IMG/VR virus record: IMGVR_UViG_3300025466_000015 | DNA from: a virus | Strand: one strand, 5' to 3' | Length of the DNA stretch: 64,000 bases | Shown: positions 1 to 64,000 of the stretch, piece by piece | How positions within the stretch are numbered: the first letter of the stretch is position 1 | Layout: each line of letters starts with the position of its first letter | Program-made: the position numbers and the translations under genes | Notes under the pieces: generated by a model | Seen by the model: the letters and a program-made list of their open reading frames with translations, nothing else | Databases searched by the model: none | What the model was told of the DNA's origin: nothing

Positions 1-2
1 TT

Positions 3-371
3 TTCTTTGTACATGGTGGAACAACAACTGAAGATAGAGAAACAATACGAGCAATCGTGGAGAAAGAAAATGACGCTATTATTGTGGCTTCTTATGGCAC
101 TTTTTCTACAGGCATTAATATTAGGAATTTACATAATGTTATATTTGCCAGCCCAAGTAAAAGCCGAGTTAGAAACCTTCAAAGTATTGGCCGAGCACTT
201 AGAAACTCTACAGGAAAGAGTAAGGCAACACTCTATGATGTTTCAGACGACCTCACATACAAAAAACATATGAATTTTACATTACGGCATTTCGTGGAGA
301 GGGTGAAGATATATAAAGGAGAGCAGTTCTCTTTTAAAATTTACAAGATAGGACTTAAAAATGGAAAGTAA
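3..371 (+). CDS. uvsW: UvsW-type SF2 DNA helicase, C-terminal part (truncated by window start)
   Basis: ASYGTFSTGINIRNLHNVIFASPSKSRVRNLQSIGRALR = helicase motifs V/VI of T4-like UvsW; frame open from position 3. Confidence 0.93.
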   Translation, partial: FFVHGGTTTEDRETIRAIVEKENDAIIVASYGTFSTGINIRNLHNVIFASPSKSRVRNLQSIGRALRNSTGKSKATLYDVSDDLTYKKHMNFTLRHFVERVKIYKGEQFSFKIYKIGLKNGK

Positions 372-762
372 AGATATAAAGATTGTAAGATTAACTTCAG
401 GCGAAGATATCGTATGTGGCTTAATTGAATCTGATGGTACATATTACTTAAAGAATCCTATGGTATTCATTCTCAAAGATACCGGTAAACAATTTGTGTT
501 GATGTTACAGAATTGGTTACCAATGCAAGTTATGAAAATGAATGAAGCAATCATCAAAGCAAAAGATGTCATAGCTGTTTTAGAACCAGATGAAAATTTT
601 ACTGAATATTTTTTGAATGAATCAAGAGAAATGGAAGAAGCTATTGAAGCTAAATTGAATTTGAGAAGCCTTAAAGACATTAAATCGGAAGAATCTGGTG
701 TTAATGATTGGATGAATACATTAGAAGATATGGAAATATCTAAAGGTGATTTATTACATTAA
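361..762 (+). CDS. Conserved T4-like hypothetical protein, possible Sm-like fold
   Basis: IKIVRLTSGEDIVC...LKNPM N-terminus; between uvsW and gp55; resembles ORF 24674..24997. Confidence 0.6.
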   Translation: MESKDIKIVRLTSGEDIVCGLIESDGTYYLKNPMVFILKDTGKQFVLMLQNWLPMQVMKMNEAIIKAKDVIAVLEPDENFTEYFLNESREMEEAIEAKLNLRSLKDIKSEESGVNDWMNTLEDMEISKGDLLH

Positions 763-784
763 TCTTTAAGGGTCTACACCGAGG

Positions 785-813
785 ACTATACTCTATGTCA
801 AGCCTTTTGTCAA
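785..813 (-). promoter_or_regulatory. Antisense sigma70-type promoter TTGACA-17-TATAGT
   Basis: Reverse complement of 785..813 reads TTGACA aaaggcttgacatagag TATAGT. Confidence 0.6.
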
Positions 814-834
814 CAACTTTCTGTGGTATATATT

Positions 835-1377
835 ATGAGCAAACAAAAACATTACATCAACAATGCTGATTTCCTATTGGCCTTAACTGAATACAAGGCT
901 AAAGTGAAAGAGGCAAAGAAACAAAACCTACCTGCACCAGCGATACCAAATTACATCGGTGAATGCTTTATGAAGATAGCGGAAGGTTTATCTCACAAAC
1001 CAAACTTTATCAATTACTCCTACAGAGATGAAATGATATCGGATGGTATTGAGAACTGTTTGATGTACTTTGCCAACTTTGATGAAACCAAATCAAAGAA
1101 TCCGTTTGCTTATTTCACACAAATCATTTACTATGCCTTTCTCCGTAGAATACAGAAGGAGAAGAAACAACTTTATGTGAAATATAAATCCACAGAACTG
1201 GCTGGCATCCTAGATGAGTTTGAGATGTTGGAACATGAAGATGGTACTTCAAGTCAGTTTGAATTGTATGATAACATTTCCGAATTTATCGGTAACTATG
1301 AAGATGCCAAAGCTGCCAAGAAGGCTGAAAAGGCAATTAAAAAACCAAAAGGTCTTGAAAAATTTATTGAGGGGTAA
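835..1377 (+). CDS. gp55: Late transcription sigma factor gp55
   Basis: HYINNADF...IGECFMKIAEGLSHKPNFINYSYRDEMISDGIENC...NPFAYFTQIIYYAFLRRIQKEKKQ. Confidence 0.95.
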   Translation: MSKQKHYINNADFLLALTEYKAKVKEAKKQNLPAPAIPNYIGECFMKIAEGLSHKPNFINYSYRDEMISDGIENCLMYFANFDETKSKNPFAYFTQIIYYAFLRRIQKEKKQLYVKYKSTELAGILDEFEMLEHEDGTSSQFELYDNISEFIGNYEDAKAAKKAEKAIKKPKGLEKFIEG

Positions 1378-1379
1378 TT

Positions 1380-1796
1380 ATGAGAATAGGATTTACTTGT
1401 TCGACTTTTGATTTGTTTCATGCTGGCCATGTGATGATGTTACAAGAAGCTAGAACACAATGTGATTATTTGATTGTTGGATTACAAACCGACCCAACAA
1501 TAGACAGACCAGAAAAGAATAAACCAGTTCAAACATTATTGGAAAGATTCATTCAGGTCAAAGCCTGTAAGTATGTGGATGAAATTGTACCATATTCTAC
1601 CGAAAAAGAATTGATGGACATCTTGACATCCTTCCCAATTGATGTTAGAATCATTGGAGAGGAGTATAGAGATAAACAATTTACTGGTCATAATTTGCCA
1701 TTGGCTGTTTACTTTAACTCTAGACAACACAGTTTCAGTACAACTGAACTTAGACAACGTGTACTACAAGCGAATACTAAAACCACTAAGACATGA
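1380..1796 (+). CDS. Cytidylyltransferase (glycerol-3-phosphate cytidylyltransferase/TagD-like)
   Basis: TFDLFHAGH (HxGH) motif, LIVGLQTD, C-terminal FSTTELR. Confidence 0.88.
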   Translation: MRIGFTCSTFDLFHAGHVMMLQEARTQCDYLIVGLQTDPTIDRPEKNKPVQTLLERFIQVKACKYVDEIVPYSTEKELMDILTSFPIDVRIIGEEYRDKQFTGHNLPLAVYFNSRQHSFSTTELRQRVLQANTKTTKT

Positions 1797-1809
1797 AAGC
1801 ACCAAAATG

Positions 1810-1817
1810 TATAAATA
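1810..1817 (+). promoter_or_regulatory. T4-type late promoter TATAAATA inside an RBS-occluding hairpin
   Basis: Exact TATAAATA starting at the last base of arm CCAAAATGT (1802-1810); partner arm ACATTTTGG (1826-1834) overlaps SD GGAG. Confidence 0.8.
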
Positions 1818-1842
1818 AAAGTATAACATTTTGGAGTAAAAC

Positions 1843-2373
1843 ATGGCCAATCAATTTCCAACATCATCTAAAGAAAATAGATTAAGAGCTATTGCTAATG
1901 GTGAAAAGGTTTATGATGGAATTTCTTGTAAAACCTGCGGATCAACAAAAAAGCATGTGTCTAGTTATAGCTGTGTTTCGTGTAGTACAAAAAGGAATTT
2001 ACCCAAACTATATGACAATGAATTGATGGCCAAATATAGAACGAAAGAAAAAGTAAAATTATACTGGCAAAATAATAAAGATAAAGCGAAAGAAATTGAT
2101 GACCGTTATAATGCGTCAGAAAAAGGTAAAATTGTTAACACAACCAAATCAGCAAAACGTAGAGCTAGAGTAAAAAATCAGTTGCCAACGGATGCAAATT
2201 TTGATATAATAAAAGAGATTTATACAGAATGTCGAAGATTAAGTTTAGAAACAGGAATACCACACGAAGTGGACCACATTATTCCTATTGCTAAAGGTGG
2301 ATTACATCATCAAGACAATTTACAAATTATTAGTATGGTTGAAAACCGTAAAAAAGGTGCAAATATTTTATGA
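1843..2373 (+). CDS. HNH homing endonuclease
   Basis: N-terminal CxxC..CxxC; HEVDHIIPIAKGGLHHQDNLQIISMVENRKKG. Confidence 0.9.
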   Translation: MANQFPTSSKENRLRAIANGEKVYDGISCKTCGSTKKHVSSYSCVSCSTKRNLPKLYDNELMAKYRTKEKVKLYWQNNKDKAKEIDDRYNASEKGKIVNTTKSAKRRARVKNQLPTDANFDIIKEIYTECRRLSLETGIPHEVDHIIPIAKGGLHHQDNLQIISMVENRKKGANIL

Positions 2374-3452
2374 AAGTTGCTATTATTAGCGATCAACACT
2401 TTGGAGCTCGAAACGATTCAACACATTTTTTGGATTATTATGAAAAATTTTATGACGAAACATTTTTTCCTATTATTGATAGCGAACGAATTGATACTGT
2501 TCTTATTCTTGGTGACACTTTTGATAGGCGCAAATATGTAAACTTTTATTCACTCAAGCGAACCAAGGATATGTTCTTTGATAAGTTGGCTGAGAGAAAT
2601 ATTCAAGTTCATATGTTGGCCGGTAACCACGATACTTATTTTAAGAATACCAATGATGTAAACTCTGTGGATTTATTGTTGCGTGAGTATGACAACATCA
2701 ATGTGATTGACTCACCACAAACAATTCACCTAGAATATGAAAACGTATCACATGATGTTTGTATGATACCATGGATTTGTCTTGATAATTATCAACAATG
2801 CTTAGACGAAATTAACAATACATCATCCGATTTATGTATGGGTCACTTTGAAATTGCTGGTTTTGCCATGCATCGTGGTATGCCATCTGAAGAAGGACTA
2901 GACCGTGGAATTTTCAAACGATTTGATTACACTTTCTCTGGTCATTATCACCATAAATCTAATGCTGATGGAATATACTATTTGGGAAATCCTTACGAAC
3001 TCACTTGGCAAGACTTCAATGATCCTCGGGGGTTCCATCTTTTTGATTTGGATAAACGTGAACTTACTTTTATTCATAATCCTAATGTGATGTTTCATAA
3101 ACTAACATATGATGATGTGGCAGAAACAATTGCTGAAATTAGTGCGAAAGACATGGTGCCTTATACTGGCAAATATGTTAAAGTGGTAGTATTGAATAAA
3201 ACTAACCCTTATTTGTTTGACAAATACATGAATAGCCTGTATAATGCTAATCCTATTGATGTGACTATTGCTGAAGATTTTACGGATTATACCGAAGGTC
3301 TAGAAGAAGAAATGGTGGATCAAGCCGAAGATACATTGACTATTCTAAACAAGTATGTTGATGCTATTAAACAGGATAATATTGATAATGGTAGACTCAA
3401 AGGTATATTAAAAGAGTTATACGTTGAAGCTTTGAACTTAGAAACTGCATGA
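2370..3452 (+). CDS. gp47: Recombination endonuclease subunit gp47 (Mre11/SbcD-like)
   Basis: ISDQHFG, LGDTFD, GNHD, GHFE, FSGHYH phosphoesterase motifs; upstream of gp46. Confidence 0.95.
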   Translation: MKVAIISDQHFGARNDSTHFLDYYEKFYDETFFPIIDSERIDTVLILGDTFDRRKYVNFYSLKRTKDMFFDKLAERNIQVHMLAGNHDTYFKNTNDVNSVDLLLREYDNINVIDSPQTIHLEYENVSHDVCMIPWICLDNYQQCLDEINNTSSDLCMGHFEIAGFAMHRGMPSEEGLDRGIFKRFDYTFSGHYHHKSNADGIYYLGNPYELTWQDFNDPRGFHLFDLDKRELTFIHNPNVMFHKLTYDDVAETIAEISAKDMVPYTGKYVKVVVLNKTNPYLFDKYMNSLYNANPIDVTIAEDFTDYTEGLEEEMVDQAEDTLTILNKYVDAIKQDNIDNGRLKGILKELYVEALNLETA

Positions 3453-5182
3453 TAAACTTTCAAACCGTAAGTTGGAAAAACTTTCTTTCTACTGGTGCTT
3501 CAGGTACCGAGATTAGATTGGACAAATCTCCAAACACTTTAATCATTGGCCATAATGGTGCTGGTAAGTCTACTGTGCTTGACGCTTTGTGTTTTGGTTT
3601 GTTTGGTAAACCATTCCGGAAAATAAACAAACCACAGTTGCTTAACTCCATCAATACGAGTGATTGTGTGGTCAACGTTGAATTTTCTATTGGTACAAAA
3701 CAATATAAAGTGATTCGTGGTATCAAACCTAACTTGTTTGAAATATATTGTAATGGTGTTTTGGTGAACCAGGATGCGAAAGCTAAAGACTACCAAGAGC
3801 ATTTAGAAAAGTTTATTCTTAAACTAAACTACAAGTCTTTCACTCAAGTAGTCATCCTTGGTTCAGCTTCTTTTGTTCCGTTCATGCAATTATCTCCTGC
3901 TGATCGTAGAGCCATTATTGAAGACTTGTTAGATATTCAAATCTTCTCGTCTATGAATGGTGTCGTTAAAGATAAGATGGCTGAATTCAAAGAAGAACTG
4001 TCAAAGGTTAAATATGCCATTTCTTTAGCACAAGAAAAGATTAACCTCCAAAAGCAAAACATTGAAGAACACAAACTTGCCAATGAAGAAGAAGTTCAAC
4101 GTAAACGTGATGAAATTGAGACCAATCAATCACAGTTGGAACAATTGACTTTGGATAATGAAAAGATTCAAAAACACATTGACATATTGTCTAAACAAAT
4201 AGGTAACGAAAAGACTTCTTTGGAAGCTAAATCCAAAAAGTTATTACAACTCGAAACCAAGGTTGAAAACAATATTAAAAAGAATGAAAAGGATGTGACC
4301 TTCTATGAATCAAATGACAACTGTCCAACTTGTAAACACCCACTTGAGGAGTCCTTCAAACAACTCCAAATCACCGAGCGAAAAGAAAAACTTACACAAC
4401 AGAAAACGGGTCTTAAGGAAATTGAGAATGAAATCCAAAAACTCTCAGAACGAATGGCAGAAATTGCATCCGTAATAGACAACGTTTCTAAACATAACTC
4501 ACAGATTGTTGCCAATAATTCCACAATAACTTCTATTAGAAAATATATTGACAAGTTAAACCGTGAGATTAAAGAGTTATCTTCCAAGAAAATGAATTTG
4601 GAAGAAGACAATAAAAAATTAATTGAGTTGAAAGCTGAACTGGTTGAATTAAATACAACACATGAGTCATTGTCAACCGAAAGAATGTATTATGATTTTG
4701 CTGCCAACCTATTAAAAGATACAGGCATCAAAACCAAAATCATTAAACAGTACTTACCAATCATGAATAAATTGATTAATAAGTACTTAACGGCAATGGA
4801 CTTTTTTGTTAACTTTAATATTGATGAGAACTTCAATGAAACAATTAAGAGTAGGCATCGTGACGAGTTTTCTTATGCTAATTTTTCCGAAGGAGAAAAA
4901 CAAAAAATAGATTTGGCATTACTATTTACTTGGCGCCAAATTGCTAAATTGAAAAACTCTACGAATACTAATTTGTTAATATTGGATGAGATATTTGATA
5001 GTAGTTTAGATGGTGCTTCGGTAGAATTGTTGATGGGACTGTTGAATGAACTATCACAAGATACCAATGTATTTGTTATCAGCCATAAATCAGACCAACT
5101 ATTTGACAAATTTAGGTCCGTAATTAAATTTACTAAAAAAAATAATTTTTCTATAATTGAAAATAATAAAATTACTAAATAA
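3449..5182 (+). CDS. gp46: Recombination ATPase subunit gp46 (Rad50/SbcC-like)
   Basis: Walker A GHNGAGKST, coiled coil with CPTC hook, FSEGEK signature, LILDEIFD. Confidence 0.96.
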   Translation: MINFQTVSWKNFLSTGASGTEIRLDKSPNTLIIGHNGAGKSTVLDALCFGLFGKPFRKINKPQLLNSINTSDCVVNVEFSIGTKQYKVIRGIKPNLFEIYCNGVLVNQDAKAKDYQEHLEKFILKLNYKSFTQVVILGSASFVPFMQLSPADRRAIIEDLLDIQIFSSMNGVVKDKMAEFKEELSKVKYAISLAQEKINLQKQNIEEHKLANEEEVQRKRDEIETNQSQLEQLTLDNEKIQKHIDILSKQIGNEKTSLEAKSKKLLQLETKVENNIKKNEKDVTFYESNDNCPTCKHPLEESFKQLQITERKEKLTQQKTGLKEIENEIQKLSERMAEIASVIDNVSKHNSQIVANNSTITSIRKYIDKLNREIKELSSKKMNLEEDNKKLIELKAELVELNTTHESLSTERMYYDFAANLLKDTGIKTKIIKQYLPIMNKLINKYLTAMDFFVNFNIDENFNETIKSRHRDEFSYANFSEGEKQKIDLALLFTWRQIAKLKNSTNTNLLILDEIFDSSLDGASVELLMGLLNELSQDTNVFVISHKSDQLFDKFRSVIKFTKKNNFSIIENNKITK

Positions 5183-5208
5183 ATAGTAACGACAACTCAT
5201 TTTCAATT

Positions 5209-5889
5209 ATGAAACCTTATAAAGTATATGAAATAATAAACAAAATCAATGGCCATAACTACATTGGGTATACAAAATTAACATTAACTGAACGTTTTTG
5301 TTTGCATAAAAACGCAAAAACCACTCGTATGCCTGTTGTTTCAGCCATAAAAAAATATGGTGCTGTTAATTTCATTATAAAATTATGTGCTGAGTTTGAT
5401 ACCAAACAGGAAGCTATTAATTATGAAATTAACAAAATATTGGAGTTGAAACCCACTTACAACGTACATTCCGGTGGCACAGGAGGACCAATGTATGGAC
5501 CAATGAATGGAATGTTTGGTAAAAAACACACACAAAAATGGATTGATGAAAAACGAATTAGTATGTTGGGCGAGAAAAATCCCATGTTTAATAAAACACA
5601 TTCCGATAATACAAAAAAAATATTATCTGAACTTAAACAAGGAAATGTTCCATGGAATAAAGGTCTAAGTGGAATATATTCTAAAGATTCTTTGTTAAAA
5701 ATGAAACAACCAAAAACCGAAGAACATAAAAACAAGCTAAAGAAAACCTATCAATTCGTTTCTCCTGCCGGCGAATTGATATTGGTAACAGGATTAACAC
5801 AATTCTGTTTAGAAAATGAGTTGAATAAAGGCGCTATGTCCGAATTATGGTCTGGCAAACGTAAAAATTATAAAGGATGGACAAAATGA
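5209..5889 (+). CDS. GIY-YIG homing endonuclease with NUMOD3 repeats (Seg-like)
   Basis: KVYEIINKINGHNYIGYT; NGMFGKKHT and NPMFNKTHS repeats; VPWNKG. Confidence 0.88.
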   Translation: MKPYKVYEIINKINGHNYIGYTKLTLTERFCLHKNAKTTRMPVVSAIKKYGAVNFIIKLCAEFDTKQEAINYEINKILELKPTYNVHSGGTGGPMYGPMNGMFGKKHTQKWIDEKRISMLGEKNPMFNKTHSDNTKKILSELKQGNVPWNKGLSGIYSKDSLLKMKQPKTEEHKNKLKKTYQFVSPAGELILVTGLTQFCLENELNKGAMSELWSGKRKNYKGWTK

Positions 5890-6467
5890 GTGATATGATT
5901 ACATTTGATACAACAGATGCATTAAAGACTATTGGCCCCACACCAATCATCAACATTTATGATTTGGTTCCTGAAGATGATCCTATTTTAAGAGAACCTA
6001 TACCTGAATTCAACTTCAATAATCCACCAATTAATCCAAATAAGTTTGCTTCGGCTCTTGTTGAGACTTGTAAGAAATATAATGGTTATGGACTATCAGC
6101 TAACCAGTGTGGTTTTAAACATCGTGTATTTGTAGTTGGTGCTGGTGATGATTATGTGGCATTCTTTAATCCTAAAATTGTTGAAACCAAAGGTGAAGTC
6201 CATATGATGGAAGGTTGCCTTTCTTTTCCTATGTTAGGACTACACATTACTAGACCGGCCGAATTGGTTATTGAATATCAGGATTTTAATGGTGCGACTA
6301 GGACTGGACATTATGTTGGTATGACTGCTCGTTGTATCCTCCATGAGCTTGACCACATGAACGGAATAGTGTATACTAGCAAAGCGAAACCACTAGCTTT
6401 GCAAAGTGGTATGAAGAAACGTAATAAAGTTATGAAAATGGTGAAAAAAATCAATGGCAAAAAGTAA
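5886..6467 (+). CDS. def: Peptide deformylase
   Basis: GYGLSANQCG, EGCLSFP, HELDHMNG motifs. Confidence 0.95.
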   Translation: MSDMITFDTTDALKTIGPTPIINIYDLVPEDDPILREPIPEFNFNNPPINPNKFASALVETCKKYNGYGLSANQCGFKHRVFVVGAGDDYVAFFNPKIVETKGEVHMMEGCLSFPMLGLHITRPAELVIEYQDFNGATRTGHYVGMTARCILHELDHMNGIVYTSKAKPLALQSGMKKRNKVMKMVKKINGKK

Positions 6468-7779
6468 AACAACAATTAGTACACTCTTTGGCGAAGAAGA
6501 GGTTTATGTCACTACCAAAAAAATTCCTCCTCTAGAAGAACAATGGGAAATTTGGCAAAATATGAATCGACCAAATTCATTCAAGTCTATTGATGAAAAT
6601 GAATTAAAAGAAATATTACTTAAAGATTTAACTTATGCATCTCAGATGGATGTTCGTGAATATACTTTGTATCAAAAATGGAATGAAGTACATGAAAAAT
6701 ATCCAACCATTAAAAGAAACACTTTTGATGGAAGCAGTGAGATTCAGTTAGTTGATTCAAAACATGAGAATGATATTAAAGAAATTAAAGAAAACATTTG
6801 GGTACCAGAAAGTCCAGATGATTATGCCAATCTACAACCTACGATGATTTTATCCAATGGTCCTTTGGCTGACAAATGGAATACTCTTAGAACTTTCTCC
6901 TCAACAATGAAGAACAATTCTAATATTGGTCGTAATCTATATTACACGGTGATGGATAAAGTGACACAAAAGTATCTTGGTGTTATTTGTATATCGTCTG
7001 ACTTCTTGGATCTCACTCCAAGAGACAATCACATTGGTTGGCCTAAGACAGTCAAGACTCAAGGCAACATGATTAACCATACGGCTATTGGTTCTACGAT
7101 TGTTCCACTACAACCACTTGGTTTTAATTATATGGGTGGCAAATTACTTGCCTTATTATGTTTATCTGATACAGTACAGAATGATTGGAAAAGACAATAT
7201 GAAGACACGCTTGTTGGTGTTACTACCACTTCTTTATATGGCAACACTAAAGCCGGTGGCCTTTCTCAGTATGATGGTCTTGATTACTGGAATCCTATGG
7301 GTTTCACATCTGGATCCGTAGCATTTGATCCTTCAAAACAAACTATGAAAATGGTCTTTGATTGGATTAAAGAAAACCACACACGCAAATACTTTGAGTG
7401 GTGGGAAGCCAAAAAGGAGACTGGTCTGCCTTTCAAACGTGACCATAAAAACCGTTCATTACATTTTGCTTATAGTAAATTAAAAATACCTAAAAACTTA
7501 ATTCGTTGTGAACATGCTCGTGGAATTTATTTCTCTCCTTTATATAACAATACTTGTGAATATTTAAGAAAAGAAATAGGAGATGACCAATTGATTAAAT
7601 CCTTTGATACGAGCGAGGAAGCTTTGACAAACATTTGGAAAACCAAGTTTGCCAAACCGAGAATAAGACAATTACAAAAGAAAAACAAAGTATCCACGGA
7701 ATCTTTGTTCTATGATGACTTGATATATTTGTCTTGGGAGGAAACTAAGACAAAATATTTACCACAGGTTGGTAGATAA
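6454..7779 (+). CDS. DUF4338 (DruA-like) family protein, paralog 1
   Basis: GRNLYY..LGVICISS..PRD..IGW..IVPLQPLGFNYMGGKLLALL..TTSLYG..SQYDG. Confidence 0.7.
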   Translation: MAKSKTTISTLFGEEEVYVTTKKIPPLEEQWEIWQNMNRPNSFKSIDENELKEILLKDLTYASQMDVREYTLYQKWNEVHEKYPTIKRNTFDGSSEIQLVDSKHENDIKEIKENIWVPESPDDYANLQPTMILSNGPLADKWNTLRTFSSTMKNNSNIGRNLYYTVMDKVTQKYLGVICISSDFLDLTPRDNHIGWPKTVKTQGNMINHTAIGSTIVPLQPLGFNYMGGKLLALLCLSDTVQNDWKRQYEDTLVGVTTTSLYGNTKAGGLSQYDGLDYWNPMGFTSGSVAFDPSKQTMKMVFDWIKENHTRKYFEWWEAKKETGLPFKRDHKNRSLHFAYSKLKIPKNLIRCEHARGIYFSPLYNNTCEYLRKEIGDDQLIKSFDTSEEALTNIWKTKFAKPRIRQLQKKNKVSTESLFYDDLIYLSWEETKTKYLPQVGR

Positions 7780-7800
7780 ACAAGTATACCGCAAGGATGC

Positions 7801-7829
7801 TTGACAAGTGTACTATATAATTGTATAAT
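7801..7829 (+). promoter_or_regulatory. Consensus sigma70 (early) promoter TTGACA-17-TATAAT
   Basis: Perfect hexamers and spacing. Confidence 0.88.
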
Positions 7830-7885
7830 ACACACATCTCATAATGATGTGAGATTTTTTTGAAACTTTATTATTAGGAGTCCTT

Positions 7886-8155
7886 ATGACTAAATTATCC
7901 GCAAAGCAAAAAATGTTGAACGCTCTCAAGCAATCTGAGGGATACAACACTTTCACAGTTGCTCAAGCACAACGCCGTTTCGGTATCAGCAATGTTTCTG
8001 CTCGTATCGAGGAACTTCGCAAAGAAGGTCATTGCATTTACACCAATTACAAGCGTAATACTGATGGTGTTAAAGTTGCCTCTTATCGTCTAGGCACACC
8101 AACAAAAGCTTTGGTTCAAGCTGCCGTTAGATCCGGTTACAGCTTCAATGCTTAA
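7886..8155 (+). CDS. Small winged-HTH DNA-binding protein
   Basis: FTVAQAQRRFGISNVSARIEELRKEGHCI; SD AGGAG; own promoter and terminator. Confidence 0.7.
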   Translation: MTKLSAKQKMLNALKQSEGYNTFTVAQAQRRFGISNVSARIEELRKEGHCIYTNYKRNTDGVKVASYRLGTPTKALVQAAVRSGYSFNA

Positions 8156-8176
8156 TCCTTTGGCGTGACATTTGTG

Positions 8177-8206
8177 AGGAGTTCACCGAAAGGTGACTCC
8201 TTTTTT
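8177..8206 (+). terminator. Rho-independent terminator
   Basis: AGGAG(T)TCACC-GAAA-GGTGACTCCT followed by T run. Confidence 0.85.
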
Positions 8207-8225
8207 ATTTTATTATGGAGTTTAG

Positions 8226-9044
8226 ATGGAAATTTCAATCAAAAAAGAAGACCTACAAACAAAAAGTATCTTTGTAGCTACTCCAATGTACGGTGGTATG
8301 AACCACGGTCTCTATGCAAAGGCCTGTCTAGACTTACAAGCACTTTGTATTCAATACGGAGTGAACATCAAATTCTCATTCCTATTCAACGAATCTCTTA
8401 TCACAAGAGCTCGTAACTACCTTGTGGACGAATTCTTACATCGTTCAGATTGTACTCATCTATTGTTTTTGGATTCAGACATTCACTTTGATCCAAGAGA
8501 TGTTATTGCTATGTTAGCACTCGACAAAGATGTTATTGGTGGTCCTTATCCTAAGAAAGCCATCAAGTGGAGATCAGTCAAGAAAGCTATTGAAAAGAAT
8601 CCAGATATTGATCCACAAACTCTAGAAAAAGTGACCGGTGATTATGTGTTTAATCCTGTTAAAGGTACAGCACAATTTACTGTTACAGAACCCCTAGAAG
8701 TTATGGAAATCGGTACTGGTTACATGATGGTAAATCGTGATGTATTCCCTAGAATGGAAGAAGCATATCCGATGATTCGATACAAACCAGATCACGTTGG
8801 TCAAGCCAACTTTGATGGTTCACGTTACATTCATGCTTTCTTTGATACAGTTATTGATTCTGTTGATTCAATTACAGGTGGTGGTTCTGAACGTTATCTA
8901 AGTGAAGATTATATGTTCTGCCAAATGTTCCGTAAAATTGGTGGACAAATCTACTTGTGTCCATGGATGAGAACAGATCACATTGGCACATATCACTTTA
9001 AAGGAGATATGCCTGCTGTCGCTAATTTTGTTGGAGAAATGTGA
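8226..9044 (+). CDS. GT-A fold glycosyltransferase-like protein
   Basis: IFVATPMYGG, ESLITRARN, LLFLDSDI (DxD), GTGYMM, LSEDYMFC. Confidence 0.75.
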   Translation: MEISIKKEDLQTKSIFVATPMYGGMNHGLYAKACLDLQALCIQYGVNIKFSFLFNESLITRARNYLVDEFLHRSDCTHLLFLDSDIHFDPRDVIAMLALDKDVIGGPYPKKAIKWRSVKKAIEKNPDIDPQTLEKVTGDYVFNPVKGTAQFTVTEPLEVMEIGTGYMMVNRDVFPRMEEAYPMIRYKPDHVGQANFDGSRYIHAFFDTVIDSVDSITGGGSERYLSEDYMFCQMFRKIGGQIYLCPWMRTDHIGTYHFKGDMPAVANFVGEM

Positions 9045-9352
9045 TGGAGAAAGGTCGTAAATTTGACGGTGGTAAGTTAGAATACGGCCTTTTACCTCCT
9101 TTAGCATTAAAGGCTACAGTAGATGTATTGACCTTTGGTGCTCAAAAGTATGAGAGAGATAATTGGAAAAAAGTGCCAGATTCCAAACGTAGATATTTTG
9201 ATGCTTTGCAAAGACATATTTGGGCTTGGAAAGAAGGCGAACAAATTGATACAGAATCTGGTAAACATCACTTGGCCCACGCCATGTGTTGCTTGATGTT
9301 TTTGTATGAACATGATATAATGTATTCTTTAAATGATGGAGATGTGAAATGA
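9044..9352 (+). CDS. dATP/dGTP diphosphohydrolase-domain protein (DUF5664)
   Basis: GRKFDGGK..LLP..VLTFGAQKY..NW..RH...DTESGKHHLAHA. Confidence 0.85.
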   Translation: MEKGRKFDGGKLEYGLLPPLALKATVDVLTFGAQKYERDNWKKVPDSKRRYFDALQRHIWAWKEGEQIDTESGKHHLAHAMCCLMFLYEHDIMYSLNDGDVK

Positions 9353-10026
9353 AACTTAACAATGATACCCTAACAGTACTGAAGAACTTTTCTGCCATTA
9401 ATGGCAACCTAGAGTTCAAAGCTGGTAAAGAAATTAAAACAATTTCTACTACTAAAACCGTGATGGCAAAAGCCACACTAACAGATGAATTCCCACAAGA
9501 CTTCTGTGTGTATGACTTGAACCAGTTCTTATCGGTTTATTCTCTACACAAAGATTCCGATATTGACTTTGATGATGTCAATGTTATCTTTAAGAGTGGT
9601 CGTTCTAAAATCAAGTATCGTAAGGCTGATAAGATTAATATCGTAACAGCACCAGATAGAGATTTGGTTTTGCCTTCTGTTGAAGTATCCTTCACGTTGT
9701 CGGAAACAGACCTGGCTGATTTGCTAAAGAGTGCTTCTGTTCTACAATCACAACATATTATTGTTGAATCTGATGGTGCAAAGGTACATATTACGGCTTG
9801 TTCTATTCAACAAAACGGACAACATTCAGAGAACACCAATTCTATTGAAGTTGGTGATGGTAATGGAAGTGTTTATTCTGCCACATTCTTGACTGAAAAC
9901 TTCAAGATGATTCCTGGTTCATACGATGTGGAAATTTCATCCAAAGGTATGGCATCATTCAAAAATACTAAGCAACCAATTCAATATTGGATTGCCATTG
10001 AAGCTAAACACTCTACGTTTGCTTAA
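9349..10026 (+). CDS. gp45: Sliding clamp gp45
   Basis: MKLNNDTLTVLKNFSAIN, YDLNQFL, YDVEIS, YWIAIE. Confidence 0.93.
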   Translation: MKLNNDTLTVLKNFSAINGNLEFKAGKEIKTISTTKTVMAKATLTDEFPQDFCVYDLNQFLSVYSLHKDSDIDFDDVNVIFKSGRSKIKYRKADKINIVTAPDRDLVLPSVEVSFTLSETDLADLLKSASVLQSQHIIVESDGAKVHITACSIQQNGQHSENTNSIEVGDGNGSVYSATFLTENFKMIPGSYDVEISSKGMASFKNTKQPIQYWIAIEAKHSTFA

Positions 10027-10055
10027 TTTGATTTTTTATATTATGGAGTATTTGA

Positions 10056-10988
10056 ATGGACCAACATATTTTGTGGGTAGAGAAGTACCGCCCAGCTAAA
10101 GTTGAAGATTGTATTTTACCTGAAGCAATCAAAACAACGTTTCAGGAATATGTAAACAGAAAAGAAATACCAAACTTGCTGCTCTCCGGATCAGCAGGTG
10201 TTGGTAAGACTACGATTGCCAAAGCCTTGTGTGAAGAAGTTGGTTGTGATTACCTAGTCATCAATGGTTCTGACGAGAATGGTGTTGATACCATTCGAGT
10301 CAAAATCAAGAGTTATGCTTCTTCAATGTCACTTCTAGGTGGCAGAAAAGTTATCATCATTGACGAGGCTGATTATCTAACAACCAATGCACAGGCTATT
10401 CTGAGAGCTTCTATTGAAGAATTCTCTGGCAATTGTTCTTTCATATTCACCTGTAACTTCAAGAATCGTATTATTGATCCGATACACTCAAGGTGTACTG
10501 TTGTTGACTTTAAAATCAATGGCAGTAAAGCCAAGATGGCATCAGCATTCTTTAAACGTGTTGAGTGGATTCTAGAACAAGAAAACATTCCTTACGAAAA
10601 AGAAGTAGTTGCAGCCATTATCACCAAGTATTTCCCTGATAATCGTAGGGTTCTTAATGAACTACAAAGATATTCTGTTGGTGGTTCTATTGACAAAGGT
10701 CTTTTGGCATCGGTTTCCGATGTTCAATTGACTGAGTTAATTAACTCACTAAAGGTCAAAGACTTTGCTGGTGCTCGTAAATGGGTCACCAACAATCTGG
10801 ATAACGATCCAGTTCGTATCTTTAGAACAATGTATGACAAACTATATGAGGTGTTGAAACCCAACTCTGTACCTCAAATGGTTCTTATTCTTGCCAAGTA
10901 TCAATATCAGGCAGCCTTTGCCGCTGACCATGAGATTAATCTAATGGCTTGTCTTACAGAAATCATGGTGGATTGTGAGTTTAAATGA
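10056..10988 (+). CDS. gp44: Clamp loader large subunit gp44
   Basis: WVEKYRP, GSAGVGKTT, IIDEAD, HSRC. Confidence 0.96.
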   Translation: MDQHILWVEKYRPAKVEDCILPEAIKTTFQEYVNRKEIPNLLLSGSAGVGKTTIAKALCEEVGCDYLVINGSDENGVDTIRVKIKSYASSMSLLGGRKVIIIDEADYLTTNAQAILRASIEEFSGNCSFIFTCNFKNRIIDPIHSRCTVVDFKINGSKAKMASAFFKRVEWILEQENIPYEKEVVAAIITKYFPDNRRVLNELQRYSVGGSIDKGLLASVSDVQLTELINSLKVKDFAGARKWVTNNLDNDPVRIFRTMYDKLYEVLKPNSVPQMVLILAKYQYQAAFAADHEINLMACLTEIMVDCEFK

Positions 10989-11365
10989 GTCCATTCGATT
11001 ATGTAGACTTAATTCTACACAAAAAGAAAGAAGACGATGACCTAGAATTTGGAGATTATGCTCCTTTTCTGGTGAATCGTTCTTTATCCTATCACTTGGA
11101 TTGTATTCTCTATGTCAATGAGATGAATATCAAACCTAATATTGATAAAGACCTTCAATACCGCTATCTTCTAAATAGTATTAGACCAATGAAACGGAAG
11201 TTCGAGCCGTGGCAGAAATCATTGGTGGACAAAGATATCCAGTGTGTTAAAGAGTTTTTTGGTTACAATAACCAGAAAGCTAAAGATGCGTTGAGTATTT
11301 TAACCGATGAACAAATCGCTGATATAAAAATAAGAATAGACAAAGGCGGAGTGAAGAAGTTATGA
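10985..11365 (+). CDS. gp62: Clamp loader small subunit gp62
   Basis: YAPFLVNRSLSY..NEMN..QYRYLLNSIR; synteny gp44-gp62-regA. Confidence 0.9.
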   Translation: MSPFDYVDLILHKKKEDDDLEFGDYAPFLVNRSLSYHLDCILYVNEMNIKPNIDKDLQYRYLLNSIRPMKRKFEPWQKSLVDKDIQCVKEFFGYNNQKAKDALSILTDEQIADIKIRIDKGGVKKL

Positions 11366-11769
11366 TTGATATAAAAGATTTGGTTGAAATTACCTTAGGT
11401 CAGGAAGATGACTTTCTTAAGGTGAGAGAAACATTAACAAGGATTGGTGTAGCCTCAAAGAAAGATAGAACACTATACCAGTCTTGCCATATTCTCCATA
11501 AAAAAGGACAATATTATGTGGTTCATTTCAAGGAACTATTTGCACTTGATGGCAAACCCACCGACATTACCGAAAACGACCTATCTCGTAGGAATGCTAT
11601 TGTTAAGTTATTGGAGGATTGGGAACTGGTTAAAGTTGTTCGGAAAGAACAAATAGAGACACCAGCCCCTATTTTCTTGTCACAGATTAAGATTCTGTCA
11701 CACAAGGAAAAGAAAGATTGGCAACTTGTACCGAAATATAATATCGGTAAGAAGCCTCAATCAGTATAA
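11362..11769 (+). CDS. regA: Translational repressor RegA
   Basis: DDFLKVRETLTRIGVAS..LYQSCHILHKKGQYYVVHFKELFALDG. Confidence 0.96.
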   Translation: MIDIKDLVEITLGQEDDFLKVRETLTRIGVASKKDRTLYQSCHILHKKGQYYVVHFKELFALDGKPTDITENDLSRRNAIVKLLEDWELVKVVRKEQIETPAPIFLSQIKILSHKEKKDWQLVPKYNIGKKPQSV

Positions 11770-11772
11770 ATA
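11765..11772 (+). promoter_or_regulatory. T4-type late promoter
   Basis: Exact TATAAATA upstream of hsp20. Confidence 0.75.
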
Positions 11773-11786
11773 CTAATATGATTATG

Positions 11787-11844
11787 TGCCGTGCTCTCTG
11801 AGGCGGCAATTTTTTAAACTTGCTTATTTAAGGAGTCTATTATG
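11787..11844 (+). promoter_or_regulatory. ROSE-like RNA thermometer in hsp20 5' UTR
   Basis: CUU(G)CUU-auuu-AAGGAG pairs the SD with a bulged G (UUGCU motif); upstream hairpin TGCCG/CGGCA. Confidence 0.65.
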
Positions 11845-12279
11845 ACAAGCTTACTATTTCCAAAATTGGATAACCTATACGCCAACATGATTGGGTTTGA
11901 TGAGACTATTGGTATGTTAAAGGCAGCCGCCAATGACGTAGCCAAATATGCTCCAACTTACCCACCATACAATATCAAACAAGTCAAAGATAACAAGTAC
12001 GTCATTGAGATGGCAGTTGCTGGTTTCACTAAGGCTGATATTGAGATTACTATGGAAGGTAACAAAATGGTTATCAAAGGTTCTGCCAAGGACGATGACG
12101 ACCAAACTTACTTACATAAAGGAATCGCTAACCGTGCTTTTGAAAGAGCATTCACTCTTAAAGATACCATCGAAATCAAAGATGCCGAATTGGCAAATGG
12201 TATGTTAAAAGTCTGGTTAGAAAACATGGTAAAGGCTCAAGATGCTATCAAGAAAATCGGTATCAAAACTAGAGACTAA
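11842..12279 (+). CDS. hsp20: Small heat shock protein (Hsp20/IbpA-like)
   Basis: YPPYNI, IEMAVAGF, YLHKGIANRAFERAFTL, NGML. Confidence 0.95.
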   Translation: MTSLLFPKLDNLYANMIGFDETIGMLKAAANDVAKYAPTYPPYNIKQVKDNKYVIEMAVAGFTKADIEITMEGNKMVIKGSAKDDDDQTYLHKGIANRAFERAFTLKDTIEIKDAELANGMLKVWLENMVKAQDAIKKIGIKTRD

Positions 12280-12346
12280 TTGGTGGCCCGTTTCAGACGA
12301 GGAATGGGATAGATTAAACTATCCTGAAAAATTCAAAAACAAATGA
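12242..12346 (+). CDS. Possible 34-aa peptide (MLSRKSVSKLETNWWPVSDEEWDRLNYPEKFKNK)
   Basis: Fills the hsp20-DUF3579 gap; TGA overlaps the next ATG (ATGA). Confidence 0.35.
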   Translation: MLSRKSVSKLETNWWPVSDEEWDRLNYPEKFKNK

Positions 12347-12654
12347 AATACCTAATCAAAGGCATCACCTCGGAAGGTAAAACTTTTAGGCCAAGTGATT
12401 GGTCGGAAAGACTTTGTTCCGTGTTGTCCTATTGTACACCAGTTAAGAAGACCGTCTCCAATGCGCCAGGATACTCTCCATATGTCAAACCAGTCATGGT
12501 TGATGACATTAGATGTGTATTGGTAGACTCTAAACTGGTGGATGTAGAACCAAGAGCCTTGGATTTTGTATTGAATTTTGCCGAGGATAATGACTTAATT
12601 GTAATTGAGGATTACCAAAAAGTGGTAAACATCCGAGAATTCATGGTTGCCTAA
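12343..12654 (+). CDS. DUF3579-like protein
   Basis: IKGITSEGKTFRPSDWSERL...YSPYVKP...CVLVD...FVLNFAEDNDL. Confidence 0.78.
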   Translation: MKYLIKGITSEGKTFRPSDWSERLCSVLSYCTPVKKTVSNAPGYSPYVKPVMVDDIRCVLVDSKLVDVEPRALDFVLNFAEDNDLIVIEDYQKVVNIREFMVA

Positions 12655-12679
12655 AAACAACTTGTGGTGATTATCCTAA

Positions 12680-12706
12680 GGGGCCTCTTGACAGGCCCCT
12701 TTTTTT
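12680..12706 (+). terminator. Rho-independent terminator overlapping a promoter
   Basis: GGGGCCT-cttgac-AGGCCCC followed by T7. Confidence 0.85.
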
Positions 12707-12716
12707 GTCTTATAAT
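12688..12716 (+). promoter_or_regulatory. Consensus sigma70 promoter TTGACA-17-TATAAT
   Basis: -35 lies in the terminator loop and -10 just after the T run. Confidence 0.82.
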
Positions 12717-12727
12717 AGACTTTTATT

Positions 12728-12949
12728 ATGGAGGAAACTGTGGTGATTCTAGACAAACATTTTGAAAAATTGAACAAACGAGCTTTTGATCCAGCAAACA
12801 AAGCGGATTTGGCGATCTTTAAAGAGTTCCTGGAGACTGGTCGTTGGGGTGCTAACGGATGTCCTTTCCTTTTAACTTGGCCTTACCTGACAATTCCTGA
12901 TATGATTAAGGACAAGGTTACCAAACATGTACTCAAAGTTGAGGCTTGA
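12728..12949 (+). CDS. Hypothetical protein
   Basis: 73-aa ORF behind promoter; GCPFLLTWPY motif. Confidence 0.6.
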   Translation: MEETVVILDKHFEKLNKRAFDPANKADLAIFKEFLETGRWGANGCPFLLTWPYLTIPDMIKDKVTKHVLKVEA

Positions 12950-13386
12950 TGAAACCCAAGTTTATTCGTTATTACATGGACATTGCCAAGCGTACAGCTG
13001 AATTAAGTTCAGCTAAACGCCTACAGGTTGGTGCTATCATTGTTAAGAATGACCGTATTGTGTCGATTGGATACAATGGTACTCCATCCGGTTGGACCAA
13101 TGTTTGTGAAGATGAAAACTATAAAACCAAAATTGAAGTTATTCACGCTGAGGCCAATGCAATTGCTAAGTTGGCAAGGTCTACGGAGTCTGGAGAAGGC
13201 GCTGTCATGTTTTTGACACACGCACCTTGTATGGATTGTGCTAAGCAGATATACACAGCTGGCATCCGTAAAGTGTTTTTTGACAGTCATTATCGTTCTA
13301 CGGATGGAGTTGTGTTTCTCAACAACTGCAACCTGGAGGTAGAACAAGTAAATGAAACATTGGAAACAAATAGTCACTTACAGTAA
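12949..13386 (+). CDS. cd: dCMP deaminase
   Basis: VGAIIV, GYNG, HAEANAI, PCMDC. Confidence 0.93.
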   Translation: MKPKFIRYYMDIAKRTAELSSAKRLQVGAIIVKNDRIVSIGYNGTPSGWTNVCEDENYKTKIEVIHAEANAIAKLARSTESGEGAVMFLTHAPCMDCAKQIYTAGIRKVFFDSHYRSTDGVVFLNNCNLEVEQVNETLETNSHLQ

Positions 13387-13490
13387 GTATATGATTTGTC
13401 TAGTGATTTTTGTATGGAAGATGTGGAAAGAATACTTAAACAATAAATAGCAAGGAGTCATCATCGGGTCAACTAATTAAAGGAGATTAA

Positions 13491-14003
13491 ATGAGATTAA
13501 AAGTAGTTAATTGTCCCGATAAAGATTTCAAACCTATTGTAGAAAGAGCAGCTTCTTTCTTTGCCAAAGAATTAATACCCAATACTAGAGTCCGTAACCA
13601 TTGTTTTACCAAGATTAGATTCAATGCTAAGATTTTGGAATATGGTTATGCTAGTGTGGAAGACTATAACACAAGAAATCAACCAAGAGAATTTCTAATA
13701 GAGATTCATCCAGGTATTGGTGCCAGAGATATATTGTCAACCATAGCACATGAGATGGTTCACATTAAACAATATATTGATGGTGAGTTAAATGAAGAAA
13801 TGTCTTACTGGAAAGGTAAGAGAGTAGATTCGGATAAAATGGAATATTGGTATTCACCATGGGAAGTAGACGCCAATGGATATGAAGTTGGTTTGATAAC
13901 CAAGTTTGCCGTTGCTGAATGTCTTTGGGAAGTCTTAGATGGATTTAAAAATCCAGCAACTCCTATAGTTTCTATACCAATAAAATGGAAAAAGAGAAAA
14001 TAA
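13491..14003 (+). CDS. HExxH zinc metallopeptidase-like protein
   Basis: TIAHEMVHIKQY and PWEVDA; SD AAGGAG. Confidence 0.7.
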   Translation: MRLKVVNCPDKDFKPIVERAASFFAKELIPNTRVRNHCFTKIRFNAKILEYGYASVEDYNTRNQPREFLIEIHPGIGARDILSTIAHEMVHIKQYIDGELNEEMSYWKGKRVDSDKMEYWYSPWEVDANGYEVGLITKFAVAECLWEVLDGFKNPATPIVSIPIKWKKRK

Positions 14004-14019
14004 ACGCCTATATACTAAC

Positions 14020-14118
14020 ATGAATAACATAAAACACTCCTTTAATCAGCCGATGTATCACACAGAGTCAATTTGTGCCGATACGCTGTGGCTCGTCAAA
14101 GGGGTTTGTACCTGTTAG
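14020..14118 (+). CDS. Putative attenuator leader peptide, 32 aa (MNNIKHSFNQPMYHTESICADTLWLVKGVCTC)
   Basis: Uses 19 of 20 amino acids and 26 distinct codons; last codons contain anti-terminator strand GGGGTTTGTA. Confidence 0.65.
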   Translation: MNNIKHSFNQPMYHTESICADTLWLVKGVCTC

Positions 14119-14146
14119 AATATAAAAGTTAAAACAAAAGTACTAC

Positions 14147-14178
14147 AAACCCCAGACCTAAAAGCTCTGGGGTTTTTT
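14147..14178 (+). terminator. Rho-independent terminator with alternative anti-terminator pairing
   Basis: AAACCCCAGA-cctaaaagc-TCTGGGGTTT+TTT; TACAAACCCC (14144-14153) also pairs perfectly with GGGGTTTGTA (14101-14110). Confidence 0.85.
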
Positions 14179-14230
14179 GTTGTCCGAATACAACACCAGT
14201 ATTGACAAAGGTCATCGAACCATATACAAT
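14178..14230 (+). promoter_or_regulatory. Palindromic box TGTTGT-N6-ACAACA plus sigma70 promoter TTGACA-17-TACAAT
   Basis: Box 14178-14195, 6-bp gap, -35 at 14202, -10 at 14225. Confidence 0.8.
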
Positions 14231-14237
14231 ACACACT

Positions 14238-14249
14238 TGTTCTTTAAAA
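14238..14249 (+). promoter_or_regulatory. boxA-like Nus antitermination element
   Basis: TGTTCTTTAAAA versus rrn boxA TGCTCTTTAACA, at the start of the tRNA array. Confidence 0.65.
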
Positions 14250-14265
14250 AATTAGATTGTATTTT

Positions 14266-14341
14266 ACCCTCTTAGCCAAGCTGGTAAGGCATCGGATTTT
14301 GATTCCGACATGCGGTGGTTCGAGTCCATCAGGGGGTGCCA
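14266..14341 (+). tRNA. tRNA-Gln(TTG)
   Basis: Cloverleaf; TCGGA-tt TTG at-TCCGA; GGTTCGAGTCC; encoded CCA. Confidence 0.92.
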
Positions 14342-14403
14342 TATAAAAACACATTTGCAACCACATGGGAGTGAGATATCCAAGGGGAGTGTGTTTCTAT
14401 ATG
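14340..14403 (+). ncRNA. Small stem-closed RNA of unknown function
   Basis: 17-bp closing helix CATATAAAAACACATTT/GAGTGTGTTTCTATATG with one A.C mismatch. Confidence 0.5.
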
Positions 14404-14408
14404 ACAAT

Positions 14409-14499
14409 GGAAGATAATGCAGCTGGGTAGGCCGGCGACCAGCCTTGAAAACTGGGTTCTGAGAAATCGGATGGGGTTCGACTCCTCTGTCTTCCGCCA
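14409..14499 (+). tRNA. tRNA-Ser(TGA)
   Basis: ct TGA aa loop, long variable arm, G73-CCA. Confidence 0.9.
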
Positions 14500-14516
14500 A
14501 TTAAAAGGAGTTTATT

Positions 14517-15080
14517 ATGCCTAGTGTATTTCTTGTAAGTGACACACATTTTGGTCATCATGGAGTGTGTCGTTTCACTGGTAAAGATGGTGTTACAAAG
14601 CTTAGGCCATGGGACAATCCAGATGAGATGGATGAAGAAATGGTCAAGCGTTGGAACGAAAGAGTAAAGCCAACTGATAAAGTTTATCATCTTGGTGATG
14701 TGGTGATTAATCGTAAATCTCTTAATATTATGCGTAGGCTTAACGGAGACAAAGTTCTTATTAGAGGTAACCATGATATCTTTAGAGATAAAGAATACTA
14801 TGAACACTTCAGAGAGCTCCGTGCTTATCATGTTATGAGAGGTATGATTCTTTCACACATTCCACTTCATACCGATAGTATTCAAAGATTTGGTACCAAT
14901 ATTCACGGTCATACCCATGATAGGCGTGTAATGATTGGTAATGAAATTGATATCAGATACCATTGTGTATGTGTGGAACAAACAGACTACACTCCTATTC
15001 TTTTTGAAGATGTTGTGAAACGTATTCAAGCAGAAGGTGGTGAAGTTGATTTCAGACAGCATGGAAATAGAGCCATGTAG
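14517..15080 (+). CDS. Calcineurin-like metallophosphoesterase
   Basis: SDTHFGH, HLGD, RGNHD, SHIP, IHGHTH. Confidence 0.9.
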   Translation: MPSVFLVSDTHFGHHGVCRFTGKDGVTKLRPWDNPDEMDEEMVKRWNERVKPTDKVYHLGDVVINRKSLNIMRRLNGDKVLIRGNHDIFRDKEYYEHFRELRAYHVMRGMILSHIPLHTDSIQRFGTNIHGHTHDRRVMIGNEIDIRYHCVCVEQTDYTPILFEDVVKRIQAEGGEVDFRQHGNRAM

Positions 15081-15171
15081 GAGATTTGGCCGAGAGGTCT
15101 AAGGCAGCAGGTTGCTAACCTGTCGTATTGAGTAATCAGTACCGTGGGTTCGATTCCCACAGTCTCCGCCA
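15080..15171 (+). tRNA. tRNA-Ser(GCT)
   Basis: tt GCT aa loop, long variable arm, CCA. Confidence 0.92.
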
Positions 15172-15176
15172 GTTAA

Positions 15177-15254
15177 GGTTAGGTGCCAGAGAGGTCCAAT
15201 GGAACAGTCTGCAAAACTGTAAAACCGTGGGTTCAAATCCCACCCTAACCTCCA
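15177..15254 (+). tRNA. tRNA-Cys(GCA)
   Basis: ACAGT-ct GCA aa-ACTGT; U73-CCA. Confidence 0.92.
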
Positions 15255-15276
15255 TTAATAGTTGACCGGAATAAAG

Positions 15277-15322
15277 TAATACTAAAGTATTAGGTTGCCA
15301 TTTCAACCAGTTCTGTTACAAT
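15277..15322 (+). promoter_or_regulatory. Palindrome TAATACT-AA-AGTATTA plus promoter TTGCCA-16-TACAAT
   Basis: Palindrome 15277-15292; -35 at 15295; TGn extended -10 at 15317. Confidence 0.6.
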
Positions 15323-15361
15323 ACATTTATCGGTTGAGAAATCAATTGATAAAAAAAGTGA

Positions 15362-15413
15362 AGTTGTAGAAATACAACAGGATGGTTGACAAATTATCCC
15401 AATCTGGTATAAT
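15362..15413 (+). promoter_or_regulatory. Palindromic box plus sigma70 promoter TTGACA-16-TATAAT
   Basis: AGTTGT-agaaat-ACAACA 15362-15379, 6-bp gap, -35 at 15386. Confidence 0.8.
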
Positions 15414-15446
15414 AGAGTCTTGTTCAGTTAATTAAGGAGAAAAATT

Positions 15447-15548
15447 TTGGAATGTTTAAAATGTAGATTTTGGCACTGGCCAACAAATTACACAAAAGGT
15501 GCTCCATGTGATCCTAAATTCATTCCAGTTCCCGTAAAAACGGAATAG
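15447..15548 (+). CDS. Putative 33-aa Cys/His peptide (MECLKCRFWHWPTNYTKGAPCDPKFIPVPVKTE)
   Basis: SD AAGGAG, TTG start, own promoter; CxxC-H-C pattern. Confidence 0.5.
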   Translation: MECLKCRFWHWPTNYTKGAPCDPKFIPVPVKTE

Positions 15549-15563
15549 AAAACAAAAAAAGAG

Positions 15564-15627
15564 TGTTGTCATCGTACAACACTCTGGTTGACAAAGGTAA
15601 TTACCTATGTTATAATTGTTCTTTAAA
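15564..15627 (+). promoter_or_regulatory. Palindromic box, promoter TTGACA-17-TATAAT and boxA-like TGTTCTTTAAA
   Basis: TGTTGT-catcgt-ACAACA 15564-15581; -35 at 15588; -10 at 15611; boxA-like 15617-15627. Confidence 0.8.
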
Positions 15628-15636
15628 TTGTAAGTT

Positions 15637-15711
15637 GCTCGGTTCGTCTATCGGTTAGGACACCGCCCTTTCACGGCAGTAAGACCAGTTCGATTCTGGT
15701 ACCGAGTACCA
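15637..15711 (+). tRNA. tRNA-Glu(TTC)
   Basis: ct TTC ac loop; GTTCGATTC; CCA. Confidence 0.9.
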
Positions 15712-15921
15712 TACTAAAATACATTAGGTTACCAACTCTAGTAGGTGACTTTTTAGGTTGAAATGCGGGCCGCTGCATACCTTTAAAGTTACATGAAGCC
15801 TTCCGATGGCGCTAGAATCAGTTGAAGTGTAATGTGGAGATTGTCTTATCGGCAGACGAAGCCGTGAGAAGCTGGATGAAGTTCCAGAACGACAATCACA
15901 TCCTAATGTATTTCAGTATGG
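15709..15921 (+). ncRNA. ~210-nt multibranched structured RNA of unknown family
   Basis: 20-bp closing helix with one A.C mismatch and at least 7 nested internal helices. Confidence 0.65.
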
Positions 15922-15924
15922 TGT

Positions 15925-16047
15925 CATTTGTTTTGCTGACGTAAGCCATGGGGGAAACGTCAACCCTGAGTAACTGCGTATATAAACGGTACGTCTAGCT
16001 AGCAATTCCGTTGAGCGTCAGCAAATAGTGCGTCAGCAAAACAAATG
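15925..16047 (+). ncRNA. ~120-nt stem-closed RNA of unknown family
   Basis: Perfect 17-bp helix CATTTGTTTTGCTGACG/CGTCAGCAAAACAAATG; internal duplicate GCGTCAGCAAA. Confidence 0.55.
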
Positions 16048-16121
16048 GTCTCATAGTATAATGGTTAGTACGGTGGCTTGTCACGCCACTAATAGGAGTT
16101 CGATTCTCCTTGGGACCGCCA
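16047..16121 (+). tRNA. tRNA-Asp(GTC)
   Basis: GTGGC-tt GTC ac-GCCAC; G73-CCA. Confidence 0.92.
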
Positions 16122-16125
16122 ATTT

Positions 16126-16225
16126 TTAAAATGTGTGTAGCAGTTGAGTCTGCCATAAAACACGGTTCGCCTGTAGCACGGTACTCAGCCCGACATAAAG
16201 AACAGTTACTGACCACACATTTTAA
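16126..16225 (+). ncRNA. ~100-nt stem-closed RNA of unknown family
   Basis: 12-bp helix TTAAAATGTGTG/CACACATTTTAA; internal TGAGT/ACTCA and GG-TTCG-CC hairpin. Confidence 0.5.
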
Positions 16226-16235
16226 TTTGTTTTAT

Positions 16236-16370
16236 GCTCAGAAACATCCACGCTACGGTTCGCAACCGTGGGTCCACGGTGAGTTCGCTACTCATGGCAG
16301 TTGGAGAGGTAAACACCCCCGCCACAGGGGGTCTCCGGTGAAAGAAGGTGGGATTCCTTCGTGAGCGCCA
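16236..16370 (+). ncRNA. 135-nt tRNA-like RNA ending in CCA
   Basis: GCTCA/TGAGC-G-CCA acceptor-like end, T-arm GAAGG-tgggatt-CCTTC, two internal TTCGC hairpins, no anticodon arm. Confidence 0.65.
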
Positions 16371-16374
16371 ATTT

Positions 16375-16450
16375 GGAATCGTAGCTCAGTTGGCAGAGCA
16401 GCGGACTTTTAATCCGTAGGTCAGGAGTTCAAATCTCCTCGGTTCCACCA
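16375..16450 (+). tRNA. tRNA-Lys(TTT)
   Basis: GCGGA-ct TTT aa-TCCGT; CCA. Confidence 0.93.
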
Positions 16451-16457
16451 GCTTTAT

Positions 16458-16532
16458 GGAGAGATTAGTTTAGTGGTAAAACCACGGGTTGTGATTCCGT
16501 TATCACGGGTTCGATTCCCGTATTTCTCCCCA
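16458..16532 (+). tRNA. tRNA-His(GTG)
   Basis: tt GTG at loop; G-1 and C73. Confidence 0.92.
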
Positions 16533-16539
16533 AGATTAT

Positions 16540-16614
16540 TCCACAGTAGCACAGCGGTAGTGCAGTTGGCTGTTAACCAATTGGTCGTAGGTTCAATCCC
16601 TGCCTGTGGAGCCA
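16540..16614 (+). tRNA. tRNA-Asn(GTT)
   Basis: GTTGG-ct GTT aa-CCAAT; G73-CCA. Confidence 0.92.
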
Positions 16615-16621
16615 AGTAAAT

Positions 16622-16706
16622 GGATGTGCCGCCGTAATGGTATGGCAGGAGACTGTAAATCTTCCGGTTTACACCACAGTTGGTTCGATCCCAACCACAT
16701 CCACCA
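16622..16706 (+). tRNA. tRNA-Tyr(GTA)
   Basis: ct GTA aa loop; long variable arm; CCA. Confidence 0.9.
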
Positions 16707-16710
16707 TTTT

Positions 16711-16786
16711 GCCCCTATAGCTCATCTGGTAGAGCAACTGATTTGTAATCAGTAGGTGCCGTGTTCGAGTCATGGTGGGGGCACCA
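16711..16786 (+). tRNA. tRNA-Thr(TGT)
   Basis: ACTGA-tt TGT aa-TCAGT; CCA. Confidence 0.92.
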
Positions 16787-16792
16787 ATTTTT

Positions 16793-16869
16793 CGGAGTGT
16801 AGCACAGCCTGGTAGTGCGCTTGCTTTGGGAGCAAGAGGTCCAAGGTTCGAATCCTTGTACTCCGACCA
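16793..16869 (+). tRNA. tRNA-Pro(TGG)
   Basis: CTTGC-tt TGG ga-GCAAG; C1-G72; CCA. Confidence 0.93.
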
Positions 16870-16963
16870 TTTCATATGAAGGTGTAAATTCTCTACTTGT
16901 AGTCCAAAATTCTTTGGCCTTGTAGGGTTCTGTAAAAATGCCTTTATTCATTTCCGTATTTAT

Positions 16964-17037
16964 GGGGGATTAGTATAATGGGATTACGGCAGCTTTGCAA
17001 GTTGTTTATAGGAGTTCGATTCTCCTATCCTCCACCA
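16964..17037 (+). tRNA. tRNA-Ala(TGC)
   Basis: tt TGC aa loop; G3.U70; CCA. Confidence 0.9.
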
Positions 17038-17042
17038 TTCAT

Positions 17043-17117
17043 AGTGACGTAGCTTAACGGTAGAGCAAATCCTTCATACGGATTAGGTTGGGGGCTCGAA
17101 TCCCTCCGTCACTACCA
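17043..17117 (+). tRNA. tRNA-Met(CAT), probably elongator
   Basis: AATCC-tt CAT ac-GGATT; paired 1-72; CCA. Confidence 0.82.
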
Positions 17118-17119
17118 AT

Positions 17120-17194
17120 CGGTCCTTAGTAAAATGAATATTACACAGAGCTACGAACTCTGAAGTGGGAGTTTGATTCTCTCAGGACCGGCCA
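17120..17194 (+). tRNA. tRNA-Arg(ACG)
   Basis: CAGAG-ct ACG aa-CTCTG; variant T-loop TTTGATT; CCA. Confidence 0.85.
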
Positions 17195-17200
17195 ATATAT

Positions 17201-17274
17201 ACTCTCATAGTTAAATGGTATAACAGACGCTTGATAAGCGTCCATTACAAGTTCAATTCTTGTTGGGAGTACCA
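17201..17274 (+). tRNA. tRNA-Ile(GAT)
   Basis: GACGC-tt GAT aa-GCGTC; CCA. Confidence 0.9.
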
Positions 17275-17276
17275 AT

Positions 17277-17351
17277 ATCTCGTTAGTGTAACGGTAACAT
17301 GCTGGTCTCCAAAACCATGCGATTGCGGTTCGAATCCGTAGCGGGATACCA
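17277..17351 (+). tRNA. tRNA-Trp(CCA)
   Basis: ct CCA aa loop; GGTTCGAATCC; CCA. Confidence 0.87.
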
Positions 17352-17352
17352 A

Positions 17353-17967
17353 TTATTCTGAAACTGATTCAGCAGGATGCCATTCTGTTGGTGTCACACC
17401 TTCAAGCAAGGTGGATAAATCTAAACCATAATAATAGTCTTCTAATATTTCTTTCATATAATCAAGAACCTCTATTTTGTGTTTGAATTGTTTTAATTCA
17501 CCTTCACGGAATTTAATTTGATCCTGTATGATACTTTTAATGAAGTTTTCACCTTCTTTTTTACGGTTAACCTTATTTAAAATTTTATTGAGCTTGATTA
17601 TAAAACCATTACATGTTATAATGTTATCTTTAATTTGGCCAACGTTATCTTGCATTTCTCTTTTCATTACAAAGATTAAATCATCATGGTCTGGATTAAT
17701 TTTTGTAATGCAATGAGTTGTTAAACCTGCTAACTCTTGTAACGCTTCTGTTCTAATCGGAATATCTTCTTCTATTTTGCCTGTTGCATCATAGTCGGCT
17801 CTTCTGGATGGATCACTAAGTACTTCGTAAGCAAGTTTAATTTTTTTAAAAGTGGTCTCATCACCACCTTTATCAGGATGATGTTGTTGAGCCAAAGCTC
17901 TGTATCTTTGTTTGATTTCATCAAAGGTGCATCTTGGAGATAGTCCTAGTTCATCGTATAAGTTCAT
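17353..17967 (-). CDS. DnaJ (J-domain) protein
   Basis: NLYDELGL..EIKQRYRALAQQHHPDKGGD..AYEVLSDP; minus-strand TATAAATA at 17992-17999. Confidence 0.9.
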   Translation of the reverse strand: MNLYDELGLSPRCTFDEIKQRYRALAQQHHPDKGGDETTFKKIKLAYEVLSDPSRRADYDATGKIEEDIPIRTEALQELAGLTTHCITKINPDHDDLIFVMKREMQDNVGQIKDNIITCNGFIIKLNKILNKVNRKKEGENFIKSIIQDQIKFREGELKQFKHKIEVLDYMKEILEDYYYGLDLSTLLEGVTPTEWHPAESVSE

Positions 17968-18010
17968 TTTATTGATTTAAAAGTTGTAAGATATTTATAA
18001 AGGTGGTTAT

Positions 18011-18493
18011 ATGAGAAAATTTGATATAGAAGAAGTTAAATCATTTCTTGCTTCACAAGGACCAGATACTAAAGTTTATCTTGGTGCTGATTCTGAAAGA
18101 GTAAGAGTCAATGGTGTTTGGTATGCAGACTACGCTTTGGCCGTTGTTGTTCATATTGATGGCCGCCATGGTTGTAAAATTTTTGGTTATGTTGAACGAG
18201 AAATTGATTACGACCACAAGAAAAGTAAACCAGCAATGAGATTAATGACCGAAGTTTATAAAGTTTCGGATTTATTTCAATCACTTGCTGAAGTATTGGA
18301 AGACTTCCATGTTGAAGTGCATCTAGACCTGAACAAATCGGATCTATTTGGTTCATCATGTGTAGTACAACAAGCAATTGGTTATATCAAAGGTACATGT
18401 AATATGACACCAATGGTTAAACCAGATGCACCTGCGGCTTCTTTTTGTGCTGATAGATTAAAAAGAATTCTAACAGAACAAGAAGCAGTTTAA
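18011..18493 (+). CDS. RNase H-like YkuK (DUF458) family protein
   Basis: VYLGADS, RLMTEV, EVHLDLN, KPDAPAASFCADR. Confidence 0.8.
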   Translation: MRKFDIEEVKSFLASQGPDTKVYLGADSERVRVNGVWYADYALAVVVHIDGRHGCKIFGYVEREIDYDHKKSKPAMRLMTEVYKVSDLFQSLAEVLEDFHVEVHLDLNKSDLFGSSCVVQQAIGYIKGTCNMTPMVKPDAPAASFCADRLKRILTEQEAV

Positions 18494-18512
18494 TTTTTTT
18501 ATAAGGATTTTT

Positions 18513-18770
18513 ATGAGTTATATTCCATTGAATGGTAAAATTATTGTTGAACGTATTGAAGCATCAAAAGAAACAGCTTCAGGTATTATTTTAAAATCTT
18601 CTGGTGAACCAGATAGAGCAAAAGTAATTACTGTTGCTGATAATTTGGATGAAGTTTCAATTAATGATGAGTTGCTTGTTAATTGGAATGGAGCCGTAAA
18701 ATTAGAAAACGATATTTACAGTATTGACATTGAACATGTTGTTGCTGTATACGATGCCTCGTTAGTTTAA
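18513..18770 (+). CDS. groES: Co-chaperonin GroES-like
   Basis: IPLNGKIIVERIE..TASGIIL..AKVITV..IEHVVAV. Confidence 0.85.
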   Translation: MSYIPLNGKIIVERIEASKETASGIILKSSGEPDRAKVITVADNLDEVSINDELLVNWNGAVKLENDIYSIDIEHVVAVYDASLV

Positions 18771-18829
18771 TGGTAGAACACCGCCCTTACAAGACGGTTA
18801 CGGCAGTTCGATTCTGTCACGAGGTACCA
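18756..18829 (+). tRNA. tRNA-Val(TAC)
   Basis: ct TAC aa loop; CCA; 5' end overlaps groES stop. Confidence 0.88.
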
Positions 18830-18830
18830 T

Positions 18831-18906
18831 GCAACCTTAGCTGATGTGGTCATAGCGGCGGTTTGAAGAGCCGTGGAAGTTGGTTCGATTCCAACAGGTT
18901 GCACCA
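18831..18906 (+). tRNA. tRNA-Phe(GAA)
   Basis: GCGGT-tt GAA ga-GCCGT; CCA. Confidence 0.88.
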
Positions 18907-18964
18907 AATAATGTAATACTTGTTTTATATAAATATATCATGTATACCATTTTTAAGGATAGAA

Positions 18965-19426
18965 ATGAGACAAGATATAATAGATAGAAAACAAGATATA
19001 CTCATTTGGATTAACGAAAATCAATCTAAATCTTTTATTTGCAAACAACTTGGATGTAAACCAGAAACACTTGAAAGTTATCTAAAAAAGTTTGGTGTTG
19101 TTTATAAAGGCAACATGGGACTAAAGGGTAAAAAAACAGACAGTAAATATGTTCCAGCTTTGGATTATATCAAAGGTTCTTTTGTTTCCGCACACAAACT
19201 AAAATTAAAATTAATCCGTGATGGTATAAAAGAGCATAGATGTGAATTGTGTAGCACAATTGAATGGATGTCTCAAAAAGTTCCTTTAGAGCTTGACCAC
19301 ATAGACGGAAATCATTATAATAATGAATTGTCTAACCTGAGAATTATTTGTCCAAATTGTCATGCACAACAGGATACTAATTCAGGTAAGAATGTAAAAC
19401 ATCGTAAAAAAATATTGCCCCTTTGA
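18965..19426 (+). CDS. HNH homing endonuclease within the tRNA array
   Basis: CELC..LELDHIDGNHYNNELSNLRIICPNCH; late promoter TATAAATA at 18928-18935. Confidence 0.9.
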   Translation: MRQDIIDRKQDILIWINENQSKSFICKQLGCKPETLESYLKKFGVVYKGNMGLKGKKTDSKYVPALDYIKGSFVSAHKLKLKLIRDGIKEHRCELCSTIEWMSQKVPLELDHIDGNHYNNELSNLRIICPNCHAQQDTNSGKNVKHRKKILPL

Positions 19427-19501
19427 TGTAACTGGTAGCCATGCGGTCCTTAGAAGTCCGTGCCGAAAGGTGTGAGGGTTCGAATCCCTTGGGGGGCACC
19501 A
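19417..19501 (+). tRNA. tRNA-Leu(TAG)
   Basis: ct TAG aa loop; variable arm GCC-GAAA-GGT; CCA. Confidence 0.87.
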
Positions 19502-19505
19502 ATAT

Positions 19506-19582
19506 GTGGTTGTGATGGAATTGGTATACATATCAGACTTAAAATCTGAGTTTTGTGGGTTCGAGTCCCACCTTCCACACCA
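19506..19582 (+). tRNA. tRNA-Leu(TAA), short variable region
   Basis: TCAGA-ct TAA aa-TCTGA; 5-nt variable loop; two U.U pairs in acceptor stem. Confidence 0.8.
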
Positions 19583-19586
19583 TGAG

Positions 19587-19664
19587 GCCCCTGTGGACAA
19601 ATTGGCAAAGTCGTTTCTCTCAAAAGGAAAAATTCTCTCGGTTCGACTCCGAGCGGGGGTACCA
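19587..19664 (+). tRNA. tRNA-Leu(CAA), short variable region
   Basis: TTTCT-ct CAA aa-GGAAA; CCA. Confidence 0.82.
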
Positions 19665-19736
19665 GTAATAATGTAATAAAAGTAATAAGAGTAATATCCT
19701 GTGTAGGATGTTAAGTGCTGATGTATAATAACATCT

Positions 19737-20018
19737 ATGAAAAACACTATATTACTCCTATCATTTTTAGCAACTGCCTGTGGCGGAGGTGAACCAAATA
19801 CTTCCGTAACCAAACCATGTGTCAGTAACATTGTAGCAACTATGTCTGAGATGACCTCGCCATTTTTTGAAGGTATGGGTACGCCTGATAGCATTACCAC
19901 ATTTCCTATAATAAATGGTCAACATAGTATTGAATATGATTTTAAATCACTACATAAGAGACTAACATTTATTTGGACAGACCAAGGTGTTTGCCAAGAA
20001 ATAGAAACAACAATTTGA
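19737..20018 (+). CDS. Small lipoprotein
   Basis: MKNTILLLSFLATA-C lipobox. Confidence 0.65.
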   Translation: MKNTILLLSFLATACGGGEPNTSVTKPCVSNIVATMSEMTSPFFEGMGTPDSITTFPIINGQHSIEYDFKSLHKRLTFIWTDQGVCQEIETTI

Positions 20019-20093
20019 CTGCCGTTAGTATAATGGATAATACAGCTGCCTTCTAAGCAGTCAATAGAGGTTCGATTCCTCTACGGCGGACCA
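20019..20093 (+). tRNA. tRNA-Arg(TCT)
   Basis: ct TCT aa loop; GGTTCGATTCC; CCA. Confidence 0.9.
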
Positions 20094-20121
20094 ATAAATA
20101 GTAATAGTTAAGGAGAAACTA

Positions 20122-20454
20122 ATGTCATATATTATTCAACTCGTAAAAAATAAACCGGAAGACAAACAATTTTTTAGATATGGTTATAAAGATTCCGATG
20201 CGAATACTATTGTGAAAAATATTAATAGTTGGATCAATAGTCAACCTGGTCTTATTAGTCGTAACACGCCGCCTCCTGCAGATTTTGATATTGCAAATTC
20301 TAATATAATAATTGAAAGTTTTGAATTTAAATCAAATGTTTTTGCTGAAATATTTCAAGCACAAACCGCTTCAAATCCGGATTGGCAATTACGATTAAGT
20401 TACGAAGCAAACAATTCAATTACATCAACTTGGCAAGTGGTTGAAAATACATAA
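20122..20454 (+). CDS. Hypothetical protein
   Basis: SD AAGGAG; ATAAATA late-like element upstream. Confidence 0.6.
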   Translation: MSYIIQLVKNKPEDKQFFRYGYKDSDANTIVKNINSWINSQPGLISRNTPPPADFDIANSNIIIESFEFKSNVFAEIFQAQTASNPDWQLRLSYEANNSITSTWQVVENT

Positions 20455-20456
20455 TT

Positions 20457-20531
20457 GCTCCGATAGCTTAATGGTAAAGCAACCGACTCATAATCGGTTG
20501 AGTCTGTGTTCAATTCACAGTCGGAGCACCA
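20457..20531 (+). tRNA. tRNA with CAT anticodon, probably Ile2 (lysidine type)
   Basis: ACCGA-ct CAT aa-TCGGT resembles the bacterial ileX arm; CCA. Confidence 0.75.
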
Positions 20532-20549
20532 AGTTTACCACAAGGACGC

Positions 20550-20578
20550 TTGACAAGAGCGCCTATATAAGATACAAT
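20550..20578 (+). promoter_or_regulatory. sigma70 promoter TTGACA-17-TACAAT
   Basis: Directly upstream of the Gly tRNA group. Confidence 0.75.
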
Positions 20579-20590
20579 CTAATTTTAGTT

Positions 20591-20665
20591 GCGGGTATGG
20601 TGCTAGTGGTAACACAAGACCTTGCCAAGGTTTAGTTGAGAGTTCGATTCTCTCTACCCGCTCCA
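20591..20665 (+). tRNA. tRNA-Gly(GCC)
   Basis: tt GCC aa loop; GCG start; U73-CCA. Confidence 0.9.
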
Positions 20666-20672
20666 GTTTATT

Positions 20673-20746
20673 GCGGATTTAGTTTAATGGTAGAACGGGA
20701 GATTTCCAATCTTTCGGCAACAGTTCGATTCTGTTAATCCGCTCCA
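20673..20746 (+). tRNA. tRNA-Gly(TCC)
   Basis: tt TCC aa loop; U73-CCA. Confidence 0.9.
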
Positions 20747-20751
20747 GTTAT

Positions 20752-20816
20752 GCGGGGGTTTCAAACAACATTGGGGTCCACCTGATGTCCTAGTGAGAAT
20801 CTAGGCACCCGCTCCA
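20752..20816 (+). ncRNA. 65-nt D-armless Gly-type mini-tRNA / tRNA mimic
   Basis: GCGGG/CCCGC-U-CCA acceptor; 8-bp arm with GTCCA loop; T-arm CCTAG-tgagaat-CTAGG; no D arm. Confidence 0.65.
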
Positions 20817-20835
20817 ATTTATTATGGAGTTCATA

Positions 20836-21027
20836 ATGTCTGATGGTGGCAAAGGAAGTAATCCAAGACCTTTTAGTGTAGACCAAGACACTTATGGTAA
20901 AAACTTTGACGCCATCTTCCGTAAACCTACACCAAAAGAATTAGATGATGAGGCAGCTGAAAAAGAAGCTTTTGATAAATTATCGCAGGGTGGTGAAACA
21001 GTATCACGAAGGACTCATAATCCTTAG
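20836..21027 (+). CDS. Small hypothetical protein (GGKGSxPRP motif)
   Basis: SD GGAG; MSDGGKGSNPRPFSV..NFDAIFRK; 3' end runs into tRNA-fMet. Confidence 0.6.
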   Translation: MSDGGKGSNPRPFSVDQDTYGKNFDAIFRKPTPKELDDEAAEKEAFDKLSQGGETVSRRTHNP

Positions 21028-21057
21028 TTCTTGGTGCGACTCCAGGCTCTGCAACCA
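20984..21057 (+). tRNA. Initiator tRNA-fMet(CAT)
   Basis: C1.A72 mismatch; ct CAT aa loop; CCA; lacks the full three G-C anticodon-stem pairs. Confidence 0.8.
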
Positions 21058-21100
21058 GTTCATATAAATATCCAGTTATCGTTTAACTTGGATATAGAAA

Positions 21101-22537
21101 ATGCCTGTAAAAAGTTTTGTAGAATTTGAAAAAGAAAAATACCAAAAGCACATTGACTTTTATGGTAAAATTCTAATTATCGGTTATGGCTCTGTTGGAC
21201 AAGCCATTTTACCAGTTATTTTAAGACACATTGCTGTTGATCCAAAAAACATCACGGTACTAGAACGTGATAATCATAGACACATTTTTATTCACCGCCA
21301 CGGTGGTTCTGGCTGTCACTATGTCAGAAAAGAGATTCTTCCAAGTAATTACAAAAAAGTATTATCAACCTATGTTGGTGAAGGTGATTTAATTATCAAT
21401 TGCTCACTTAATATTGATGCACAAGCATTACTAGAGTGGTGTATGGAAAATGATGTGATGGAAATTGATACATCATTAGAAAGATGGGAACATCATCCAG
21501 ACGAAACAATTCCAAAGTTGTCTGAACGAACATTGTACCATACACATAAAGTTGTTCGTGAAGCTATGATGCAACATGTTGATGGTCCTACATGCTGTGT
21601 GACTCATGGTGCAAATCCAGGTTATGTTACTCATTTGACCAAAAGAGCACTTCTTAATCTAGCCAAGAAACGTGGCAAAAAAGTTGAGATGCCAACAGAC
21701 CGTGAAGAATGGGCTCAGTTGATGAAATCACTAGATGTTAAAGTGATTCATATTGCTGAAAGAGACCAACAAGTTATTAATCAACCAAAAACAAAAGGTG
21801 AATTTACCAACACATGGTCTTGCGAAGGTTTTTGGGCTGAAGGTAGAGCGCCTGCCGAGATGGGCTGGGGCACACATGAAGACAGACATCCAGAAGGCGG
21901 TAAGTCACAAGGTAATGCAGCTTTCTTAATGCAACCTGGCGCTTCTGTATTGATGAAGTCTTGGGTACCAGATGGTGGACAATACAATGGTTACTGTATT
22001 CAACATTCAGAGTCAGTAACAATATCAGAATACTTCACAACAAAACGTGGTGACTTTAGACCATCCGTTTATTACGTTTATCAACCATGTGATTCGGCTA
22101 TTGCTTCGCTACATGAGATGCGTGGTAACGAATTAGATATTCAAAAAGAACAACGTATTCTCAAAGATGAAATCGTTGACGGCATGGATGAATTGGGTGT
22201 ATTATTGATTGGTGACGGCTTCTGCTTCTGGCACGGTTCACAATTAGATATTCACGGGGCTAGAGAATTAGTGGAAGGTGAAAATGCAACATCAATGCAA
22301 GTTGCAGGTTCTATGTTGGGTGCCATCGTTTGGATGATTAAAAATCCGAGAAATGGTTACACAGAACCAGAAGAATTGCCGTTTGAAGAAATCTTGGCCA
22401 TCGGTGACCAATATTGGGAACCATTGGTATCTGTAATGTCTAACTGGACACCAAGCAAGGACACTAACAGTCTATTCTATAAAGAATTTGATGAAAGTAA
22501 TCCTTGTAAATACGAAAACTTTAGAGTCTGGACTTAA
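21101..22537 (+). CDS. hss: Homospermidine synthase
   Basis: IIGYGSVG, HGANPG, IHIAERD, FTNTWSCEGF, EMGWGTHE, GMDELGVL, NATSMQV; late promoter TATAAATA at 21063. Confidence 0.93.
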   Translation: MPVKSFVEFEKEKYQKHIDFYGKILIIGYGSVGQAILPVILRHIAVDPKNITVLERDNHRHIFIHRHGGSGCHYVRKEILPSNYKKVLSTYVGEGDLIINCSLNIDAQALLEWCMENDVMEIDTSLERWEHHPDETIPKLSERTLYHTHKVVREAMMQHVDGPTCCVTHGANPGYVTHLTKRALLNLAKKRGKKVEMPTDREEWAQLMKSLDVKVIHIAERDQQVINQPKTKGEFTNTWSCEGFWAEGRAPAEMGWGTHEDRHPEGGKSQGNAAFLMQPGASVLMKSWVPDGGQYNGYCIQHSESVTISEYFTTKRGDFRPSVYYVYQPCDSAIASLHEMRGNELDIQKEQRILKDEIVDGMDELGVLLIGDGFCFWHGSQLDIHGARELVEGENATSMQVAGSMLGAIVWMIKNPRNGYTEPEELPFEEILAIGDQYWEPLVSVMSNWTPSKDTNSLFYKEFDESNPCKYENFRVWT

Positions 22538-22827
22538 TTAGGCACAGCCACAACTCTCTTGACTCCAGTTTGTGGGTCAATCATTTCTTGCCAATGATAA
22601 CCAAACGGTGGTGCTTGCACTACTGGTTGTTGAACAATAACTGAAGGTTGTTCCACATAAACTGGTGGACGAGCTAATTCATAACCAACAACACCACCAA
22701 TCAAAGCTGGTGCAACCCAACCCATTCCGTTTCCACGATAACAACAATATCCACCATGATGATGCCATTGTGCATCAGCAGTTCCTAAAATTGTTAAAAG
22801 TGATAAAGCTAGTAGTGATTTTTTCAT
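22534..22827 (-). CDS. Small secreted/membrane Gly-Pro-rich protein
   Basis: Signal peptide; GWVAPALIGGVVGYELARPPVYV. Confidence 0.65.
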   Translation of the reverse strand: MKKSLLALSLLTILGTADAQWHHHGGYCCYRGNGMGWVAPALIGGVVGYELARPPVYVEQPSVIVQQPVVQAPPFGYHWQEMIDPQTGVKRVVAVPN

Positions 22828-23585
22828 TATAGTCTCCTTCTGTGTATATCGTAAAGATAAGTAACCTCATAAATTCTTGTATGAGTGTTTCTGCTTCCTA
22901 ATACGATAATGATAGAATTATTTAGTTTAGTCACAATACATCCACCAGAAGCAGAGATCCATCCTGTCTTACTTATAGTAAAATCTTTTTTACCAACGAG
23001 TGGATTTGTATTATGATATACAAGTTTTCTTTTCTTTACGATAACTTCAACGGATGTTTTTTTATCTGCTTCTACTATAAATGAATAATTAGCTGCAGCC
23101 TTAACTAGATTAACCAATTGTTTGGCTGAACTGGTATTTCTCTTATCAAGACCTGTTGGTTCATATACGATAGAATCAACCATATTCAAACTTTGTAATT
23201 TTAAATTCATCACATATACACAGACACCAAAACCACCAGGGTATTGTTCGCATAGAGTTTGTGCAGCTCTGTTATTACTATTGACTAAAGCCAATTCTAA
23301 TAAAATTCTTCTTGGCAATTGTGAAGGTAAGGCATCTCGAATTTTAGTACTGAGAGGTACTAATTCATCCATATCTTGTTTGGCATCCAACACAACCATT
23401 GCCACAATCAATTTGCTGATACTGGCTATTGGTTGTATTCTATCTTCATTAGACGCATCAAGAACGGTATTGGTATCTTCGTTTGTGATTAACCAAGACT
23501 TTGCGGTAATTGGTTGCGCTTGGACATTTCCGAGATTAAAAAGTAGGGAGAATAAACATAATATAGAAAAAACAATGCGTAGCAA
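22827..23585 (-). CDS. D-Ala-D-Ala peptidase, family S11 (PbpG/PBP7-like)
   Basis: Signal peptide; PIASISKL (SxxK), SNN (SxN), SKTG; SD GAGGAG before TTG. Confidence 0.88.
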   Translation of the reverse strand: MLRIVFSILCLFSLLFNLGNVQAQPITAKSWLITNEDTNTVLDASNEDRIQPIASISKLIVAMVVLDAKQDMDELVPLSTKIRDALPSQLPRRILLELALVNSNNRAAQTLCEQYPGGFGVCVYVMNLKLQSLNMVDSIVYEPTGLDKRNTSSAKQLVNLVKAAANYSFIVEADKKTSVEVIVKKRKLVYHNTNPLVGKKDFTISKTGWISASGGCIVTKLNNSIIIVLGSRNTHTRIYEVTYLYDIHRRRL

Positions 23586-23755
23586 TTTAAATACTCCTCA
23601 ATGATAGTAGTCATATTTATTTGCTCAATTTAAGATACAATAATACTATAGCCATAGCAAACACATATAAGCAAAGGAAAAAACCAAGTATAATTTTTAC
23701 TGATAAAGTCAGAAAAAAATCAGAAAAAGACATAGTTTCTTGTTCATCAATTTCA

Positions 23756-24577
23756 TCATCTTGATTGTTGTTGTAATTCGGCATCTTCTTTTTGTAATTG
23801 TTCTTCGTATTGTTGCAATTCTAATAAATGCAATCTTCTACGTTCTGCTTGATGTTGTTTAATAACTTCTGGTTCTAATTCTGGCCATCTCTGTTTTCTA
23901 TCGTATGAGATATAAGCCATTAATAAAGTCATAGTTAATCCTAAAACAATAACAAAGCCACCATAACTTAATTCTGTCATGTACAATTTAAATTTTTCTC
24001 TTTTTCTGGCTGCAGCTCTTTCTTCATCACGGAGTTTTTTCTTGAGTAAGAATTTTTGTTCTACACCCATACTTTTCATCATCTCACTAACATCAGTCCA
24101 TAAAGCACCTAATTCTGGTGGTGCGTTGTAAATCATCATCTCACGGAGTTCAACTTGCATCTGTTCAAGTTGTTTTTTCATTAGAACAAGTTGTAGAGCA
24201 CGTTTACCTAGACTTGAATCTCCTGTGTATAATTCTTCACGGTTCTTTCTTTCTTCTTCTTCAATCACGGCCATACATTTTGTCATGGCATCAAAGAAGT
24301 CGCCAAGGTAATTACCAAGTTCAGTATAAATGCCAGTAGTTTCACCACCACGTTTATTCAATTCAATGACACGATTCTTCTCTTGTATGAATTGATTTTT
24401 CACCTCAACGGAAACTGGAGTTCCGGGTGGATGTGCTTTGTGGAACTGGTCGTCAAGATCCTTGAGGACGGATTTAACCTCCCCAGCAGCACCCTTGATG
24501 TCTTTATATAATTGGCAACCTTTTTTAACGGCCGCAACTGCTCCGTTTGCTAGAGCAAACAGCGTAATCGGATCCAT
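23756..24577 (-). CDS. Coiled-coil membrane-anchored hypothetical protein
   Basis: 273-aa ORF; MDPITLFALANGAVAAVKKG; one TM segment near the C-terminus. Confidence 0.7.
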   Translation of the reverse strand: MDPITLFALANGAVAAVKKGCQLYKDIKGAAGEVKSVLKDLDDQFHKAHPPGTPVSVEVKNQFIQEKNRVIELNKRGGETTGIYTELGNYLGDFFDAMTKCMAVIEEEERKNREELYTGDSSLGKRALQLVLMKKQLEQMQVELREMMIYNAPPELGALWTDVSEMMKSMGVEQKFLLKKKLRDEERAAARKREKFKLYMTELSYGGFVIVLGLTMTLLMAYISYDRKQRWPELEPEVIKQHQAERRRLHLLELQQYEEQLQKEDAELQQQSR

Positions 24578-24673
24578 TTATCCCTTTGCTTGATTAATGT
24601 TTTAATGGCAAAGATGACAAGGACAGCTTGTGGTCCGATACGAATTCATATATAATGTTATATTATTATTTAT

Positions 24674-24997
24674 GTGGAGAACATTATGAAAGTACTAGCG
24701 TTACGCCTCGTTACAGGCGAAGACCTTCTTGGAGAGTTAGAAAGTGAATCGGAAACAGAATTTGTGATTGAAAATCCAGTTGGAATCACAGTTGTTCGTG
24801 GTAAAGATGGTATGCCTAATGTGGGATTCTCACCATTTCCATTACATTCTGAACAAAAGACCGGCACAACTGTTGCCTTAGCTAAGCGTCATGTAGTATA
24901 CTCCTACACTCCAGCCGAAGACTTTGTTACAAACTATAATCAAATCTTTGGTTCTGGCATCGTTCTACCACCAACACCACAAATTATTACAGGTTAA
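24674..24997 (+). CDS. Conserved T4-like hypothetical protein, possible Sm-like fold
   Basis: VLALRLVTGEDLLG..IENPV; ends YNQIFGSGIVLP; precedes gp43. Confidence 0.65.
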   Translation: MENIMKVLALRLVTGEDLLGELESESETEFVIENPVGITVVRGKDGMPNVGFSPFPLHSEQKTGTTVALAKRHVVYSYTPAEDFVTNYNQIFGSGIVLPPTPQIITG

Positions 24998-27537
24998 TGA
25001 CAACATTTTATACCAATGTGCAATCAGTTGGTAATCAAATCCTTTACCGTGGTGTCAGAAATGGCCAACGGATTAAAGAAAGGGTTGATTACGAACCATC
25101 GCTTTATATTCCTTCAAATAGAAATGCCAATTTCAAATCTCTAGAGGGTATTACTCTTACACAAAAGAGATTTGATGGTATGTCTATGGCAAGAGAATAT
25201 ATTAAAAATTTCAAAGATGTGGCCGGTGCACCAAAGGTCTACGGTCAAACTCGATTCGAATATGCTTACATTGCTGACGAACATCCAAACATGGTTGATT
25301 GGGAACAAGAACACGTTTCTATCGGCATCATTGATATTGAGGTTGGTTCTGAAAATGGTTTCCCTGATCCATACAAAGCTGACGAACCAATTACAGCCAT
25401 CTGTTTAACATTCTTAAATGGCAAGACTTGGGTATTCGCCTGTGGTGACTATGAAACACAAGGTGATGAGTTGTATGTAAAATGCAAAGATGAGTGGACT
25501 CTTTGTAGTAAATTCATGAAACTCTGGCAAGACCAATGTCCTGATGTTATCACTGGTTGGAATACAAAGTATTTTGATATACCTTATCTTGTTAATCGTT
25601 TCACAAAAATTCTAGGTGAGAAAGAAGCAAAGAGACTATCGCCTTGGAATATGATTTTTGATAAGAAAGAATTCAACAACAATCGTGAGATGACATCGTA
25701 TGATTTGATTGGTATCGGTTCTCTAGATTATATCGAACTCTACAAATGGTATGCTCCTGGCGGTAAGTCACAAGAGTCTTATCGTTTGGATAATATTGCT
25801 CAAGTAGAACTCGGTGAAGGTAAAATTTCATATGATGAGTTTGATAACCTACACGCCTTGTATCGTTTGAATCATCAAAAGTTTATTGAGTATAACATCA
25901 AAGACGTTGCGTTGATTATCAAACTAGAAGACAAGTTGAAGTTGATTGAATTGGCCTTGACCTTGGCTTATGACACCAAGTCCAATTACAATGATGTGTT
26001 TGCTCAAACTAGAATGTGGGATGCTTTGACATATTCATATTTGCTTGGTAAAGGCATTATTGTTCCTCCAAAATCTAATCATGAAAAGACCTCGGCTTTT
26101 GAAGGTGCCTATGTGAAAGATCCACAAGTTGGTCTACACCATTATGTTGCCAGCTTTGACTTAAATTCACTTTACCCTCACCTTATGGTCCAATACAATA
26201 TTAGTCCTGAAACTTTAATTCAGCCTGAAGATTACACAGATGAAATGAGAGAAGTTCTTTCGCAAGGCGTAACAGTTGATAAATTGTTGCTTAAGAAAAT
26301 TAATACAACAAATATGAGTGGTTGTACATTAACTCCAAATGGTCAGTTCTTTCGTACTGATAAACAAGGTTTCTTACCTGCCATGATGGAAGAAATGTAT
26401 GAAGATAGAAAGAAATTCAAAAAGTTGTATCTCCAAGCCAAACAGGAGTATGAAAATGAACGAGATGAATCCAAGAAGTATGAAATCGAAAAACGAATTG
26501 CGAGATATAACAACCTACAATTGGCTAAGAAAGTTTCTCTTAATTCTGCTTACGGTGCTCTTGGCTCTCAATATTTTCGTTTTTATGACCTTAGGATGGC
26601 TTTGGGTGTCACGACAGCTGGTCAACTTAGTATTAGGTGGATAGAAAATAAAATCAATGAGTATATGAATAAGTTGTTGGAGACTAAAGATGTTGACTAC
26701 GTTATTGCGAGTGATACTGACTCTATCTATCTCCGTCTTGGCGGTGTGGTTGATAAATTTATCACTAATAAATCTACGGATACAAACAAAATCATACGTT
26801 TCATGGATAGGATTTGTGAGGATAAAATTCAACCTTTTATTGATAAGAGCTATGGAGAACTTGCAGAATACGTTAGAGCGTATGCACAAAAGATGCAAAT
26901 GAAACGTGAGGGTCTGGCCAATAAAGGTCTATGGACTGCCAAGAAGCGTTATATTCTAAACATATACAACAACGAAGGTGTACAGTATAACGAACCACAG
27001 ATGAAGGTGATGGGTCTGGAGATGATTAAATCGTCTACACCATCTGCCATCCGTGATAAGATGAAAGAGTCTATTAAGATTATGATGAATGGTTCTGAAC
27101 AAGACATTCAATCATTCATTGCTCAGTTCAGAAAAGATTTCAATAATCTTCCACCAGAAGAAATATCTTTTCCTCGTGGGTTGAATGGACTTACCACATA
27201 CTCTGATGCAATGACACTATATAAAAAAGGAACACCAATTCATGTGAAAGGTGCTATTCTATACAACCACAACCTGAAACAATTGGGACTTACTAAAAAG
27301 TATCCGTTGATTCAAGAAGGTGAGAAAATCAAATTCACCTATTTGAAGTTACCAAATCCTTTTAAAGATACGGTAATTTCCTATCCATCAAGATTACCGA
27401 CAGAGTTTGGGCTTGACAAGTATGTTGATTATGATTTACAATTCAACAAAGCATTTCTTGAACCGATTAAAGTCATTTTGGATTGTATGAAGTGGTCTGT
27501 TGAGAAAACAAATAGCCTTGAAGATTTTTTTAATTGA
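24997..27537 (+). CDS. gp43: Family B DNA polymerase gp43
   Basis: DIEV exonuclease, FDLNSLYPH, KKVSLNSAYG, SDTDS, KKRY; C-terminal clamp motif SLEDFF. Confidence 0.97.
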   Translation: MTTFYTNVQSVGNQILYRGVRNGQRIKERVDYEPSLYIPSNRNANFKSLEGITLTQKRFDGMSMAREYIKNFKDVAGAPKVYGQTRFEYAYIADEHPNMVDWEQEHVSIGIIDIEVGSENGFPDPYKADEPITAICLTFLNGKTWVFACGDYETQGDELYVKCKDEWTLCSKFMKLWQDQCPDVITGWNTKYFDIPYLVNRFTKILGEKEAKRLSPWNMIFDKKEFNNNREMTSYDLIGIGSLDYIELYKWYAPGGKSQESYRLDNIAQVELGEGKISYDEFDNLHALYRLNHQKFIEYNIKDVALIIKLEDKLKLIELALTLAYDTKSNYNDVFAQTRMWDALTYSYLLGKGIIVPPKSNHEKTSAFEGAYVKDPQVGLHHYVASFDLNSLYPHLMVQYNISPETLIQPEDYTDEMREVLSQGVTVDKLLLKKINTTNMSGCTLTPNGQFFRTDKQGFLPAMMEEMYEDRKKFKKLYLQAKQEYENERDESKKYEIEKRIARYNNLQLAKKVSLNSAYGALGSQYFRFYDLRMALGVTTAGQLSIRWIENKINEYMNKLLETKDVDYVIASDTDSIYLRLGGVVDKFITNKSTDTNKIIRFMDRICEDKIQPFIDKSYGELAEYVRAYAQKMQMKREGLANKGLWTAKKRYILNIYNNEGVQYNEPQMKVMGLEMIKSSTPSAIRDKMKESIKIMMNGSEQDIQSFIAQFRKDFNNLPPEEISFPRGLNGLTTYSDAMTLYKKGTPIHVKGAILYNHNLKQLGLTKKYPLIQEGEKIKFTYLKLPNPFKDTVISYPSRLPTEFGLDKYVDYDLQFNKAFLEPIKVILDCMKWSVEKTNSLEDFFN

Positions 27538-27546
27538 AGGAACACA

Positions 27547-28599
27547 ATGAGTATATTAGACAAAATTAAAAAGAATAGCAGTATCAAAGAATCTGCCATT
27601 CTAGCGAAATCAAAATTCTTTAATGACAAAGATATGATACCAACGGCTGTGCCAATTGTTAATGTGGCACTTTCTGGTAAGTTGGACGGTGGTCTAACTC
27701 CAGGTCTTACAATGTGGGCAGGTCCATCCAAGCATTTTAAGACAGCATTTTCCTTATTGATGGCTAAATCTTATCTGGACAAATATGAAGACTCCGCTTT
27801 GTTGTTTTATGATTCTGAGTTTGGTACTCCTCAATCCTATTTTGATTCTTTTGGTATTGACACTAATCGGGTGCTTCACACTCCGCTTACTGATATTGAA
27901 CAACTCAAATTCGATGTGATGACACAATTAACACAGTTGGAACGTACTGATAAATTGATTATCATTATTGATTCAATTGGTAACTTGGCATCAAAGAAAG
28001 AAGTTGAAGATGCTTTGGCTGAGAAGTCTGTAGCGGATATGTCAAGAGCAAAACAAATCAAATCATTGTTTAGAATGGTCACACCACATCTATCAATGAA
28101 AGATATTCCAATGATTGTTGTTAATCATACATACATGGAAATAGGAATGTTTCCTAAAGCAATCGTTGGTGGTGGTACAGGTTCTTATTACTCTGCTGAT
28201 AATATCTTTATTATTGGCCGTCAACAAGAGAAAGACGGCACAGAAGTTACTGGTTACAATTTTATAATCAATGTGGAAAAATCCCGATATGTTAAAGAAA
28301 AATCTAAAATCCCTGTTTCTGTATCTTTTGACGGTGGCATTAGTAAGTGGTCTGGTCTACTTGATATTGCACTCGAATCAGGACATGTGGTTAAGCCTAG
28401 CAATGGTTGGTATTCAAAGGTAGATTTTGAAACTGGTGAAGTTGAAGATAAAAAATATCGTGAAAAAGATACGGATAGTTCTGAGTTTTGGACTTCTATA
28501 TTGGAATCCGAATCATTCAAATCTTATGTTGAAGGTAAATATCGTGTAGCTTCTGGTAGTATCATGCAAACAGAAGACATGGAAGAAACGGTGGAATAA
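27547..28599 (+). CDS. uvsX: RecA-like recombinase UvsX
   Basis: AGPSKHFKT, FYDSEFG, IIDSIGNLASKKE, GGTG. Confidence 0.95.
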   Translation: MSILDKIKKNSSIKESAILAKSKFFNDKDMIPTAVPIVNVALSGKLDGGLTPGLTMWAGPSKHFKTAFSLLMAKSYLDKYEDSALLFYDSEFGTPQSYFDSFGIDTNRVLHTPLTDIEQLKFDVMTQLTQLERTDKLIIIIDSIGNLASKKEVEDALAEKSVADMSRAKQIKSLFRMVTPHLSMKDIPMIVVNHTYMEIGMFPKAIVGGGTGSYYSADNIFIIGRQQEKDGTEVTGYNFIINVEKSRYVKEKSKIPVSVSFDGGISKWSGLLDIALESGHVVKPSNGWYSKVDFETGEVEDKKYREKDTDSSEFWTSILESESFKSYVEGKYRVASGSIMQTEDMEETVE

Positions 28600-28600
28600 A

Positions 28601-28921
28601 ATGGTAGAAGGCATAGATTATTGTTTCATTTATCCTAAAGAAGATGATGCAATAGCACACATTAAATTTTTAGAAGGACCATATAAGAATACCACATTCA
28701 AATATGGTAAAGTAAAAATAAAAGAGGAACCTGACGGTGCTCATTTACTTTTTGCTTATGATGTGTTAGAATCACCAGTTATGAAGCCAAATAAGTTGGA
28801 GAAGGATGACACCTTCAAAAATTATATTGGTGATTTACTGGTAGAGATAATGACTTCCAACATGGAACAGGATATAATTGATGAAACTGGAACAGACGAT
28901 ACTAAGGAATTTGGTTTATAA
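28601..28921 (+). CDS. Hypothetical protein in gp40 position (possible head vertex assembly chaperone)
   Basis: Synteny uvsX-40-41; GPYKNTTFKYGKV. Confidence 0.5.
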   Translation: MVEGIDYCFIYPKEDDAIAHIKFLEGPYKNTTFKYGKVKIKEEPDGAHLLFAYDVLESPVMKPNKLEKDDTFKNYIGDLLVEIMTSNMEQDIIDETGTDDTKEFGL

Positions 28922-30272
28922 TGAGGAATATATCCGCAAAGTATTACCATTTCTAAAAGCAGAATATTTTACTGATAGAACCGAAAGACTGATATTCAAT
29001 GAGATCCTTTCATTCACAAATGCTTACAATTCTTCACCAACGGTTGAAGCAATTGAATTGGCCATCAAAGAGAAACGAAATCTCACAAATGATGAGGTGG
29101 AAAAATCCGAATCGTATCTTAAAGAGATTGTTTCGTCTAGCGGAGAAGAATCCAAGATTCAATGGCTTGTTGACAAAACGGAGTCCTTTGTTCAAGAAAA
29201 GGCTATCTACAATGCAGTATTGGGGTCTATTTCTATACTCGAAGGGAAAGATAAAACCCAAGAGAAAGGTGCGATTCCCAAGATACTATCAGACGCCTTG
29301 GCGGTAAGCTTTGACAACTCCGTTGGCCACGATTACTTAGAAAACTCTGATGAACGATATGAATTCTACCACAGAAAAGAAGAACGAATTCCATTTGACC
29401 TCGAATTCTTCAACAAAATCACCAAGGGTGGTCTTCCTGCCAAGACACTTAACATTGCATTGGCTGGGACTGGTGTGGGTAAGTCTTTGTTTATGTGTCA
29501 TGTTGCCGCTGGCTGTATGTCTCAGGGTAAAAATGTATTGTACATCACTATGGAAATGGCTGAAGAACGTATTGCTGAAAGGATAGATGCAAATCTCCTT
29601 GATGTGACTGTTGATTCTTTGGTTGAATTGCCAAAAGATATGTTTGACAGAAAGATATCCAGACTCCGTGAAAAGACCACAGGTAAGTTAATCATCAAAG
29701 AGTATCCTACCGCATCGGCATCATCTATACACTTTAGGACACTTCTAAATGAGCTTAATCTTAAAAAGTCTTTTGTTCCTGATATTATTTTTATCGACTA
29801 TCTTAATATTTGTTGTTCAGCCAGAATCAAAGCAGGAGCCAACGTTAATTCCTATACCTATGTTAAAGCAATTGCAGAAGAATTGCGAGGTCTGGCCGTT
29901 GAATTCGGAGTCCCCATTGTCTCTGCAACTCAAACAACAAGGTCAGGATATTCCTCTTCCGACCCCGGACTCGAAGATACAAGTGAGTCTTTTGGTTTGC
30001 CTGCGACAGCTGACTTGATGTTTGCTTTGATTTCTTCCGAAGAATTGGAAGAAGTTGGTCAAATCATGGTCAAACAATTGAAGAATAGATACAATGATCC
30101 AACGTATTTCAAAAGATTCACGTTGGGTATTGATAGAGCAAAGATGAAACTATATGATATAGCACAAGTTGAAAATGACTTCTTGGCTGATGCTGGTCAT
30201 AAAGGTGAAGATAAACCTCTTAATACATTTGGTACAAGAGAACGAAAAGATTTTGGAGGATTTAAAGTATGA
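28881..30272 (+). CDS. gp41: Replicative DnaB-like helicase gp41
   Basis: AGTGVGKSL, YITMEMAEE, IKEYPT, IDYLNI, SATQTTR, SESFGLPATAD. Confidence 0.96.
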   Translation: MKLEQTILRNLVYNEEYIRKVLPFLKAEYFTDRTERLIFNEILSFTNAYNSSPTVEAIELAIKEKRNLTNDEVEKSESYLKEIVSSSGEESKIQWLVDKTESFVQEKAIYNAVLGSISILEGKDKTQEKGAIPKILSDALAVSFDNSVGHDYLENSDERYEFYHRKEERIPFDLEFFNKITKGGLPAKTLNIALAGTGVGKSLFMCHVAAGCMSQGKNVLYITMEMAEERIAERIDANLLDVTVDSLVELPKDMFDRKISRLREKTTGKLIIKEYPTASASSIHFRTLLNELNLKKSFVPDIIFIDYLNICCSARIKAGANVNSYTYVKAIAEELRGLAVEFGVPIVSATQTTRSGYSSSDPGLEDTSESFGLPATADLMFALISSEELEEVGQIMVKQLKNRYNDPTYFKRFTLGIDRAKMKLYDIAQVENDFLADAGHKGEDKPLNTFGTRERKDFGGFKV

Positions 30273-30619
30273 CAAATGAACAAATTATTTACGCAACATT
30301 TTTTAGTGTGGTGTGTATAACTATTTTATATACGCATATTACTTGGTCGGCTATCAAAGAATGTTACTCTATGTGGTTTAAAAAATCATATTGGACAGAC
30401 TATAACATAATTGAATTTTTATCATGGACCGCTAAAGCAATTATTATTATTCCTGGATTAATTTTTGGTATTAATATTTGGCAACTTTATTATCTGACTT
30501 TGATTACATCAGCAACATTAATTTGGGCTAGCCGTAAAAAGGCATTGCCCACACTAGTAGGTTTTAACACCATGTGGTTTTGGTTAAGCGCAATGGTACT
30601 GGCACAACATTTAATATGA
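30269..30619 (+). CDS. Multi-pass membrane protein
   Basis: 3-4 hydrophobic segments. Confidence 0.65.
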   Translation: MTNEQIIYATFFSVVCITILYTHITWSAIKECYSMWFKKSYWTDYNIIEFLSWTAKAIIIIPGLIFGINIWQLYYLTLITSATLIWASRKKALPTLVGFNTMWFWLSAMVLAQHLI

Positions 30620-30870
30620 TTAAAAAGTTTTTTTCACATTGGATATGGCCTTGGACTTGGTTTCCAGGATTTTCTTTAATTGATGAAGGCAGCCGCATGG
30701 CTCATGAATATACAGATGAAAAATCCAGAGAAGAAATTTCTCGCATTTATAAAGAATACTATGAAGAAGCAACATCTCCATTAGTTAATCCATTAAAATT
30801 TGATCCTTTAAATCCTCCAAAAGGCTGGGCATTTGATCCTTACTATTGCATATGGCATCCATACAAATGA
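30616..30870 (+). CDS. Hypothetical protein
   Basis: Coupled ORF; PLKFDPLNPPKGWAFDPYY motif. Confidence 0.55.
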   Translation: MIKKFFSHWIWPWTWFPGFSLIDEGSRMAHEYTDEKSREEISRIYKEYYEEATSPLVNPLKFDPLNPPKGWAFDPYYCIWHPYK

Positions 30871-31979
30871 ATTTAACAACTGAAGAAGCACTATATTGTT
30901 CTAAGGCATTTCAAGATTACTTTGCTAATTTTGGTGATATTGAACAATACATGAGAGATGAGAAATTAAAATCTCTTGATTCTATTGGATCATCACTATT
31001 TCCACCTGAAGACGATTTGTTTTCAGACTTCTCTATGCACCCAAAAGACATGGATATTGAAGTAATTGAAATGAATGGTGCTATGTGGGAAACATTATTG
31101 AGTATCACTTCATCACACGTTAATAAAGCACCTGTTGGTCGCAATATACAATTGGCTGTCAGAGAAAAGAACACAGGAAAGATTCTAGGATTCATTAGAC
31201 TTGGTTCGCCAGTCATCTATATGAAACCCCGAAATGAAATGCTTGGACAAGTTTGGATACAGAACAAAGAGTTTCCTAAACGATTCAATGATTCTGCCAT
31301 CATGGGTTTTGTGATTGTACCAGCACAACCCTTTGGATTTAATTATCTTGGCGGTAAATTACTAGCTGCTATCTGTACTTCACACACAGTTAGAGAAATT
31401 GTAAATAAGAAATACAATGCTAATATTTGTTTATTTGAAACTACCAGTCTTTATGGTACGGCCAAAACTGTATCACAATATGACGGCATGAAACCTTATA
31501 TTCGATTCAAAGGATTAACCGAATCTGATATGGTACCCATGATGCACGGTGAAAGATATCAATCACTCAAAGAATATGTTGAGAGCAAAGTTGGTGGTGA
31601 TATATTAGGTGAAGATGAATCAACAACTAGCCGTAAATTGAGAACATTTACTAAGATTATTGCTATGACAAAAGCTGCACTTAAAGGCACACCAGAAGGA
31701 CAACTATTTGAAAAGACTATTGAAGATGCCAAGAATCTAACTGAAAAGAAAAGATATTATACTTCAGATTATGGTTTCAGTAATATGGTTGATTATGTCA
31801 ATGGAAAAACAGACACGTTAATTCCTGGTGAAAACTATGAAAAACATGAATTAAAAAATCTTGTTGAATGGTGGCGAAACAAAGCTATAAATAGATATGA
31901 AACTCTTAAATCTGAGGGTAGATTGCGTACCGAACTAGAAGTTTGGACATCAGGCAAAGACATTCAAATTATTAGGTAA
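30867..31979 (+). CDS. DUF4338 (DruA-like) family protein, paralog 2
   Basis: GRNIQL..GFIRLGSP..PRN..IVPAQPFGFNYLGGKLLAAI..ETTSLYG..SQYDG. Confidence 0.72.
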   Translation: MNLTTEEALYCSKAFQDYFANFGDIEQYMRDEKLKSLDSIGSSLFPPEDDLFSDFSMHPKDMDIEVIEMNGAMWETLLSITSSHVNKAPVGRNIQLAVREKNTGKILGFIRLGSPVIYMKPRNEMLGQVWIQNKEFPKRFNDSAIMGFVIVPAQPFGFNYLGGKLLAAICTSHTVREIVNKKYNANICLFETTSLYGTAKTVSQYDGMKPYIRFKGLTESDMVPMMHGERYQSLKEYVESKVGGDILGEDESTTSRKLRTFTKIIAMTKAALKGTPEGQLFEKTIEDAKNLTEKKRYYTSDYGFSNMVDYVNGKTDTLIPGENYEKHELKNLVEWWRNKAINRYETLKSEGRLRTELEVWTSGKDIQIIR

Positions 31980-31980
31980 A

Positions 31981-33165
31981 ATGGCCACAAAAATAACCGA
32001 TGATGGATTAAGTTCAACCGAAAGAACAAGACGCCAAGAATTAGGTTCAGCTTGGATTTTTAGACGAGCACTAAAAGATAATAGAAGATATACTAAATGG
32101 GAAGATATCACTAAAGATCCAAAATATTCTGAATTAGGTGGACCAAAGGGAATATATCCACAAATCACAGCTGATTGGTTACAAGTATTTTTTCTACAAC
32201 AAGAAAAGATGTTGGAAGAATTTTCCAATTCTAAATTCACAGAATTTAACAGAGAATATGGATTTATGGATTTTATTTCCAAATTAGTTAAAGACAAATA
32301 TGGAATTTCTAAAAAAGATACTTGGGATCCAGCTGATATTTGGTGTATACAGAATGAAAAAAAGGTTATTTCTGATATAGAAAAACTTGTTAAAAAAGGC
32401 GATTTTGATACGATACAACAATTAAATGCTTATCTGAGAACATTATTCAAAGAAAGAAAAGTTGTTGGTGTATCGTTAAAAAAAGTGTCGGGTAAACAAG
32501 CAAAATATGAAGAAGTTAATGTTAAAGATGTTGAATTTGAAGATACTAAAAAACCAAGCTTCACTTTAGACAAACTAAGAGTTGAATTGGCCTTACAAAC
32601 AGGAACATCAGCAGGTAAAAGTAAGCCAGTAAGTGCTGGAGCTGAATTTTGGTTAAAAGGTGAAGAAGGTGGAAAAGAAGTTACTTATAAAATAGATATA
32701 AGGGGTCAAAGTAGTTCAAAATATTCTTTTCAAAAATTTGAACCTAAATCATCTCTTGCCACGAAAGCTAGATTGGGTAAAGCTCAAGCTGATTACGTTA
32801 GACAATTGTTCAGAGAATATAAAGTGCCTATATTAGACTCAGCTTTAGATTATCCTTTAGATACAGCCGAGTTCTTAAAAAGAGAAGATGAATTTGTTAA
32901 AATGTTTAACACAATAAAATCCAAATCTTATATTGAAACTGGTATAAAAGATGAAAAAGAATTTATTAAAAATATGAGAGCTATGTTTGTAAATACTGAA
33001 AAAGGTAAACCAGTTACAGCAAATTCAAAATGTCAACAAGTTGCTATATTTGCTTCTTTAGCTAAATTAAGTAAGAAACAAGTCGAAGAATTGGGAACAA
33101 AACTTGTGTTTGCTGGTGCTAAAAAAGGTGGTGGTGAATACGGACCTTTTGGAAAACTATATTAA
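31981..33165 (+). CDS. Possible PD-(D/E)xK-like nuclease
   Basis: QE..WDPADIWC..VGVSLKK pattern; late promoter TATAAATA at 31886. Confidence 0.5.
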   Translation: MATKITDDGLSSTERTRRQELGSAWIFRRALKDNRRYTKWEDITKDPKYSELGGPKGIYPQITADWLQVFFLQQEKMLEEFSNSKFTEFNREYGFMDFISKLVKDKYGISKKDTWDPADIWCIQNEKKVISDIEKLVKKGDFDTIQQLNAYLRTLFKERKVVGVSLKKVSGKQAKYEEVNVKDVEFEDTKKPSFTLDKLRVELALQTGTSAGKSKPVSAGAEFWLKGEEGGKEVTYKIDIRGQSSSKYSFQKFEPKSSLATKARLGKAQADYVRQLFREYKVPILDSALDYPLDTAEFLKREDEFVKMFNTIKSKSYIETGIKDEKEFIKNMRAMFVNTEKGKPVTANSKCQQVAIFASLAKLSKKQVEELGTKLVFAGAKKGGGEYGPFGKLY

Positions 33166-33179
33166 ATTTAGGAATAATT

Positions 33180-33896
33180 ATGAATAAAGTGACTGTGATT
33201 ATACCAACAACTGGTGCACCAACTCTTAGAAGTGCTATAGAGTCTGTATTGAATCAAACCGAATCGACCACTTGTTATGTCGTTGTTGATGGTGAAAAGT
33301 TCAGGGGAGCTTCTAAGGTAATATTGGATGATTACCTTGGTAATCCTAATCTAAAGGTATCATACTTACCAATTAATGTTGGTGCTAATGGTTTTTACGG
33401 ACACCGTATATATGCTTCTTTTACCCACCTGATTGACACAGAATTTGTAGGATATTTGGATCAGGATTGTTGGTTGGAAAATAACCACATAGAAAGTTGT
33501 TTAAAAACAATGACTTCTACGAATGCTGATTGGGTTTATTCACTCAGAAAAATATGTGGTAAACTTGGCGACTACATTTGTAATGACGATTGTGAGTCTC
33601 TTGGTAAGTGGCAAACATATCATGGCATCAATCATATAGATACTAATTCATATTGCCTTAGAACAAAAGTTGCAATACAATTAGCTTCAGTATGGCATGG
33701 CGGTTGGGGCCAAGATAGAGTATTCTATTCAGCGTTACAACAATATTTCAAAAATTATGAATGTACTGGTAAATATACGGTTAATTATCGTGTTGATGGT
33801 AATGCAGGTTCTGTTAATGCCGATTTTTTCAAAAATGGTAATGAAGTGATGAATAAAAAATATAATGGAGTTTTCCCATGGCGAGCCGAGTCTTAA
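33180..33896 (+). CDS. Glycosyltransferase family 2
   Basis: VTVIIPT, AIESVLNQT, VVVDG, YLDQD. Confidence 0.85.
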   Translation: MNKVTVIIPTTGAPTLRSAIESVLNQTESTTCYVVVDGEKFRGASKVILDDYLGNPNLKVSYLPINVGANGFYGHRIYASFTHLIDTEFVGYLDQDCWLENNHIESCLKTMTSTNADWVYSLRKICGKLGDYICNDDCESLGKWQTYHGINHIDTNSYCLRTKVAIQLASVWHGGWGQDRVFYSALQQYFKNYECTGKYTVNYRVDGNAGSVNADFFKNGNEVMNKKYNGVFPWRAES

Positions 33897-34690
33897 TAGT
33901 TGGTGACAATAGTTTTATTGGCCGTAATTTCTACAATAGTATTTCTCTAGAGCATGATGATGTTCTTGCTCACATTGTACCTTATAGTCACTTACATCAT
34001 GTTGATTTAAAAAGATATGATGTGGTTATCAATTGTGCTATTGCGTATGAATATAAAACTCAAACCTATAATGAAGCCTATGACTTAGATTGGCTTGTTG
34101 GAGTGAAAGCTGCAGAATCTGGTTGTCATTATATTATGATGAGTACCAGAAAAGTTTATGGAAATTCACCTATAATAGCACGTTATAGCGAAAGGCATCC
34201 ATTAAATCCTTTTGATCGATATAGTGAAAACAAATCTCTCACAGAAAAATTCTTAACCGAAAATGTAGAAAATCTAACGATACTGAGGGGTTCAAACATT
34301 TATGGTTTTGAATTAGGTAGAAGTTCTTTTGTAGGTTATTGTATGAACCAACTAAAAGCTACTGGTACTATCAAATATGATATGGAAAAAAGTATCAAAC
34401 GAGACTTTATAAGTATAGAACGAGTTTGTGAATTGTTGAAAAAAATCTGTGAGATAAGACCAAAAGGAATATACAACTTGAGTTCTGATTTTGGATTGGA
34501 AATATCCAAGATAGCAAGAGGTCTTATTCTAGGTTATGGCCAAGGCAATTTCATTCAAGTAGATTCGCTTGCCAAGGAACAATTTATATTAGATAATACA
34601 AAGTTAGAAGATGCTTGTAATATGAAGATTAAAATTTCAAATTACAGTAATGATTTTTATAACATGGGAATAAAATTATGGATGATTTAG
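33878..34690 (+). CDS. NAD-dependent epimerase/dehydratase (extended SDR)
   Basis: LIVGDNSFIG, STRKVYG, YSENK (YxxxK), RGSNIYG, RDFI. Confidence 0.82.
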   Translation: MASRVLIVGDNSFIGRNFYNSISLEHDDVLAHIVPYSHLHHVDLKRYDVVINCAIAYEYKTQTYNEAYDLDWLVGVKAAESGCHYIMMSTRKVYGNSPIIARYSERHPLNPFDRYSENKSLTEKFLTENVENLTILRGSNIYGFELGRSSFVGYCMNQLKATGTIKYDMEKSIKRDFISIERVCELLKKICEIRPKGIYNLSSDFGLEISKIARGLILGYGQGNFIQVDSLAKEQFILDNTKLEDACNMKIKISNYSNDFYNMGIKLWMI

Positions 34691-35526
34691 TGATATCGGC
34701 TATATCGATATATGATTTTGAAAAGATTAAACATTGGGTTCATTCTTTAGAAAGAACGGGATATTCTGGTCGCAAAGGTATGATTGTGTTCAATGTCTTG
34801 GACGATACAATCGAAAAACTAAAAGATCACGGCTTTGAAATTTTTGTAGTGAGTCAACAAAGAAACAAAGAAAACAATGGATTTCATTTTGCTGATGGAT
34901 TTGGTTATCAAGTACCAACACTCAGACATTATTTCTATTGGAAATTCCTAAAAGACCTAAAAGACATTCGGTACGTCATCTCTACCGATGTTGATATTGT
35001 GTTTCAGTCTGATCCTTCTGAATGGCTGACCAAAAATATGGGTGATAAAAAACTTAATTATGGCGGTGAAGGTTTGAAATACAAAGACGAACCTTGGGGT
35101 TACGATAATATTGGTCAATGTTTTGGACCAGATATTCGAGATTACATGGCCGAAACACAAATCTATAACGCCGGATCAATGGCAGGTGAATTTAAAACAT
35201 TCATTGATTACTCTCTGACATTAGCATTAATGATTGAAGGCATCAGAAATCCTGTACCTGACCAAGCTGCTGTTAATGTGTTATTGTCAACTGAGCCGTA
35301 TAAGTCAATTACCAATTTCAATAGTGGTGATACTAATTGGGCTTGTCAATGTGGTACGATGGTTGATCCAAGTAAAATGAATCAATTTAAACCTAATCTA
35401 TTGTGTAAAGAACCAACATTTGAAGATGGATTTGTTTATAACAGTTTTGGTGAAAAATATGTGATGGTTCACCAATACAATAGGGTTCCAAATTGGAAAA
35501 AAATACTTGAGGAAAAATATGAGTGA
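34678..35526 (+). CDS. GT-A fold glycosyltransferase-like protein
   Basis: TDVDIVFQSDP, YNAG, DQAAVN, VHQYNR. Confidence 0.75.
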   Translation: MDDLVISAISIYDFEKIKHWVHSLERTGYSGRKGMIVFNVLDDTIEKLKDHGFEIFVVSQQRNKENNGFHFADGFGYQVPTLRHYFYWKFLKDLKDIRYVISTDVDIVFQSDPSEWLTKNMGDKKLNYGGEGLKYKDEPWGYDNIGQCFGPDIRDYMAETQIYNAGSMAGEFKTFIDYSLTLALMIEGIRNPVPDQAAVNVLLSTEPYKSITNFNSGDTNWACQCGTMVDPSKMNQFKPNLLCKEPTFEDGFVYNSFGEKYVMVHQYNRVPNWKKILEEKYE

Positions 35527-36358
35527 TATTACAATTGTAACAGCATTCTTTGATATTGGCCGTGGAAGATTGCCGAAAACCAAATATGGCCGAGTTCTTC
35601 CTTTTTATGAACATAGGTCTGTTGATACCTATTTTGAATTCTTTACAAATTTAGCCAAAATCAAAAATGACATGGTGATTTATACTTCACCTGATTTTGC
35701 TGAAAAAATTTATGATATTAGAAATAAATTTGGATTAGCTGATAAGACAACTGTTGTCGTTATGGATTCTTATATGCCAAAAGGCCTTGAGATTTATAAA
35801 GAAAGAACAGAAAAGGTCATGCAATCCGAAGATTACATTTCTAAAATTCAAAGACCTGAATTGATTGAATATTGGCACGCTGATTATGTATTGGTTAATA
35901 TGTTTAAATCACTTTATGTTAATCATGCAATTGAAAGTGGCCACGTTAAGACTGATGTGACAGCTTGGATAGATTTTGGTTATTGTCGTGATGGTAACAG
36001 GTTGCCAGAAAATAATGTTTGGTCATATGATTTTAATCCAGATAAAATACACTTCTTCAATATCAAGCCTATTGAAAAAGATAGACCTATTGTAGAAATT
36101 ATATCTACGGGTGATGTTTATATTATGGGATGCCATATGGTTGCTGGTACCAAAATGTGGCCAAGAGTTAGAGAATTAATATTTGGCAACTTTGAAGTTT
36201 TGTTAAATAACAATCTATGTGATGATGACCAAACGTTATTGTTGATGTCTTACTTGGTCACACCAGAAGAATTTGAATTGAGGTTCGTAGATCCATCCGA
36301 TTGGTTTATTATATTTAAGGATTATAATGATAGCAGTAATATCTCCACGAATTCATAA
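35519..36358 (+). CDS. HtrL/YibB (WlaTC) family glycosyltransferase-like protein
   Basis: ITIVTAFFDIGRG, AWIDFG, DDDQ. Confidence 0.82.
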   Translation: MSDITIVTAFFDIGRGRLPKTKYGRVLPFYEHRSVDTYFEFFTNLAKIKNDMVIYTSPDFAEKIYDIRNKFGLADKTTVVVMDSYMPKGLEIYKERTEKVMQSEDYISKIQRPELIEYWHADYVLVNMFKSLYVNHAIESGHVKTDVTAWIDFGYCRDGNRLPENNVWSYDFNPDKIHFFNIKPIEKDRPIVEIISTGDVYIMGCHMVAGTKMWPRVRELIFGNFEVLLNNNLCDDDQTLLLMSYLVTPEEFELRFVDPSDWFIIFKDYNDSSNISTNS

Positions 36359-37076
36359 TCTAGGCGATTTTGTTCATTGTTTGCCAGTTCTTTCTGGTTT
36401 ATATAAATTTACAAATCATAAAATGTGGTTTATTATTTGTAACAGACTAAAACGATTCAAAGGAATTAAAGATTTGTTACTAGCTCAAGAAATGTTTGAG
36501 AAAGTTACATTTGTTGATGAAGAATCAGTTAATTGGGAAAGATGTATATTAATTGATGACACCGGTAGTGATATAGGCTATGGATCACGACCAATTGTTC
36601 AACAAAGATATTATAATTTCATCAAAAATAATTATAGAATTAATTTTGAATTTGATGATGATTTTGAATTACAAGTACCAAAACTTGATATTGATTACCG
36701 TGAAAAACAATTAATTGTTGGAGATCGGTGGTCACCCAAGGATGCTCCAGATGTGGATGACCGTAGGAATTTTAATGTCATTGAATCTTCTGGTATAGTT
36801 AAAGATTATAATACCTTGTATCTTGACTACAAGAACGACTTGGTGTATAATTGTTCTTTAATCAAGTATAATCCCAATCCTTTCGTCACCACAATTACAG
36901 GAATTGGTATTGTAGCCGATTTGATGAAGAAAGATACTTATGTCCTATGGGACGAAGATATGAGGACATGGCAAGGAGATCCTGTTGACCATGTATTCAG
37001 ACTTCATCATTTTGAAAACCGAAATACCAAACTTGTCTACATCAAAGATTTCATATATGAAAATCAAACTGTTTAG
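36327..37076 (+). CDS. GT-B (GT9-like) glycosyltransferase-like protein
   Basis: HNLGDFVHCLPVL N-terminus; TGIGIVAD. Confidence 0.6.
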   Translation: MIAVISPRIHNLGDFVHCLPVLSGLYKFTNHKMWFIICNRLKRFKGIKDLLLAQEMFEKVTFVDEESVNWERCILIDDTGSDIGYGSRPIVQQRYYNFIKNNYRINFEFDDDFELQVPKLDIDYREKQLIVGDRWSPKDAPDVDDRRNFNVIESSGIVKDYNTLYLDYKNDLVYNCSLIKYNPNPFVTTITGIGIVADLMKKDTYVLWDEDMRTWQGDPVDHVFRLHHFENRNTKLVYIKDFIYENQTV

Positions 37077-37710
37077 CCATGCCGTATCATTAGATGGTAC
37101 AACACAAATCACAAAAACTCAAACAGATTTGCTTTTAAGTACTGGTTTAGCCGAAGCTGCTGAAATCAATATGATGTTACATTTTAAAGAAGAACCATTC
37201 TTATGGATGAAAGACAAGTTGCCTAACGCAAACTATAAAGTTTTTGATTCTTCTTATGGTCAATGGTTTGAAGGTACTACAATGCTTCATATACAAGAAT
37301 TGGTACACTCCACCGATGAAGAATTTTATGTTTGTTACATTCATCATAAAGGATTAACAAGTAATCTGACCGATTGGCGGACATATATGGAATATTGGAA
37401 CATTATTCGATGGAAAGATTGTGTTGCCAAATTAGATGAAGGTTATGATACTTGTGGTGCTTCGTTTTTAAATGATCCACCACATCCGTTCTATGCTGGA
37501 AATTTCTGGTGGGCCAGAGCTTCTTATCTTAGAAGGTGTAAAAGACTAAAAACTCCAAAAGAAAACAAGTTACAACCACAATTTTCTGGTCAACCACACC
37601 ATCGATTTGACTATGAATGTTGGCATGGTAGTGGTAACCCTAAAGCATACGATTTACATCCTGGTCCAAAAAATCGTTGGTATTGGCGTCCGGAAATGTA
37701 CCAAAAGTGA
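37057..37710 (+). CDS. Putative glycosyltransferase-like protein
   Basis: YIHHKG, WRTYMEY, FYAGNFWWARASYL; last gene of the sugar cluster. Confidence 0.55.
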   Translation: MKIKLFSHAVSLDGTTQITKTQTDLLLSTGLAEAAEINMMLHFKEEPFLWMKDKLPNANYKVFDSSYGQWFEGTTMLHIQELVHSTDEEFYVCYIHHKGLTSNLTDWRTYMEYWNIIRWKDCVAKLDEGYDTCGASFLNDPPHPFYAGNFWWARASYLRRCKRLKTPKENKLQPQFSGQPHHRFDYECWHGSGNPKAYDLHPGPKNRWYWRPEMYQK

Positions 37711-37763
37711 CTATGTATCAAACCGAATAATTTAAAAAATCGGTCATATGAGTTTAAAAGTTG

Positions 37764-37771
37764 TATAAATA
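37764..37771 (+). promoter_or_regulatory. T4-type late promoter
   Basis: Exact TATAAATA heading the internal-protein block. Confidence 0.78.
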
Positions 37772-37815
37772 AACCTACGGACAACCATAGTGTGTTGTAT
37801 TTCTAGGGAAAATCA

Positions 37816-39027
37816 ATGAAAACTTTTATATCGTTTCTGACTGAAGAAGCTGCTGATGAAGGCGGCCAGCTCAAACACATTCACCATGCTGAAGATAGAC
37901 CTTTAATGCACGGTCATGCTGGTTTTGAACATGCTTATGGTGCTTTACAACAAGCACACGAACATATTAAGGCTGGCCACAAAAGTAGTAATTTAACAAT
38001 GAAATATGATGGTTCTCCATCAATTGTCTTTGGTCACCATCCACATACTGGTAAATTCTTTGTTGCTTCCAAATCTGCTTTCAATAAGAATCCAAAGATT
38101 AACTACTCTGAAAAAGATATTCAGAAGAATCATGGCCATGCTCCAGGCTTAGTAAAAACTCTTAAACATGCACTCAAACACCTACCAAAAGTAACACCTA
38201 AAACTGGTGTTTATCAAGGTGATGTGATGCATCATGCAGAAACTAAGACATTAAAAGAAGAACATTTGTTTGAAGCTGCAAAAAATAAAGTATCTTTTAC
38301 ACCAAATACCATCACCTATACTGCACACGGTGATGAAGCTAAGAAAATTAACAAATCTAAGATTGGTGTCGTAGTTCACCAAAAATATAGTGATGACATG
38401 AAACATGCTTCACCTCATGTTGACCACCATAACTTTAAAGAACATCCAGATGTCCATATTCATGGTGCTGAACATGATACAAGTAAGGTTCAACACAGTC
38501 CGGAGAATGAACATGAGTTTCATAAACACATGGCTGCAGCTAAAGAGATACACGACACACATGGCCACAAAATGTATGATGCCGTTCATCATGCTCATGG
38601 TGGAGAATCCGGTCATCTATCCACTTACATTAATCATACAGTAAGACACGATCAGGTTCCAAGTGTTAAAGGATTCCAAGCACACCTTTATAGCCAACAT
38701 GAAAAAATGGCATCCAAAGTAAAATCGGATAAATCTAAGAATGAAAAACGTACTGAAGGTGAACACCAGATTAAACATGTGGAAAAAAATAAATCTGCAT
38801 ATGGCCATTTGTTCTCTATGCATCACCATTTACACCAAGCCAAGAATTCTTTGGTGAAATCATTGGAAACGCATGAGGGTAAATATGAACACCATATTGA
38901 AGGTAAGAAATCTAAACCAGAAGGTTTTGTGGTAAACCATAAACCAGAAGGCGGTAAAGAAGAACCAACAAAATTGGTAAATAGAGCTGAATTCGCTAAG
39001 GCCAATCTTTTAAAAGTTAGAAAATGA
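37816..39027 (+). CDS. DUF6267-like His-rich protein with ligase-type nucleotidyltransferase motifs; putative virion internal protein
   Basis: MKTFISFLTE leader; KYDG, QGD, EGFV, KLV; about 14% His. Confidence 0.65.
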   Translation: MKTFISFLTEEAADEGGQLKHIHHAEDRPLMHGHAGFEHAYGALQQAHEHIKAGHKSSNLTMKYDGSPSIVFGHHPHTGKFFVASKSAFNKNPKINYSEKDIQKNHGHAPGLVKTLKHALKHLPKVTPKTGVYQGDVMHHAETKTLKEEHLFEAAKNKVSFTPNTITYTAHGDEAKKINKSKIGVVVHQKYSDDMKHASPHVDHHNFKEHPDVHIHGAEHDTSKVQHSPENEHEFHKHMAAAKEIHDTHGHKMYDAVHHAHGGESGHLSTYINHTVRHDQVPSVKGFQAHLYSQHEKMASKVKSDKSKNEKRTEGEHQIKHVEKNKSAYGHLFSMHHHLHQAKNSLVKSLETHEGKYEHHIEGKKSKPEGFVVNHKPEGGKEEPTKLVNRAEFAKANLLKVRK

Positions 39028-41162
39028 AGTCGTTTTTAGATATAGTTCAAGAAGCCAAAAGTGATGAGGTGCATCATGTGATGACCTTTGGCCGGATGAA
39101 TCCGCCTACAACTGGCCACTTGAAGTTGATTGATAAAGTTAAAGATGTGGCTAAAAAGAATAATGCTGGTCACACAGTTGTCACATCACATTCACAAGAT
39201 GCAAAGAAGAATCCATTATCGGCAGCTCAGAAGATTAAACACCTAAAAAGATATTCTCCAGGTACTCACTTTGAAGCTTCCAACAAAGAACATCCAACAT
39301 TCTTACATCACGCAGCCAAAATCCACAAGAAAGGCGTAACTCACCTTCACATGGTGGTTGGTTCTGACCGTGTTAAAGAAATGAGAGAGAAGTTGCACAG
39401 ATATAATGGTACACATGAAGGTGCCTTGTATAACTTCAAAAAGATTACAGTTCACTCAGCTGGTGAAAGAGATCCTGATGCTGAAGGTGATACTGGTATG
39501 TCTGGTACCAAGATGAGAGAACATGCCAAGAATAAAGATATGAAATCTTTTAGACAAGGCGTTCCACATCATGTTTCTGATGAACATGCAAAAGAATTGA
39601 TGCATGATACTCGTAAAGGTATGGGTTTACATGAAGATATTTACCGTGGCGTATTCAAGGCCATCTTTGTAACTGGTGGACCTGGTTCTGGTAAAGATAT
39701 TGTTATTCGTGAAGCTATTGCTGAGGCCAGAGCTGTTGAATTAAACTCCGTACAAGCATTTGAATACTTGGCCGATAAACAAAAGTTATCCGAAAGAACT
39801 AATGATTTCCGTAGAGAAGCCATTAGAACAAGGTCACCATTGATTATTAATGGACCTGCTGATGATGCTCAACGTATTGTTTATGTTAAAGAAGAATTAG
39901 AAGATTTAGGTTATGAAACCATGATGGTTTTTGTTAACACAACTGATGAGGTGAGTAAAGAGAGAAACGAAAAACTTAAAAGGACAATTGGTGAATCTGT
40001 ACGTCACGATAAATGGATTCAGTCACAAAACCTTAAAGAATCATACTCTCAGAACTTTACCACTTTTATGAACTTTGATAATGATGGTTCCTATGAACAG
40101 ATAGAGGAAGACATTACTGACACATATCAAAGCATAAATCGCTTTTTTGACAAATCTCCATATAATGATGTTGCATTTTCATGGTTAGAAAATCGTGGAA
40201 AGTTAAATACTGGTGTTAACTCTAATCTTTTTAAGGAAGAAAAAAATGTTTCAAAAAATTCTAAATCTATTCAAACTAAAACCGCTGCCAAATACAACCC
40301 AGCCTATCGAGCAGCCGGCCCAAGTGACATCCCCCCAGATAACGACAAGTCCGGTGGCGGAAACCCGGACGATGTTAAATTCAACGCCGTCAAACGTACA
40401 GGTACCTATACCTTCAGAACTTACTCCGAGTCCCGTGACTCCGGCTCCTTCAATTCAGGTAACGACAACAGAAGTTACGGCACAGCCCCAACCCTCCAAG
40501 CGGGGAAGAAAGCCAAAGAATCAAGGTTCCAACAAGACAACGACAAAACGAAAAGGTTAAAAAGAGGTGATACTTCTTTAAAAGCCACTAGAGTTGGTAG
40601 GCCTGACGGTGTTGGGTCTACAATTAATACTAGAGGTTATGATGGTTTAACTGGTGGTGCAGGCCTTGGTGACGCTACATACAGAGAAGAAACGAAACCA
40701 AAATTAATCAAAAAAGATAGACTAGGTCCAGAATATTCTACAAGTAACAGACCAACTGGTGATACCGCAGGTCCAAGACCAAGTAATAACTTTGTTGGTG
40801 AAAAACGTAAGTTTAAGAGTACTGTCATTAAAGAGTTTAATGGATTCCAAAATGATGTGGAGTCTGGTGTTGGTGGTACGTTAGGTGGTTCTGGTAACAT
40901 GGAGAAAATGGACTCCTATAAAGACCAAATGCGTAACATCGGTACTGAAGTCAAAGTTAAGAAGAAGAAAAAATTAAAAGAGAATCATGTAAGAGAACTT
41001 GAAAAAGGTTTACAACAATTGAACAGTCACGATTATGACACAATTCATAATCTAATGATGAAAGTATCTAAAGACCATGGCGTAACTGGTAAACAACTTC
41101 ATAATGATTTCAAATCTGAACATGGTAAAACACCTGATAACTGGATTAAGGAAAAGAAATGA
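39024..41162 (+). CDS. Cytidylyltransferase-like (HxGH) domain fused to a P-loop kinase and low-complexity tail; putative internal polyprotein
   Basis: MKSFLDIVQE leader; FGRMNPPTTGH, VGSDR, MSGTKMR; KAIFVTGGPGSGKD. Confidence 0.75.
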   Translation: MKSFLDIVQEAKSDEVHHVMTFGRMNPPTTGHLKLIDKVKDVAKKNNAGHTVVTSHSQDAKKNPLSAAQKIKHLKRYSPGTHFEASNKEHPTFLHHAAKIHKKGVTHLHMVVGSDRVKEMREKLHRYNGTHEGALYNFKKITVHSAGERDPDAEGDTGMSGTKMREHAKNKDMKSFRQGVPHHVSDEHAKELMHDTRKGMGLHEDIYRGVFKAIFVTGGPGSGKDIVIREAIAEARAVELNSVQAFEYLADKQKLSERTNDFRREAIRTRSPLIINGPADDAQRIVYVKEELEDLGYETMMVFVNTTDEVSKERNEKLKRTIGESVRHDKWIQSQNLKESYSQNFTTFMNFDNDGSYEQIEEDITDTYQSINRFFDKSPYNDVAFSWLENRGKLNTGVNSNLFKEEKNVSKNSKSIQTKTAAKYNPAYRAAGPSDIPPDNDKSGGGNPDDVKFNAVKRTGTYTFRTYSESRDSGSFNSGNDNRSYGTAPTLQAGKKAKESRFQQDNDKTKRLKRGDTSLKATRVGRPDGVGSTINTRGYDGLTGGAGLGDATYREETKPKLIKKDRLGPEYSTSNRPTGDTAGPRPSNNFVGEKRKFKSTVIKEFNGFQNDVESGVGGTLGGSGNMEKMDSYKDQMRNIGTEVKVKKKKKLKENHVRELEKGLQQLNSHDYDTIHNLMMKVSKDHGVTGKQLHNDFKSEHGKTPDNWIKEKK
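40246..40560 (+). CDS. Nested out-of-frame 104-aa Pro/Thr-rich protein with basic KRGRKPK tail
   Basis: SD AAGGA, ATG, amphipathic MFQKILNLFK; local C-rich composition shift. Confidence 0.55.
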   Translation: MFQKILNLFKLKPLPNTTQPIEQPAQVTSPQITTSPVAETRTMLNSTPSNVQVPIPSELTPSPVTPAPSIQVTTTEVTAQPQPSKRGRKPKNQGSNKTTTKRKG

Positions 41163-41869
41163 TATCATTCAAAGAATTCATTACTGAAAAGTGTTGGACT
41201 GGATATAAAAGAGTTCCAGGTACAAAAGCATATTCTCCCGGTTCTTGTGAAAAAGAAGAAGTTGAAAAACCAACAGGCAAACTAAAAGATGCTTGTTGGA
41301 CGGGTTATACGGCTGTTGGAACAAAAAAGAAAGATGGTAGAACAGTTCCTAATTGTGTACCAGAAGAAGTTGAAATGGAAGCTTACCATGATCCTTGGAA
41401 AGACAAATATTTTGGTCCAGGAGAAGTAGTCAAACAAAAATATAGAGTTAAGACAGATGACAAAACATATAATGTTAGAGCTGATACCGAAAAACATGCA
41501 CACGAATTGGTAACTAAACATGCTCCTGACTCCACAATTATTTCTATTCAACATAAAGGTTCCGCAAGATGGTCGGAACAAGTTGAAATAGACGAAACTG
41601 CAGCTTGGCAAAGAAAAGCTGGAAAAGATCCAAAAGGTGGCTTAAATAGAAAAGGTATTGCTTCTTATCGTAGAGAGCATCCAGGTTCTAAACTAAGTAT
41701 GGCTGTAACAACAAAGCCATCTAAGTTAAAAAAGGGTAGTAAAGCGGCTAATCGTAGAAAATCATTTTGTGCTAGAATGTCTGGCATGAAAAGAAGACTA
41801 ACATCAGCTAAGACTGCAAGAGATCCAAATTCTAGGATCAATAAGTCATTGAGAAAATGGAATTGCTAA
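41159..41869 (+). CDS. DUF6321-like protein with two CWTGY repeats; putative internal protein
   Basis: MISFKEFITE leader; AAWQRKAGKDPKGGLN..RRKSFCARM..LRKWNC. Confidence 0.7.
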   Translation: MISFKEFITEKCWTGYKRVPGTKAYSPGSCEKEEVEKPTGKLKDACWTGYTAVGTKKKDGRTVPNCVPEEVEMEAYHDPWKDKYFGPGEVVKQKYRVKTDDKTYNVRADTEKHAHELVTKHAPDSTIISIQHKGSARWSEQVEIDETAAWQRKAGKDPKGGLNRKGIASYRREHPGSKLSMAVTTKPSKLKKGSKAANRRKSFCARMSGMKRRLTSAKTARDPNSRINKSLRKWNC

Positions 41870-41888
41870 AAATTAGGAGTATAATAAG

Positions 41889-43202
41889 ATGTTCACGAAA
41901 ACACAAGTCAGCCAATCAGTTATTGATTCAGTTACCAAAATCCTTCAAGAGGATGATTGTGTAACGCCTATGCAATCCAAAAAGATTGCTGATAAAGAAG
42001 TTGATAAACATGAGAAAAGTATGCACAAAGGTAAGAAGCCTACCTTTGAAGAAAAGAAAATGAAAGAAGTAGATGAAGACAAGTTGAAAGAGACTGGTTT
42101 TCATATGGCTGCTCATGCTGCTAAGAAAGCAGGCCAACCACACTTTACATTCCAAGGTAAAAAATATCCAACCACAGCAAAATCTACAGCTGAATCTATG
42201 GACGAAGCTTCCACATTTGACTGGAAAGCAAACAAGGATGAAAAAGATCCTAAGTTTACTACCAAGAAACCTGGCGAGAGAACTGGTCACGATTCTAAGA
42301 AAACAGAAAAAGGTGTTCAATACACTAAGAAGCCACTTAGAACTGATGGCCAAGAATTCAAAAAAGAAGAAACCGAAATGGACTTCAAAGAAAGACTTCT
42401 GGAAAAAAACTGGATTGCTGGTGCTATTAAGAAACCTGGTGCTGAAACTGCTGCCGCTAAAAAAGCTGGTATGAGCGTTCAAGCATATGCACATAAACAC
42501 GCTCACGATACAGGTAAAGCTGGTAAACGTGCTCGCCTAGCAATTACTCTTAAAGGTCTACATAAAGAAGCTAAAGACCATGAGTATTCAGACCCACACA
42601 TGGCCGTTAATCAGTTGAGAACAATCATGACCAATACCGAAGAATTGTTAGGTATGTTGGGTGATACTACTGATTTGCCAGAATGGGTAGAATCTAAAAT
42701 CACTTTGGCTGAAGACTACATTATGACAGTTGCTAATTATATGCGTTCTGAATTACATGAAGACGTTGAATTGGATGAAGGCATGATGGACACCGTTAAA
42801 AAAGTTGGTGGTAAAGTATTGAAAACATTGGGACATGGTTCTGATACTGATATGCGTAAAGACCTACAACGTAAAATGGGTGTACCACAAACTGGTGAGA
42901 AACCAAAGAAAGAAGCAGTAGACCGTGCTCAAGCAACAACAGACACTTTAGCTGGTCGTGTTAAAGGCGGTAAAGATAATGAACACAGTAGCATCAAGGT
43001 TAAATTGAAAGCTGAAGCTACTGAAAAACATGATGACAAGCCACCATTTGATGGTCCTTACACAAAAGTTAAAGGTGATGTCAAAGACAAATCTGGTGCT
43101 GTTCACACACCAATGAGTCGTGCCAAACATTTGGCTAGACAAGCAATGAAAAAAGTTAAAAATGAAATGATGATTGGTAAAGCTGGCGGTACATCTGAAT
43201 GA
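41889..43202 (+). CDS. Lys/Glu-rich putative internal head polyprotein
   Basis: Short modules separated by (L/V/M)xE motifs (VDE, LKE, MDE, LLE, LHE, LDE). Confidence 0.6.
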   Translation: MFTKTQVSQSVIDSVTKILQEDDCVTPMQSKKIADKEVDKHEKSMHKGKKPTFEEKKMKEVDEDKLKETGFHMAAHAAKKAGQPHFTFQGKKYPTTAKSTAESMDEASTFDWKANKDEKDPKFTTKKPGERTGHDSKKTEKGVQYTKKPLRTDGQEFKKEETEMDFKERLLEKNWIAGAIKKPGAETAAAKKAGMSVQAYAHKHAHDTGKAGKRARLAITLKGLHKEAKDHEYSDPHMAVNQLRTIMTNTEELLGMLGDTTDLPEWVESKITLAEDYIMTVANYMRSELHEDVELDEGMMDTVKKVGGKVLKTLGHGSDTDMRKDLQRKMGVPQTGEKPKKEAVDRAQATTDTLAGRVKGGKDNEHSSIKVKLKAEATEKHDDKPPFDGPYTKVKGDVKDKSGAVHTPMSRAKHLARQAMKKVKNEMMIGKAGGTSE

Positions 43203-44593
43203 GTAAATCCGATACATTAAAATCGGTTGTAAAAAAGGTGGCAGATAAGTCCACCTTTGGTACAAACCCAAAAGACCCATGGTCTACCAAATCTGGAATA
43301 TCTGAAGATAGATATTTGGACACTTACCTCAGCACTAGAGGTATCAATCCAAAGTTTGCTACTAAGGATGTTAAGATAGCACACTCCAAATCAAATCAAT
43401 TTTTGAATTGGAAAAGGTCTCACCTAAACATGCGTGAAGATTTGACTACTGGTAGAGAAACGACCGATGTGAGATCCAAAGTTGCACAATCACCAACTTT
43501 GAAAAGAAAAAACGAATTACAAAAGTCTGTTAAACATTATATTGTAAAAAGTCCAACAGGCAGTATGCACAAAGAAGACTTTACCGATGAAGAAGTTGAT
43601 ATATTAATTAACGAAGTTTTGGGTAAAGACGCCAAGGCTTATGATTGGATTCACCACTTTGTTCATTCAGATAATCCTAAGTTTGATGGTAAATCTAAAA
43701 AGAAACGTCAAAAGATGGCTCTTGCTGCCTACTATGCCAAACAGAATGAATCATTGGGTGATGATTTTCTAAAGATGATGAAAGACAAAGGTATCAAACA
43801 CCGTGTTCACGGTACACCTGACCAAGAGAAACAAAGAACTGCTGATAAGTTGGCTGCCAATAAAGCCAAAGCAGATGCTGCACCAAAATCAACTAAAAAG
43901 GATGACCAAGGTGGATTTGGTACACATCGTGGTTATGGACAAGGCCGTTACATGGGTGATTCGGTAGAGTTAGATAGCGATGCACTCATTAATGAATTGA
44001 GTAAAGAGAAATTGGGTGGTTTCATAAAAAAATCAAAAGAAACATTTAAAGATTTGCCTACTGAAAAGAAAGGCAATAGATTAAGAAATGTAATTAAAGC
44101 TGCAATCAAAAAAGATGCAAAGAATGAAGAAGTTGATTTGGATGAAGCCAAAATGAGTGCTTCTATGAAACTGAGCAATGCTTTAGGTCGTGAAAAGGCC
44201 AAATCTACTGCCAGTATGCAACGTGCTAAAGAAATGATGGACAAGATTAAACAGGATGTCAAAGCTAAGAGTGAAAAACCTCCTATCAAAGAAGACAGAA
44301 TCAAATCTGCTAGAATAATCAAGTCCATATATAAAAAAAAGAATATGAAAGAAGAAATGTACGACCATGAGAAAGATGACAAAGGTAGTTCATCGGTCTA
44401 TGGTAAAGCACCTAAAGTAGGTAAATCCAAAGAAGAAGGTGAAAGTACTAATAAGGCAGCTGCCGTATTAAAGGGTGGTACAACATTAACTGGTCAAAGT
44501 AGAGATACAATTGAAATTGATCCAATGATGAGAACCCGTCCAACAAATGGTGCTTCGCCTGAAGATGCCAGAAGTAAAAAGAGTATCGGATAA
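43199..44593 (+). CDS. Lys-rich putative internal head polyprotein
   Basis: Modules bounded by ISE, MRE, INE, LDE, IKE; WIHHFVHSDNPKFDGKSKKKRQKMALAAYY. Confidence 0.6.
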   Translation: MSKSDTLKSVVKKVADKSTFGTNPKDPWSTKSGISEDRYLDTYLSTRGINPKFATKDVKIAHSKSNQFLNWKRSHLNMREDLTTGRETTDVRSKVAQSPTLKRKNELQKSVKHYIVKSPTGSMHKEDFTDEEVDILINEVLGKDAKAYDWIHHFVHSDNPKFDGKSKKKRQKMALAAYYAKQNESLGDDFLKMMKDKGIKHRVHGTPDQEKQRTADKLAANKAKADAAPKSTKKDDQGGFGTHRGYGQGRYMGDSVELDSDALINELSKEKLGGFIKKSKETFKDLPTEKKGNRLRNVIKAAIKKDAKNEEVDLDEAKMSASMKLSNALGREKAKSTASMQRAKEMMDKIKQDVKAKSEKPPIKEDRIKSARIIKSIYKKKNMKEEMYDHEKDDKGSSSVYGKAPKVGKSKEEGESTNKAAAVLKGGTTLTGQSRDTIEIDPMMRTRPTNGASPEDARSKKSIG

Positions 44594-44629
44594 ATATAAA
44601 ATAAATAGGATTTCTTAAGGAGAAAAAAC

Positions 44630-45364
44630 ATGTCCTCATGGGGTAATAACGACAACGCAGCCAACGCACCATATTGGGCTGTTAATTCAACACTGGTGTC
44701 CGTAGATAGACAACCTGTAGGTACAAGACCTACAGCTGCTAACGTTGCTCTATTATATGGTAACACAACACCTGATGTTTATACAACAGGCAAAACTATT
44801 GGTTTGTTTTTGGCAGATGCTGTTGAAGAACAAGTTCAAGAGAATATTGGTTACAAACCTGCACATTCTGGTTGGAATCTGAAAACTACAGGTTCTGGTG
44901 GTCGTGCTGGTCGTATTCAATGGGAAACTTTAGTTGCTTTAGCTAACGTCACAACAGACAACAATGGTTCAGATGATGCAGTATTACCGGATGCTATCAT
45001 CACCATTTCTCAACCTATTGCTCGCAATCCTGTTCCAGTTAGTGCAGCTTCTGCTAATACAGTAACATTCTCTGTTGCTGGTACAACTGCTGTTCCAGAT
45101 TCTGCTGTATTGACATATCAATGGCAAGTTAATGCTGGTGGAATGTCTTGGGTTGACATTAATCCAGGTACCAATATTTCTACTGGCCAACCTGGCGGTA
45201 CGAATAAGACTGGCGCTAATACTGCTACATTGATCCTAGATCCAACAGATGTAACAGCAAACAACTATGTGTTCCGTGCTGTGGTGACTGCAACTAATCC
45301 AGGAATTTCAGGTTCCTCTGCTGTTGCTTACTCATCTAACGCTCAGATTATTATTGTTGCTTAA
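44630..45364 (+). CDS. Virion structural protein with C-terminal Ig-like domain
   Basis: MSSWG, HSGWN, ETLVA; ITISQP..VTFSV..LTYQWQ..YVFRAVVT. Confidence 0.72.
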   Translation: MSSWGNNDNAANAPYWAVNSTLVSVDRQPVGTRPTAANVALLYGNTTPDVYTTGKTIGLFLADAVEEQVQENIGYKPAHSGWNLKTTGSGGRAGRIQWETLVALANVTTDNNGSDDAVLPDAIITISQPIARNPVPVSAASANTVTFSVAGTTAVPDSAVLTYQWQVNAGGMSWVDINPGTNISTGQPGGTNKTGANTATLILDPTDVTANNYVFRAVVTATNPGISGSSAVAYSSNAQIIIVA

Positions 45365-45368
45365 TACA

Positions 45369-45386
45369 TGGGGGCTACGGCCCCCA
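45369..45386 (+). terminator. Stable cUACGg hairpin (terminator or mRNA stabiliser)
   Basis: TGGGGGC-TACG-GCCCCCA; no T run. Confidence 0.5.
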
Positions 45387-45393
45387 ATATAAT

Positions 45394-45780
45394 ATGTTTG
45401 ATAATTTGAATGAAGATAATTTCATGATGTATGCTATGAAGTGCTATACGTCACCTCATTGTATTATGTCTGAATTTGAAAGTGATATTAAGAGAACAAA
45501 ATATCTTAAAAGACTTTTTAGAAGATATAAGATAACAAAATCTCTTAAAGAACGTTTAATTCTGAATCACATTATTTTATTGAACAATGTTTTTGGTAAA
45601 GATGCTTGTGCCAGAATATTGTTCTATAAAATAGACGAAAGAGATTATGACATATTGAAGACATTTTTAATGTACCTCAATATTATGCCTGATGGTGTTT
45701 ATGGTATTAATGGTAAGAATATCCCAGTAGCTGATATTCCAATAGATACAAATGTCGCAGAGATATTAAGCAAAATATGA
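45394..45780 (+). CDS. Conserved T4-like hypothetical protein
   Basis: LNEDNFMMYAMKCY..EFESDIKRTKYLKRL..ERLILNHIILLNNVFG. Confidence 0.75.
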   Translation: MFDNLNEDNFMMYAMKCYTSPHCIMSEFESDIKRTKYLKRLFRRYKITKSLKERLILNHIILLNNVFGKDACARILFYKIDERDYDILKTFLMYLNIMPDGVYGINGKNIPVADIPIDTNVAEILSKI

Positions 45781-45998
45781 AATCATTCAAACAGTTTAAT
45801 GAAGATGGCGGCGCAGGCGGTGGTGCTGGTGGCGGTGCCATGGGTGGTTCTGCTGGTCCAACAAATACTGTCGGTGGCGGTGCAATTGCCGGTACTGGTG
45901 GTAAAGGTGGTGAACCTGGTGTTTACCTTAATAAAAAAAGAAAAAATGATCCAAGATTACCAATGGGTATAGGTCGTAGAAAATCACCTAAGATTTAA
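45777..45998 (+). CDS. Small Gly-rich protein with capsid-targeting-like leader
   Basis: MKSFKQFNE; PTNTVGGGAIAG..EPGV. Confidence 0.65.
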   Translation: MKSFKQFNEDGGAGGGAGGGAMGGSAGPTNTVGGGAIAGTGGKGGEPGVYLNKKRKNDPRLPMGIGRRKSPKI

Positions 45999-46415
45999 AT
46001 GTGGATTATCAAATTCTTACCTGATTGGATCTTTTACGCTATATTAGTGGCTGGCACTATTGGCCTATTGATTGGTCGTTTTATGCCTCCAATGTACAAG
46101 ACTGCTGTTCAAGTAGGTTCATTGGTTGCATTTGTATTTGGTACTTTTATGACAGGGGCTATATACGACAATAACGCATGGGTCGAAAGAGTAGATGAGA
46201 TGAAAGCCAAGGTTGCTGAGGCAGAAGCCAAAGGTAAAGAAGAAACTGTTAGAGTAGAAACAAAAGTGGTGACCAAAACACAAGTCATCAAAGAAAAAGC
46301 TCAGGTTGTCAAACAATACATTGACCGTGAAATTACAAAGTATGATAATCAATGTGTAATACCTAAAGAATTTGTAAAAGCACATAATGATGCAGCTGAG
46401 GCACCAGTAAAATGA
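45999..46415 (+). CDS. i-spanin (Rz-like)
   Basis: N-terminal TM segments, coiled coil, C-terminal CVIPKEFVKAHNDAA; overlaps the lipoprotein gene. Confidence 0.72.
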   Translation: MWIIKFLPDWIFYAILVAGTIGLLIGRFMPPMYKTAVQVGSLVAFVFGTFMTGAIYDNNAWVERVDEMKAKVAEAEAKGKEETVRVETKVVTKTQVIKEKAQVVKQYIDREITKYDNQCVIPKEFVKAHNDAAEAPVK

Positions 46416-46675
46416 AATATCTAATTATTACACTATTATTATGTTTGGCTGGTTGTTCTACAACAGTACCGGTTACGGCTAAGTTTCCAGAAGCATCTAA
46501 TATTTTAAAACAACAATGTCCACCTTTGGTTAAATTAAAAGATGATGCCAAATTAAGTGATGTGGCTAATACTGTCACAATTAACTATTCTACATATTAT
46601 GAATGTGCTGTAAAAGTAGATGGTTGGATAGAATGGTATGAGGTTCAAAAACAAATATTTGAATCTGTTAAATAA
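46412..46675 (+). CDS. o-spanin (Rz1-like lipoprotein)
   Basis: LAGC lipobox; Pro-rich; NYSTYYEC. Confidence 0.75.
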   Translation: MKYLIITLLLCLAGCSTTVPVTAKFPEASNILKQQCPPLVKLKDDAKLSDVANTVTINYSTYYECAVKVDGWIEWYEVQKQIFESVK

Positions 46676-46718
46676 ACTAAATAAAGTACGAGTACACTTT
46701 TCAACTTAAGGAAAAATC

Positions 46719-46961
46719 ATGGCAACATCAGCAAATACATTAGCAGAAATTGCATTGTCTCTAAAAGACCAATATTATGCAAATACGATTACTCTTGCTT
46801 CTTATAAGAATCAAGTAAACACAGCAATCGTTACACAAGTAGAAAACAATCCAGATTTCAAATTGATTCAAAATGACGCAGCAATTGCTAATGTCTATAT
46901 GGTTATTTCTGACGCTAAAACGGCTGACGAAAGTACAAAACCAAAACCAAGAACGAAATAA
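46719..46961 (+). CDS. Hypothetical protein
   Basis: SD AAGGA; CTAAATA late-like element upstream. Confidence 0.55.
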   Translation: MATSANTLAEIALSLKDQYYANTITLASYKNQVNTAIVTQVENNPDFKLIQNDAAIANVYMVISDAKTADESTKPKPRTK

Positions 46962-46970
46962 TAGTATATC

Positions 46971-47591
46971 ATGGAATTGACCAAAGAGCAGTTATCACAA
47001 CTGCTTCCTAAAAACCCATATCTTGACCATTGGTTTCATGCTCTAGAGCAGTTACTACCGGATTACGAGATTAACACACCAAAGCGCATGGCTGCGTTTC
47101 TGGCTCAATGTGCTCACGAATCCGGTAACTTTACTGCTACTAAAGAAAACCTAAACTATCGTCCCGAAACATTAGTTAAATTGTTTGGTAAGTATTTTGA
47201 TTTACCAACAGCACAAAGTTACTGTGCCTTACCTAATAAACAGGAAGCGATTGCCAACAGAATCTATGCTAATCGTATGGGTAATGGTGATGAAGCCTCT
47301 GGTGATGGTTATAGATATTGTGGTCGTGGCCTAATTCAAGTTACTGGCAAAGCAAATTATACCGACTTTGCGGATAGTTTACAAATTACTCCACAAGAAG
47401 CTTCTGAATATATGCACACCTTTGAAGGTGCAGCTCAATCAGCTTGTTGGTTTTGGGAAACAAGAAAATTAAATGATTATGCTGACCGTGGTGATATCAA
47501 AGGCATGACTAAAATTATCAACGGTGGTTATATTGGTTTAGAAGATCGTATATCTCACTTTGAACATGCATTACATATATTTGGAGAATAA
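46971..47591 (+). CDS. Endolysin, glycoside hydrolase family 19
   Basis: AAFLAQCAHES, ENLNY, YANRMGNG, GRGLIQVTGKANY, TKIINGG. Confidence 0.92.
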   Translation: MELTKEQLSQLLPKNPYLDHWFHALEQLLPDYEINTPKRMAAFLAQCAHESGNFTATKENLNYRPETLVKLFGKYFDLPTAQSYCALPNKQEAIANRIYANRMGNGDEASGDGYRYCGRGLIQVTGKANYTDFADSLQITPQEASEYMHTFEGAAQSACWFWETRKLNDYADRGDIKGMTKIINGGYIGLEDRISHFEHALHIFGE

Positions 47592-47593
47592 AA

Positions 47594-47902
47594 GTGCATG
47601 ACCATAAGCTGTTTTTTGGGGCAGCATTATTATTGATACTGCCTCTTTCGTTGGCGTTTTTTGGCCATGACCAATTTCGCTATCCTTGTCAAGATCCACT
47701 AAATTGGGAGAAAGAGGAATGTAAATTCCCTATATGTGATGTTACTAGAACCTGTCCTGAACAAATTTTCAAAGGTCAAAGGGATCCTAGATTGGGTCCG
47801 CCACCTGCAGCAGACCAAGGTCAATCCTCTGCTCAAAGCTTTAAATCTACGCCTACACCAATTGGTCAAATCCAAGGAGCGAATTGTGGACCAACAAAAT
47901 AA
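47594..47902 (+). CDS. Membrane-anchored Cys-rich protein (lysis region)
   Basis: N-terminal TM; FRYPCQDP..C..C..CPE. Confidence 0.6.
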   Translation: MHDHKLFFGAALLLILPLSLAFFGHDQFRYPCQDPLNWEKEECKFPICDVTRTCPEQIFKGQRDPRLGPPPAADQGQSSAQSFKSTPTPIGQIQGANCGPTK

Positions 47903-48389
47903 TGTACCGTTTATGTATACCGAAGACCAGCTTATGGCTCGTCTTAAATTTTTTATTGGTATTTGTTTAGCCTTGACATTGACAGGTATTGTTTTTGTTG
48001 TGCTCTATTCTATTATCTTTATTACTCAACCGTTGAATGCTATTAGTCCTATCGACCAAAAGTTCTTTGAGATGATTATTCCAATTGCCACATTCTTAAC
48101 AGGTACTTTATCTGGTATCATGTTGGCTGGTGGTGATAAGGATTTACAAGCAAAGGCATTAGATGCAGCAAACAGACCAACGCCAGTTTCTCCCCCGCCA
48201 TCAACGCCTAACGTATCACCAAGCTTCTCTCCAATTCCTAGCACGCCGCCAGCAGGATTCTCAAGTCCACCCAGTTTTACTCCTCCACCAGCACCCATTG
48301 ACAACTCAATTGGTGGACCAATTGGTGGACCCATACCAGGTTTTGGAGGCAAACTAGCACCTCCTCCTGCACCACAACCTCTAATTTAA
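47886..48389 (+). CDS. Two-TM membrane protein with Pro-rich tail (holin candidate)
   Basis: SD AAGGAG + GTG; two hydrophobic helices; lysis context. Confidence 0.55.
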   Translation: MDQQNNVPFMYTEDQLMARLKFFIGICLALTLTGIVFVVLYSIIFITQPLNAISPIDQKFFEMIIPIATFLTGTLSGIMLAGGDKDLQAKALDAANRPTPVSPPPSTPNVSPSFSPIPSTPPAGFSSPPSFTPPPAPIDNSIGGPIGGPIPGFGGKLAPPPAPQPLI

Positions 48390-48398
48390 GGATACAAA

Positions 48399-48578
48399 AT
48401 GAAATCACTAATTTTTGCTGTTATTGTCTCTATTGCTTCTTTAAATGCTTTTGCTGAAGCTGAGACTAAAAAAGTTTGCCATGATGAAACTAAAAATGGT
48501 AAAACAACTCAAGTATGTAAAACCATCAAAGTTCATAAGAAACTTGAAGGCACAGATATTCCTGAAAAGAAAAAATAA
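48399..48578 (+). CDS. Small secreted protein, 59 aa
   Basis: SD AAGGA; signal peptide ending AFA; two Cys; below the ORF-track cutoff. Confidence 0.6.
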   Translation: MKSLIFAVIVSIASLNAFAEAETKKVCHDETKNGKTTQVCKTIKVHKKLEGTDIPEKKK

Positions 48579-48884
48579 ATGGCAACAACAGTAGAACGAT
48601 TAGGTATTGTTGAGACCAAGGTCCAAAATCTTAATGAAAAGATGGACGACCTTAAAATTGATGTAAAAGATATGCACGATTGTCTTGATAAAACAAGAGA
48701 TGCAATCAAAACACAATTAGCTGAAATGTATGATGCGTCCTGTACTCAACATGCCGAATTGGCCAAGAAGATTTCTTCTTTGGAAAAAACAAAAGAAAAA
48801 TGGACTTGGATTATTGCTGGTATAATTGGTGCTGGTGGTTTTTTTGCTGGTCATGCCGATAAGTTACTTCAATTATTTTTTTAA
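48579..48884 (+). CDS. Coiled-coil protein with C-terminal TM
   Basis: ERLGIVETKV heptads; WTWIIAGIIGAGGF. Confidence 0.6.
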   Translation: MATTVERLGIVETKVQNLNEKMDDLKIDVKDMHDCLDKTRDAIKTQLAEMYDASCTQHAELAKKISSLEKTKEKWTWIIAGIIGAGGFFAGHADKLLQLFF

Positions 48885-48900
48885 TTGCCATTTACTTTAC

Positions 48901-48929
48901 TTGACTTGATGTTAAATAGATGATATAAT
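48901..48929 (+). promoter_or_regulatory. sigma70 promoter TTGACT-17-TATAAT
   Basis: Upstream of the primase gene. Confidence 0.72.
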
Positions 48930-48962
48930 AACAAAACTTATTTCATCTTTTTAATTTTTATT

Positions 48963-49976
48963 ATGTCCGTTTTTATTGATAGAAATTTTCTTCTTCAAGT
49001 TTCACCTAAGTTACAGAACTTCACCCAAAAAAAGGATGACCTCTATAATTTCAGGTGTCCGCTCTGTGGCGACTCACAGAAAAATAAATCAAAATCCCGT
49101 GGATATGTTTTTCGTAAAGGTAATAATTACTTTTATAAATGCCATAACTGCCATGTTTGTATTTCCTTTTACAATTTTTTAGATAAGGTTGATCCGGAAC
49201 TAATCAAAGAATATCAACTTGAAAGATATAAAGATGGAAACAACAATAAAACCGACCATAAAGCACCGACATTTGAGGAGTTCAAAACCAAGCCTGTATT
49301 CAAAAAGGCACTCCCAATTCCTAACATTGAATCGCTTCCAGAAGAACATTATGCTAAAGCTTATGTTAGGTCTAGAAAAATCCCCGAACAGTTTTACCAA
49401 ACGCTGTATTTTGCGGAAGACTTTAAGAAGTTTGTTCAAGACCTTAAGATACCGAAAGATGGCCTCCAAGACGATGACCCTAGGCTGGTAATACCATTTT
49501 ACGACAAAGATAAAAATCTAGTTTCCTTTCAAGGCCGTGCTCTTGGTGAATCCAAACTAAGATATATCACCGTAAAGATGAATGAAGAAAGTGCCAAAGT
49601 CTATGGTCTTGATAGGATTGATGAGGAGAAGAAGATATATGTTACAGAAGGTCCTATTGACTCTATGTTTGTGGATAACTGTGTGGCTACTGCTGATGCT
49701 AATCTACCTTCAATTACCAGAATATTTGATAAATCACGGGTGGTTCTTATTTTTGATAACGAACCCCGAAACAAAGACATTGTAAAAAAAATGGAAGAAT
49801 CCATTGAAGAACATTACCAACTGGTAATTTGGCCTGAGATGATGGAAGGTTACAAAGATATTAACGAAATGATTCTAGACGGCTTTACAACAGATGAAAT
49901 TCAAGATATAATAGATAACAACACATTCGTTAACCTTAGAGCTAAAATGGAATTTATAAAATGGAAAAAAGTATGA
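48963..49976 (+). CDS. gp61: DNA primase gp61
   Basis: NFRCPLCGDS..CHNC zinc finger; QGRAL; TEGPIDSMF; FDNEPRN; KDINEM. Confidence 0.95.
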   Translation: MSVFIDRNFLLQVSPKLQNFTQKKDDLYNFRCPLCGDSQKNKSKSRGYVFRKGNNYFYKCHNCHVCISFYNFLDKVDPELIKEYQLERYKDGNNNKTDHKAPTFEEFKTKPVFKKALPIPNIESLPEEHYAKAYVRSRKIPEQFYQTLYFAEDFKKFVQDLKIPKDGLQDDDPRLVIPFYDKDKNLVSFQGRALGESKLRYITVKMNEESAKVYGLDRIDEEKKIYVTEGPIDSMFVDNCVATADANLPSITRIFDKSRVVLIFDNEPRNKDIVKKMEESIEEHYQLVIWPEMMEGYKDINEMILDGFTTDEIQDIIDNNTFVNLRAKMEFIKWKKV

Positions 49977-50665
49977 CGGTAAAATTAATAAATTATTCAC
50001 AGGTCCCATGGGAAAATGTAATGGGGGTTGATGTAAATGATAAAATAAATTTGTTGGACCAGATTGCTTATTGTGCGAGAGTCTCCAACCCATCCAATCA
50101 AGATACAAACGCTCCATCAGATAAGTTGGTAAGATATCTCATTAAGAACCAACACTGGTCTCCGTTTGAAATGGTGAGTGCCTGTCTTGAGATTAATACC
50201 ACTAGAGACATTGCTAGACAAATTCTTAGGCATCGTTCCTTCTCGTTCCAAGAGTTTTCCCAAAGGTATGCAGATGCTTCTCAATTAGGCTTTGAACCTA
50301 GAGAGGCAAGATACCAAGACACTAAAAATCGTCAGAATAGTACCGAACTAGACTTGAATATAGATGACGATAGGAGACTGGCCTATCAATGGGAATTGAT
50401 GCAAAATGATATACTAAAAAGAATCCAATCAACATACGAATGGGCTCTTGAAAAAGGTATTGCCAAAGAGCAGGCTCGTGCTGTTTTGCCAGAAGGTATG
50501 ACCAAATCTCGAATGTACATGAACGGAACCCTCAGGTCTTGGATACACTATATACAACTCCGAAGCGGAAACGGAACTCAAAAAGAACATAGAGAAGTAG
50601 CAATTGCCTGTGCTGAAGCTTTAGAACCTGTGTTCCCTATGATTACCGAATTTATTACACAATAA
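49973..50665 (+). CDS. thyX: FAD-dependent thymidylate synthase
   Basis: HWSPFE, RQILRHRSFSFQEFSQRY, ARAVLP, QKEHR. Confidence 0.96.
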   Translation: MTVKLINYSQVPWENVMGVDVNDKINLLDQIAYCARVSNPSNQDTNAPSDKLVRYLIKNQHWSPFEMVSACLEINTTRDIARQILRHRSFSFQEFSQRYADASQLGFEPREARYQDTKNRQNSTELDLNIDDDRRLAYQWELMQNDILKRIQSTYEWALEKGIAKEQARAVLPEGMTKSRMYMNGTLRSWIHYIQLRSGNGTQKEHREVAIACAEALEPVFPMITEFITQ

Positions 50666-50685
50666 CAATTATAAGGCAAGAAAAT

Positions 50686-52476
50686 ATGACAGAGAATTAT
50701 CTAGGTATTACCATAGATTATGAAAAAGATAAATTGTTTGATGAACTAGGAATAAAACGATTAAAAGAATCGTACATGAAAGATGATGAAACTTCTCCAC
50801 AACACAGATTTGCGTTCGTATCCTCCTCATTTGGATCTAATCCTGAACACTCTCAGCGCCTTTACGATTACGCCTCTAATCATTGGCTCAGTTTTAGTAC
50901 TCCAATTCTTAGCTTTGGTCGTTCTAAGCGTGGGTTACCTATTTCATGTTTTCTTAACTACATTGAAGATACTGCGGAGGGATTAGTTGATAACCTCTCA
51001 GAAACTAATTGGCTTTCTATGCTTGGCGGTGGTGTGGGTATTGGGTTTGGTATTCGTTCTGCCGATGATAAGTCTACTGGCATTATGCCTCATCTTAAAA
51101 TTTATGATGCTTCTTCTTTGGCCTATCGTCAGGGTCGGACTCGCCGTGGCTCTTATGCTGCCTATCTTGATATTAGCCATCCCGATATTATTCCTTTTTT
51201 AGAAATGAGAAAGCCGACAGGAGATCCTAATGTCAGATGCCTAAATCTACATCACGGCATTAATATCACCGATGACTTTATGACTATCATTGAGAAGTGT
51301 ATGTTGGATCCAGATTATGACGATTCTTGGAATTTAATTGATCCACATTCAAATGAAGTGAGAGAAACTGTGTCGGCCAAAATGTTATGGCAGATGATTC
51401 TAGAGCTTCGTATGCACACAGGTGAACCATACATTCACTATATTGATACAAGTAATAGAATGATGCCACAATGGTTAAAAGATAAAGGTTTGAAAATTAA
51501 CCAATCAAATCTTTGCTCTGAAATTATTTTACCTACTAATGAAGAACGTACTGCCGTATGTTGTTTATCTTCTTTGAACTTGGAGACTTATGATGAATGG
51601 AAAGATAACGAACTTTTTCTTCAGGACGTGGCTGAGATGCTCGATAACGTCCTTCAGTATTTCATTGATAATGCTCCTGATAGCATATCACGAGCAAAGT
51701 ATAGCGCCAGTCGTGAGCGCAGTATTGGTATTGGTGCACTTGGATTTCACGCTTATCTCCAGCGAAATGGAATTCCCTTTGAAGGAGTAATGGCGAAAGT
51801 AACAAACAATCAAATCTTTAATAATATAAGGACAAAATTAGATGAAGCGAATCTTCAACTCGGTACTGAGCGGGGTGAGGCCCCTGATGCTAGTGGCACT
51901 GGTAGACGTTTCAGTCATCTTATGGCTGTTGCTCCAAATGCTTCTTCGTCTATCATTATGGGAAATACTAGCCCTAGTATTGAGCCTTATCGTGCTAACG
52001 CATATCGTCAAGATACTCTATCGGGAAGCTACTTAAATAAGAATCGTTGGTTAGATAAAATCATTAAAGAGAAAGCAAAAGATGATAACGATTATAACGA
52101 TATTTGGTCTTCTATTATTGCTAACGATGGTAGTTGTCAACACTTGGATATTCTATCTGATTTGGAAAAAGGGATATTTAAAACATCAATGGAAATAGAC
52201 CAACGCTGGGTTATTGATTTAGCGGCAGATAGACAACAATATATTGACCAAGCACAATCATTGAATCTATTCTTTAGACCAGATGCTCATATCAAATACA
52301 TTCATGCTATTCATTTTATGGCATGGAAAAAAGGCGTTAAGACTCTATACTATTGCCGTTCAGAAAAGATTGGTAAGGCAGATAAAGTGTCCAAGAAAAT
52401 TGAAAGACAAGTTATCAAAGAATTGGACATGGTTGAGATTGCAGCCGGAAACGATTGTATTGCTTGTGAAGGTTAA
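50686..52476 (+). CDS. nrdA: Class I ribonucleotide reductase alpha subunit (short, no ATP cone)
   Basis: PISCF, SNLCSEI, CCLSS, APNASSS, TLYYCR, C-terminal CIACEG. Confidence 0.95.
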   Translation: MTENYLGITIDYEKDKLFDELGIKRLKESYMKDDETSPQHRFAFVSSSFGSNPEHSQRLYDYASNHWLSFSTPILSFGRSKRGLPISCFLNYIEDTAEGLVDNLSETNWLSMLGGGVGIGFGIRSADDKSTGIMPHLKIYDASSLAYRQGRTRRGSYAAYLDISHPDIIPFLEMRKPTGDPNVRCLNLHHGINITDDFMTIIEKCMLDPDYDDSWNLIDPHSNEVRETVSAKMLWQMILELRMHTGEPYIHYIDTSNRMMPQWLKDKGLKINQSNLCSEIILPTNEERTAVCCLSSLNLETYDEWKDNELFLQDVAEMLDNVLQYFIDNAPDSISRAKYSASRERSIGIGALGFHAYLQRNGIPFEGVMAKVTNNQIFNNIRTKLDEANLQLGTERGEAPDASGTGRRFSHLMAVAPNASSSIIMGNTSPSIEPYRANAYRQDTLSGSYLNKNRWLDKIIKEKAKDDNDYNDIWSSIIANDGSCQHLDILSDLEKGIFKTSMEIDQRWVIDLAADRQQYIDQAQSLNLFFRPDAHIKYIHAIHFMAWKKGVKTLYYCRSEKIGKADKVSKKIERQVIKELDMVEIAAGNDCIACEG

Positions 52477-52586
52477 ATGGAACAAAAGACTTGGTTAGAC
52501 AAATGGGAAAGAGTAATGGACAATATTCAGAGAGTACTCTGGGTATTGGTTCTTCTAATGTGGTTAGTCACGGAGTATAAATTCAA

Positions 52587-52976
52587 ATGAGAAAAGAAAT
52601 AAGATTAACTATTGAACCCGGTGGAAATATAGGTGAAGATTCTTACGTCTTGGATGTACATCGTGGAAAAGAAGAAAAAATAATATCTCGCATTGATAAA
52701 GAACATTCATTGGTTTTCACTGGTAAAAAATTTGATGTTTGTATTGAGTTTAATCTAAAAATAAAAATAAGATGGCCTAGAGCAAGACGACCATATATTA
52801 TTTTTATTGAAGGTGATAACAAAAAGAAAATTAAAATGCCTGTGAAGAAAAATGCTCATTACAAAGATAAAAATAACACCGAGTATTTAATTGTTCGTAG
52901 AACAGATACCGATTGTAAAGAATTTTTATTATTGGTAGCCGATGATAGATATAGTAGTAACTTAATAACACACTAA
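52587..52976 (+). CDS. Hypothetical protein
   Basis: 129-aa ORF between nrdA and thioredoxin. Confidence 0.5.
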   Translation: MRKEIRLTIEPGGNIGEDSYVLDVHRGKEEKIISRIDKEHSLVFTGKKFDVCIEFNLKIKIRWPRARRPYIIFIEGDNKKKIKMPVKKNAHYKDKNNTEYLIVRRTDTDCKEFLLLVADDRYSSNLITH

Positions 52977-52986
52977 CGGAGAAAAT

Positions 52987-53232
52987 ATGAAAAGGGTAAT
53001 TAGATTTACAGCATCATGGTGTGGACCTTGTAAAGGTTTAGCAATGACATTAAACAACATTGAAACAAATATACCATTTGAAGTTATTGATATTGATGAG
53101 AAGTCTGATATAGCAAGAGACTTTGGCATTCGTTCTGTACCAACTCTTGTAATGTTGGATGAGAATACAGAAGTTAAAAGAGTATCGGGTGCATTACCAC
53201 AAGCAGAACTAGAGGCATGGTTGAATGATTAA
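52987..53232 (+). CDS. Thioredoxin
   Basis: FTASWCGPCK; IRSVPTL. Confidence 0.93.
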   Translation: MKRVIRFTASWCGPCKGLAMTLNNIETNIPFEVIDIDEKSDIARDFGIRSVPTLVMLDENTEVKRVSGALPQAELEAWLND

Positions 53233-54211
53233 GAAAAAAGATTTAAATCTTACAGAAGACAGAAGTTATTTCAAGCCTTTTAATTATCCATGGGCATATG
53301 AGGCTTGGTTGAAGCACGAGCAGTCACATTGGTTGCACACCGAAGTACCTATGATGGAGGACGTTAAAGATTGGAAAAAGAAGCTCACGAATGAAGAAAA
53401 GAAATTTCTCACACACATCTTCAGATTTTTCACTCAAGGAGATATTGATGTGGCCGGCGGGTACGTTAATAATTATCTTCCTTACTTCCCTCAGCCTGAG
53501 ATTCGTATGATGCTTCTTGGCTTTGCAGCCAGAGAAGCACTTCATGTGGCAGCTTATTCACATTTGATTGAAACACTTGGTCTTCCAGAAACAACATACA
53601 ATGAGTTTATGGAATATGCTGAGATGAAAGAAAAACATGATTATGTCATGGATATCTCCAACCAAAATACAACTAAAGAGAATACTGCAACCCACATCGC
53701 CGTGTTCAGTGCATTTACTGAAGGGATGCAGTTGTTCTCCTCTTTCATTATGTTGTTGAATTTCCTAAGACATGGTAAGATGAAAGGTATGGGTCAAATC
53801 GTTACATGGTCTATTGTTGATGAGACACAACACGCTGAGAATATGATTAAAATGTTTAGAACATTCATTGAAGAAAATCGTGAAATTTGGAATGATGAGT
53901 TAAAAGGTAAGATATATACAATTGCTGAGAAGATGGTAGAACTCGAAGATAAGTTTATTGATTTGGCCTTTAACATGGGTCCGATGGAAAACTTAACGGC
54001 TGAGGATGTTAAAAAGTATATTCGTTATATTTGTGACCGCCGATTGATTTCATTAGGACTCAAAGGTGTGTTTAAAGTGAAAAGGAATCCTTTGCCTTGG
54101 GTAGAGGAGATGATTAACGCACCAACACATACTAACTTCTTTGAGAATAGAGCAACAGACTATGCAAAAGGCGCTCTCTCAGGTGATTGGAAGGATGTTT
54201 GGGCCAATTAA
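53225..54211 (+). CDS. nrdB: Class I ribonucleotide reductase beta subunit
   Basis: FFTQGD, REALHVAAY, EGMQLFSSF, DETQH, NFFE. Confidence 0.95.
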   Translation: MIKKKDLNLTEDRSYFKPFNYPWAYEAWLKHEQSHWLHTEVPMMEDVKDWKKKLTNEEKKFLTHIFRFFTQGDIDVAGGYVNNYLPYFPQPEIRMMLLGFAAREALHVAAYSHLIETLGLPETTYNEFMEYAEMKEKHDYVMDISNQNTTKENTATHIAVFSAFTEGMQLFSSFIMLLNFLRHGKMKGMGQIVTWSIVDETQHAENMIKMFRTFIEENREIWNDELKGKIYTIAEKMVELEDKFIDLAFNMGPMENLTAEDVKKYIRYICDRRLISLGLKGVFKVKRNPLPWVEEMINAPTHTNFFENRATDYAKGALSGDWKDVWAN

Positions 54212-54220
54212 GGAACGACA

Positions 54221-54409
54221 ATGACAAACAAAACAATTATGGCTGAATGTGAAAGCTGTGAATCAACATATGAAGTATCTTACATGGAAGAATTAGTATC
54301 AGAAGACTTACCAGAGAGATGTCCATTTTGCGGTGAACCCATCCAAGAATTATCTGAAGACTATATAGAGGACGATGATGATTCTGAAGATGAGGACGAA
54401 TGGGAATAA
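54221..54409 (+). CDS. Zinc-ribbon protein with acidic tail
   Basis: CESC..CPFCG. Confidence 0.7.
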   Translation: MTNKTIMAECESCESTYEVSYMEELVSEDLPERCPFCGEPIQELSEDYIEDDDDSEDEDEWE

Positions 54410-54813
54410 ACTGGACATATAATGATACTGATTTTACCGAAGAAATGATTGGTGACAATTATGGATTCGTATATTGTATAACAAATCTTACCAATGGTAA
54501 AAAATACATCGGTAAGAAATTTTTTTATTCCAGCAAGACAAAACAAGTCAAAGGCAAGAAGAAAAAATTCAAGGTTTCTAGTGATTGGCAAACTTACTAC
54601 GGATCCAACACAGAATTGAAAAATGATGTTATAATGCACGGAGAAGAAATGTTCAGTAGAGAAATCCTACACCTTTGTAAAACCAAGGGTGAATGTGGTT
54701 ATCTGGAAGCTAAGGAACAATTTGTCCGTGATGCATTAATTGGTGAAGAATATTACAATTCATGGATTATGGTTAGAGTTAGAAAATCACACATAAAAGG
54801 TTTAGAATGTTAG
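54400..54813 (+). CDS. denA: GIY-YIG endonuclease II (DenA-like)
   Basis: GFVYCITN..KKYIGKK..SDWQTYYGS..REILHLC..YYN. Confidence 0.75.
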   Translation: MGINWTYNDTDFTEEMIGDNYGFVYCITNLTNGKKYIGKKFFYSSKTKQVKGKKKKFKVSSDWQTYYGSNTELKNDVIMHGEEMFSREILHLCKTKGECGYLEAKEQFVRDALIGEEYYNSWIMVRVRKSHIKGLEC

Positions 54814-55148
54814 ATTTGATGAAACAATTTGATGCTGATTATGACGCATTATTTTTCATGCCCCATGATGAAGATGAAAACAAAGTTGAAATCCATGCCA
54901 GAAATTTTGTTGATAAAGGAGAACCTATAGGAGGCAATCTTATTGGTCCTGCTTGGCATGTGGTATTGTTTAAGGTTAATGAAGAAGGAATGGCCAAGGA
55001 TGTTGATACATTTGATGCCATATTTGCCGAACCTAGGGAATATGTTTCGGAATTAATACCACTTAATTTTTTTGGAGTGGTAGCAAGAAAAACAACAACC
55101 TCAAAAATTTTCCTAGAAGATTTCGTTGACAAACTCAAAGGTAACTGA
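54807..55148 (+). CDS. Hypothetical protein
   Basis: Coupled 113-aa ORF. Confidence 0.6.
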   Translation: MLDLMKQFDADYDALFFMPHDEDENKVEIHARNFVDKGEPIGGNLIGPAWHVVLFKVNEEGMAKDVDTFDAIFAEPREYVSELIPLNFFGVVARKTTTSKIFLEDFVDKLKGN

Positions 55149-55154
55149 TATAAT
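55126..55154 (+). promoter_or_regulatory. sigma70 promoter TTGACA-17-TATAAT
   Basis: Perfect consensus upstream of rnh. Confidence 0.78.
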
Positions 55155-55180
55155 ACAGTTTTGAAACTTGAAAGTTTATT

Positions 55181-56050
55181 ATGATACTCGTTGATTTGAA
55201 TCAGGTTCTATTGTCTGGCCTGATGGCTCAAATTTCAAACCAAAAAGGTAAGAAACTTGAAGAAGATTTAATTAGACACATGGTGTTAAACATCATTAGG
55301 AACCACCTAAGAAGTTTCCGTAAAGATTATGGTGAAGTGGTTTTATGTTCTGACAACCGTAAATACTGGCGCAAGGAGTTCTTTCCTTTCTACAAAGCTG
55401 GTCGTAAGAAAACCCGTGAAAAATCCGATTTGGATTGGCACTTTATCTTTGATATGTTGGCCAAATTTAAGGTTGAGCTCAAAGAAAATTTCCCATACAA
55501 AGTATTGGATGTCGAAGGCGCTGAAGCTGATGATATTATCGGTGTATTAGCACCAATAGCAGTTAAGAATGAAAATGTTCTGATTATTTCGAGTGATGGT
55601 GACTTTCTACAATTGCAAATGTACAACAATGAATTTAATAATCCACACTCAATTAAACAATACAATCCTGCATTGAAGAAATTTCTTGTTTCTGCCAAAC
55701 CATTGGATGAATTAAAAGAGAAGATTATCAAAGGTGATAAAGGTGATGGTATCCCTAATGTATTATCACCGTCGGATTGTTTTGTCCGTGACCTAAGACA
55801 AACACCTGTCACTAAAGGTAAACTGGACAAAATGATGGCCGAAGAATATTTGGACTGGACTGATGATGTAGCCAAAACTGGTTTCTCCCGTAATCAAGTA
55901 TTGATTGACTTGAGAAATATCCCTGATGATATTAAGACCAAAATCCTAAATAGTTATGAAGAAACTGTGCCTGCTTCTAAAGGTAAAATATTAGATTATT
56001 TTATTGCTAATAAACTGAAAAATTTAATGGACGTAATTGAGGAATTTTAA
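55181..56050 (+). CDS. rnh: T4 RNase H (5'-3' exonuclease)
   Basis: ILVDLNQ, YWRKEFFPFYKAGR, EADDIIG, SSDGDFLQL, GDKGDGIPN. Confidence 0.95.
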   Translation: MILVDLNQVLLSGLMAQISNQKGKKLEEDLIRHMVLNIIRNHLRSFRKDYGEVVLCSDNRKYWRKEFFPFYKAGRKKTREKSDLDWHFIFDMLAKFKVELKENFPYKVLDVEGAEADDIIGVLAPIAVKNENVLIISSDGDFLQLQMYNNEFNNPHSIKQYNPALKKFLVSAKPLDELKEKIIKGDKGDGIPNVLSPSDCFVRDLRQTPVTKGKLDKMMAEEYLDWTDDVAKTGFSRNQVLIDLRNIPDDIKTKILNSYEETVPASKGKILDYFIANKLKNLMDVIEEF

Positions 56051-56475
56051 TGAAAACTATACACGAAGTATTTGATGAATTTGAAGAAGCTAAAAATAAA
56101 AAAGAACGAATGGCGGTTATAGAGAAAAATCTATCACCAACACTCGTAAAGGTTTTAGAACTAGCTTTTAATCCTAACTACAAATGGAAAATTACAGAGT
56201 TGCCAGATTCTTATAAAATTCCAAATGACGTTTTACCTGGAATTACGTTTGATGGATTACCTTCTCAATTAAGACGCATGTATATATTTCAAGAAGGTAA
56301 TACAACGGCAGAATCATTAACACCTAAAAGACGAGAAGAATTACTTTTGCAAATGTTGGAATCTATTGAACCAAGAGAAGCAGAAATTATCATCGGTATT
56401 TTATCTAAGGACTTAGGTGTTAAAGGCCTAGATTATAAATTTGTTAAAGAAGCATTTCCACAATTATTACCCTAA
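56050..56475 (+). CDS. Conserved T4-like hypothetical protein (DUF6433-like)
   Basis: KRREELLLQMLESIEPREAE..VKEAFP. Confidence 0.65.
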   Translation: MKTIHEVFDEFEEAKNKKERMAVIEKNLSPTLVKVLELAFNPNYKWKITELPDSYKIPNDVLPGITFDGLPSQLRRMYIFQEGNTTAESLTPKRREELLLQMLESIEPREAEIIIGILSKDLGVKGLDYKFVKEAFPQLLP

Positions 56476-56484
56476 GGAGAGAAA

Positions 56485-56664
56485 GTGTCGAAGTTTGTAG
56501 CTAAGTTCCGTAAGAATGACTATAATGATGATTATAGTTTTGGAACAAAAAAGAAACGCAGTAAATCAAATAAAGTGGTTAGAAAATCCAATACTCAATA
56601 TGAGGATTATTCGGATTTTTACAATATGGGACAAGGTAAACGCAAAGAAAAAAGAATGTCGTAA
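56485..56664 (+). CDS. Small basic hypothetical protein (59 aa)
   Basis: SD AAGGAG + GTG; MSKFVAKFRKNDYNDDY. Confidence 0.55.
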   Translation: MSKFVAKFRKNDYNDDYSFGTKKKRSKSNKVVRKSNTQYEDYSDFYNMGQGKRKEKRMS

Positions 56665-56709
56665 AAAAACAACATTCTGTTTGACAATCCTCAATCGGTA
56701 GTATATAAT
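56657..56709 (+). promoter_or_regulatory. Palindromic box plus promoter TTGACA-17-TATAAT
   Basis: TGTCGT-aaaaaa-ACAACA 56657-56674, 6-bp gap, -35 at 56681. Confidence 0.8.
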
Positions 56710-56734
56710 AGAGACTGTTTGGAGGAAATTTATT

Positions 56735-57064
56735 ATGATTTATGTAAGAATCCCAAAATCTAAGCCTAAGCTAAAACCTAAAGCTGAGCGTGAACAATAC
56801 GCCGAATGGTTGAAAAGCCATGAGCCAAAAAAACCTGTGGTCTTTCCTAAAAAAGAACCTTTGCAATATAAATTGACCACGCCAGCTGGCCGTGAAACTA
56901 GGCACATTCCTTCATTAAATACTGGAGCTGGCGTTGCAACAAAGTCACCAGCTAAGGTTTATACTGGCGATAAAATGTTAGGAATTGCAACCTTACACAA
57001 ATCCAATGCTGTTCCTGTATTCAACAATCAGGATGCGGTAGATATTTCAAAAATGAGGCGTTAA
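56735..57064 (+). CDS. Conserved T4-like basic hypothetical protein
   Basis: KVYTGDKMLGIATLHKSNAVPV..DISKMRR. Confidence 0.7.
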   Translation: MIYVRIPKSKPKLKPKAEREQYAEWLKSHEPKKPVVFPKKEPLQYKLTTPAGRETRHIPSLNTGAGVATKSPAKVYTGDKMLGIATLHKSNAVPVFNNQDAVDISKMRR

Positions 57065-57065
57065 A

Positions 57066-57236
57066 ATGAACAAGAAAATGAGTTTTGTAGTAAAATTACA
57101 AAAACCGGTGTGTCGTACACCAATCAAACCTGTGCAAAAGCACAAAACTGTCGCAAATTTTAGTCGAAAAGCTAAGCATAAAGCAAATTTGACGCAATTT
57201 TTTAATGAGGATCGCTCAAATGTCGCAAATTTCTAA
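57066..57236 (+). CDS. Small basic peptide with ArfA-like RKxKHK motif
   Basis: ..KPVQKHKTVANFSRKAKHK..; 56 aa. Confidence 0.45.
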   Translation: MNKKMSFVVKLQKPVCRTPIKPVQKHKTVANFSRKAKHKANLTQFFNEDRSNVANF

Positions 57237-57366
57237 TTTAGATGAAGAAAAAACCAAGGATTTAGACTTTTCCGAGGTAGAATTGGCAGTCCGAAGATGG
57301 GCTGCTCAAACCGGACATGATAATGACCAAGAATTTTATAAAAATTTAAAGGAACAACATGAGTAA
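57220..57366 (+). CDS. Small hypothetical protein
   Basis: SD GAGGA; MSQISNLDEEK..RRWAAQTGH. Confidence 0.5.
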   Translation: MSQISNLDEEKTKDLDFSEVELAVRRWAAQTGHDNDQEFYKNLKEQHE

Positions 57367-57550
57367 GAGCAAAATGTACTCTTATGAAGAAATTTTTGAA
57401 AAAATTCCTGAGGATCCTGATAATATCTTGTTAAAATTTCCTATAGAAATCCTAGAAGAAGCTGGTTGGGATGTAGGTACAATCCTAAACATTACCGTTG
57501 AAGATACAGGATCCGGTAACGTATTGATTATAACACCTGTTGCTCCATAG
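57359..57550 (+). CDS. AbrB/MazE-like small protein
   Basis: ILLKFPIEILEEAGWDVGTILNITVE. Confidence 0.65.
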   Translation: MSKSKMYSYEEIFEKIPEDPDNILLKFPIEILEEAGWDVGTILNITVEDTGSGNVLIITPVAP

Positions 57551-57590
57551 TAACATTGTTATTGTTAGAATGTAAAAAGTATGTTATAAT
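57538..57590 (+). promoter_or_regulatory. Degenerate palindromic box plus promoter TTGTTA-17-TATAAT
   Basis: TGTTGC-tccata-GTAACA 57538-57555, 6-bp gap, TGn extended -10. Confidence 0.6.
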
Positions 57591-57616
57591 AGATACTATC
57601 AACACAAGGAGATTTT

Positions 57617-59719
57617 ATGGTTGCTAGTGAGTCTTTATCAGTATCAAAATCGTTGTTAGCCAAATTGATGGCCACAGAAAATTTAATCGTTGAAGAAAAA
57701 AATGTTCAAACGGCTTCATTTGATGTTAAAAAACGTATTTTGACAATCCCAATTTTAAACAAAGAATTGTCACCTCAACTTTATGACCTATTTACAGGAC
57801 ATGAAGTTGGCCATGCTCTCTGGACTCCAGAAGAAGGCATTAAAAAAGGCATTGATTTAAAAATTCCTGCTCAAGTGCTTAATTTGGTTGAAGATTCACG
57901 CATCGAGCGTAAGATTAAAAACAAATATCCAGGTCTCCGTAAATCATTCATTCAAGGTTACAATGAATTGATGGAACGTAATTTCTTTGGCATCAAAGAT
58001 ACTGAATACAATCAATTAAATTTGATGGATCGTATCAACATGCATTGCAAAGGCGGCGCTGGCCTTAACATTTCTTTTAATGAAGAAGAATCTTCCATAG
58101 TTAAAAAAATTGAAAATACAGAAACCTATGATGATGTTATCCGAGTTTCATTAGAGCTTTACGAATATTGTAAACAGCAAAATGAAAAAAGGAAAGCACA
58201 AAAAGATTCCGATCCGGATCAAGATGATGACTTTGAATATGATTTTGATGACAATGATGATCCAGAAGGCGAGGAGTTGGAAGCTTCTGATGTAAAAGAT
58301 CCAAATCAAGAAGATGGTGACCATGATGGTGATGAAGGTGATGAAGGTGAATCAAATTCTAAAATTGAAAGACCTACAAGTGGTCCTGAAGCTGATGACT
58401 TCCGTTCATTTACTGATGAAGCGTATCGCCAAAATGAAAAGAAGTTATTCAGTAACAGTAGTACAAATTATGTGTATTGTAACATTCCAAAAGTTGATAC
58501 AAAAGAAGCTATCATGGGTTACAAAGAATTGTACAAGAAATACAAACAAGAATGTATTGATAACCGTTATGATGGAGTTAAAAGTTTCCATGATCCAAAA
58601 TTTGATGAATACCAAAAGCTAAAACACGATACAAATAAAATTGTATCCTATTTGGTCAAAGAGTTTGAAATGCGTAAGAATGCTGACCAACTCAAACGTG
58701 CTTCTGTTGCCAAAACAGGAGAACTTAACATGAGTAAAATCTATTCTTATGGATTTAGTGAGGACATCTTCAAGAAAATCTCCGTAGTTCCTGGTGGTAA
58801 ATCCCACGGCTTGGTCATGTTCATTGATTGGTCTGGTTCAATGAACAATCACCTATACAATACAGTTAAACAATTATTGTCATTGGTGATGTTTTGTAAG
58901 AAAGTAAATATTCCTTATGATGTGTATGCTTTCTCAAATAATGATTATAATTCACTCTATCAAATTGAACGAAAAGTTGGTGATTTAAGATTACACAATT
59001 TCAAACTGTTTAATTTGTTGTCTAGTAAAATGTCAGCTGCTGAATTTACATATGCTGCCGCTGTTATAACTACAATTGCAAGTGATGAAAGATATGCTCC
59101 TACTTGGTTACGTCTTTCTGGTACTCCTTTGAATGAAGCTGTTGTTGCTTCTATGGAAATTGTTCCACAGTTTCAAAAAGACCACAAACTACAAATCGTC
59201 AATACAGTATTTTTGACTGATGGTGATGGTCACCAATTGAGAGAAGTGATTACTGAAGATAATAATGGTGGCCACTATATTTCTGGTTATGATGTTATGG
59301 TTCTCCGTGATGAGAAAACAAAACAACAAGAAATTGTTGAAAATCAAGGTTTTAGTGGTGCAGAACAAACCAAAGCTCTTGTTAAATTGTTAAAAGAGAG
59401 AACCGGTTCTAATGTGATCGGATTCTATGTCCTGTTTCCTAGAGAGTTTGGATCAACATACAAATTCTTTCCAAAAGGTGCCGACATGTATTCACTCAAA
59501 GACACATTCAAGAAAGAAAAGTTTGTTGTTGTAAAGAACTCGGGTTTCTCCGAATACTACCTTATCAAATCTGAAACCAAAGATGAAGATGAAGAAACAG
59601 GATTTACTGTTAGAGAAAATGCAACAACTAAAGGCCTTGTAAGTGCTTTCACTAAGTATACAAATGGTCGTGTTACGAACCGTGTATTATTAAATAGATT
59701 TATTGGACTAATTGCTTAA
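57617..59719 (+). CDS. CobT-like protein: N-terminal HExxH domain, acidic linker, VWA domain
   Basis: GHEVGHAL, VEDSRIE, IDWSGSM (MIDAS), GTPLNEA, LTDG. Confidence 0.85.
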   Translation: MVASESLSVSKSLLAKLMATENLIVEEKNVQTASFDVKKRILTIPILNKELSPQLYDLFTGHEVGHALWTPEEGIKKGIDLKIPAQVLNLVEDSRIERKIKNKYPGLRKSFIQGYNELMERNFFGIKDTEYNQLNLMDRINMHCKGGAGLNISFNEEESSIVKKIENTETYDDVIRVSLELYEYCKQQNEKRKAQKDSDPDQDDDFEYDFDDNDDPEGEELEASDVKDPNQEDGDHDGDEGDEGESNSKIERPTSGPEADDFRSFTDEAYRQNEKKLFSNSSTNYVYCNIPKVDTKEAIMGYKELYKKYKQECIDNRYDGVKSFHDPKFDEYQKLKHDTNKIVSYLVKEFEMRKNADQLKRASVAKTGELNMSKIYSYGFSEDIFKKISVVPGGKSHGLVMFIDWSGSMNNHLYNTVKQLLSLVMFCKKVNIPYDVYAFSNNDYNSLYQIERKVGDLRLHNFKLFNLLSSKMSAAEFTYAAAVITTIASDERYAPTWLRLSGTPLNEAVVASMEIVPQFQKDHKLQIVNTVFLTDGDGHQLREVITEDNNGGHYISGYDVMVLRDEKTKQQEIVENQGFSGAEQTKALVKLLKERTGSNVIGFYVLFPREFGSTYKFFPKGADMYSLKDTFKKEKFVVVKNSGFSEYYLIKSETKDEDEETGFTVRENATTKGLVSAFTKYTNGRVTNRVLLNRFIGLIA

Positions 59720-59727
59720 AGGAGATA

Positions 59728-59921
59728 TGATGGAAGTTATGGCATTGAGATATGGAAACAAATCGGTTTCCATAAAACAAAATAGTGATGTTTATTCTGT
59801 TGAGATGTTTGAGAATTCTAGGTTAATTGGAACTCTTAGAACAATCAAATTGGAAGAAGCAAGAGAAGTTGCTGAAGAATATGTATCAGACGGATCTAAA
59901 CCACAATTTTTGAGTGAATGA
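59728..59921 (+). CDS. Hypothetical protein
   Basis: SD AAGGAG; EEAREVAEEYV. Confidence 0.55.
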
Positions 59922-59924
59922 TTT

Positions 59925-60197
59925 ATGGACTATGAGATGAAAGAAATCCTGTGTATTACTCAGGAAGAATGTGCTGAGGTATCACAGGCTATTTCAAAGA
60001 TTTTTAGATTTGGTCCTGACCAAATGAAATACCAAGAGAACAGGACCAATCGTGAGCACTTAGAGGAAGAAATTGGTGACCTTCTCTGTATGATTGACAT
60101 ACTCATAGAGAAAACTCACCTATCAGATTCTTCTGTTAATCAAGCAAGAAAGAATAAACGAGACAAACTGAGACAATGGTCCAGTATTGCAGTTTAA
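59925..60197 (+). CDS. MazG-like nucleotide pyrophosphohydrolase
   Basis: QEECAEV..ISKIFRFG..LEEEIGDL. Confidence 0.75.
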   Translation: MDYEMKEILCITQEECAEVSQAISKIFRFGPDQMKYQENRTNREHLEEEIGDLLCMIDILIEKTHLSDSSVNQARKNKRDKLRQWSSIAV

Positions 60198-60361
60198 CAA
60201 GCACCGAATTGGCGTCTACGATTAAACATCGTAATAAGTTGTTCAACTTCTTGTGGTGATTTTGGATTTTTTGCATTGAGATACATTTCCAATTCTGATT
60301 GATACATAGATTGTTTAGTATTAAGAATTGTAGTGAAAAAACGGCCGATAGCGGATAACAT
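60194..60361 (-). CDS. Small hypothetical protein (DUF3563-like)
   Basis: SD AAGGAG; QSELEMYLNAKNPKSPQEVEQL. Confidence 0.5.
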   Translation of the reverse strand: MLSAIGRFFTTILNTKQSMYQSELEMYLNAKNPKSPQEVEQLITMFNRRRQFGAC

Positions 60362-60573
60362 GGAAACTCCTTGTGAGATGTTGTAATAAATGGGTAGAAA
60401 CTATATTAGTGTTTCTACTAATAGTATATAGGAAGCAGATAAATTGAATAACGAGGAAGCGTTGAAACTTTACGAAAAAATGTCGGAAATATATGGTGAG
60501 CACTTACCTCACCCTATACACGAGCCTATTCGTTTCGCCTATTATGTAAGGATTTTTACGAGGTATCATAAGG

Positions 60574-60759
60574 ATGAATCCAACACAAAAGAGAATGTCT
60601 GAAATGATGGAACTGATTGACGATTCAATCATGTTAACAAACGATCCAAAAGAGATGTTGATGTTGGCTTGTGCCATGCTACAGAGGTCCACAGAAATCA
60701 TGGATTCTACAATTGGTAAACATGCAAGAAAAATTATGTTTTCTGAACTGGCCGAGTGA
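60574..60759 (+). CDS. Hypothetical protein
   Basis: Met-rich 61-aa ORF. Confidence 0.5.
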   Translation: MNPTQKRMSEMMELIDDSIMLTNDPKEMLMLACAMLQRSTEIMDSTIGKHARKIMFSELAE

Positions 60760-60793
60760 TTTTGTGTTATAATGTTATTTTGAGGAGTATATT

Positions 60794-61573
60794 ATGCCTA
60801 ATTGGTGTTCAAATGTGGTAACAATCAGCCACGAGGATAAAGAAAAGATTGATATTCTGGAAAAAGAGTTTAGAAAAGACAATGAAAATTGTAAACCTTT
60901 TACACTCCTAAGGCCAATGCCTGACGAATACAAAGAAGGTGATTCTTGGTACATGTGGAATGTCACCAATTGGGGAACTAAATGGGAACCTTCCGTTGGT
61001 GGTGATGTTACCCGTGTAGACGATAACACATTGACCGTTATCATGGACACCGCATGGAGTCCTCCGGTTACTTTGTATGAATACATGGAAACAGAATTGG
61101 ATTACACCGTTGATGCCTATTACGAAGAATGTGGTATGGCTTTCTGTGGACACTATTCCGAAGGCTTTGATGACTACTATGAATATGGTGATATGTCTGC
61201 TGATGAACTAGAAGACAACCTTCCACCCGAAATCAACGAACACTTTGGTCTTGCTGACCGTAAACGAGACGAAGAAGACGAGGAAGAATGGAATGATGAT
61301 GCTTTTGACTTTGATGAGGATGAATCCGATACAGAGGATGATCCATATTCAATGTATGATGATTGGGAAAGAACTGGTTGGTTCCCCAAGAAAATCAAAC
61401 CAGCATACCTAGGAATGTATGAGATTAAAACCGAGTCATGGCCATTTGCTCAGTTTGGCCGTTGGGACGGTAAAAAGTGGTATGTCAGAGATGTAGATAT
61501 CAATGAATATGACATAGAGGTTAAAATTGATGAGTGGAGAGGACAGACAGAAAATGATCCAAGTAGAGATTGA
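60794..61573 (+). CDS. DUF1281/YubB-like ferredoxin-fold protein
   Basis: MPNWCSN, WYMWNVTNWGTKW, DTAWSPP, YYEECGMAFCG. Confidence 0.8.
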   Translation: MPNWCSNVVTISHEDKEKIDILEKEFRKDNENCKPFTLLRPMPDEYKEGDSWYMWNVTNWGTKWEPSVGGDVTRVDDNTLTVIMDTAWSPPVTLYEYMETELDYTVDAYYEECGMAFCGHYSEGFDDYYEYGDMSADELEDNLPPEINEHFGLADRKRDEEDEEEWNDDAFDFDEDESDTEDDPYSMYDDWERTGWFPKKIKPAYLGMYEIKTESWPFAQFGRWDGKKWYVRDVDINEYDIEVKIDEWRGQTENDPSRD

Positions 61574-61889
61574 CTTTTTCTGGACGCTCACCGAACAGAT
61601 ACCGTTAGACCTAGACTTTACACCCTGTGATAAATTCTCTAGACAACAGTATTTCAAATCACCGAATGCTTTGAGTTATCTGGTTTCTAATGGTGGAACT
61701 GTTGCTGCTTGGCATACTACTTCAGCACCAACCACCACCAACTTCCAAATCAAACCATCAAAGAATTATGCTGGTCATTGGGAAGTATCTGGTAAAGACT
61801 TTCGGATATTCCGAGAGAATCGTCCGTCCTGGCTTATCCGTAAGTTTAACCAATTGCTCATCGGTTGGGTTTGGGTGGACGACAAATAA
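61554..61889 (+). CDS. Hypothetical protein
   Basis: Coupled ORF ending RPSWLIRKFNQLLIGWVWVD. Confidence 0.55.
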   Translation: MIQVEIDFFWTLTEQIPLDLDFTPCDKFSRQQYFKSPNALSYLVSNGGTVAAWHTTSAPTTTNFQIKPSKNYAGHWEVSGKDFRIFRENRPSWLIRKFNQLLIGWVWVDDK

Positions 61890-61988
61890 CTTTACATTGT
61901 GACAACCACATTTAAGGACTAATCTCCCCTAGATACTGGAGGATAGTATAAGTACTATTCATTTCCAACCCAGTACTAGGAGAGAACC

Positions 61989-62330
61989 ATGGCAGATACA
62001 GATAACACAGTTGATACAACAACTGATACAACGGCAGCTCCAGCTGCTGACGCTACAGTAGATACTACAACAGCACCAGCTGACGATACAACTACTGATA
62101 CAACCACAGAGACACCAGAAAATGATGATAACATTGAGGTTGAGGATGATGAAACCGATGAGTCCGATGATTCTGAAGACGATGAAGAATTCGATGATGA
62201 GGACGATTCCGATGACGAAGAAGATGATACTGACGAGGAAGAAGATGAAGATGAGGACTCAGATGACGATGAGGAAGATGAAGATGATTCCGAGGATGAC
62301 TCTGATGAGGAAGAGGATGAACAAGCTTGA
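61989..62330 (+). CDS. Extremely acidic low-complexity protein
   Basis: SD AGGAG; no K, R or H; Thr-rich N half, D/E tract C half; TATAAGTA upstream. Confidence 0.7.
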   Translation: MADTDNTVDTTTDTTAAPAADATVDTTTAPADDTTTDTTTETPENDDNIEVEDDETDESDDSEDDEEFDDEDDSDDEEDDTDEEEDEDEDSDDDEEDEDDSEDDSDEEEDEQA

Positions 62331-62382
62331 CATTAAGCTTTAATTGAGATATAATAGAAGGACCTTTCGGGGTCCTTTTTTT
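62327..62382 (+). promoter_or_regulatory. Promoter TTGACA-17-TATAAT abutting a UUCG terminator
   Basis: -35 at 62327, -10 at 62350; AAGGACCT-TTCG-GGGTCCTT+T run 62358-62382. Confidence 0.78.
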
Positions 62383-62707
62383 ATGCTCAAGGAATCATAT
62401 GACGAATAGAGAACATCTGATACATGACATTGAATTCTACCTAATCACAGAACATGTAAAGAAAATGTCTGGTAACTATAATGAACAAAAAACGTTAACC
62501 AAAGAAGAGGTTGACACGTTGCTATCCAGAGCAGTACGATATTTGATAGAGAACAAAGGACCAGACAATGGGTAAACTGTTTCAAAGAATCATAGAGAGA
62601 ATCACAAGTTCCACTACCAGAACCACCACAAAGAACATGAAGACTGGTAAGAGAACCACTACAACTACCACAAAGAAAAGAAAAACACCTAAGAGACCTA
62701 AGAAAAG

Positions 62708-62941
62708 ATGACACCTAGACAACAAGCAATATGGGAAAAGGCTGGTAGAATGGCTCTAAGAGAAACTGAAGATATCAATGAAGGTCAATTTGATGATTTG
62801 TTTTATAGAGTCGCTCTAGACTATTATACCAATATGCTGATAGAAGATATTAAGAGAGACCAGAAAAGACAGGTGGATGAACTGAAAGAACGTAGGAGTT
62901 TATCTAAGTTGGCAAAATGGGGTCCTATTGAGAAGGCCTAG
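62708..62941 (+). CDS. Hypothetical protein
   Basis: 77-aa ORF. Confidence 0.5.
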   Translation: MTPRQQAIWEKAGRMALRETEDINEGQFDDLFYRVALDYYTNMLIEDIKRDQKRQVDELKERRSLSKLAKWGPIEKA

Positions 62942-62958
62942 GGAAAAAATTTTACAGG

Positions 62959-63594
62959 ATGAAAAAAGTGATAACGAAACAAATGATTGATGAAACAGAA
63001 GGTAGTAACGTTTATGTCTACCTTGATAAAAAGTCCGTTGCAGTCAAAATTGGTAAAGCAGATGATATTGAAGAACGTCTTTCTCAATTACAAACTGGTA
63101 ATCCAAACACACTTGAACTCCTGTATTACATTCCGTGTGATAACAAGTACGAAGCCTTTGAGTTAGAGGCAGAACTACATGCAAAGTACCAATACCTATG
63201 GATTAGGGGTGAATGGTTTATCTATGATGAAAAAGTATTCAACCAAGTACTTGCAGAGAAACTCAATACAAAACGCAAAGAAAAAAGAAAAGCACTATCC
63301 GTTAGTACGCTGTATGGTGAGGTAGAGTATTTTGGTAACAAGAATACTCCTAGATGTTTCTTTTATCCTAACCAAATGGCACAAATATTACATGGATATG
63401 AAAAGGCTTTTAATATGAAAATGCCTTATAGAACCATGGCGTATCCAACCTATGGTAAAAGAATGATAGGAACAAACGAAACCGATAGAGTGTTTATCTC
63501 AACGAAGAAACACAATGAGAACTTGGAACTAAAAAGATTCCAAGAAGAAAAATTGAAATCCTCTGAGTCTACCCTGGAAAAATTTCTAGGATAG
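62959..63594 (+). CDS. GIY-YIG (T5orf172/MUG113-like) domain protein
   Basis: VYVY..VKIGKA..ERLSQLQTGNP..EAELH..RGEWF; C-terminal TLEKFL clamp-like motif. Confidence 0.82.
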   Translation: MKKVITKQMIDETEGSNVYVYLDKKSVAVKIGKADDIEERLSQLQTGNPNTLELLYYIPCDNKYEAFELEAELHAKYQYLWIRGEWFIYDEKVFNQVLAEKLNTKRKEKRKALSVSTLYGEVEYFGNKNTPRCFFYPNQMAQILHGYEKAFNMKMPYRTMAYPTYGKRMIGTNETDRVFISTKKHNENLELKRFQEEKLKSSESTLEKFLG

Positions 63595-63710
63595 AAAATA
63601 GTAGAAATTCGAAAATTGTGGGGAGCCCCAGAAAATAAATTATTGAAATAAAGAGTTTGACCATGGGGGGCTTTTTTTTAGCTCCACAGCTAGTCAACCA
63701 GCCCCCCCAT

Positions 63711-63741
63711 AAAAAAGACCGCTAGTAACCAGTACTAGCGG
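63711..63741 (-). terminator. Rho-independent terminator for the convergent minus-strand unit
   Basis: CCGCTAGT/ACTAGCGG stem with A6 on the + strand. Confidence 0.6.
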
Positions 63742-63864
63742 CCAAAAGAGTAGCGGTGTTCAGCTACCAGTACCTAGCTCACAGCCTTACCAGAATAATT
63801 CTAGCAAAGCAAATTTAATAGCAATAAAAGCGATAACCAAGAGTGCTATGGTCATAATATCTCC

Positions 63865-63999
63865 TTAAGCAGCCATACTGGTTACAACCACAGCGGATGG
63901 TTTGCGGTTGGCTTTGAGCGCCTTGGCACCAACGGGATTGGTCTTGGCGAGCAAGCGGTCAAGCTTTGCCTGTGCCTTAGCAATGGCAACCTCACGGCG
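63865..63999 (-). CDS. Ala/Lys-rich protein, 3' part (truncated by window end)
   Basis: ..RREVAIAKAQAKLDRLLAKTNPVGAKALKANRKPSAVVVTSMAA*; higher GC. Confidence 0.55.
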   Translation of the reverse strand, partial: RREVAIAKAQAKLDRLLAKTNPVGAKALKANRKPSAVVVTSMAA

Positions 64000-64000
64000 T

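Follow-up and report, generated by a model that had tools for sequence, protein, structure and literature searches.

A putative ribosome-mediated attenuator with a nearly complete set of amino acids at the head of a phage tRNA array

Why some phages carry full sets of tRNA genes is debated, the reasons considered being codon compensation, decay of host tRNA and escape from anticodon nucleases. To our knowledge, there is no account of how such arrays are regulated. The question is raised anew by a 64,000-nucleotide stretch of viral DNA (IMG/VR record IMGVR_UViG_3300025466_000015; "the window" below is this whole stretch, as analysed), in which a short open reading frame (ORF) and an intrinsic terminator stand ahead of a tRNA array. 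An earlier note on this DNA had proposed that the ORF and terminator form an attenuator through which a ribosome senses loss of tRNA, and had named as checks in related phages an ORF that stays open, an antiterminator pairing that is conserved and an amino-acid diversity that is kept while the peptide diverges. The neighbours of the ORF include, by the gene calls of the window, RegA, the clamp loader small subunit and dCMP deaminase, and the window is therefore that of a T4-like phage; its source is an uncultured freshwater member of that group. The features to which the argument refers are as follows.

14007-14016, plus strand: vestigial -10 region of promoter P1, CCTATATACT, assigned by homology to relatives; the -35 box is absent here
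14020-14118, plus strand: leader ORF, 32 codons and TAG (ATG at 14020, stop at 14116-14118), read from the sequence; the open frame is conserved in relatives
14036-14043, plus strand: region 1, ACTCCTTT, codons 6-8, with predicted pairing to 14098-14105 in the full-length fold
14048-14093, plus strand: central hairpin inside the ORF, predicted in each lineage
14101-14110, plus strand: region 2, putative antiterminator 5' strand, within codons 28-31
14144-14153, plus strand: region 3, putative antiterminator 3' strand, overlapping the 5' arm of the terminator
14147-14178, plus strand: intrinsic terminator, stem 14147-14156 / 14166-14175, T-run to 14178
14178-14230, plus strand: palindrome TGTTGT-N6-ACAACA, 6 bp before the -35, and promoter P2 (TTGACA-17-TACAAT)
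14266-14341, plus strand: tRNA-Gln(UUG), first gene of an array of 26-27 tRNAs (26 by ARAGORN)

The leader ORF is as the earlier note had described it. Its 32-residue peptide contains 19 different amino acids, with Arg absent, and is written in 26 different codons, many of them rare. Measured against the phage's own long genes, 19 different residues occur in 0.25% of 32-residue windows, and 26 different codons lie at the 2.5th percentile. Codon rarity places the ORF at the 0.6th percentile (mean ln RSCU of -0.21 against 0.18±0.13 in gene windows), and its GC3 is 53%, compared with 29% in the long genes. Neither Pfam nor PHROGs has a family that matches the 32-residue product; when 1.8 billion proteins were searched with a profile, 14 related peptide clusters came up, all of the same kind, besides two chance hits to repeat proteins. 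No Rfam leader family (Trp_leader, His_leader, Thr_leader and others) was matched when positions 13000-22000 were scanned with cmscan (E<=1), the sole result being a chance-level sRNA match over 14091-14178 that scored 19 bits against a cut-off of 175 bits.

Relatives of the locus were collected as 160 IMG/VR loci, obtained in scans with two flanking proteins, and as the DNA available for 8 of the 14 peptide clusters, which together yielded 48 distinct leaders, all belonging to uncultured T4-like phages of freshwater. They have a common layout, consisting of P1, an ORF of 31-44 codons, a spacer of 27-36 nt, the terminator, the palindrome with P2, and tRNA-Gln, which is the first tRNA past the module in nearly all of them. 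In five long contigs, of which three are genomes 93-100% complete, the main tRNA array comes right behind the module and holds 26-32 tRNAs for 19-20 amino acids. Among 50,697 phage records there was neither a close cultured relative of the window phage nor, by megablast, blastn and tblastn, a copy of the module in a cultured phage. Stenotrophomonas phage DLP_6 has 37 tRNAs, with a 56-aa ORF without a terminator at the head of the array, and a scan of DLP_6 for an ORF, terminator and tRNA with pairing between regions 2 and 3 (2:3 pairing) found none. As a separate observation, an unannotated tmRNA-like stretch lies upstream of the 37-tRNA array of DLP_6 (L173 540-760, equal to DLP_6 102839-103059); its 3' end resembles that of a tRNA and carries CCA, and its frame ends in ...ANDDSFAPMAIAA followed by a stop.

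Translation of the leader is suggested by comparison. The reading frame of the ORF is open in all 48 diverged leaders, as the earlier note had required of a genuine leader, whereas frame +1 is open in 3 of 48 and frame +2 in none, these other two frames having on average 1.8 and 3.7 stop codons. Start signals are found as well. In the relatives P1 is a sigma70-type promoter, TTGCCA-17-TATAAT, and many lineages have their ATG at exactly 6 nt past TATAAT, so that the mRNA of those lineages would be leaderless; in other lineages a leader of 21-35 nt places GGAG or AAGGA ahead of the start codon, which is GTG, TTG or ATG. From the open frame and these start signals we infer that the leader ORF is translated.

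The window itself departs from this arrangement at P1. No Shine-Dalgarno sequence precedes its ATG, as had been noted. The element CCTATATA, which the earlier note took for a late promoter, is homologous to the -10 region of the relatives' P1; the late-promoter reading was rejected on account of this homology, and CCTATATA is regarded instead as a vestigial sigma70 -10. Because P1 in the window's clade has lost its -35 box, and the spacing from -10 to ATG is 3 nt shorter, the leader of the window is probably the last cistron of an operon starting at a promoter at 12688. Near the start of that operon, at 12678-12716, a terminator hairpin carries in its loop the -35 hexamer of a promoter with 12/12 matches, whereby stop and restart signals are fused.

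The pairing and the terminator that had been claimed for the window are both present, region 2 (GGGGTTTGTA) being the exact complement of region 3 (TACAAACCCC), and the terminator stem folds as proposed. The 2:3 duplex of the window is calculated at -17.1 kcal/mol, which was reached by 2 of 300 shuffles, and the equivalent duplexes at two other terminators in the window at -7.9 and -5.8. Among the relatives a terminator stem and T-run are found in all lineages, 27-36 nt past the stop codon, and the 2:3 hairpin folds in most of 22 lineages when the transcript ends before the 3' arm of the terminator. Cognate 2:3 duplexes have a mean of -18.3 kcal/mol, compared with -13.5±0.6 when region 3 is swapped among the 24 types, and none of 20000 permutations reached the cognate mean. 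In a sequence-only MAFFT alignment 91.5% of cells are paired against 82.0±1.3 in shuffles (0/500); compensatory changes on both sides occur in 6 of 11 pairs, and slid controls pair at no more than 57%, the 2:3 alignment being mildly biased, since the predicted duplex was used to place the left boundary of every aligned piece. The variants include GGGG/CCCC, GGG/CCC, GTGT/ACAC, GTAT/ATAC, GGTGA/TCACC, TTTTTGA/TCAAAAA and AGAGGTTA/TAACCTCT. By the duplex permutations and by the alignment, the putative antiterminator covaries with each phage's own terminator, which is the conservation of pairing that the earlier note had asked for. Furthermore, region 2 is retained in a different reading frame in three loci (L078, L076 and L123), and the constraint thus acts on the RNA.

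The geometry of these elements suggests how a ribosome could decide between them. The 2:3 helix and the 5' arm of the terminator have 4-7 nt in common, and the mean predicted stability of the antiterminator hairpin is -19.6 kcal/mol compared with -14.8 for the terminator, so that a free region 2 would win. Region 2 lies within or just before the last codons, and the position of the stop codon ranges between 2 nt short of the region 2 3' end and 21 nt beyond it; on completing the ORF, a ribosome would therefore cover region 2 or sit between regions 2 and 3.

Two further helices were considered. Region 1 would be an anti-antiterminator if the predicted 1:2 pairing forms, and 18 of 22 lineages have a 1:2 helix when the full-length leader is folded; it had no cognate advantage (-11.7 vs -11.6) and no RNAalifold consensus. 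For the 1:2 helix and the central hairpin taken together, permutation, shuffle, RNAalifold and pair-count tests gave no support. Both were dropped as supported elements after these comparative tests and are treated as single-sequence predictions. An untranslated leader would terminate if the 1:2 helix is real, and would read through if it is not.

What distinguishes the ORF is its amino-acid content. There are 44 distinct peptides, of 31-44 residues, among which all 20 amino acids are present in 27 and 19 in another 14, a count that includes the initiator Met, many leaders having no internal Met codon; at most 0.1% of gene windows of 32-39 residues contain all 20. Fifteen representatives with less than 65% identity have a mean of 19.6 different amino acids, compared with 17.85±0.26 in column-shuffled chimeras (0/5000), and the same shuffle test applied to 23 windows of the neighbouring protein gave differences of at most 0.5 residues (maximum z 2.9). 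The rare residues His, Ala and Val stand at different positions in different lineages. Judged by these comparisons, amino-acid completeness is under selection while the peptide diverges, and the diversity that the earlier note had expected to be kept is indeed retained.

The claim that the leader samples nearly every tRNA needs to be narrowed. Completeness speaks for it, but only the codons ahead of region 2 can signal. This sensed part comprises about 25-28 codons for 17-18 different amino acids, each present once or twice, and across the family 18.2 different residues are found in the 28.5 codons ahead of region 2, compared with 13.9±1.6 in gene windows. In the window, Gly is confined to the start of region 2, and Val to region 2 itself or the codon next ahead, where a stalled ribosome would overlie part of the strand already. 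Some residues (Val, Gly) are found nowhere but in region 2 or past it, and stalling there cannot lead to read-through.

How far the tRNA genes depend on read-through is bound up with P2. As the earlier note had stated, a separate sigma70 promoter begins at 14202; P2 (14202-14230) is near-consensus, with 11/12 matches, and lies 23-41 nt past the terminator in almost every lineage, with further promoters inside the array. Any read-through would therefore be no more than a supplement to constitutive transcription of the tRNAs, except if P2 itself is under the control of a factor bound at the palindrome. The situation is different in one locus, L161, where the module stands inside the array after tRNA-Met and is without P2. 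There a tRNA-Ser-like gene starts 5 nt past the T-run, tRNA-Ser and tRNA-Cys come next, and only beyond these is there another promoter. With no promoter between the terminator and these three genes, they would have to be reached by read-through.

Several other observations concern the array and its promoters. The palindrome TGTTGT-N6-ACAACA ends 6 bp before a TTGACA -35 at 14178-14207, 15362-15391, 15564-15593 and 56657-56686; four such promoters in the window compare with 0.15 expected by chance, and P1 of the relatives is without the palindrome. A dimeric regulator probably binds at this palindrome and thereby marks out a class of promoters. The first 30 or so transcribed bases past P2-type promoters are conserved (TGTTCTTTAAAAA...), as seen at 14231-14262 in the window and, for example, in the loci L022 and L148. 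The TGTTCTTTAAAAA... stretch recurs at other array promoters and may be a shared 5' leader or a signal for processing of tRNA precursors. Inside the array, between two promoters of the palindrome class, lies an ORF at 15447-15548 with 33 codons, a TTG start, a strong Shine-Dalgarno sequence (AAGGAG), three Cys and 18 different residues; it was considered as a second copy of the device and rejected, a terminator being absent after it. At 14409-14495 the window has a tRNA-like gene with a CCA end, an anticodon loop CTTGAAA (UGA, Ser-like) and a long extra arm, which was missed by ARAGORN and scores 32 bits against Rfam tRNA-Sec, below the cut-off of 47 bits; its homologue in L161 is the gene that starts 5 nt after the attenuator T-run. 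RNA runs were 23 in number (3-4 sampled words each), and the four examined cover only tRNA-Gln and the tRNA-like stretch at 14406-14500.

Taken together, the module has the short ORF, the terminator and the maskable antiterminator of an attenuator, and a run of codons for one amino acid is absent. With somewhat better than even confidence, it is read here as a ribosome-mediated transcription attenuator that heads the phage tRNA array and measures the overall speed of decoding, an attenuator that senses tRNA depletion having already been proposed in the earlier note, whose interpretation is now supported by the three comparative tests of the ORF, the pairing and the amino-acid diversity. The case is stronger across the relatives than in the window taken by itself. 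In this scheme transcripts would enter the ORF from P1 in the relatives and, in the window, more likely from the upstream operon. Where region 2 pairs with region 3, the terminator would be blocked and RNA polymerase would go on to transcribe the tRNA genes. If a ribosome completes the ORF soon enough, it would cover region 2, or sit between regions 2 and 3, whereupon the terminator would form and transcription would stop. A shortage of almost any charged tRNA would delay the ribosome, and because the codons ahead of region 2 are varied and in many cases rare, almost any such shortage would raise read-through. The device would then gauge overall decoding capacity rather than the supply of one amino acid. 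The phages would probably make more tRNA when ribosomes decode slowly, with read-through that would respond to decoding speed and may add usefully to transcription from P2.

A stronger version of the same proposal would make the module a pan-tRNA sensor, in which one leader reads nearly all charged tRNA pools and a fall in any of them opens upstream transcription into a complete replacement set. Host tRNA decay, anticodon nucleases or starvation could be the trigger for such a fall. This version is put forward tentatively, its chances being judged a little short of even.

The competing explanations differ in how much of the module they account for. One would keep the attenuator and take its signal to be translation in general, the amino-acid diversity of the peptide not being the sensed feature; loss of ribosome activity or of coupling, through host shut-off, a ribosome-targeting defence, antibiotics or cold, would free region 2. 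Generic attenuators in which an upstream ORF (uORF) senses stalling are known in bacteria, the RNA switch and the conservation of the ORF would be the same, and some amino acids stand beyond the stretch in which stalling could be sensed, which favours such a signal. It leaves unexplained why 19-20 amino acids are kept in 31-44 codons despite divergence of the peptide, and why the module is tied to arrays covering all 20 amino acids, and is considered unlikely. Alternatively, the terminated leader might be a trans-acting small RNA, the ORF being secondary. The attenuator-derived rnTrpL is a precedent for a terminated leader acting in trans, and termination here would yield a structured RNA some 160 nt long, with a fold z-score of -4.1. 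The open frame, the start signals and the amino-acid completeness would all go unexplained, which makes a small RNA very improbable as the main function.

The remaining explanations turn on the peptide. Its conserved motif is roughly KPF..QPEYRT..C.D.SW..GFC, and its pN/pS, 0.44 when close pairs are compared, is about 0.7 in distant ones. A motif and a ratio below 1 are what might be seen in an ordinary early gene for a micro-protein, with its own promoter and terminator, in which the 2:3 pairing would be a structure of the mRNA 3' end or incidental to the A-tract and U-tract flanks of the terminator; the promoter, ORF and terminator do form a self-contained unit, and P2 drives the tRNAs. The leader's pN/pS is, however, several times that of a neighbouring 170-aa gene measured in the same way (0.05-0.29), both the length and the C-terminus of the peptide vary freely, and neither Pfam nor PHROGs has a family for it. 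The peptide sequence is, on this measure, weakly constrained, and low constraint together with the lack of a protein family make a pattern to be expected if the product is a leader peptide rather than a functional protein. Nor would a micro-protein gene account for a region 2 that is kept in another frame, for a 2:3 pairing that covaries with the terminator and is more stable than it, or for the tRNA genes of L161 that follow directly on the terminator without a promoter of their own; such a gene is thought improbable here. The near-invariant Trp, with the conserved Asp and Tyr-Arg/His-Thr, could instead point to a sensor of the TnaC or SpeFL type, in which residues of the nascent peptide arrest the ribosome on a small molecule and so set termination. 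Against such an arrest, the distance from Trp to the stop codon ranges from 7 to 25 residues, the C-termini are unrelated and pN/pS is high, so that this explanation is given very little weight.

If the attenuator reading is true, these phages monitor decoding capacity and respond to it, which favours the view of tRNA arrays as a replacement for a failing host tRNA pool. Leader-peptide attenuation would be extended from one amino acid to all, and the module would be a compact natural part, about 160 nt long, that reports global translation capacity. The pan-tRNA sensor, if it is one, would be of a kind not described for tRNA genes or phages, with closed-loop control over the supply for translation.

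The closest known systems are the attenuators of amino-acid operons (trpL, hisL, leuL, pheL and the multivalent thrL and ilvL). Like these, the module has a short, probably translated ORF and an intrinsic terminator, the 5' strand of the antiterminator would lie under the footprint of the finishing ribosome, and slow decoding would lead to read-through. Unlike them, it has nearly every amino acid once or twice instead of a run of codons for a single one; the genes downstream are tRNAs rather than biosynthetic enzymes, and the element belongs to a phage. In addition, the ORF extends across region 2, the terminator has a promoter behind it in most cases, and the 1:2 helix is only predicted. Leaders of the erm and cat type, the "ribo-regulators" found by Term-seq and the mycobacterial whiB7 uORF also combine a uORF with a terminator to report impaired translation. 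These respond to drugs (whiB7 to alanine shortage) and control genes for resistance or stress, and we know of no stalling-sensing uORF attenuator reported with a complete set of amino acids or in control of tRNA genes; a literature search found no published attenuator of this kind for tRNA genes. T-box riboswitches resemble the module in coupling the charging of tRNA to read-through of a terminator by way of an antiterminator, but they bind one specific uncharged tRNA directly, without ribosome or ORF, and control synthetase and amino-acid genes. Mechanistically the module would thus be a leader-peptide attenuator, and what sets it apart is the complete codon sampler in place of a codon run, the tRNA genes as target and the phage setting.

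Follow-up and report, generated by a model that had tools for sequence, protein, structure and literature searches.

Behind a tRNA gene of an uncultured phage lies a stretch of about 210 nt that had been predicted, from the letters alone, to encode an unclassified multibranched RNA, and this raises the question whether such an RNA exists, where it begins and ends, and what it might do. The stretch is part of a window of 64,000 nt (IMG/VR virus record IMGVR_UViG_3300025466_000015), which has a G+C content of ~36%. By a gp43-type DNA polymerase (24997-27537), a gp44-type clamp loader and other T4-type genes nearby, the window is assigned to an uncultured T4-like phage; the closest polymerases among GenBank phages are those of T4-like cyanophages, with ~50% identity. 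A run of 26 tRNA genes, each on the + strand, extends from 14266 to 21057. The element, which we named El1 (15709-15921, + strand, 213 nt, El1 position n being window position 15708 + n), was defined by its minimum-free-energy fold and the family alignment, and is located between tRNA-Glu(UUC) at 15637-15711 and tRNA-Asp(GUC) at 16047-16121, both likewise on the + strand. At 14409-14495 there is probably a 27th tRNA, which has a long variable arm and a 3' CCA; the tRNA-Sec model scores 32 bits there, which is below threshold, and ARAGORN makes no call. Furthermore, the array contains a calcineurin-like metallophosphoesterase (14517-15080), which ends where a tRNA-Ser starts, and, among the tRNAs, a DnaJ-domain protein on the minus strand (17353-17967), a PF04308 RNaseH-like protein (18011-18493) and an HNH endonuclease (18920-19426).

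El1 folds with a minimum free energy of -74.4 kcal/mol, compared to a mean of -48.9 kcal/mol (sd 4.2) for dinucleotide shuffles, which corresponds to z = -6.05, and none of 200 shuffles was as low. The fold consists of a closing stem, P1, a central junction and two domains, each with a three-way junction of its own, which makes three such junctions if the central one is counted. All parts lie on the + strand, and all helices that the original prediction had listed were found at their places within the minimum-free-energy fold. P1 is formed by the strands 15709-15728 and 15902-15921, with the terminal UGG opposite CCA, and is 97.2% paired in the family alignment, with changes on both sides in 16 of its 20 pairs. 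The predicted 20-bp closing stem is therefore present over its 20 positions, but one of these is an A.C mismatch in the window copy, next to 19 Watson-Crick pairs (an inverted-repeat search gave 21 nt with 95% complementarity). In the same way the predicted extent and fold of the element hold, except that its first three bases (CCA, 15709-15711) are at the same time the encoded 3' end of tRNA-Glu. P1 is followed by the junction J1/2 (UUAC, 15729-15732), in which UUA is invariant. Domain 1 (15733-15824) comprises P2a (15733-15736/15821-15824), P2b (15737-15742/15811-15816), P3 (15745-15752/15785-15792), P3a (15755-15758/15779-15782), P3b (15763-15768/15773-15778) with a conserved GNCG loop at 15769-15772, and P4 (15798-15800/15808-15810) with the loop UUCCGAU; P3 and P4 are separated by J3/4 (AUGAA, 15793-15797), which holds a conserved GAA. 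The helices of this domain, helices 2-7, are 85-99% paired with both-side changes in each, and one El1 subfamily has a larger branched insert instead of P4. The linker J2/5 (15825-15833), with a nearly invariant GUAAU(G), leads to domain 2 (15834-15901), which comprises P5 (15834-15836/15899-15901), P6 (15839-15845/15891-15897), P6a (15846-15853/15861-15867; loop AGACGAA at 15854-15860, GACG invariant) and P6b (15872-15876/15883-15887), with helices 8-11 being 92-100% paired. P6b is variable and missing in some members; the hairpin is deleted in locus L087 and replaced in the L088 group. J1/2 (El1 positions 21-24) is complementary to GUAA at 15829-15832 (El1 positions 121-124), and these two invariant segments possibly form a short junction helix.

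A search with the 4227 models of Rfam 15, among them RNase P, tmRNA, 6S, SRP, self-cleaving ribozymes, raiA, HEARO, YrlA, GOLLD and ROOL, found nothing over 15709-15921 at the gathering threshold or even at E <= 10, with tRNAs being the only matches here, which agrees with the original prediction that the RNA belongs to no known family. Variant members in the loci L081, L091 and L092 gave no Rfam match over the element either. Using blastn with three queries against 50,697 GenBank phages, tRNA-Glu alone was matched and El1 was not found, and the species-representative genomes of GTDB (185,579 species), scanned for exact patterns, gave no El1 match. The databases searched set El1 apart, and together with the whole explanation given below we hold with moderate confidence that it represents a family of structured non-coding RNAs of about 195-250 nt, not described before, in the tRNA arrays of uncultured aquatic T4-like phages.

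Related loci were gathered via the metallophosphoesterase protein adjacent to El1, which led to 80 IMG/VR loci, and BLAST detected the element in several of them. A first pattern scan, built from the 5' end of El1, gave 45 loci with 30 distinct full-length copies of 199-242 nt. A second scan, which used the interior of El1 independently of the closing stem and was followed by a covariance-model filter, added 22 further members of 193-251 nt, whose closing-stem sequences are quite different. The 52 homologs, 193-251 nt in length, are all located on IMG/VR contigs of uncultured T4-like phages; a copy at 49140-49353 of locus L117 was confirmed as a member. The covariance model was made from three close copies and the minimum-free-energy structure. 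When 30 sequences were aligned to it, 97.0% of the cells were paired and 48 of 73 pairs had changes on both sides, whereas pairing was only 34-41% in controls with the 3' partners slid by 1-3 columns. Among 38 diverse sequences, 95.5% of the cells were paired and 61 of 73 pairs were changed on both sides; pairing fell to 35-41% in the slid controls, and not one of 500 shuffles reached the observed values. The alignments behind these main counts were fitted to the model, which biases them in its favor; due to the slid controls and to an alignment made by MAFFT and RNAalifold without any model, which recovered P1, P3b, P4 and P6a with 18 doubly changed pairs, this bias is smaller, though not gone. 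In the MAFFT alignment P2 occurs as CCAAC/GUUGG, CCAAU/AUUGG and CCUAA/UUAGG, and P3b as UGCGG/CUGCA, CACAG/CUGUG, CAGCA/UGCUG and GUCCU/AGGAC. Compensatory covariation is present in all 11 El1 helices and exceeds the slid controls, just as the original prediction, which had named phage homologs as the place to look for it, would have it. A search for additional loop-loop or pseudoknot covariation in the 38-sequence alignment detected none, in a scan that was noisy because of G-U-tolerant matches. El1 is a conserved structured RNA and not a chance fold, and with its covarying helices and without any Rfam relative it strongly supports the claim of an unclassified structured RNA of ~210 nt; it is a real and well-supported family of structured phage RNAs that is present in no database searched.

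The alignment also shows on which strand the structure is under selection. G-U pairs are frequent (in the 38 sequences, columns 34/183 are UG in 38 of 38, and columns 210/322 are GU in 26 and GC in 12), and many positions alternate between G-U and G-C or A-U. On the opposite strand the G-U pairs would be C.A mismatches, and therefore selection acts on the + strand RNA, which is the strand of the tRNAs. No conserved ORF was found in El1 among the family members examined. A small ORF of 10 codons starting at the AUG of CAUGAAG was rejected, since its frame is lost in members with CACGAA, CAAGAA or CAGGAA, and ORFs of 35-40 amino acids over El1 were rejected as well, since indels break them across members.

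While the helices change in a compensatory manner, ~25 unpaired bases in junctions and loops are invariant or nearly so. These are UUA after P1, UAGG before P3, the GNCG tetraloop on P3b, CA-GAA between P3 and P4, GUAAUG between the two domains, and GACG in the loop of P6a. In the GAA of J3/4, G87 and A88 are invariant and A89 is present in all but one of 30 members. Rewritten helices around frozen junction and loop bases argue for an interior with a specific three-dimensional form that is recognized by some partner, and against filler between two processing sites. RNAs of such size and intricacy that keep many unpaired bases invariant are seldom found, and earlier examples often proved to be ribozymes, riboswitches or the cores of RNA-protein complexes.

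The ends of El1 are set relative to tRNAs. In 43 of the 52 members El1 starts inside the CCA of the upstream tRNA, which is tRNA-Glu in 37, tRNA-Ile in three, tRNA-Ser in two and tRNA-Leu in one of them, and the +2 overlap between tRNA and El1 seen in the window is the same in 27 of 30 loci examined. At the other side, 14 of 52 members end <=9 nt before a tRNA, and in L006, L087, L092 and L151 (of which L167 is a duplicate) El1 and the next tRNA share one base, at the end of El1 and the start of the tRNA, which is tRNA-Asp in the first three of these loci. Four members without an upstream tRNA start their stem with CUA instead of CCA and have the partner G changed to A, so that pair 2 of P1 goes from C-G to U-A, and therefore the terminal bases do pair. 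Three members starting with CUA (L138, L143, L168) have a T-arm-like hairpin, CUCGG-AUACAAU-CCGGG, followed by CA, within the 90 nt upstream, possibly a degenerate tRNA or a minihelix with a continuing role in 3' processing. In L131, a distant member, El1 starts 12 nt after the -10 hexamer of a perfect promoter. Members at a transcript start or without an upstream tRNA have kept the full core. Overall, El1 lies beside tRNA-Glu in about four fifths of the loci, after it in 38 (one with a 13-nt gap) and directly before it in five, while the rest of the array is shuffled.

A sigma-70 promoter (TTGACA-17-TATAAT, with TG before the -10; 15588-15616, + strand) with 12 of 12 hexamer matches precedes tRNA-Glu in the window, and its -10 hexamer ends 20 nt before the tRNA. 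Of 29 homologous loci, 20 have a promoter with a score of 11-12 of 12 no more than 110 nt ahead of the tRNA. The promoter of the window presumably drives tRNA-Glu, El1, a neighboring element named El2, tRNA-Asp and onward. Just upstream of it, another sigma-70 promoter that is also perfect (15386-15413) precedes a Cys-rich ORF of 33 codons (15447-15548) that has no PHROG match, and a 10-bp hairpin (15560-15585) directly precedes the promoter of tRNA-Glu.

El2 (15925-16047, + strand, ~123 nt) is the next stem-closed cassette, which follows El1 after a UGU spacer and whose last base is G1 of tRNA-Asp. Its fold has a z of -2.85, and copies of it with 81-84% identity occur in relatives that are more distant, located there directly after the CCA of tRNA-Glu. 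Thus, the order is tRNA-Glu-CCA, El1, tRNA-Asp in L006 and L092, and tRNA-Glu-CCA, El2, tRNA-Lys in L035 and L020, whereas the window has both cassettes in tandem (CCA, El1, UGU, El2, tRNA-Asp). In other relatives tRNA-Glu is followed by different stem-closed inserts, which are 91-404 nt long and mostly begin with CCAU. In addition, a stem-closed hairpin at 14339-14403, directly after tRNA-Gln, has a closing stem (CCAUAUAAAAACACAUU...) that resembles that of El1 including the position of the A.C mismatch, and encloses an insert of ~30 nt unrelated to El1. El1 is present in one copy in the window and in each of four near-complete genomes (164-172 kb). It is missing from four complete relatives, with clean boundaries between presence and absence, and is therefore dispensable or replaceable. 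Hence, El1 is patchily distributed and behaves like one of a set of stem-closed cassettes that can replace each other between tRNAs, and recombination between the conserved tRNAs that flank it suffices to explain its exchange. The anchoring in the CCA of tRNA-Glu, the consensus promoter and this cassette behavior are informative context that the original prediction did not contain. Two more non-coding elements are present between tRNA-Asp and tRNA-Lys (16119-16374), a region with an overall fold z of only -0.85 and with parts conserved in L001, L006, L010 and L011; the first of them (~16126-16225) has a 12-bp AU-rich closing stem that starts just after the CCA. Long non-coding gaps also separate tRNAs at 19664-20984 (Leu-Arg 354 nt, Arg-Met 363 nt, Gly-Met 237 nt), one of them with a 26-nt inverted repeat (19677-19769), and further cassettes may lie inside these gaps.

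What El1 might do can be framed from these sequence features. We consider it probable, with some reserve, that El1 is a member of a family of stable phage non-coding RNAs that is released by tRNA-processing enzymes and acts in trans. El1 would be transcribed together with the tRNAs from the strong host-type promoter just upstream of tRNA-Glu, and in its 20-bp terminal helix the CCA of the upstream tRNA would pair with the bases that immediately precede the following tRNA or cassette. The maturation enzymes of the tRNAs on either side would then free El1 as a stem-capped, nuclease-resistant RNA, following the principle of tRNA punctuation. On the downstream side RNase P would cut at the 5' end of the following tRNA; in the window, the 3' end of El1 would need a different cut, because a cassette and not a tRNA comes next. 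On the 3' side of tRNA-Glu the cut could be made by an endonuclease and 3' exonucleases, or by RNase III within the AU-rich stem of 20 bp; no RNase III gene was found in eight related phage genomes. The released RNA would be expected to be stable because both of its ends are buried in a helix. Finally, the ~25 invariant unpaired bases would form a specific binding surface or an active site that works in trans, most probably on a protein or RNA linked to tRNA or translation. Provided that the RNA is real and released, we regard a trans-acting stable RNA with such a partner as a tentative assignment, at somewhat less than an even chance. Such an arrangement has precedents: in the RNase III stalks of rRNA operons a long flanking helix encloses a functional RNA, and in mitochondrial tRNA punctuation the ends of tRNAs set the ends of their neighbors. 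However, these systems carry rRNA or mRNA, whereas the cargo of El1 is an RNA of 170 nt and its cleavage is only proposed.

The main rivals of this trans-acting reading are a spacer that acts in cis and a ribozyme. As a purely cis-acting processing spacer or insulator, El1 would need nothing but its closing stem, which would hold one tRNA by its CCA and the following one by its 5' end, order or protect their maturation or offer an RNase III site, and the interior would be tolerated filler. The frequent start of the stem inside a CCA (43 of 52 loci) fits this idea, and so do the El1-like closing stem around the unrelated insert after tRNA-Gln, the other stem-closed inserts at the same place in relatives and the lack of El1 in four complete genomes. 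However, all ten internal helices covary, the unpaired bases of the core stay invariant in members with rewritten helices, and the full core is kept even where El1 stands at a transcript start or lacks an upstream tRNA. We therefore consider it unlikely that El1 is only a spacer.

A narrower version of the trans-acting reading, for which we see a small chance, would make El1 a dedicated partner RNA of tRNA-Glu, of its synthetase, or of modification or cleavage enzymes. It is suggested by the adjacency to tRNA-Glu and by the single-stranded GAA in J3/4, which is the codon read by the anticodon UUC. Both are suggestive, but they are confounded by shared synteny, and the GAA is unchanged beside other tRNAs, which keeps this idea speculative. 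The possibility that the GAA is a specifier that tracks the neighboring tRNA was rejected, since it persists where the neighbor is tRNA-Ser or tRNA-Leu.

A ribozyme, whether it processes itself or works on tRNA or another RNA, would be in line with the size of El1, its three three-way junctions and its many invariant junction bases, which are typical of catalytic or ligand-binding RNAs, and the metallophosphoesterase in the same array could heal cyclic-phosphate ends. Yet this enzyme is also encoded in relatives without El1, no known ribozyme family matches at E <= 10, and the noisy scan detected no pseudoknot or loop-loop covariation. Moreover, the natural release sites would be inside or at the end of a continuous helix, unlike the cut sites of known self-cleaving motifs. 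A ribozyme is thus a very unlikely reading of El1.

The original prediction had emphasized a repeated (T/C)GAAG motif and had inferred, next to a scaffold, which El1 may be, and a ribozyme, a protein sponge that would titrate a factor by these repeats. Its counts are correct: the window copy has four YGAAG, where 0.50 are expected from mononucleotide shuffling (P ~0.001), and one TGAAA, and three of the four are located in loops or linkers. However, the repeat is a trait of the window copy and its close relatives and not a hallmark of the family, in which members have 0-4 copies and five of 30 have none. One position is kept, and only as GAA: this part of the first motif is conserved family-wide, as is the GACG in the third hairpin loop. 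In true sponges such as CsrB or RsmZ the repeats are conserved. Since this is not the case for YGAAG, the sponge is unsupported and, in our view, highly improbable. Still less credit can be given to a miniature inverted-repeat element at the DNA level, whose terminal repeats would merely resemble an RNA stem: 20-bp terminal inverted repeats are present and the distribution is patchy with clean boundaries among similarly related phages, but a DNA transposon is unlikely because El1 is not a dispersed repeat, with one copy per genome and always beside a tRNA end, because no target-site duplication is visible at its borders (15700-15930), and because El1 is absent from the bacterial genomes among the GTDB representatives, and its interior helices covary with strand-specific G-U pairs. 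Equally remote is a Y-RNA-like RNA that tethers a Ro60-type protein by its long terminal stem, for although the overall plan of a long stem from both ends with an internal structured module is alike, and bacterial Y RNAs are linked to tRNA-like modules (PMC4201824), El1 has no T-arm-like module, neither the YrlA nor the Y_RNA model matches it (weak YrlA hits fall on tRNAs), and a Ro60/TROVE gene was found in none of eight related phage genomes, in which the positive controls scored.

Stable RNAs with comparable surroundings are known from other phages. In phage T4, rnaC and rnaD encode small stable RNAs within the tRNA cluster, on the strand of the tRNAs and directly after a tRNA, and El1 is placed likewise. 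The function of RNA C and RNA D, the species 1 and 2 stable RNAs, is still unknown (PMC3014915). They differ from El1 in fold and show no homology to it in sequence or structure: rnaC is 139 nt long with a T-arm-like hairpin and rnaD is 119 nt long, whereas El1 reaches 213 nt, is built around three three-way junctions and lacks a tRNA-like arm, and the El1 model run with filters off over T4 positions 68000-76000 gave a best score of 7 bits, which is noise. GOLLD and ROOL are structured RNAs of phages or prophages that are often found next to tRNA islands, that have no known function, and of which many GOLLD members exceed 800 nt (PMC12286853). Both are much larger than El1, and their Rfam models match neither El1 nor the array of the window. 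On the 83.5-kb phage contig L091 a GOLLD (RF02032, 214 bits, 1381-1845) with an embedded tRNA (1444-1516) lies ~750 nt downstream of an El1 member, and no GOLLD was found in four near-complete genomes that carry El1. The structured-RNA candidates from IMG/VR of Fremin et al. (2023) resemble El1 in the data source and the kind of evidence, covariation in intergenic regions of phages; since the motifs reported in that catalog are 29-151 nt long, with a mean of 67 nt, it cannot hold the whole of El1 (PMC10690425).

With T4 RNA C and D, GOLLD and ROOL, phage tRNA arrays already contained RNAs that are unexplained, and El1 joins them. It does so as a compact family of ~210 nt with strong covariation and precise ends, which is small enough for probing, crystallography, cryo-EM and genetics. 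If El1 were indeed a partner of tRNA-Glu, an RNA encoded by phages would act in trans to capture, protect or decoy a single kind of tRNA. More generally, the arrangement suggests a rule for these phages: exchangeable cassettes closed by stems occupy the gaps between tRNAs, and tRNA processing sets their ends. Such a rule could explain how accessory RNAs are expressed without promoters or terminators of their own, and it bears on the question why phages carry tRNA arrays at all. If it holds true, phage tRNA arrays would possess, in their CCA-anchored stem-closed cassettes, an exchangeable system of accessory RNAs.

Follow-up and report, generated by a model that had tools for sequence, protein, structure and literature searches.

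A miniature tRNA-Gly gene family in uncultured T4-like phages, possibly a private glycine carrier for a DruA-type GNAT

A stretch of viral DNA of 64,000 nucleotides (IMG/VR record IMGVR_UViG_3300025466_000015), referred to here as the window, carries a 65-nt mini tRNA-Gly gene (20752-20816, plus strand; type A, 65-nt subclass), and the question raised by this locus is what such an RNA does for the phage. An earlier note, made from the letters of the window, had placed the element third after two tRNA-Gly genes under one promoter. This arrangement is borne out by the tRNA calls and by the promoter-like site upstream of the trio, which is the best one within 19600-21600 (Table 1). The note's description of the element itself, with its glycine identity pairs, U73, CCA, arms and T loop, also agrees with the sequence. 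The acceptor stem is built from G1-C72, C2-G71, G3-C70, G4-C69, G5-C68 and G7-C66, with a single mismatch at G6.A67; U73 corresponds to 20813 and CCA to 20814-20816. The anticodon-like stem (ACATTGGG/CCTGATGT) comprises 8 bp (20768-20775 and 20781-20788) and encloses the loop GTCCA (20776-20780). Two points had to be amended: the linker in place of the D arm counts 9 nt (TTTCAAACA) rather than 10 nt, and the term "D-armless" is overstated since the family carries a miniature 3-bp D hairpin. In the window this hairpin would be GTT/TCA/AAC and would take over G7; within the subclass, GTT/AAC with a 3-nt loop is the sole D pairing possible, and it competes with G7-C66. The element at 20752-20816 is called neither by ARAGORN nor by the Rfam tRNA model, even at E<=10, and its single-sequence fold is no better than that of a shuffled sequence (z = -1.41). 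The covariance model R1 scores it at 45 bits (E 5e-9).

Table 1. Features of the window that bear on the mini tRNA-Gly gene
Feature	Coordinates	Strand	Basis
DruA/DUF4338-family GNAT-fold protein, 441 aa, candidate user of the mini RNA	6454-7779	+	PF14236, E 4.5e-20
Sigma-70-like promoter, TTGACA-17-TACAAT	20550-20578	+	consensus match alone, 11/12 positions
Full-size tRNA-Gly(GCC)	20591-20665	+	ARAGORN; Rfam 55 bits
Full-size tRNA-Gly(UCC), 5 nt 5' of the mini gene	20673-20746	+	ARAGORN; Rfam 67.5 bits
Acceptor 5' strand, GCGGGGG	20752-20758	+	sequence; covariation alignment
Linker TTTCAAACA, 9 nt, vestigial mini D arm	20759-20767	+	family-wide hairpin
Anticodon-like arm: 7-bp stem plus G32-C38 closing pair, loop G33-U34-C35-C36-A37	20768-20788	+	sequence, fold, covariation
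T arm: stem CCTAG/CTAGG, loop TGAGAAT	20789-20805	+	sequence, covariation
Acceptor 3' strand CACCCGC, discriminator U73, genome-encoded CCA	20806-20816	+	sequence; phage tRNA signature comparison
Second DruA/DUF4338-family protein, 377 aa	30846-31979	+	PF14236, E 1.9e-9

Pattern scans of IMG/VR returned at least 119 type-A and 88 type-B stretches, which collapse to 115 distinct mini tRNA-Gly sequences (70 of type A and 45 of type B). The homolog search that the earlier note had suggested as a check, run in IMG/VR, yields 115 unique sequences with covarying helices; the element is conserved and, since homologs exist, is not a product of chance despite its uninformative single fold. The members form a large, unannotated family carried by uncultured T4-like phages. 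The structure descriptor matches solely at family elements, with no match in shuffled loci. Within the collections searched, the mini gene is restricted to viral contigs. The type-A pattern combined with 5' GCGG gave four unfoldable chance matches and no member in 185,579 prokaryote species genomes, and blastn searches of cultured phages, with positions 20400-21100 of the window and with a tandem of type B and type A, found no mini. Scanning of the cultured T4-like Methylophilales phage Melnitz, which has a true Mom homolog, did not reveal a mini either. Searches of Rfam found no family for the mini tRNA-Gly, and because neither Rfam nor the usual tRNA-finding programs detect these genes, phage annotations lack them altogether; in the literature on D-arm-less or mini tRNAs of phages, no account of it was found. 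One putative member (G004, 52% GC) was rejected as a chance pattern match. Another genome, G005, holds a family member. Exactly one mini is found in each of four complete mini-bearing genomes, all of which also encode full-size tRNA-Gly; some other loci have a mini without any full-size tRNA-Gly in the stretch examined.

Compensatory changes are found in all helices of the family. The alignment used was fitted to the covariance model, since MAFFT had misplaced the structure in an initial set of eight members; for type A it comprises 78 distinct rows, three of them full-size tRNA-Gly. In this alignment 96.9% of the cells are paired, both sides change in 14 of the 19 pairs, and the covariation score is 0.734, whereas shuffles score 0.20 and slid controls no higher than 0.12. 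Type B is 95.9% paired, with a covariation score of 0.338 vs 0.151. In type A, the acceptor pairs 5-68 and 6-67 covary, the anticodon-like stem has both-side changes in six of seven pairs, and the T stem is fully paired (100%), with covariation in four of five pairs and G53-C61 in 78/78 rows; the type-B T stem has 4 bp. The D region folds into a 3-bp hairpin with a loop of 3-5 nt, whereas the canonical arm has a 4-bp stem and a G18-G19 loop. A D hairpin of at least 3 bp can be formed by 67 of the 70 unique type-A sequences but by only 27% of shuffled linkers. Ten stem types occur among the type-A mini D stems, and the type-B D stem is 100% paired, including a swap between A-U and G-C. Canonical tRNA traits that are kept include the 7-bp acceptor stem, the 5-bp T stem, G53-C61, U54, A58 and CCA. 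The type-A T loop reads U54-G55-N56-R57-A58-A59-U60, so that R57 is kept, U55 is replaced by G and position 56 is no longer bound to C; this consensus arises in part because the search pattern required T-loop letters. According to the earlier note, the intact stems speak against simple decay. The compensatory changes in homologs reinforce this argument; the acceptor mismatch G6.A67 is not mentioned in the note. That the gene encodes a functional structured RNA is, on this evidence, almost certain.

The identity set of bacterial GlyRS consists of U73, G1-C72, C2-G71 (plus G3-C70), C35 and C36 (PMC9976931). In the mini family, G1-C72, C2-G71 and G3-C70 are invariant in 78/78 type-A rows and in 44 type-B rows, and U73 and the encoded CCA are fixed. 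Among 878 unique tRNAs of these phages, the signature GCG...CGC plus U73 is Gly-specific: 84 of the 87 unique full-size tRNA-Gly sequences have it vs 0/791 other tRNAs. The loops found in the family are GUCCA, GCCA, UACCC, UUCCC, CACCC, UCCCC and UGCCC; C35-C36 is therefore nearly always fixed and the wobble base free. Type A has G33-U34-C35-C36-A37, a pattern whose statistics are biased because the search required GTCCA, and types B and C have U33-N34-C35-C36-C37, where N is A, U, C or G. In one type-B member (L191), A replaces C at alignment column 31, which is position 37.

What a ribosome would need is kept much less well. The anticodon stem measures 7-9 bp across the family vs the canonical 5 bp, and the decoder rules of U33 and a purine at position 37 are broken, either by G33 (type A) or by C37 (types B and C). 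In the subclass of the window, a Watson-Crick 32-38 pair can shut the loop down to 5 nt; two members (L003 and L004) have a 6-nt anticodon-like loop. The elbow contacts between G18-G19 and U55-C56 are absent in the mini family. Affinity for EF-Tu was predicted by the T-stem rule, which considers the pairs 49-65, 50-64 and 51-63 (PMC3239215). It predicts a ddG of +0.95 +/- 0.36 kcal/mol for the minis vs -0.41 for tRNA-Gly(GCC) and +0.08 for tRNA-Gly(UCC) of the same phages; in the window the predicted values are +0.8, -0.4 and 0.0, respectively. Nearly all minis have either A-U or U-A at 51-63, and their T stem is predicted to belong to the EF-Tu-weak class, as in the staphylococcal non-proteogenic tRNA-Gly. 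Taken as a whole, these features suggest that the mini RNA is probably glycylated and non-decoding.

A glycine carrier calls for a user, and the earlier note had proposed a transferase, pointing to a pair of DUF4338 genes. Both proteins match PF14236 (72.4 bits for 6454-7779 and 37.5 bits for 30846-31979, with a gathering cut-off of 27). In the window these genes lie approximately 13 kb and 10 kb from the mini; taking the window together with its close lineage, 6.6-13 kb separate the GNAT from the mini, which sits within the tRNA array. Elsewhere the two are neighbours. Of 207 mini-bearing loci, 42 have an ortholog of 6454-7779 in the same orientation as the mini and ending 28-136 nt 5' of it, which is the outcome of the co-occurrence check set out in the earlier note; related lineages that lack a nearby tRNA have the mini 6-136 nt behind the GNAT ortholog. 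No full-size tRNA is present in any of these 42 GNAT-adjacent stretches. Outside the tRNA array, minis lie beside the GNAT ortholog in 42 of about 49 loci. Most of the sampled gaps between GNAT and mini contain a TTGACA-17-TATAAT promoter, and several minis are followed by a terminator hairpin. Sampling from the GNAT side, an adjacent mini was found at 25 of 41 orthologs (57-67% identity); 14 of the 41 have no mini in the stretch examined and two more have one 548-766 nt away. More distant DruA homologs on other contigs (32-42% identity) have no mini nearby. Each of the four complete mini-bearing genomes carries two DruA genes and one mini-less relative (G006) carries none, and both DruA genes are among 19 ORFs common to the four mini genomes and absent from two mini-less relatives (G006 and G007, where a direct check found no mini); this phyletic contrast is weak because there are only two negative genomes and these are more distant relatives. 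The second DruA/DUF4338 protein (30846-31979) co-occurs with the first, but nothing was found that ties it directly to the RNA. No FemAB (PF02388) match was found in five virus records with a completeness of 93% or more, of which four truly bear a mini, or among the Pfam families listed for the window ORFs (at most 25 per batch). The proposal of a glycyl donor for a transferase is favoured by the identity set, the predicted weak T stem and the GNAT adjacency in other lineages, whereas the distance between the genes in the window and the GNAT's lack of sequence kinship to Mom or Fem speak against it.

DUF4338 has been described as a GNAT (PMC10853773). The top structural match of the GNAT fold encoded at 6454-7779 is Mom of phage Mu (8bv8; Z 10.1, rmsd 3.8 Å, 168 residues aligned), tied with acetyl-CoA-using GNATs, which score Z 8-9.7, generic acetyltransferases and FemA reaching Z 9.2-9.7; the Foldseek E-values are weak (approximately 0.02-0.08). 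On the level of sequence, there is no match to the Mom family PF25680 in four complete relatives, a profile search of PDB sequences gave no match, and hhalign assigns the pair a probability of 0.5-1.7%. Searches at three depths did not connect DruA with Mom by sequence. A conserved QPxG...GGK loop lies between beta4 and alpha3, at what we take to be the CoA pyrophosphate site of ordinary GNATs. Since this loop is kept, the protein may use acetyl-CoA. Fold comparison of the N-terminal 130 residues was uninformative (best Z 2.8) and so gives no hint of a DNA-binding domain.

The mini gene is thus conserved, structured and genomically linked to a GNAT. Since features read by GlyRS are kept and features needed by the ribosome are missing, the RNA is probably a glycine carrier for a phage transferase. 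We infer a path of processing, charging, EF-Tu avoidance and glycyl transfer to an acceptor that may be phage DNA. In this scheme, the promoter at 20550-20578 would drive the mini together with both full-size tRNA-Gly genes, and the mini would be excised by host tRNA-processing enzymes, for which the 7+5 bp acceptor/T helix, the T-loop motif and CCA are kept. Host GlyRS would then glycylate the RNA because the full bacterial identity set (G1-C72, C2-G71, G3-C70, U73, C35 and C36) is retained. The charged RNA would be excluded from translation by the missing D/T elbow, the anticodon stem of 7-8 bp and G33 in place of U33, as well as by the closable 32-38 pair and the EF-Tu-weak T stem. Finally, the glycyl ester would be used by a phage enzyme, the best candidate being the DruA/DUF4338-type GNAT at 6454-7779, in parallel to Mu Mom and to staphylococcal FmhB/FemAB with their own non-proteogenic tRNA-Gly. 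On the explanation as a whole, a miniaturised non-ribosomal tRNA-Gly serving as private glycine carrier for the GNAT, our judgement is evenly poised. The specific assignment of the mini RNA as glycine donor for the DruA-type GNAT falls just short of that. Slightly more tentative still is the broader notion of a private aminoacyl-carrier system operated by T4-like phages in uncultured and probably aquatic communities, in which a virus-encoded mini tRNA-Gly, insulated from the ribosome and charged by host GlyRS, would supply the GNAT, and the GNAT would glycylate a macromolecule, most attractively phage DNA in the manner of Mom.

Several readings compete with that of a glycine carrier for the GNAT. 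The mini could act as a decoy, sponge or regulator that resembles tRNA-Gly in its acceptor end and its C35-C36 face and occupies a tRNA-Gly-targeting factor, such as a TacT/AtaT2-type GNAT toxin, another tRNA-directed defence enzyme or GlyRS, or it could itself be substrate or antidote of the GNAT. The conserved parts are indeed those read by tRNA-Gly-specific proteins, TacT specificity depends on U73 and G71 (PMC9976931), and a sponge acting by stoichiometry would be well served by the strong promoter-like site before several of the stand-alone minis; moreover, GNAT toxins act on aminoacyl-tRNA and the neighbouring gene is a GNAT. An acceptor-end sponge, however, needs neither C35-C36 on a length-conserved arm nor an EF-Tu-weak 51-63 pair, the partner GNAT is a protein of 420-440 aa from the DruA family in a conserved phage position with no sign of a toxin-antitoxin pair, and no tRNA-Gly-specific defence target is known for the hosts of these phages. 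We regard such a role as unlikely, although worth keeping in view. Decidedly unlikely is a variant in which the RNA is charged and non-ribosomal but serves another enzyme, the GNAT adjacency being synteny without function. This would fit the window lineage, where the mini sits in the tRNA array away from the GNAT, and those GNAT orthologs that lack a nearby mini; it also leaves room for the many ORFs without assigned function, which are the majority in these genomes of 160-236 kb. Yet FemAB is absent from the five records that are at least 93% complete, no further aminoacyl-tRNA transferase family appears among the Pfam families listed for the window ORFs, and outside the tRNA array it is this one gene that the mini adjoins in 42 of about 49 loci.

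Two further readings are less likely again. A compact, translationally active tRNA-Gly reading GGN on host ribosomes, in the way that D-arm-less mitochondrial tRNAs decode, and perhaps shaped against tRNA-targeting defences, would explain why the cloverleaf topology is kept and why some loci have a mini and no full-size tRNA-Gly in the stretch examined. The anticodon stem (7 bp), A26 and the mini D stem (3 bp) would together approximate the length of the canonical anticodon/D helix, and the type-A loop UGUCCAA differs from UUUCCAA of the phages' own tRNA-Gly(UCC) solely at position 33. Such a decoder is nevertheless improbable in view of G33 (type A) or C37 (types B and C), the closed 5-nt loop of the window, the 6-nt loop of L003 and L004, a wobble base that takes all four values, A34 included, and the lack of G18-G19/U55-C56 elbow contacts; in addition, the T stem is predicted to bind EF-Tu 1.0-1.4 kcal/mol more weakly than those of the same phages' decoders, and full-size tRNA-Gly is present in 4/4 complete genomes. 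A decaying tRNA-Gly duplicate or a bare RNase P/E processing signal is extremely improbable. For the window alone this could be argued: the mini adjoins its likely parent genes in the tRNA array, its single-sequence fold does not exceed shuffles, and a ribosome-binding site with ATG follows within 20 nt. The rival is, however, already contradicted by 115 unique sequences in which every helix is compensated and the identity nucleotides are invariant, by stand-alone promoter-mini-terminator units in other lineages and by the single copy per complete genome (4/4); a processing signal has no need for C35-C36 or U73.

A close parallel to a glycine carrier for the phage GNAT is offered by staphylococci. 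The NP1-NP3 tRNA-Gly species of S. aureus and S. epidermidis are glycine donors for FmhB, FemA and FemB, and the non-proteogenic tRNA-Gly of S. aureus carries A51-U63 (PMC7826273). Both systems feature an extra tRNA-Gly with retained GlyRS identity, an EF-Tu-weak A-U at 51-63 and altered D and T loops, and in both glycine would be diverted away from translation, to a GNAT-fold transferase. The staphylococcal RNAs, however, are cellular tRNAs of full size whose anticodon arm is normal, and the Fem enzymes act on peptidoglycan precursors; the phage minis are virus-encoded RNAs of 64-70 nt with a 3-bp D hairpin and an anticodon stem of 7-9 bp, and a Fem homolog is absent from the five virus records at least 93% complete. 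In phage Mu, the GNAT Mom takes glycine from host Gly-tRNA-Gly and attaches it to adenine N6 in dsDNA (PMC13219725). As with Mom, a phage GNAT-fold enzyme would be paired with tRNA-Gly; recognition by Mom probably depends chiefly on the acceptor end, and this part is retained in the mini RNA. In contrast to the window phage, Mu has no tRNA of its own and relies on host tRNA-Gly, and the window GNAT belongs to PF14236 (DruA), which lacks detectable sequence similarity to Mom (PF25680). The TacT/AtaT2 toxins, which acetylate Gly-tRNA-Gly, are also GNAT-fold proteins; the nucleotides by which they read tRNA-Gly, U73 and G71, never vary in the mini RNA. These toxins block translation and come with protein antitoxins, whereas the window GNAT is much larger and of a different family, and nothing suggests a toxin-antitoxin pair.

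In architecture, the minis recall the D-arm-less mitochondrial tRNAs, exemplified by metazoan mt-tRNA-Ser(AGY) and nematode mt-tRNAs (PMC7609411). In both, the cloverleaf is shortened, the D arm is reduced or lost, the connector is short and the anticodon stem is extended. The mt-tRNAs, however, do decode, having ordinary 7-nt anticodon loops and mitochondrial factors matched to them, while the phage minis keep a D hairpin, violate the U33/R37 rules and occur in bacterial viruses, where neither a 2020 review (PMC7609411) nor our literature searches report a D-arm-reduced tRNA. If the proposed role holds, D-arm-reduced tRNAs would extend from mitochondria to bacterial viruses, and a virus would have kept a tRNA-dependent side reaction from conflicting with translation by building a minimal carrier of its own. 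Such a natural "orthogonal" tRNA of 64-70 nt would be the first virus-evolved tRNA-like carrier purely for non-ribosomal chemistry, would define the minimal RNA acceptable to bacterial GlyRS and RNase P, and would possibly point to a new, abundant modification of DNA or another macromolecule in environmental phages. The DUF4338/DruA GNAT family is widespread and includes the Druantia defence protein; if it holds, the proposed glycyl transfer would give the DruA fold, shared with that defence system, its first biochemical activity. Phage T4 itself encodes small stable RNAs in its tRNA cluster, species 1 and 2 (rnaC and rnaD), for which, to our knowledge, no glycine identity has been described; they measure approximately 120-140 nt and are co-transcribed with the tRNAs. 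As for the surroundings of the mini gene in the window, a ribosome-binding site and an ATG lie at most 20 nt downstream of it.

The sequence derives from a large T4-like phage encoding RegA, gp44/45/62-type clamp and loader proteins, UvsX, a gp41-type helicase, T4 RNase H, and a B-family polymerase; a search of the cultured phages in INPHARED returned no close relative. Its 26 tRNA genes span 14.2–21.1 kb. Among them, a miniaturised tRNA-Gly gene (the mini, 20752-20816) follows tRNA-Gly(GCC), tRNA-Gly(UCC), and a 5-nt spacer, and a TTGACA-17-TACAAT site lies ahead of the trio, which bears out the earlier description of a third gene behind a single promoter-like site. The anatomy described in the earlier note likewise matches the sequence in its helices, loops, U73, and CCA, but the linker measures 9 nt, not 10. 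ARAGORN and Rfam left the element uncalled, even at E ≤ 10, and its fold energy taken alone is unremarkable (z = -1.41). The case for the mini therefore rests on its relatives.

Coordinates of the mini, its parts, and other features of the window
Feature	Position	Strand	Details
Acceptor helix of the mini	within 20752-20816		7 positions, GCGGGGG/CACCCGC; G1-C72, C2-G71, G3-C70; one G6.A67 mismatch
Linker	within 20752-20816		9 nt, between acceptor 5' strand and anticodon-like arm
Anticodon-like arm	within 20752-20816		8 bp, GTCCA loop
T arm	within 20752-20816		stem CCTAG/CTAGG, all paired; loop TGAGAAT
3' end	within 20752-20816		U73 and genome-encoded CCA
DruA-type GNAT (DUF4338/PF14236)	6454-7779	plus	441 aa
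Second DruA protein	30846-31979	plus	377 aa
67-codon ORF	20824-21027		GGAG ahead
tRNA gene	20984-21057		C1.A72 mismatch
Saccharopine-dehydrogenase-fold protein	21101-22537		478 aa
ORF	22534-22827	minus	97 aa
Peptidase_S11 D-Ala-D-Ala carboxypeptidase	22827-23585	minus	
Protein without Pfam match	23756-24577	minus	273 aa

Relatives reached via the neighbouring saccharopine-dehydrogenase-like gene carry homologous elements beside their tRNA-Gly genes, with compensatory changes: the T stem CCTAG/CTAGG of the window, for example, reads TCTAG/CTAGA in locus L003. A structure descriptor found family elements in six further contigs and none in shuffled sequence. All of these were recovered by a covariance model seeded with two members, which also picked up tandem copies with loop variants and revealed a second subfamily of 67 nt (type B; the window copy belongs to a 65-nt subclass of type A). 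Pattern scans of IMG/VR matched at least 119 stretches for type A, with 70 distinct sequences among the matches listed, and 88 stretches for type B, reducing to 45 distinct sequences; nearly all matches listed are true family members. Four prokaryotic matches of a tightened type-A pattern (185,579 species, one genome each) were rejected, being close to chance expectation and none of them folding, and cultured phages gave no match. The homolog search proposed in the earlier note has thus uncovered a conserved family that, within the collections searched, occurs on viral contigs alone and on which literature searches found no publication. It is wider than the patterns used could catch. A candidate variant of ~63 nt (L415:11793-11855; covariance model score 19 bits) lies 548 nt behind a DruA-type gene, and a 'type C' copy (L146:3907-3974) has the loop CTCCCCG and an aberrant T loop, TTTAACA.

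The family plan comprises an acceptor (7), a mini D hairpin (3 bp, loop of 3–5 nt), one A, an anticodon-like stem of 7–9 bp, 0–1 variable nucleotides, a T arm (4–5 bp, 7-nt loop), and U73-CCA. The element had been regarded as D-armless, a view that does not hold for the family, in which the linker is a miniature D arm. Hairpins of at least 3 bp, of ten distinct stem types, occur in 67 of the 70 type-A sequences among the matches listed, versus 27% of shuffled linkers, and the type-B D stem is paired in every sequence, alternating between A-U and G-C. In the window's 65-nt subclass the D arm is vestigial, the sole possible hairpin being GTT/NNN/AAC, which borrows G7. The type-A T loop keeps U54, R57, and A58 and has G55, position 56 being free (TG..AAT is partly set by the search pattern); positions 55 and 56 normally touch the D loop.

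That the mini RNA is functional seems, from comparative sequence evidence, almost certain. In the model-fitted type-A alignment (78 distinct rows, three being full-size tRNA-Gly), 96.9% of cells are paired, both partners have changed in 14 of 19 pairs, and a covariation score of 0.734 compares with 0.20 in shuffles and no more than 0.12 in slid registers; the ungapped type-B alignment (44 sequences) has 95.9% of cells paired and scores 0.338 versus 0.151. Beside such figures a decaying pseudogene, for which the unremarkable fold energy might speak, looks very improbable. The pairs G1-C72, C2-G71, G3-C70, and G53-C61 are invariant in both alignments, and GCG...CGC with U73 marks 84 of 87 distinct full-size tRNA-Gly and none of 791 other tRNAs of the same phages. 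The type-A loop is G33-U34-C35-C36-A37 (GTCCA was demanded by the search pattern; L003 and L004 have GGCCAC), and that of types B and C is U33-N34-C35-C36-C37, N being A, U, C, or G. The fixed acceptor pairs, U73, and C35-C36 therefore preserve the bacterial glycine identity set (U73, G1-C72, C2-G71, C35, C36; PMC9976931), with C35-C36 kept nearly always. The wobble base drifts, and decoder rules are each broken in one subfamily, U33 in type A and purine 37 in types B and C; a role as a compact decoder is improbable. By the additive rule of Schrader et al. (PMC3239215), the T-stem ΔΔG predicted for minis is +0.95 ± 0.36 kcal/mol versus -0.41 for tRNA-Gly(GCC) and +0.08 for tRNA-Gly(UCC), the window values being +0.8 versus -0.4 and 0.0. 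The minis are thus predicted to form a weak EF-Tu T-stem class because their 51-63 pair is A-U or U-A in nearly all; A51-U63 also occurs in the S. aureus non-proteogenic tRNA-Gly (PMC7826273). For full-size tRNAs of these phages the rule predicts tight T stems in Asp, Glu, His, Ala, and Gly but weak ones in Trp, Val, Tyr, Asn, and Gln. Across all loci this prediction follows the known bacterial EF-Tu compensation pattern, which argues that they are decoders tuned to bacterial EF-Tu.

In the best-supported mechanism, to which we give roughly an even chance, the mini RNA would be charged with glycine by GlyRS, be kept off EF-Tu and the ribosome, and pass its glycine on, most likely to the DruA-type GNAT. 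It would work like staphylococcal NP-tRNA-Gly with Fem enzymes, or Mom with Gly-tRNA-Gly, but belong to neither family. Each of four complete relatives (160–236 kb) has one mini together with full-size tRNA-Gly genes and tmRNA; two more distant, nearly tRNA-gene-free relatives lack it, and both DruA/DUF4338 proteins are among the 19 ORFs common to the four and missing from the two. The co-occurrence with DUF4338 raised earlier is partly supported, although not as adjacency in the window's own lineage. In 42 of 207 listed mini-bearing loci, an ortholog of the 441-aa GNAT (57–75% identity) shares the strand of the mini and ends 28–136 nt 5' of it, with no full-size tRNA in these stretches; the minis are of types A, B, and C+A, most gaps sampled hold a consensus-like promoter, and several minis have a terminator hairpin behind them. 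An independent GNAT-side sample has an adjacent mini in 25 of 41 orthologs at 57–67% identity. Orthologs of at least 68% identity, the window's lineage, never do: three loci with enough 3' sequence have the mini within the tRNA array, ~6.6–7.2 kb downstream of the GNAT, and in the window it is ~13 kb downstream. Moreover, some orthologs of the 'adjacent' lineage lack a neighbouring mini, and none was seen in the neighbourhood of distant DruA homologs in other contigs. Rival readings are a decoy or regulator, which we consider unlikely, and a carrier serving another enzyme, a somewhat more doubtful idea; no Fem homolog was found in five virus records at least 93% complete, four of them mini-bearing.

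DUF4338 is a GNAT domain (PMC10853773), and the AlphaFold model of the window's GNAT (pLDDT 75.5) has this fold. Its top structural neighbour is phage Mu Mom (Z 10.1, 168 residues aligned), with generic acetyltransferases and FemA tied at Z 9.2–9.7. Mom moves glycine from Gly-tRNA-Gly to N6-adenine in dsDNA and accepts all three E. coli isoacceptors, probably reading the acceptor end (Silva et al. 2026, PMC13219725). Membership of the Mom family was rejected for the window GNAT (no PF25680 match, an empty PDB profile search, hhalign probabilities of 0.5–1.7%), and a fold search with its N-terminal domain gave no clue to the target. The near-invariant DruA motif V-P-x-Q-P-x-G-x-N-Y-x-G-G-K-L (residues 217-232) lies at the beta4-alpha3 junction, which binds acyl-CoA pyrophosphate in ordinary GNATs; in the window's protein its ligand may be either CoA or the 3' end of the tRNA. 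A true Mom homolog, annotated as an acetyltransferase, is encoded by the cultured actinophage Antuna (Microbacterium phage, ON260825.1; L348:295-1028); 32 nt separate it from a gene for full-size tRNA-Gly(CCC), whose annotation is on the opposite strand. Antuna offers a tractable system and an independent instance of a Mom-type GNAT accompanied by a tRNA-Gly of its own.

In three of the four complete relatives (G001, G002, G003), tmRNA genes encode tags of the form ANDE/ANDS...ALAA; ARAGORN reports another tmRNA-like gene in G001 (IMGVR_UViG_3300032562_000004; 143567 and 172714), but the tag of this second gene is implausibly long and the call may be false. In the window, the 67-codon ORF is conserved in locus L001 and runs into the next tRNA gene, so that either the two overlap at the 3' end of the ORF or the ORF is spurious. 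The C1.A72 mismatch of that tRNA is a hallmark of bacterial initiator tRNA. A minus-strand island (22534-24577) interrupts an otherwise plus-strand region; the carboxypeptidase it encodes acts on the cell wall and is not an enzyme that T4-like phages usually carry. The 478-aa protein recurs at 33–96% identity across 62 viral contigs, and phage polyamine metabolism is suggested because its size and domains would fit a synthase of the homospermidine or carboxy(nor)spermidine type.
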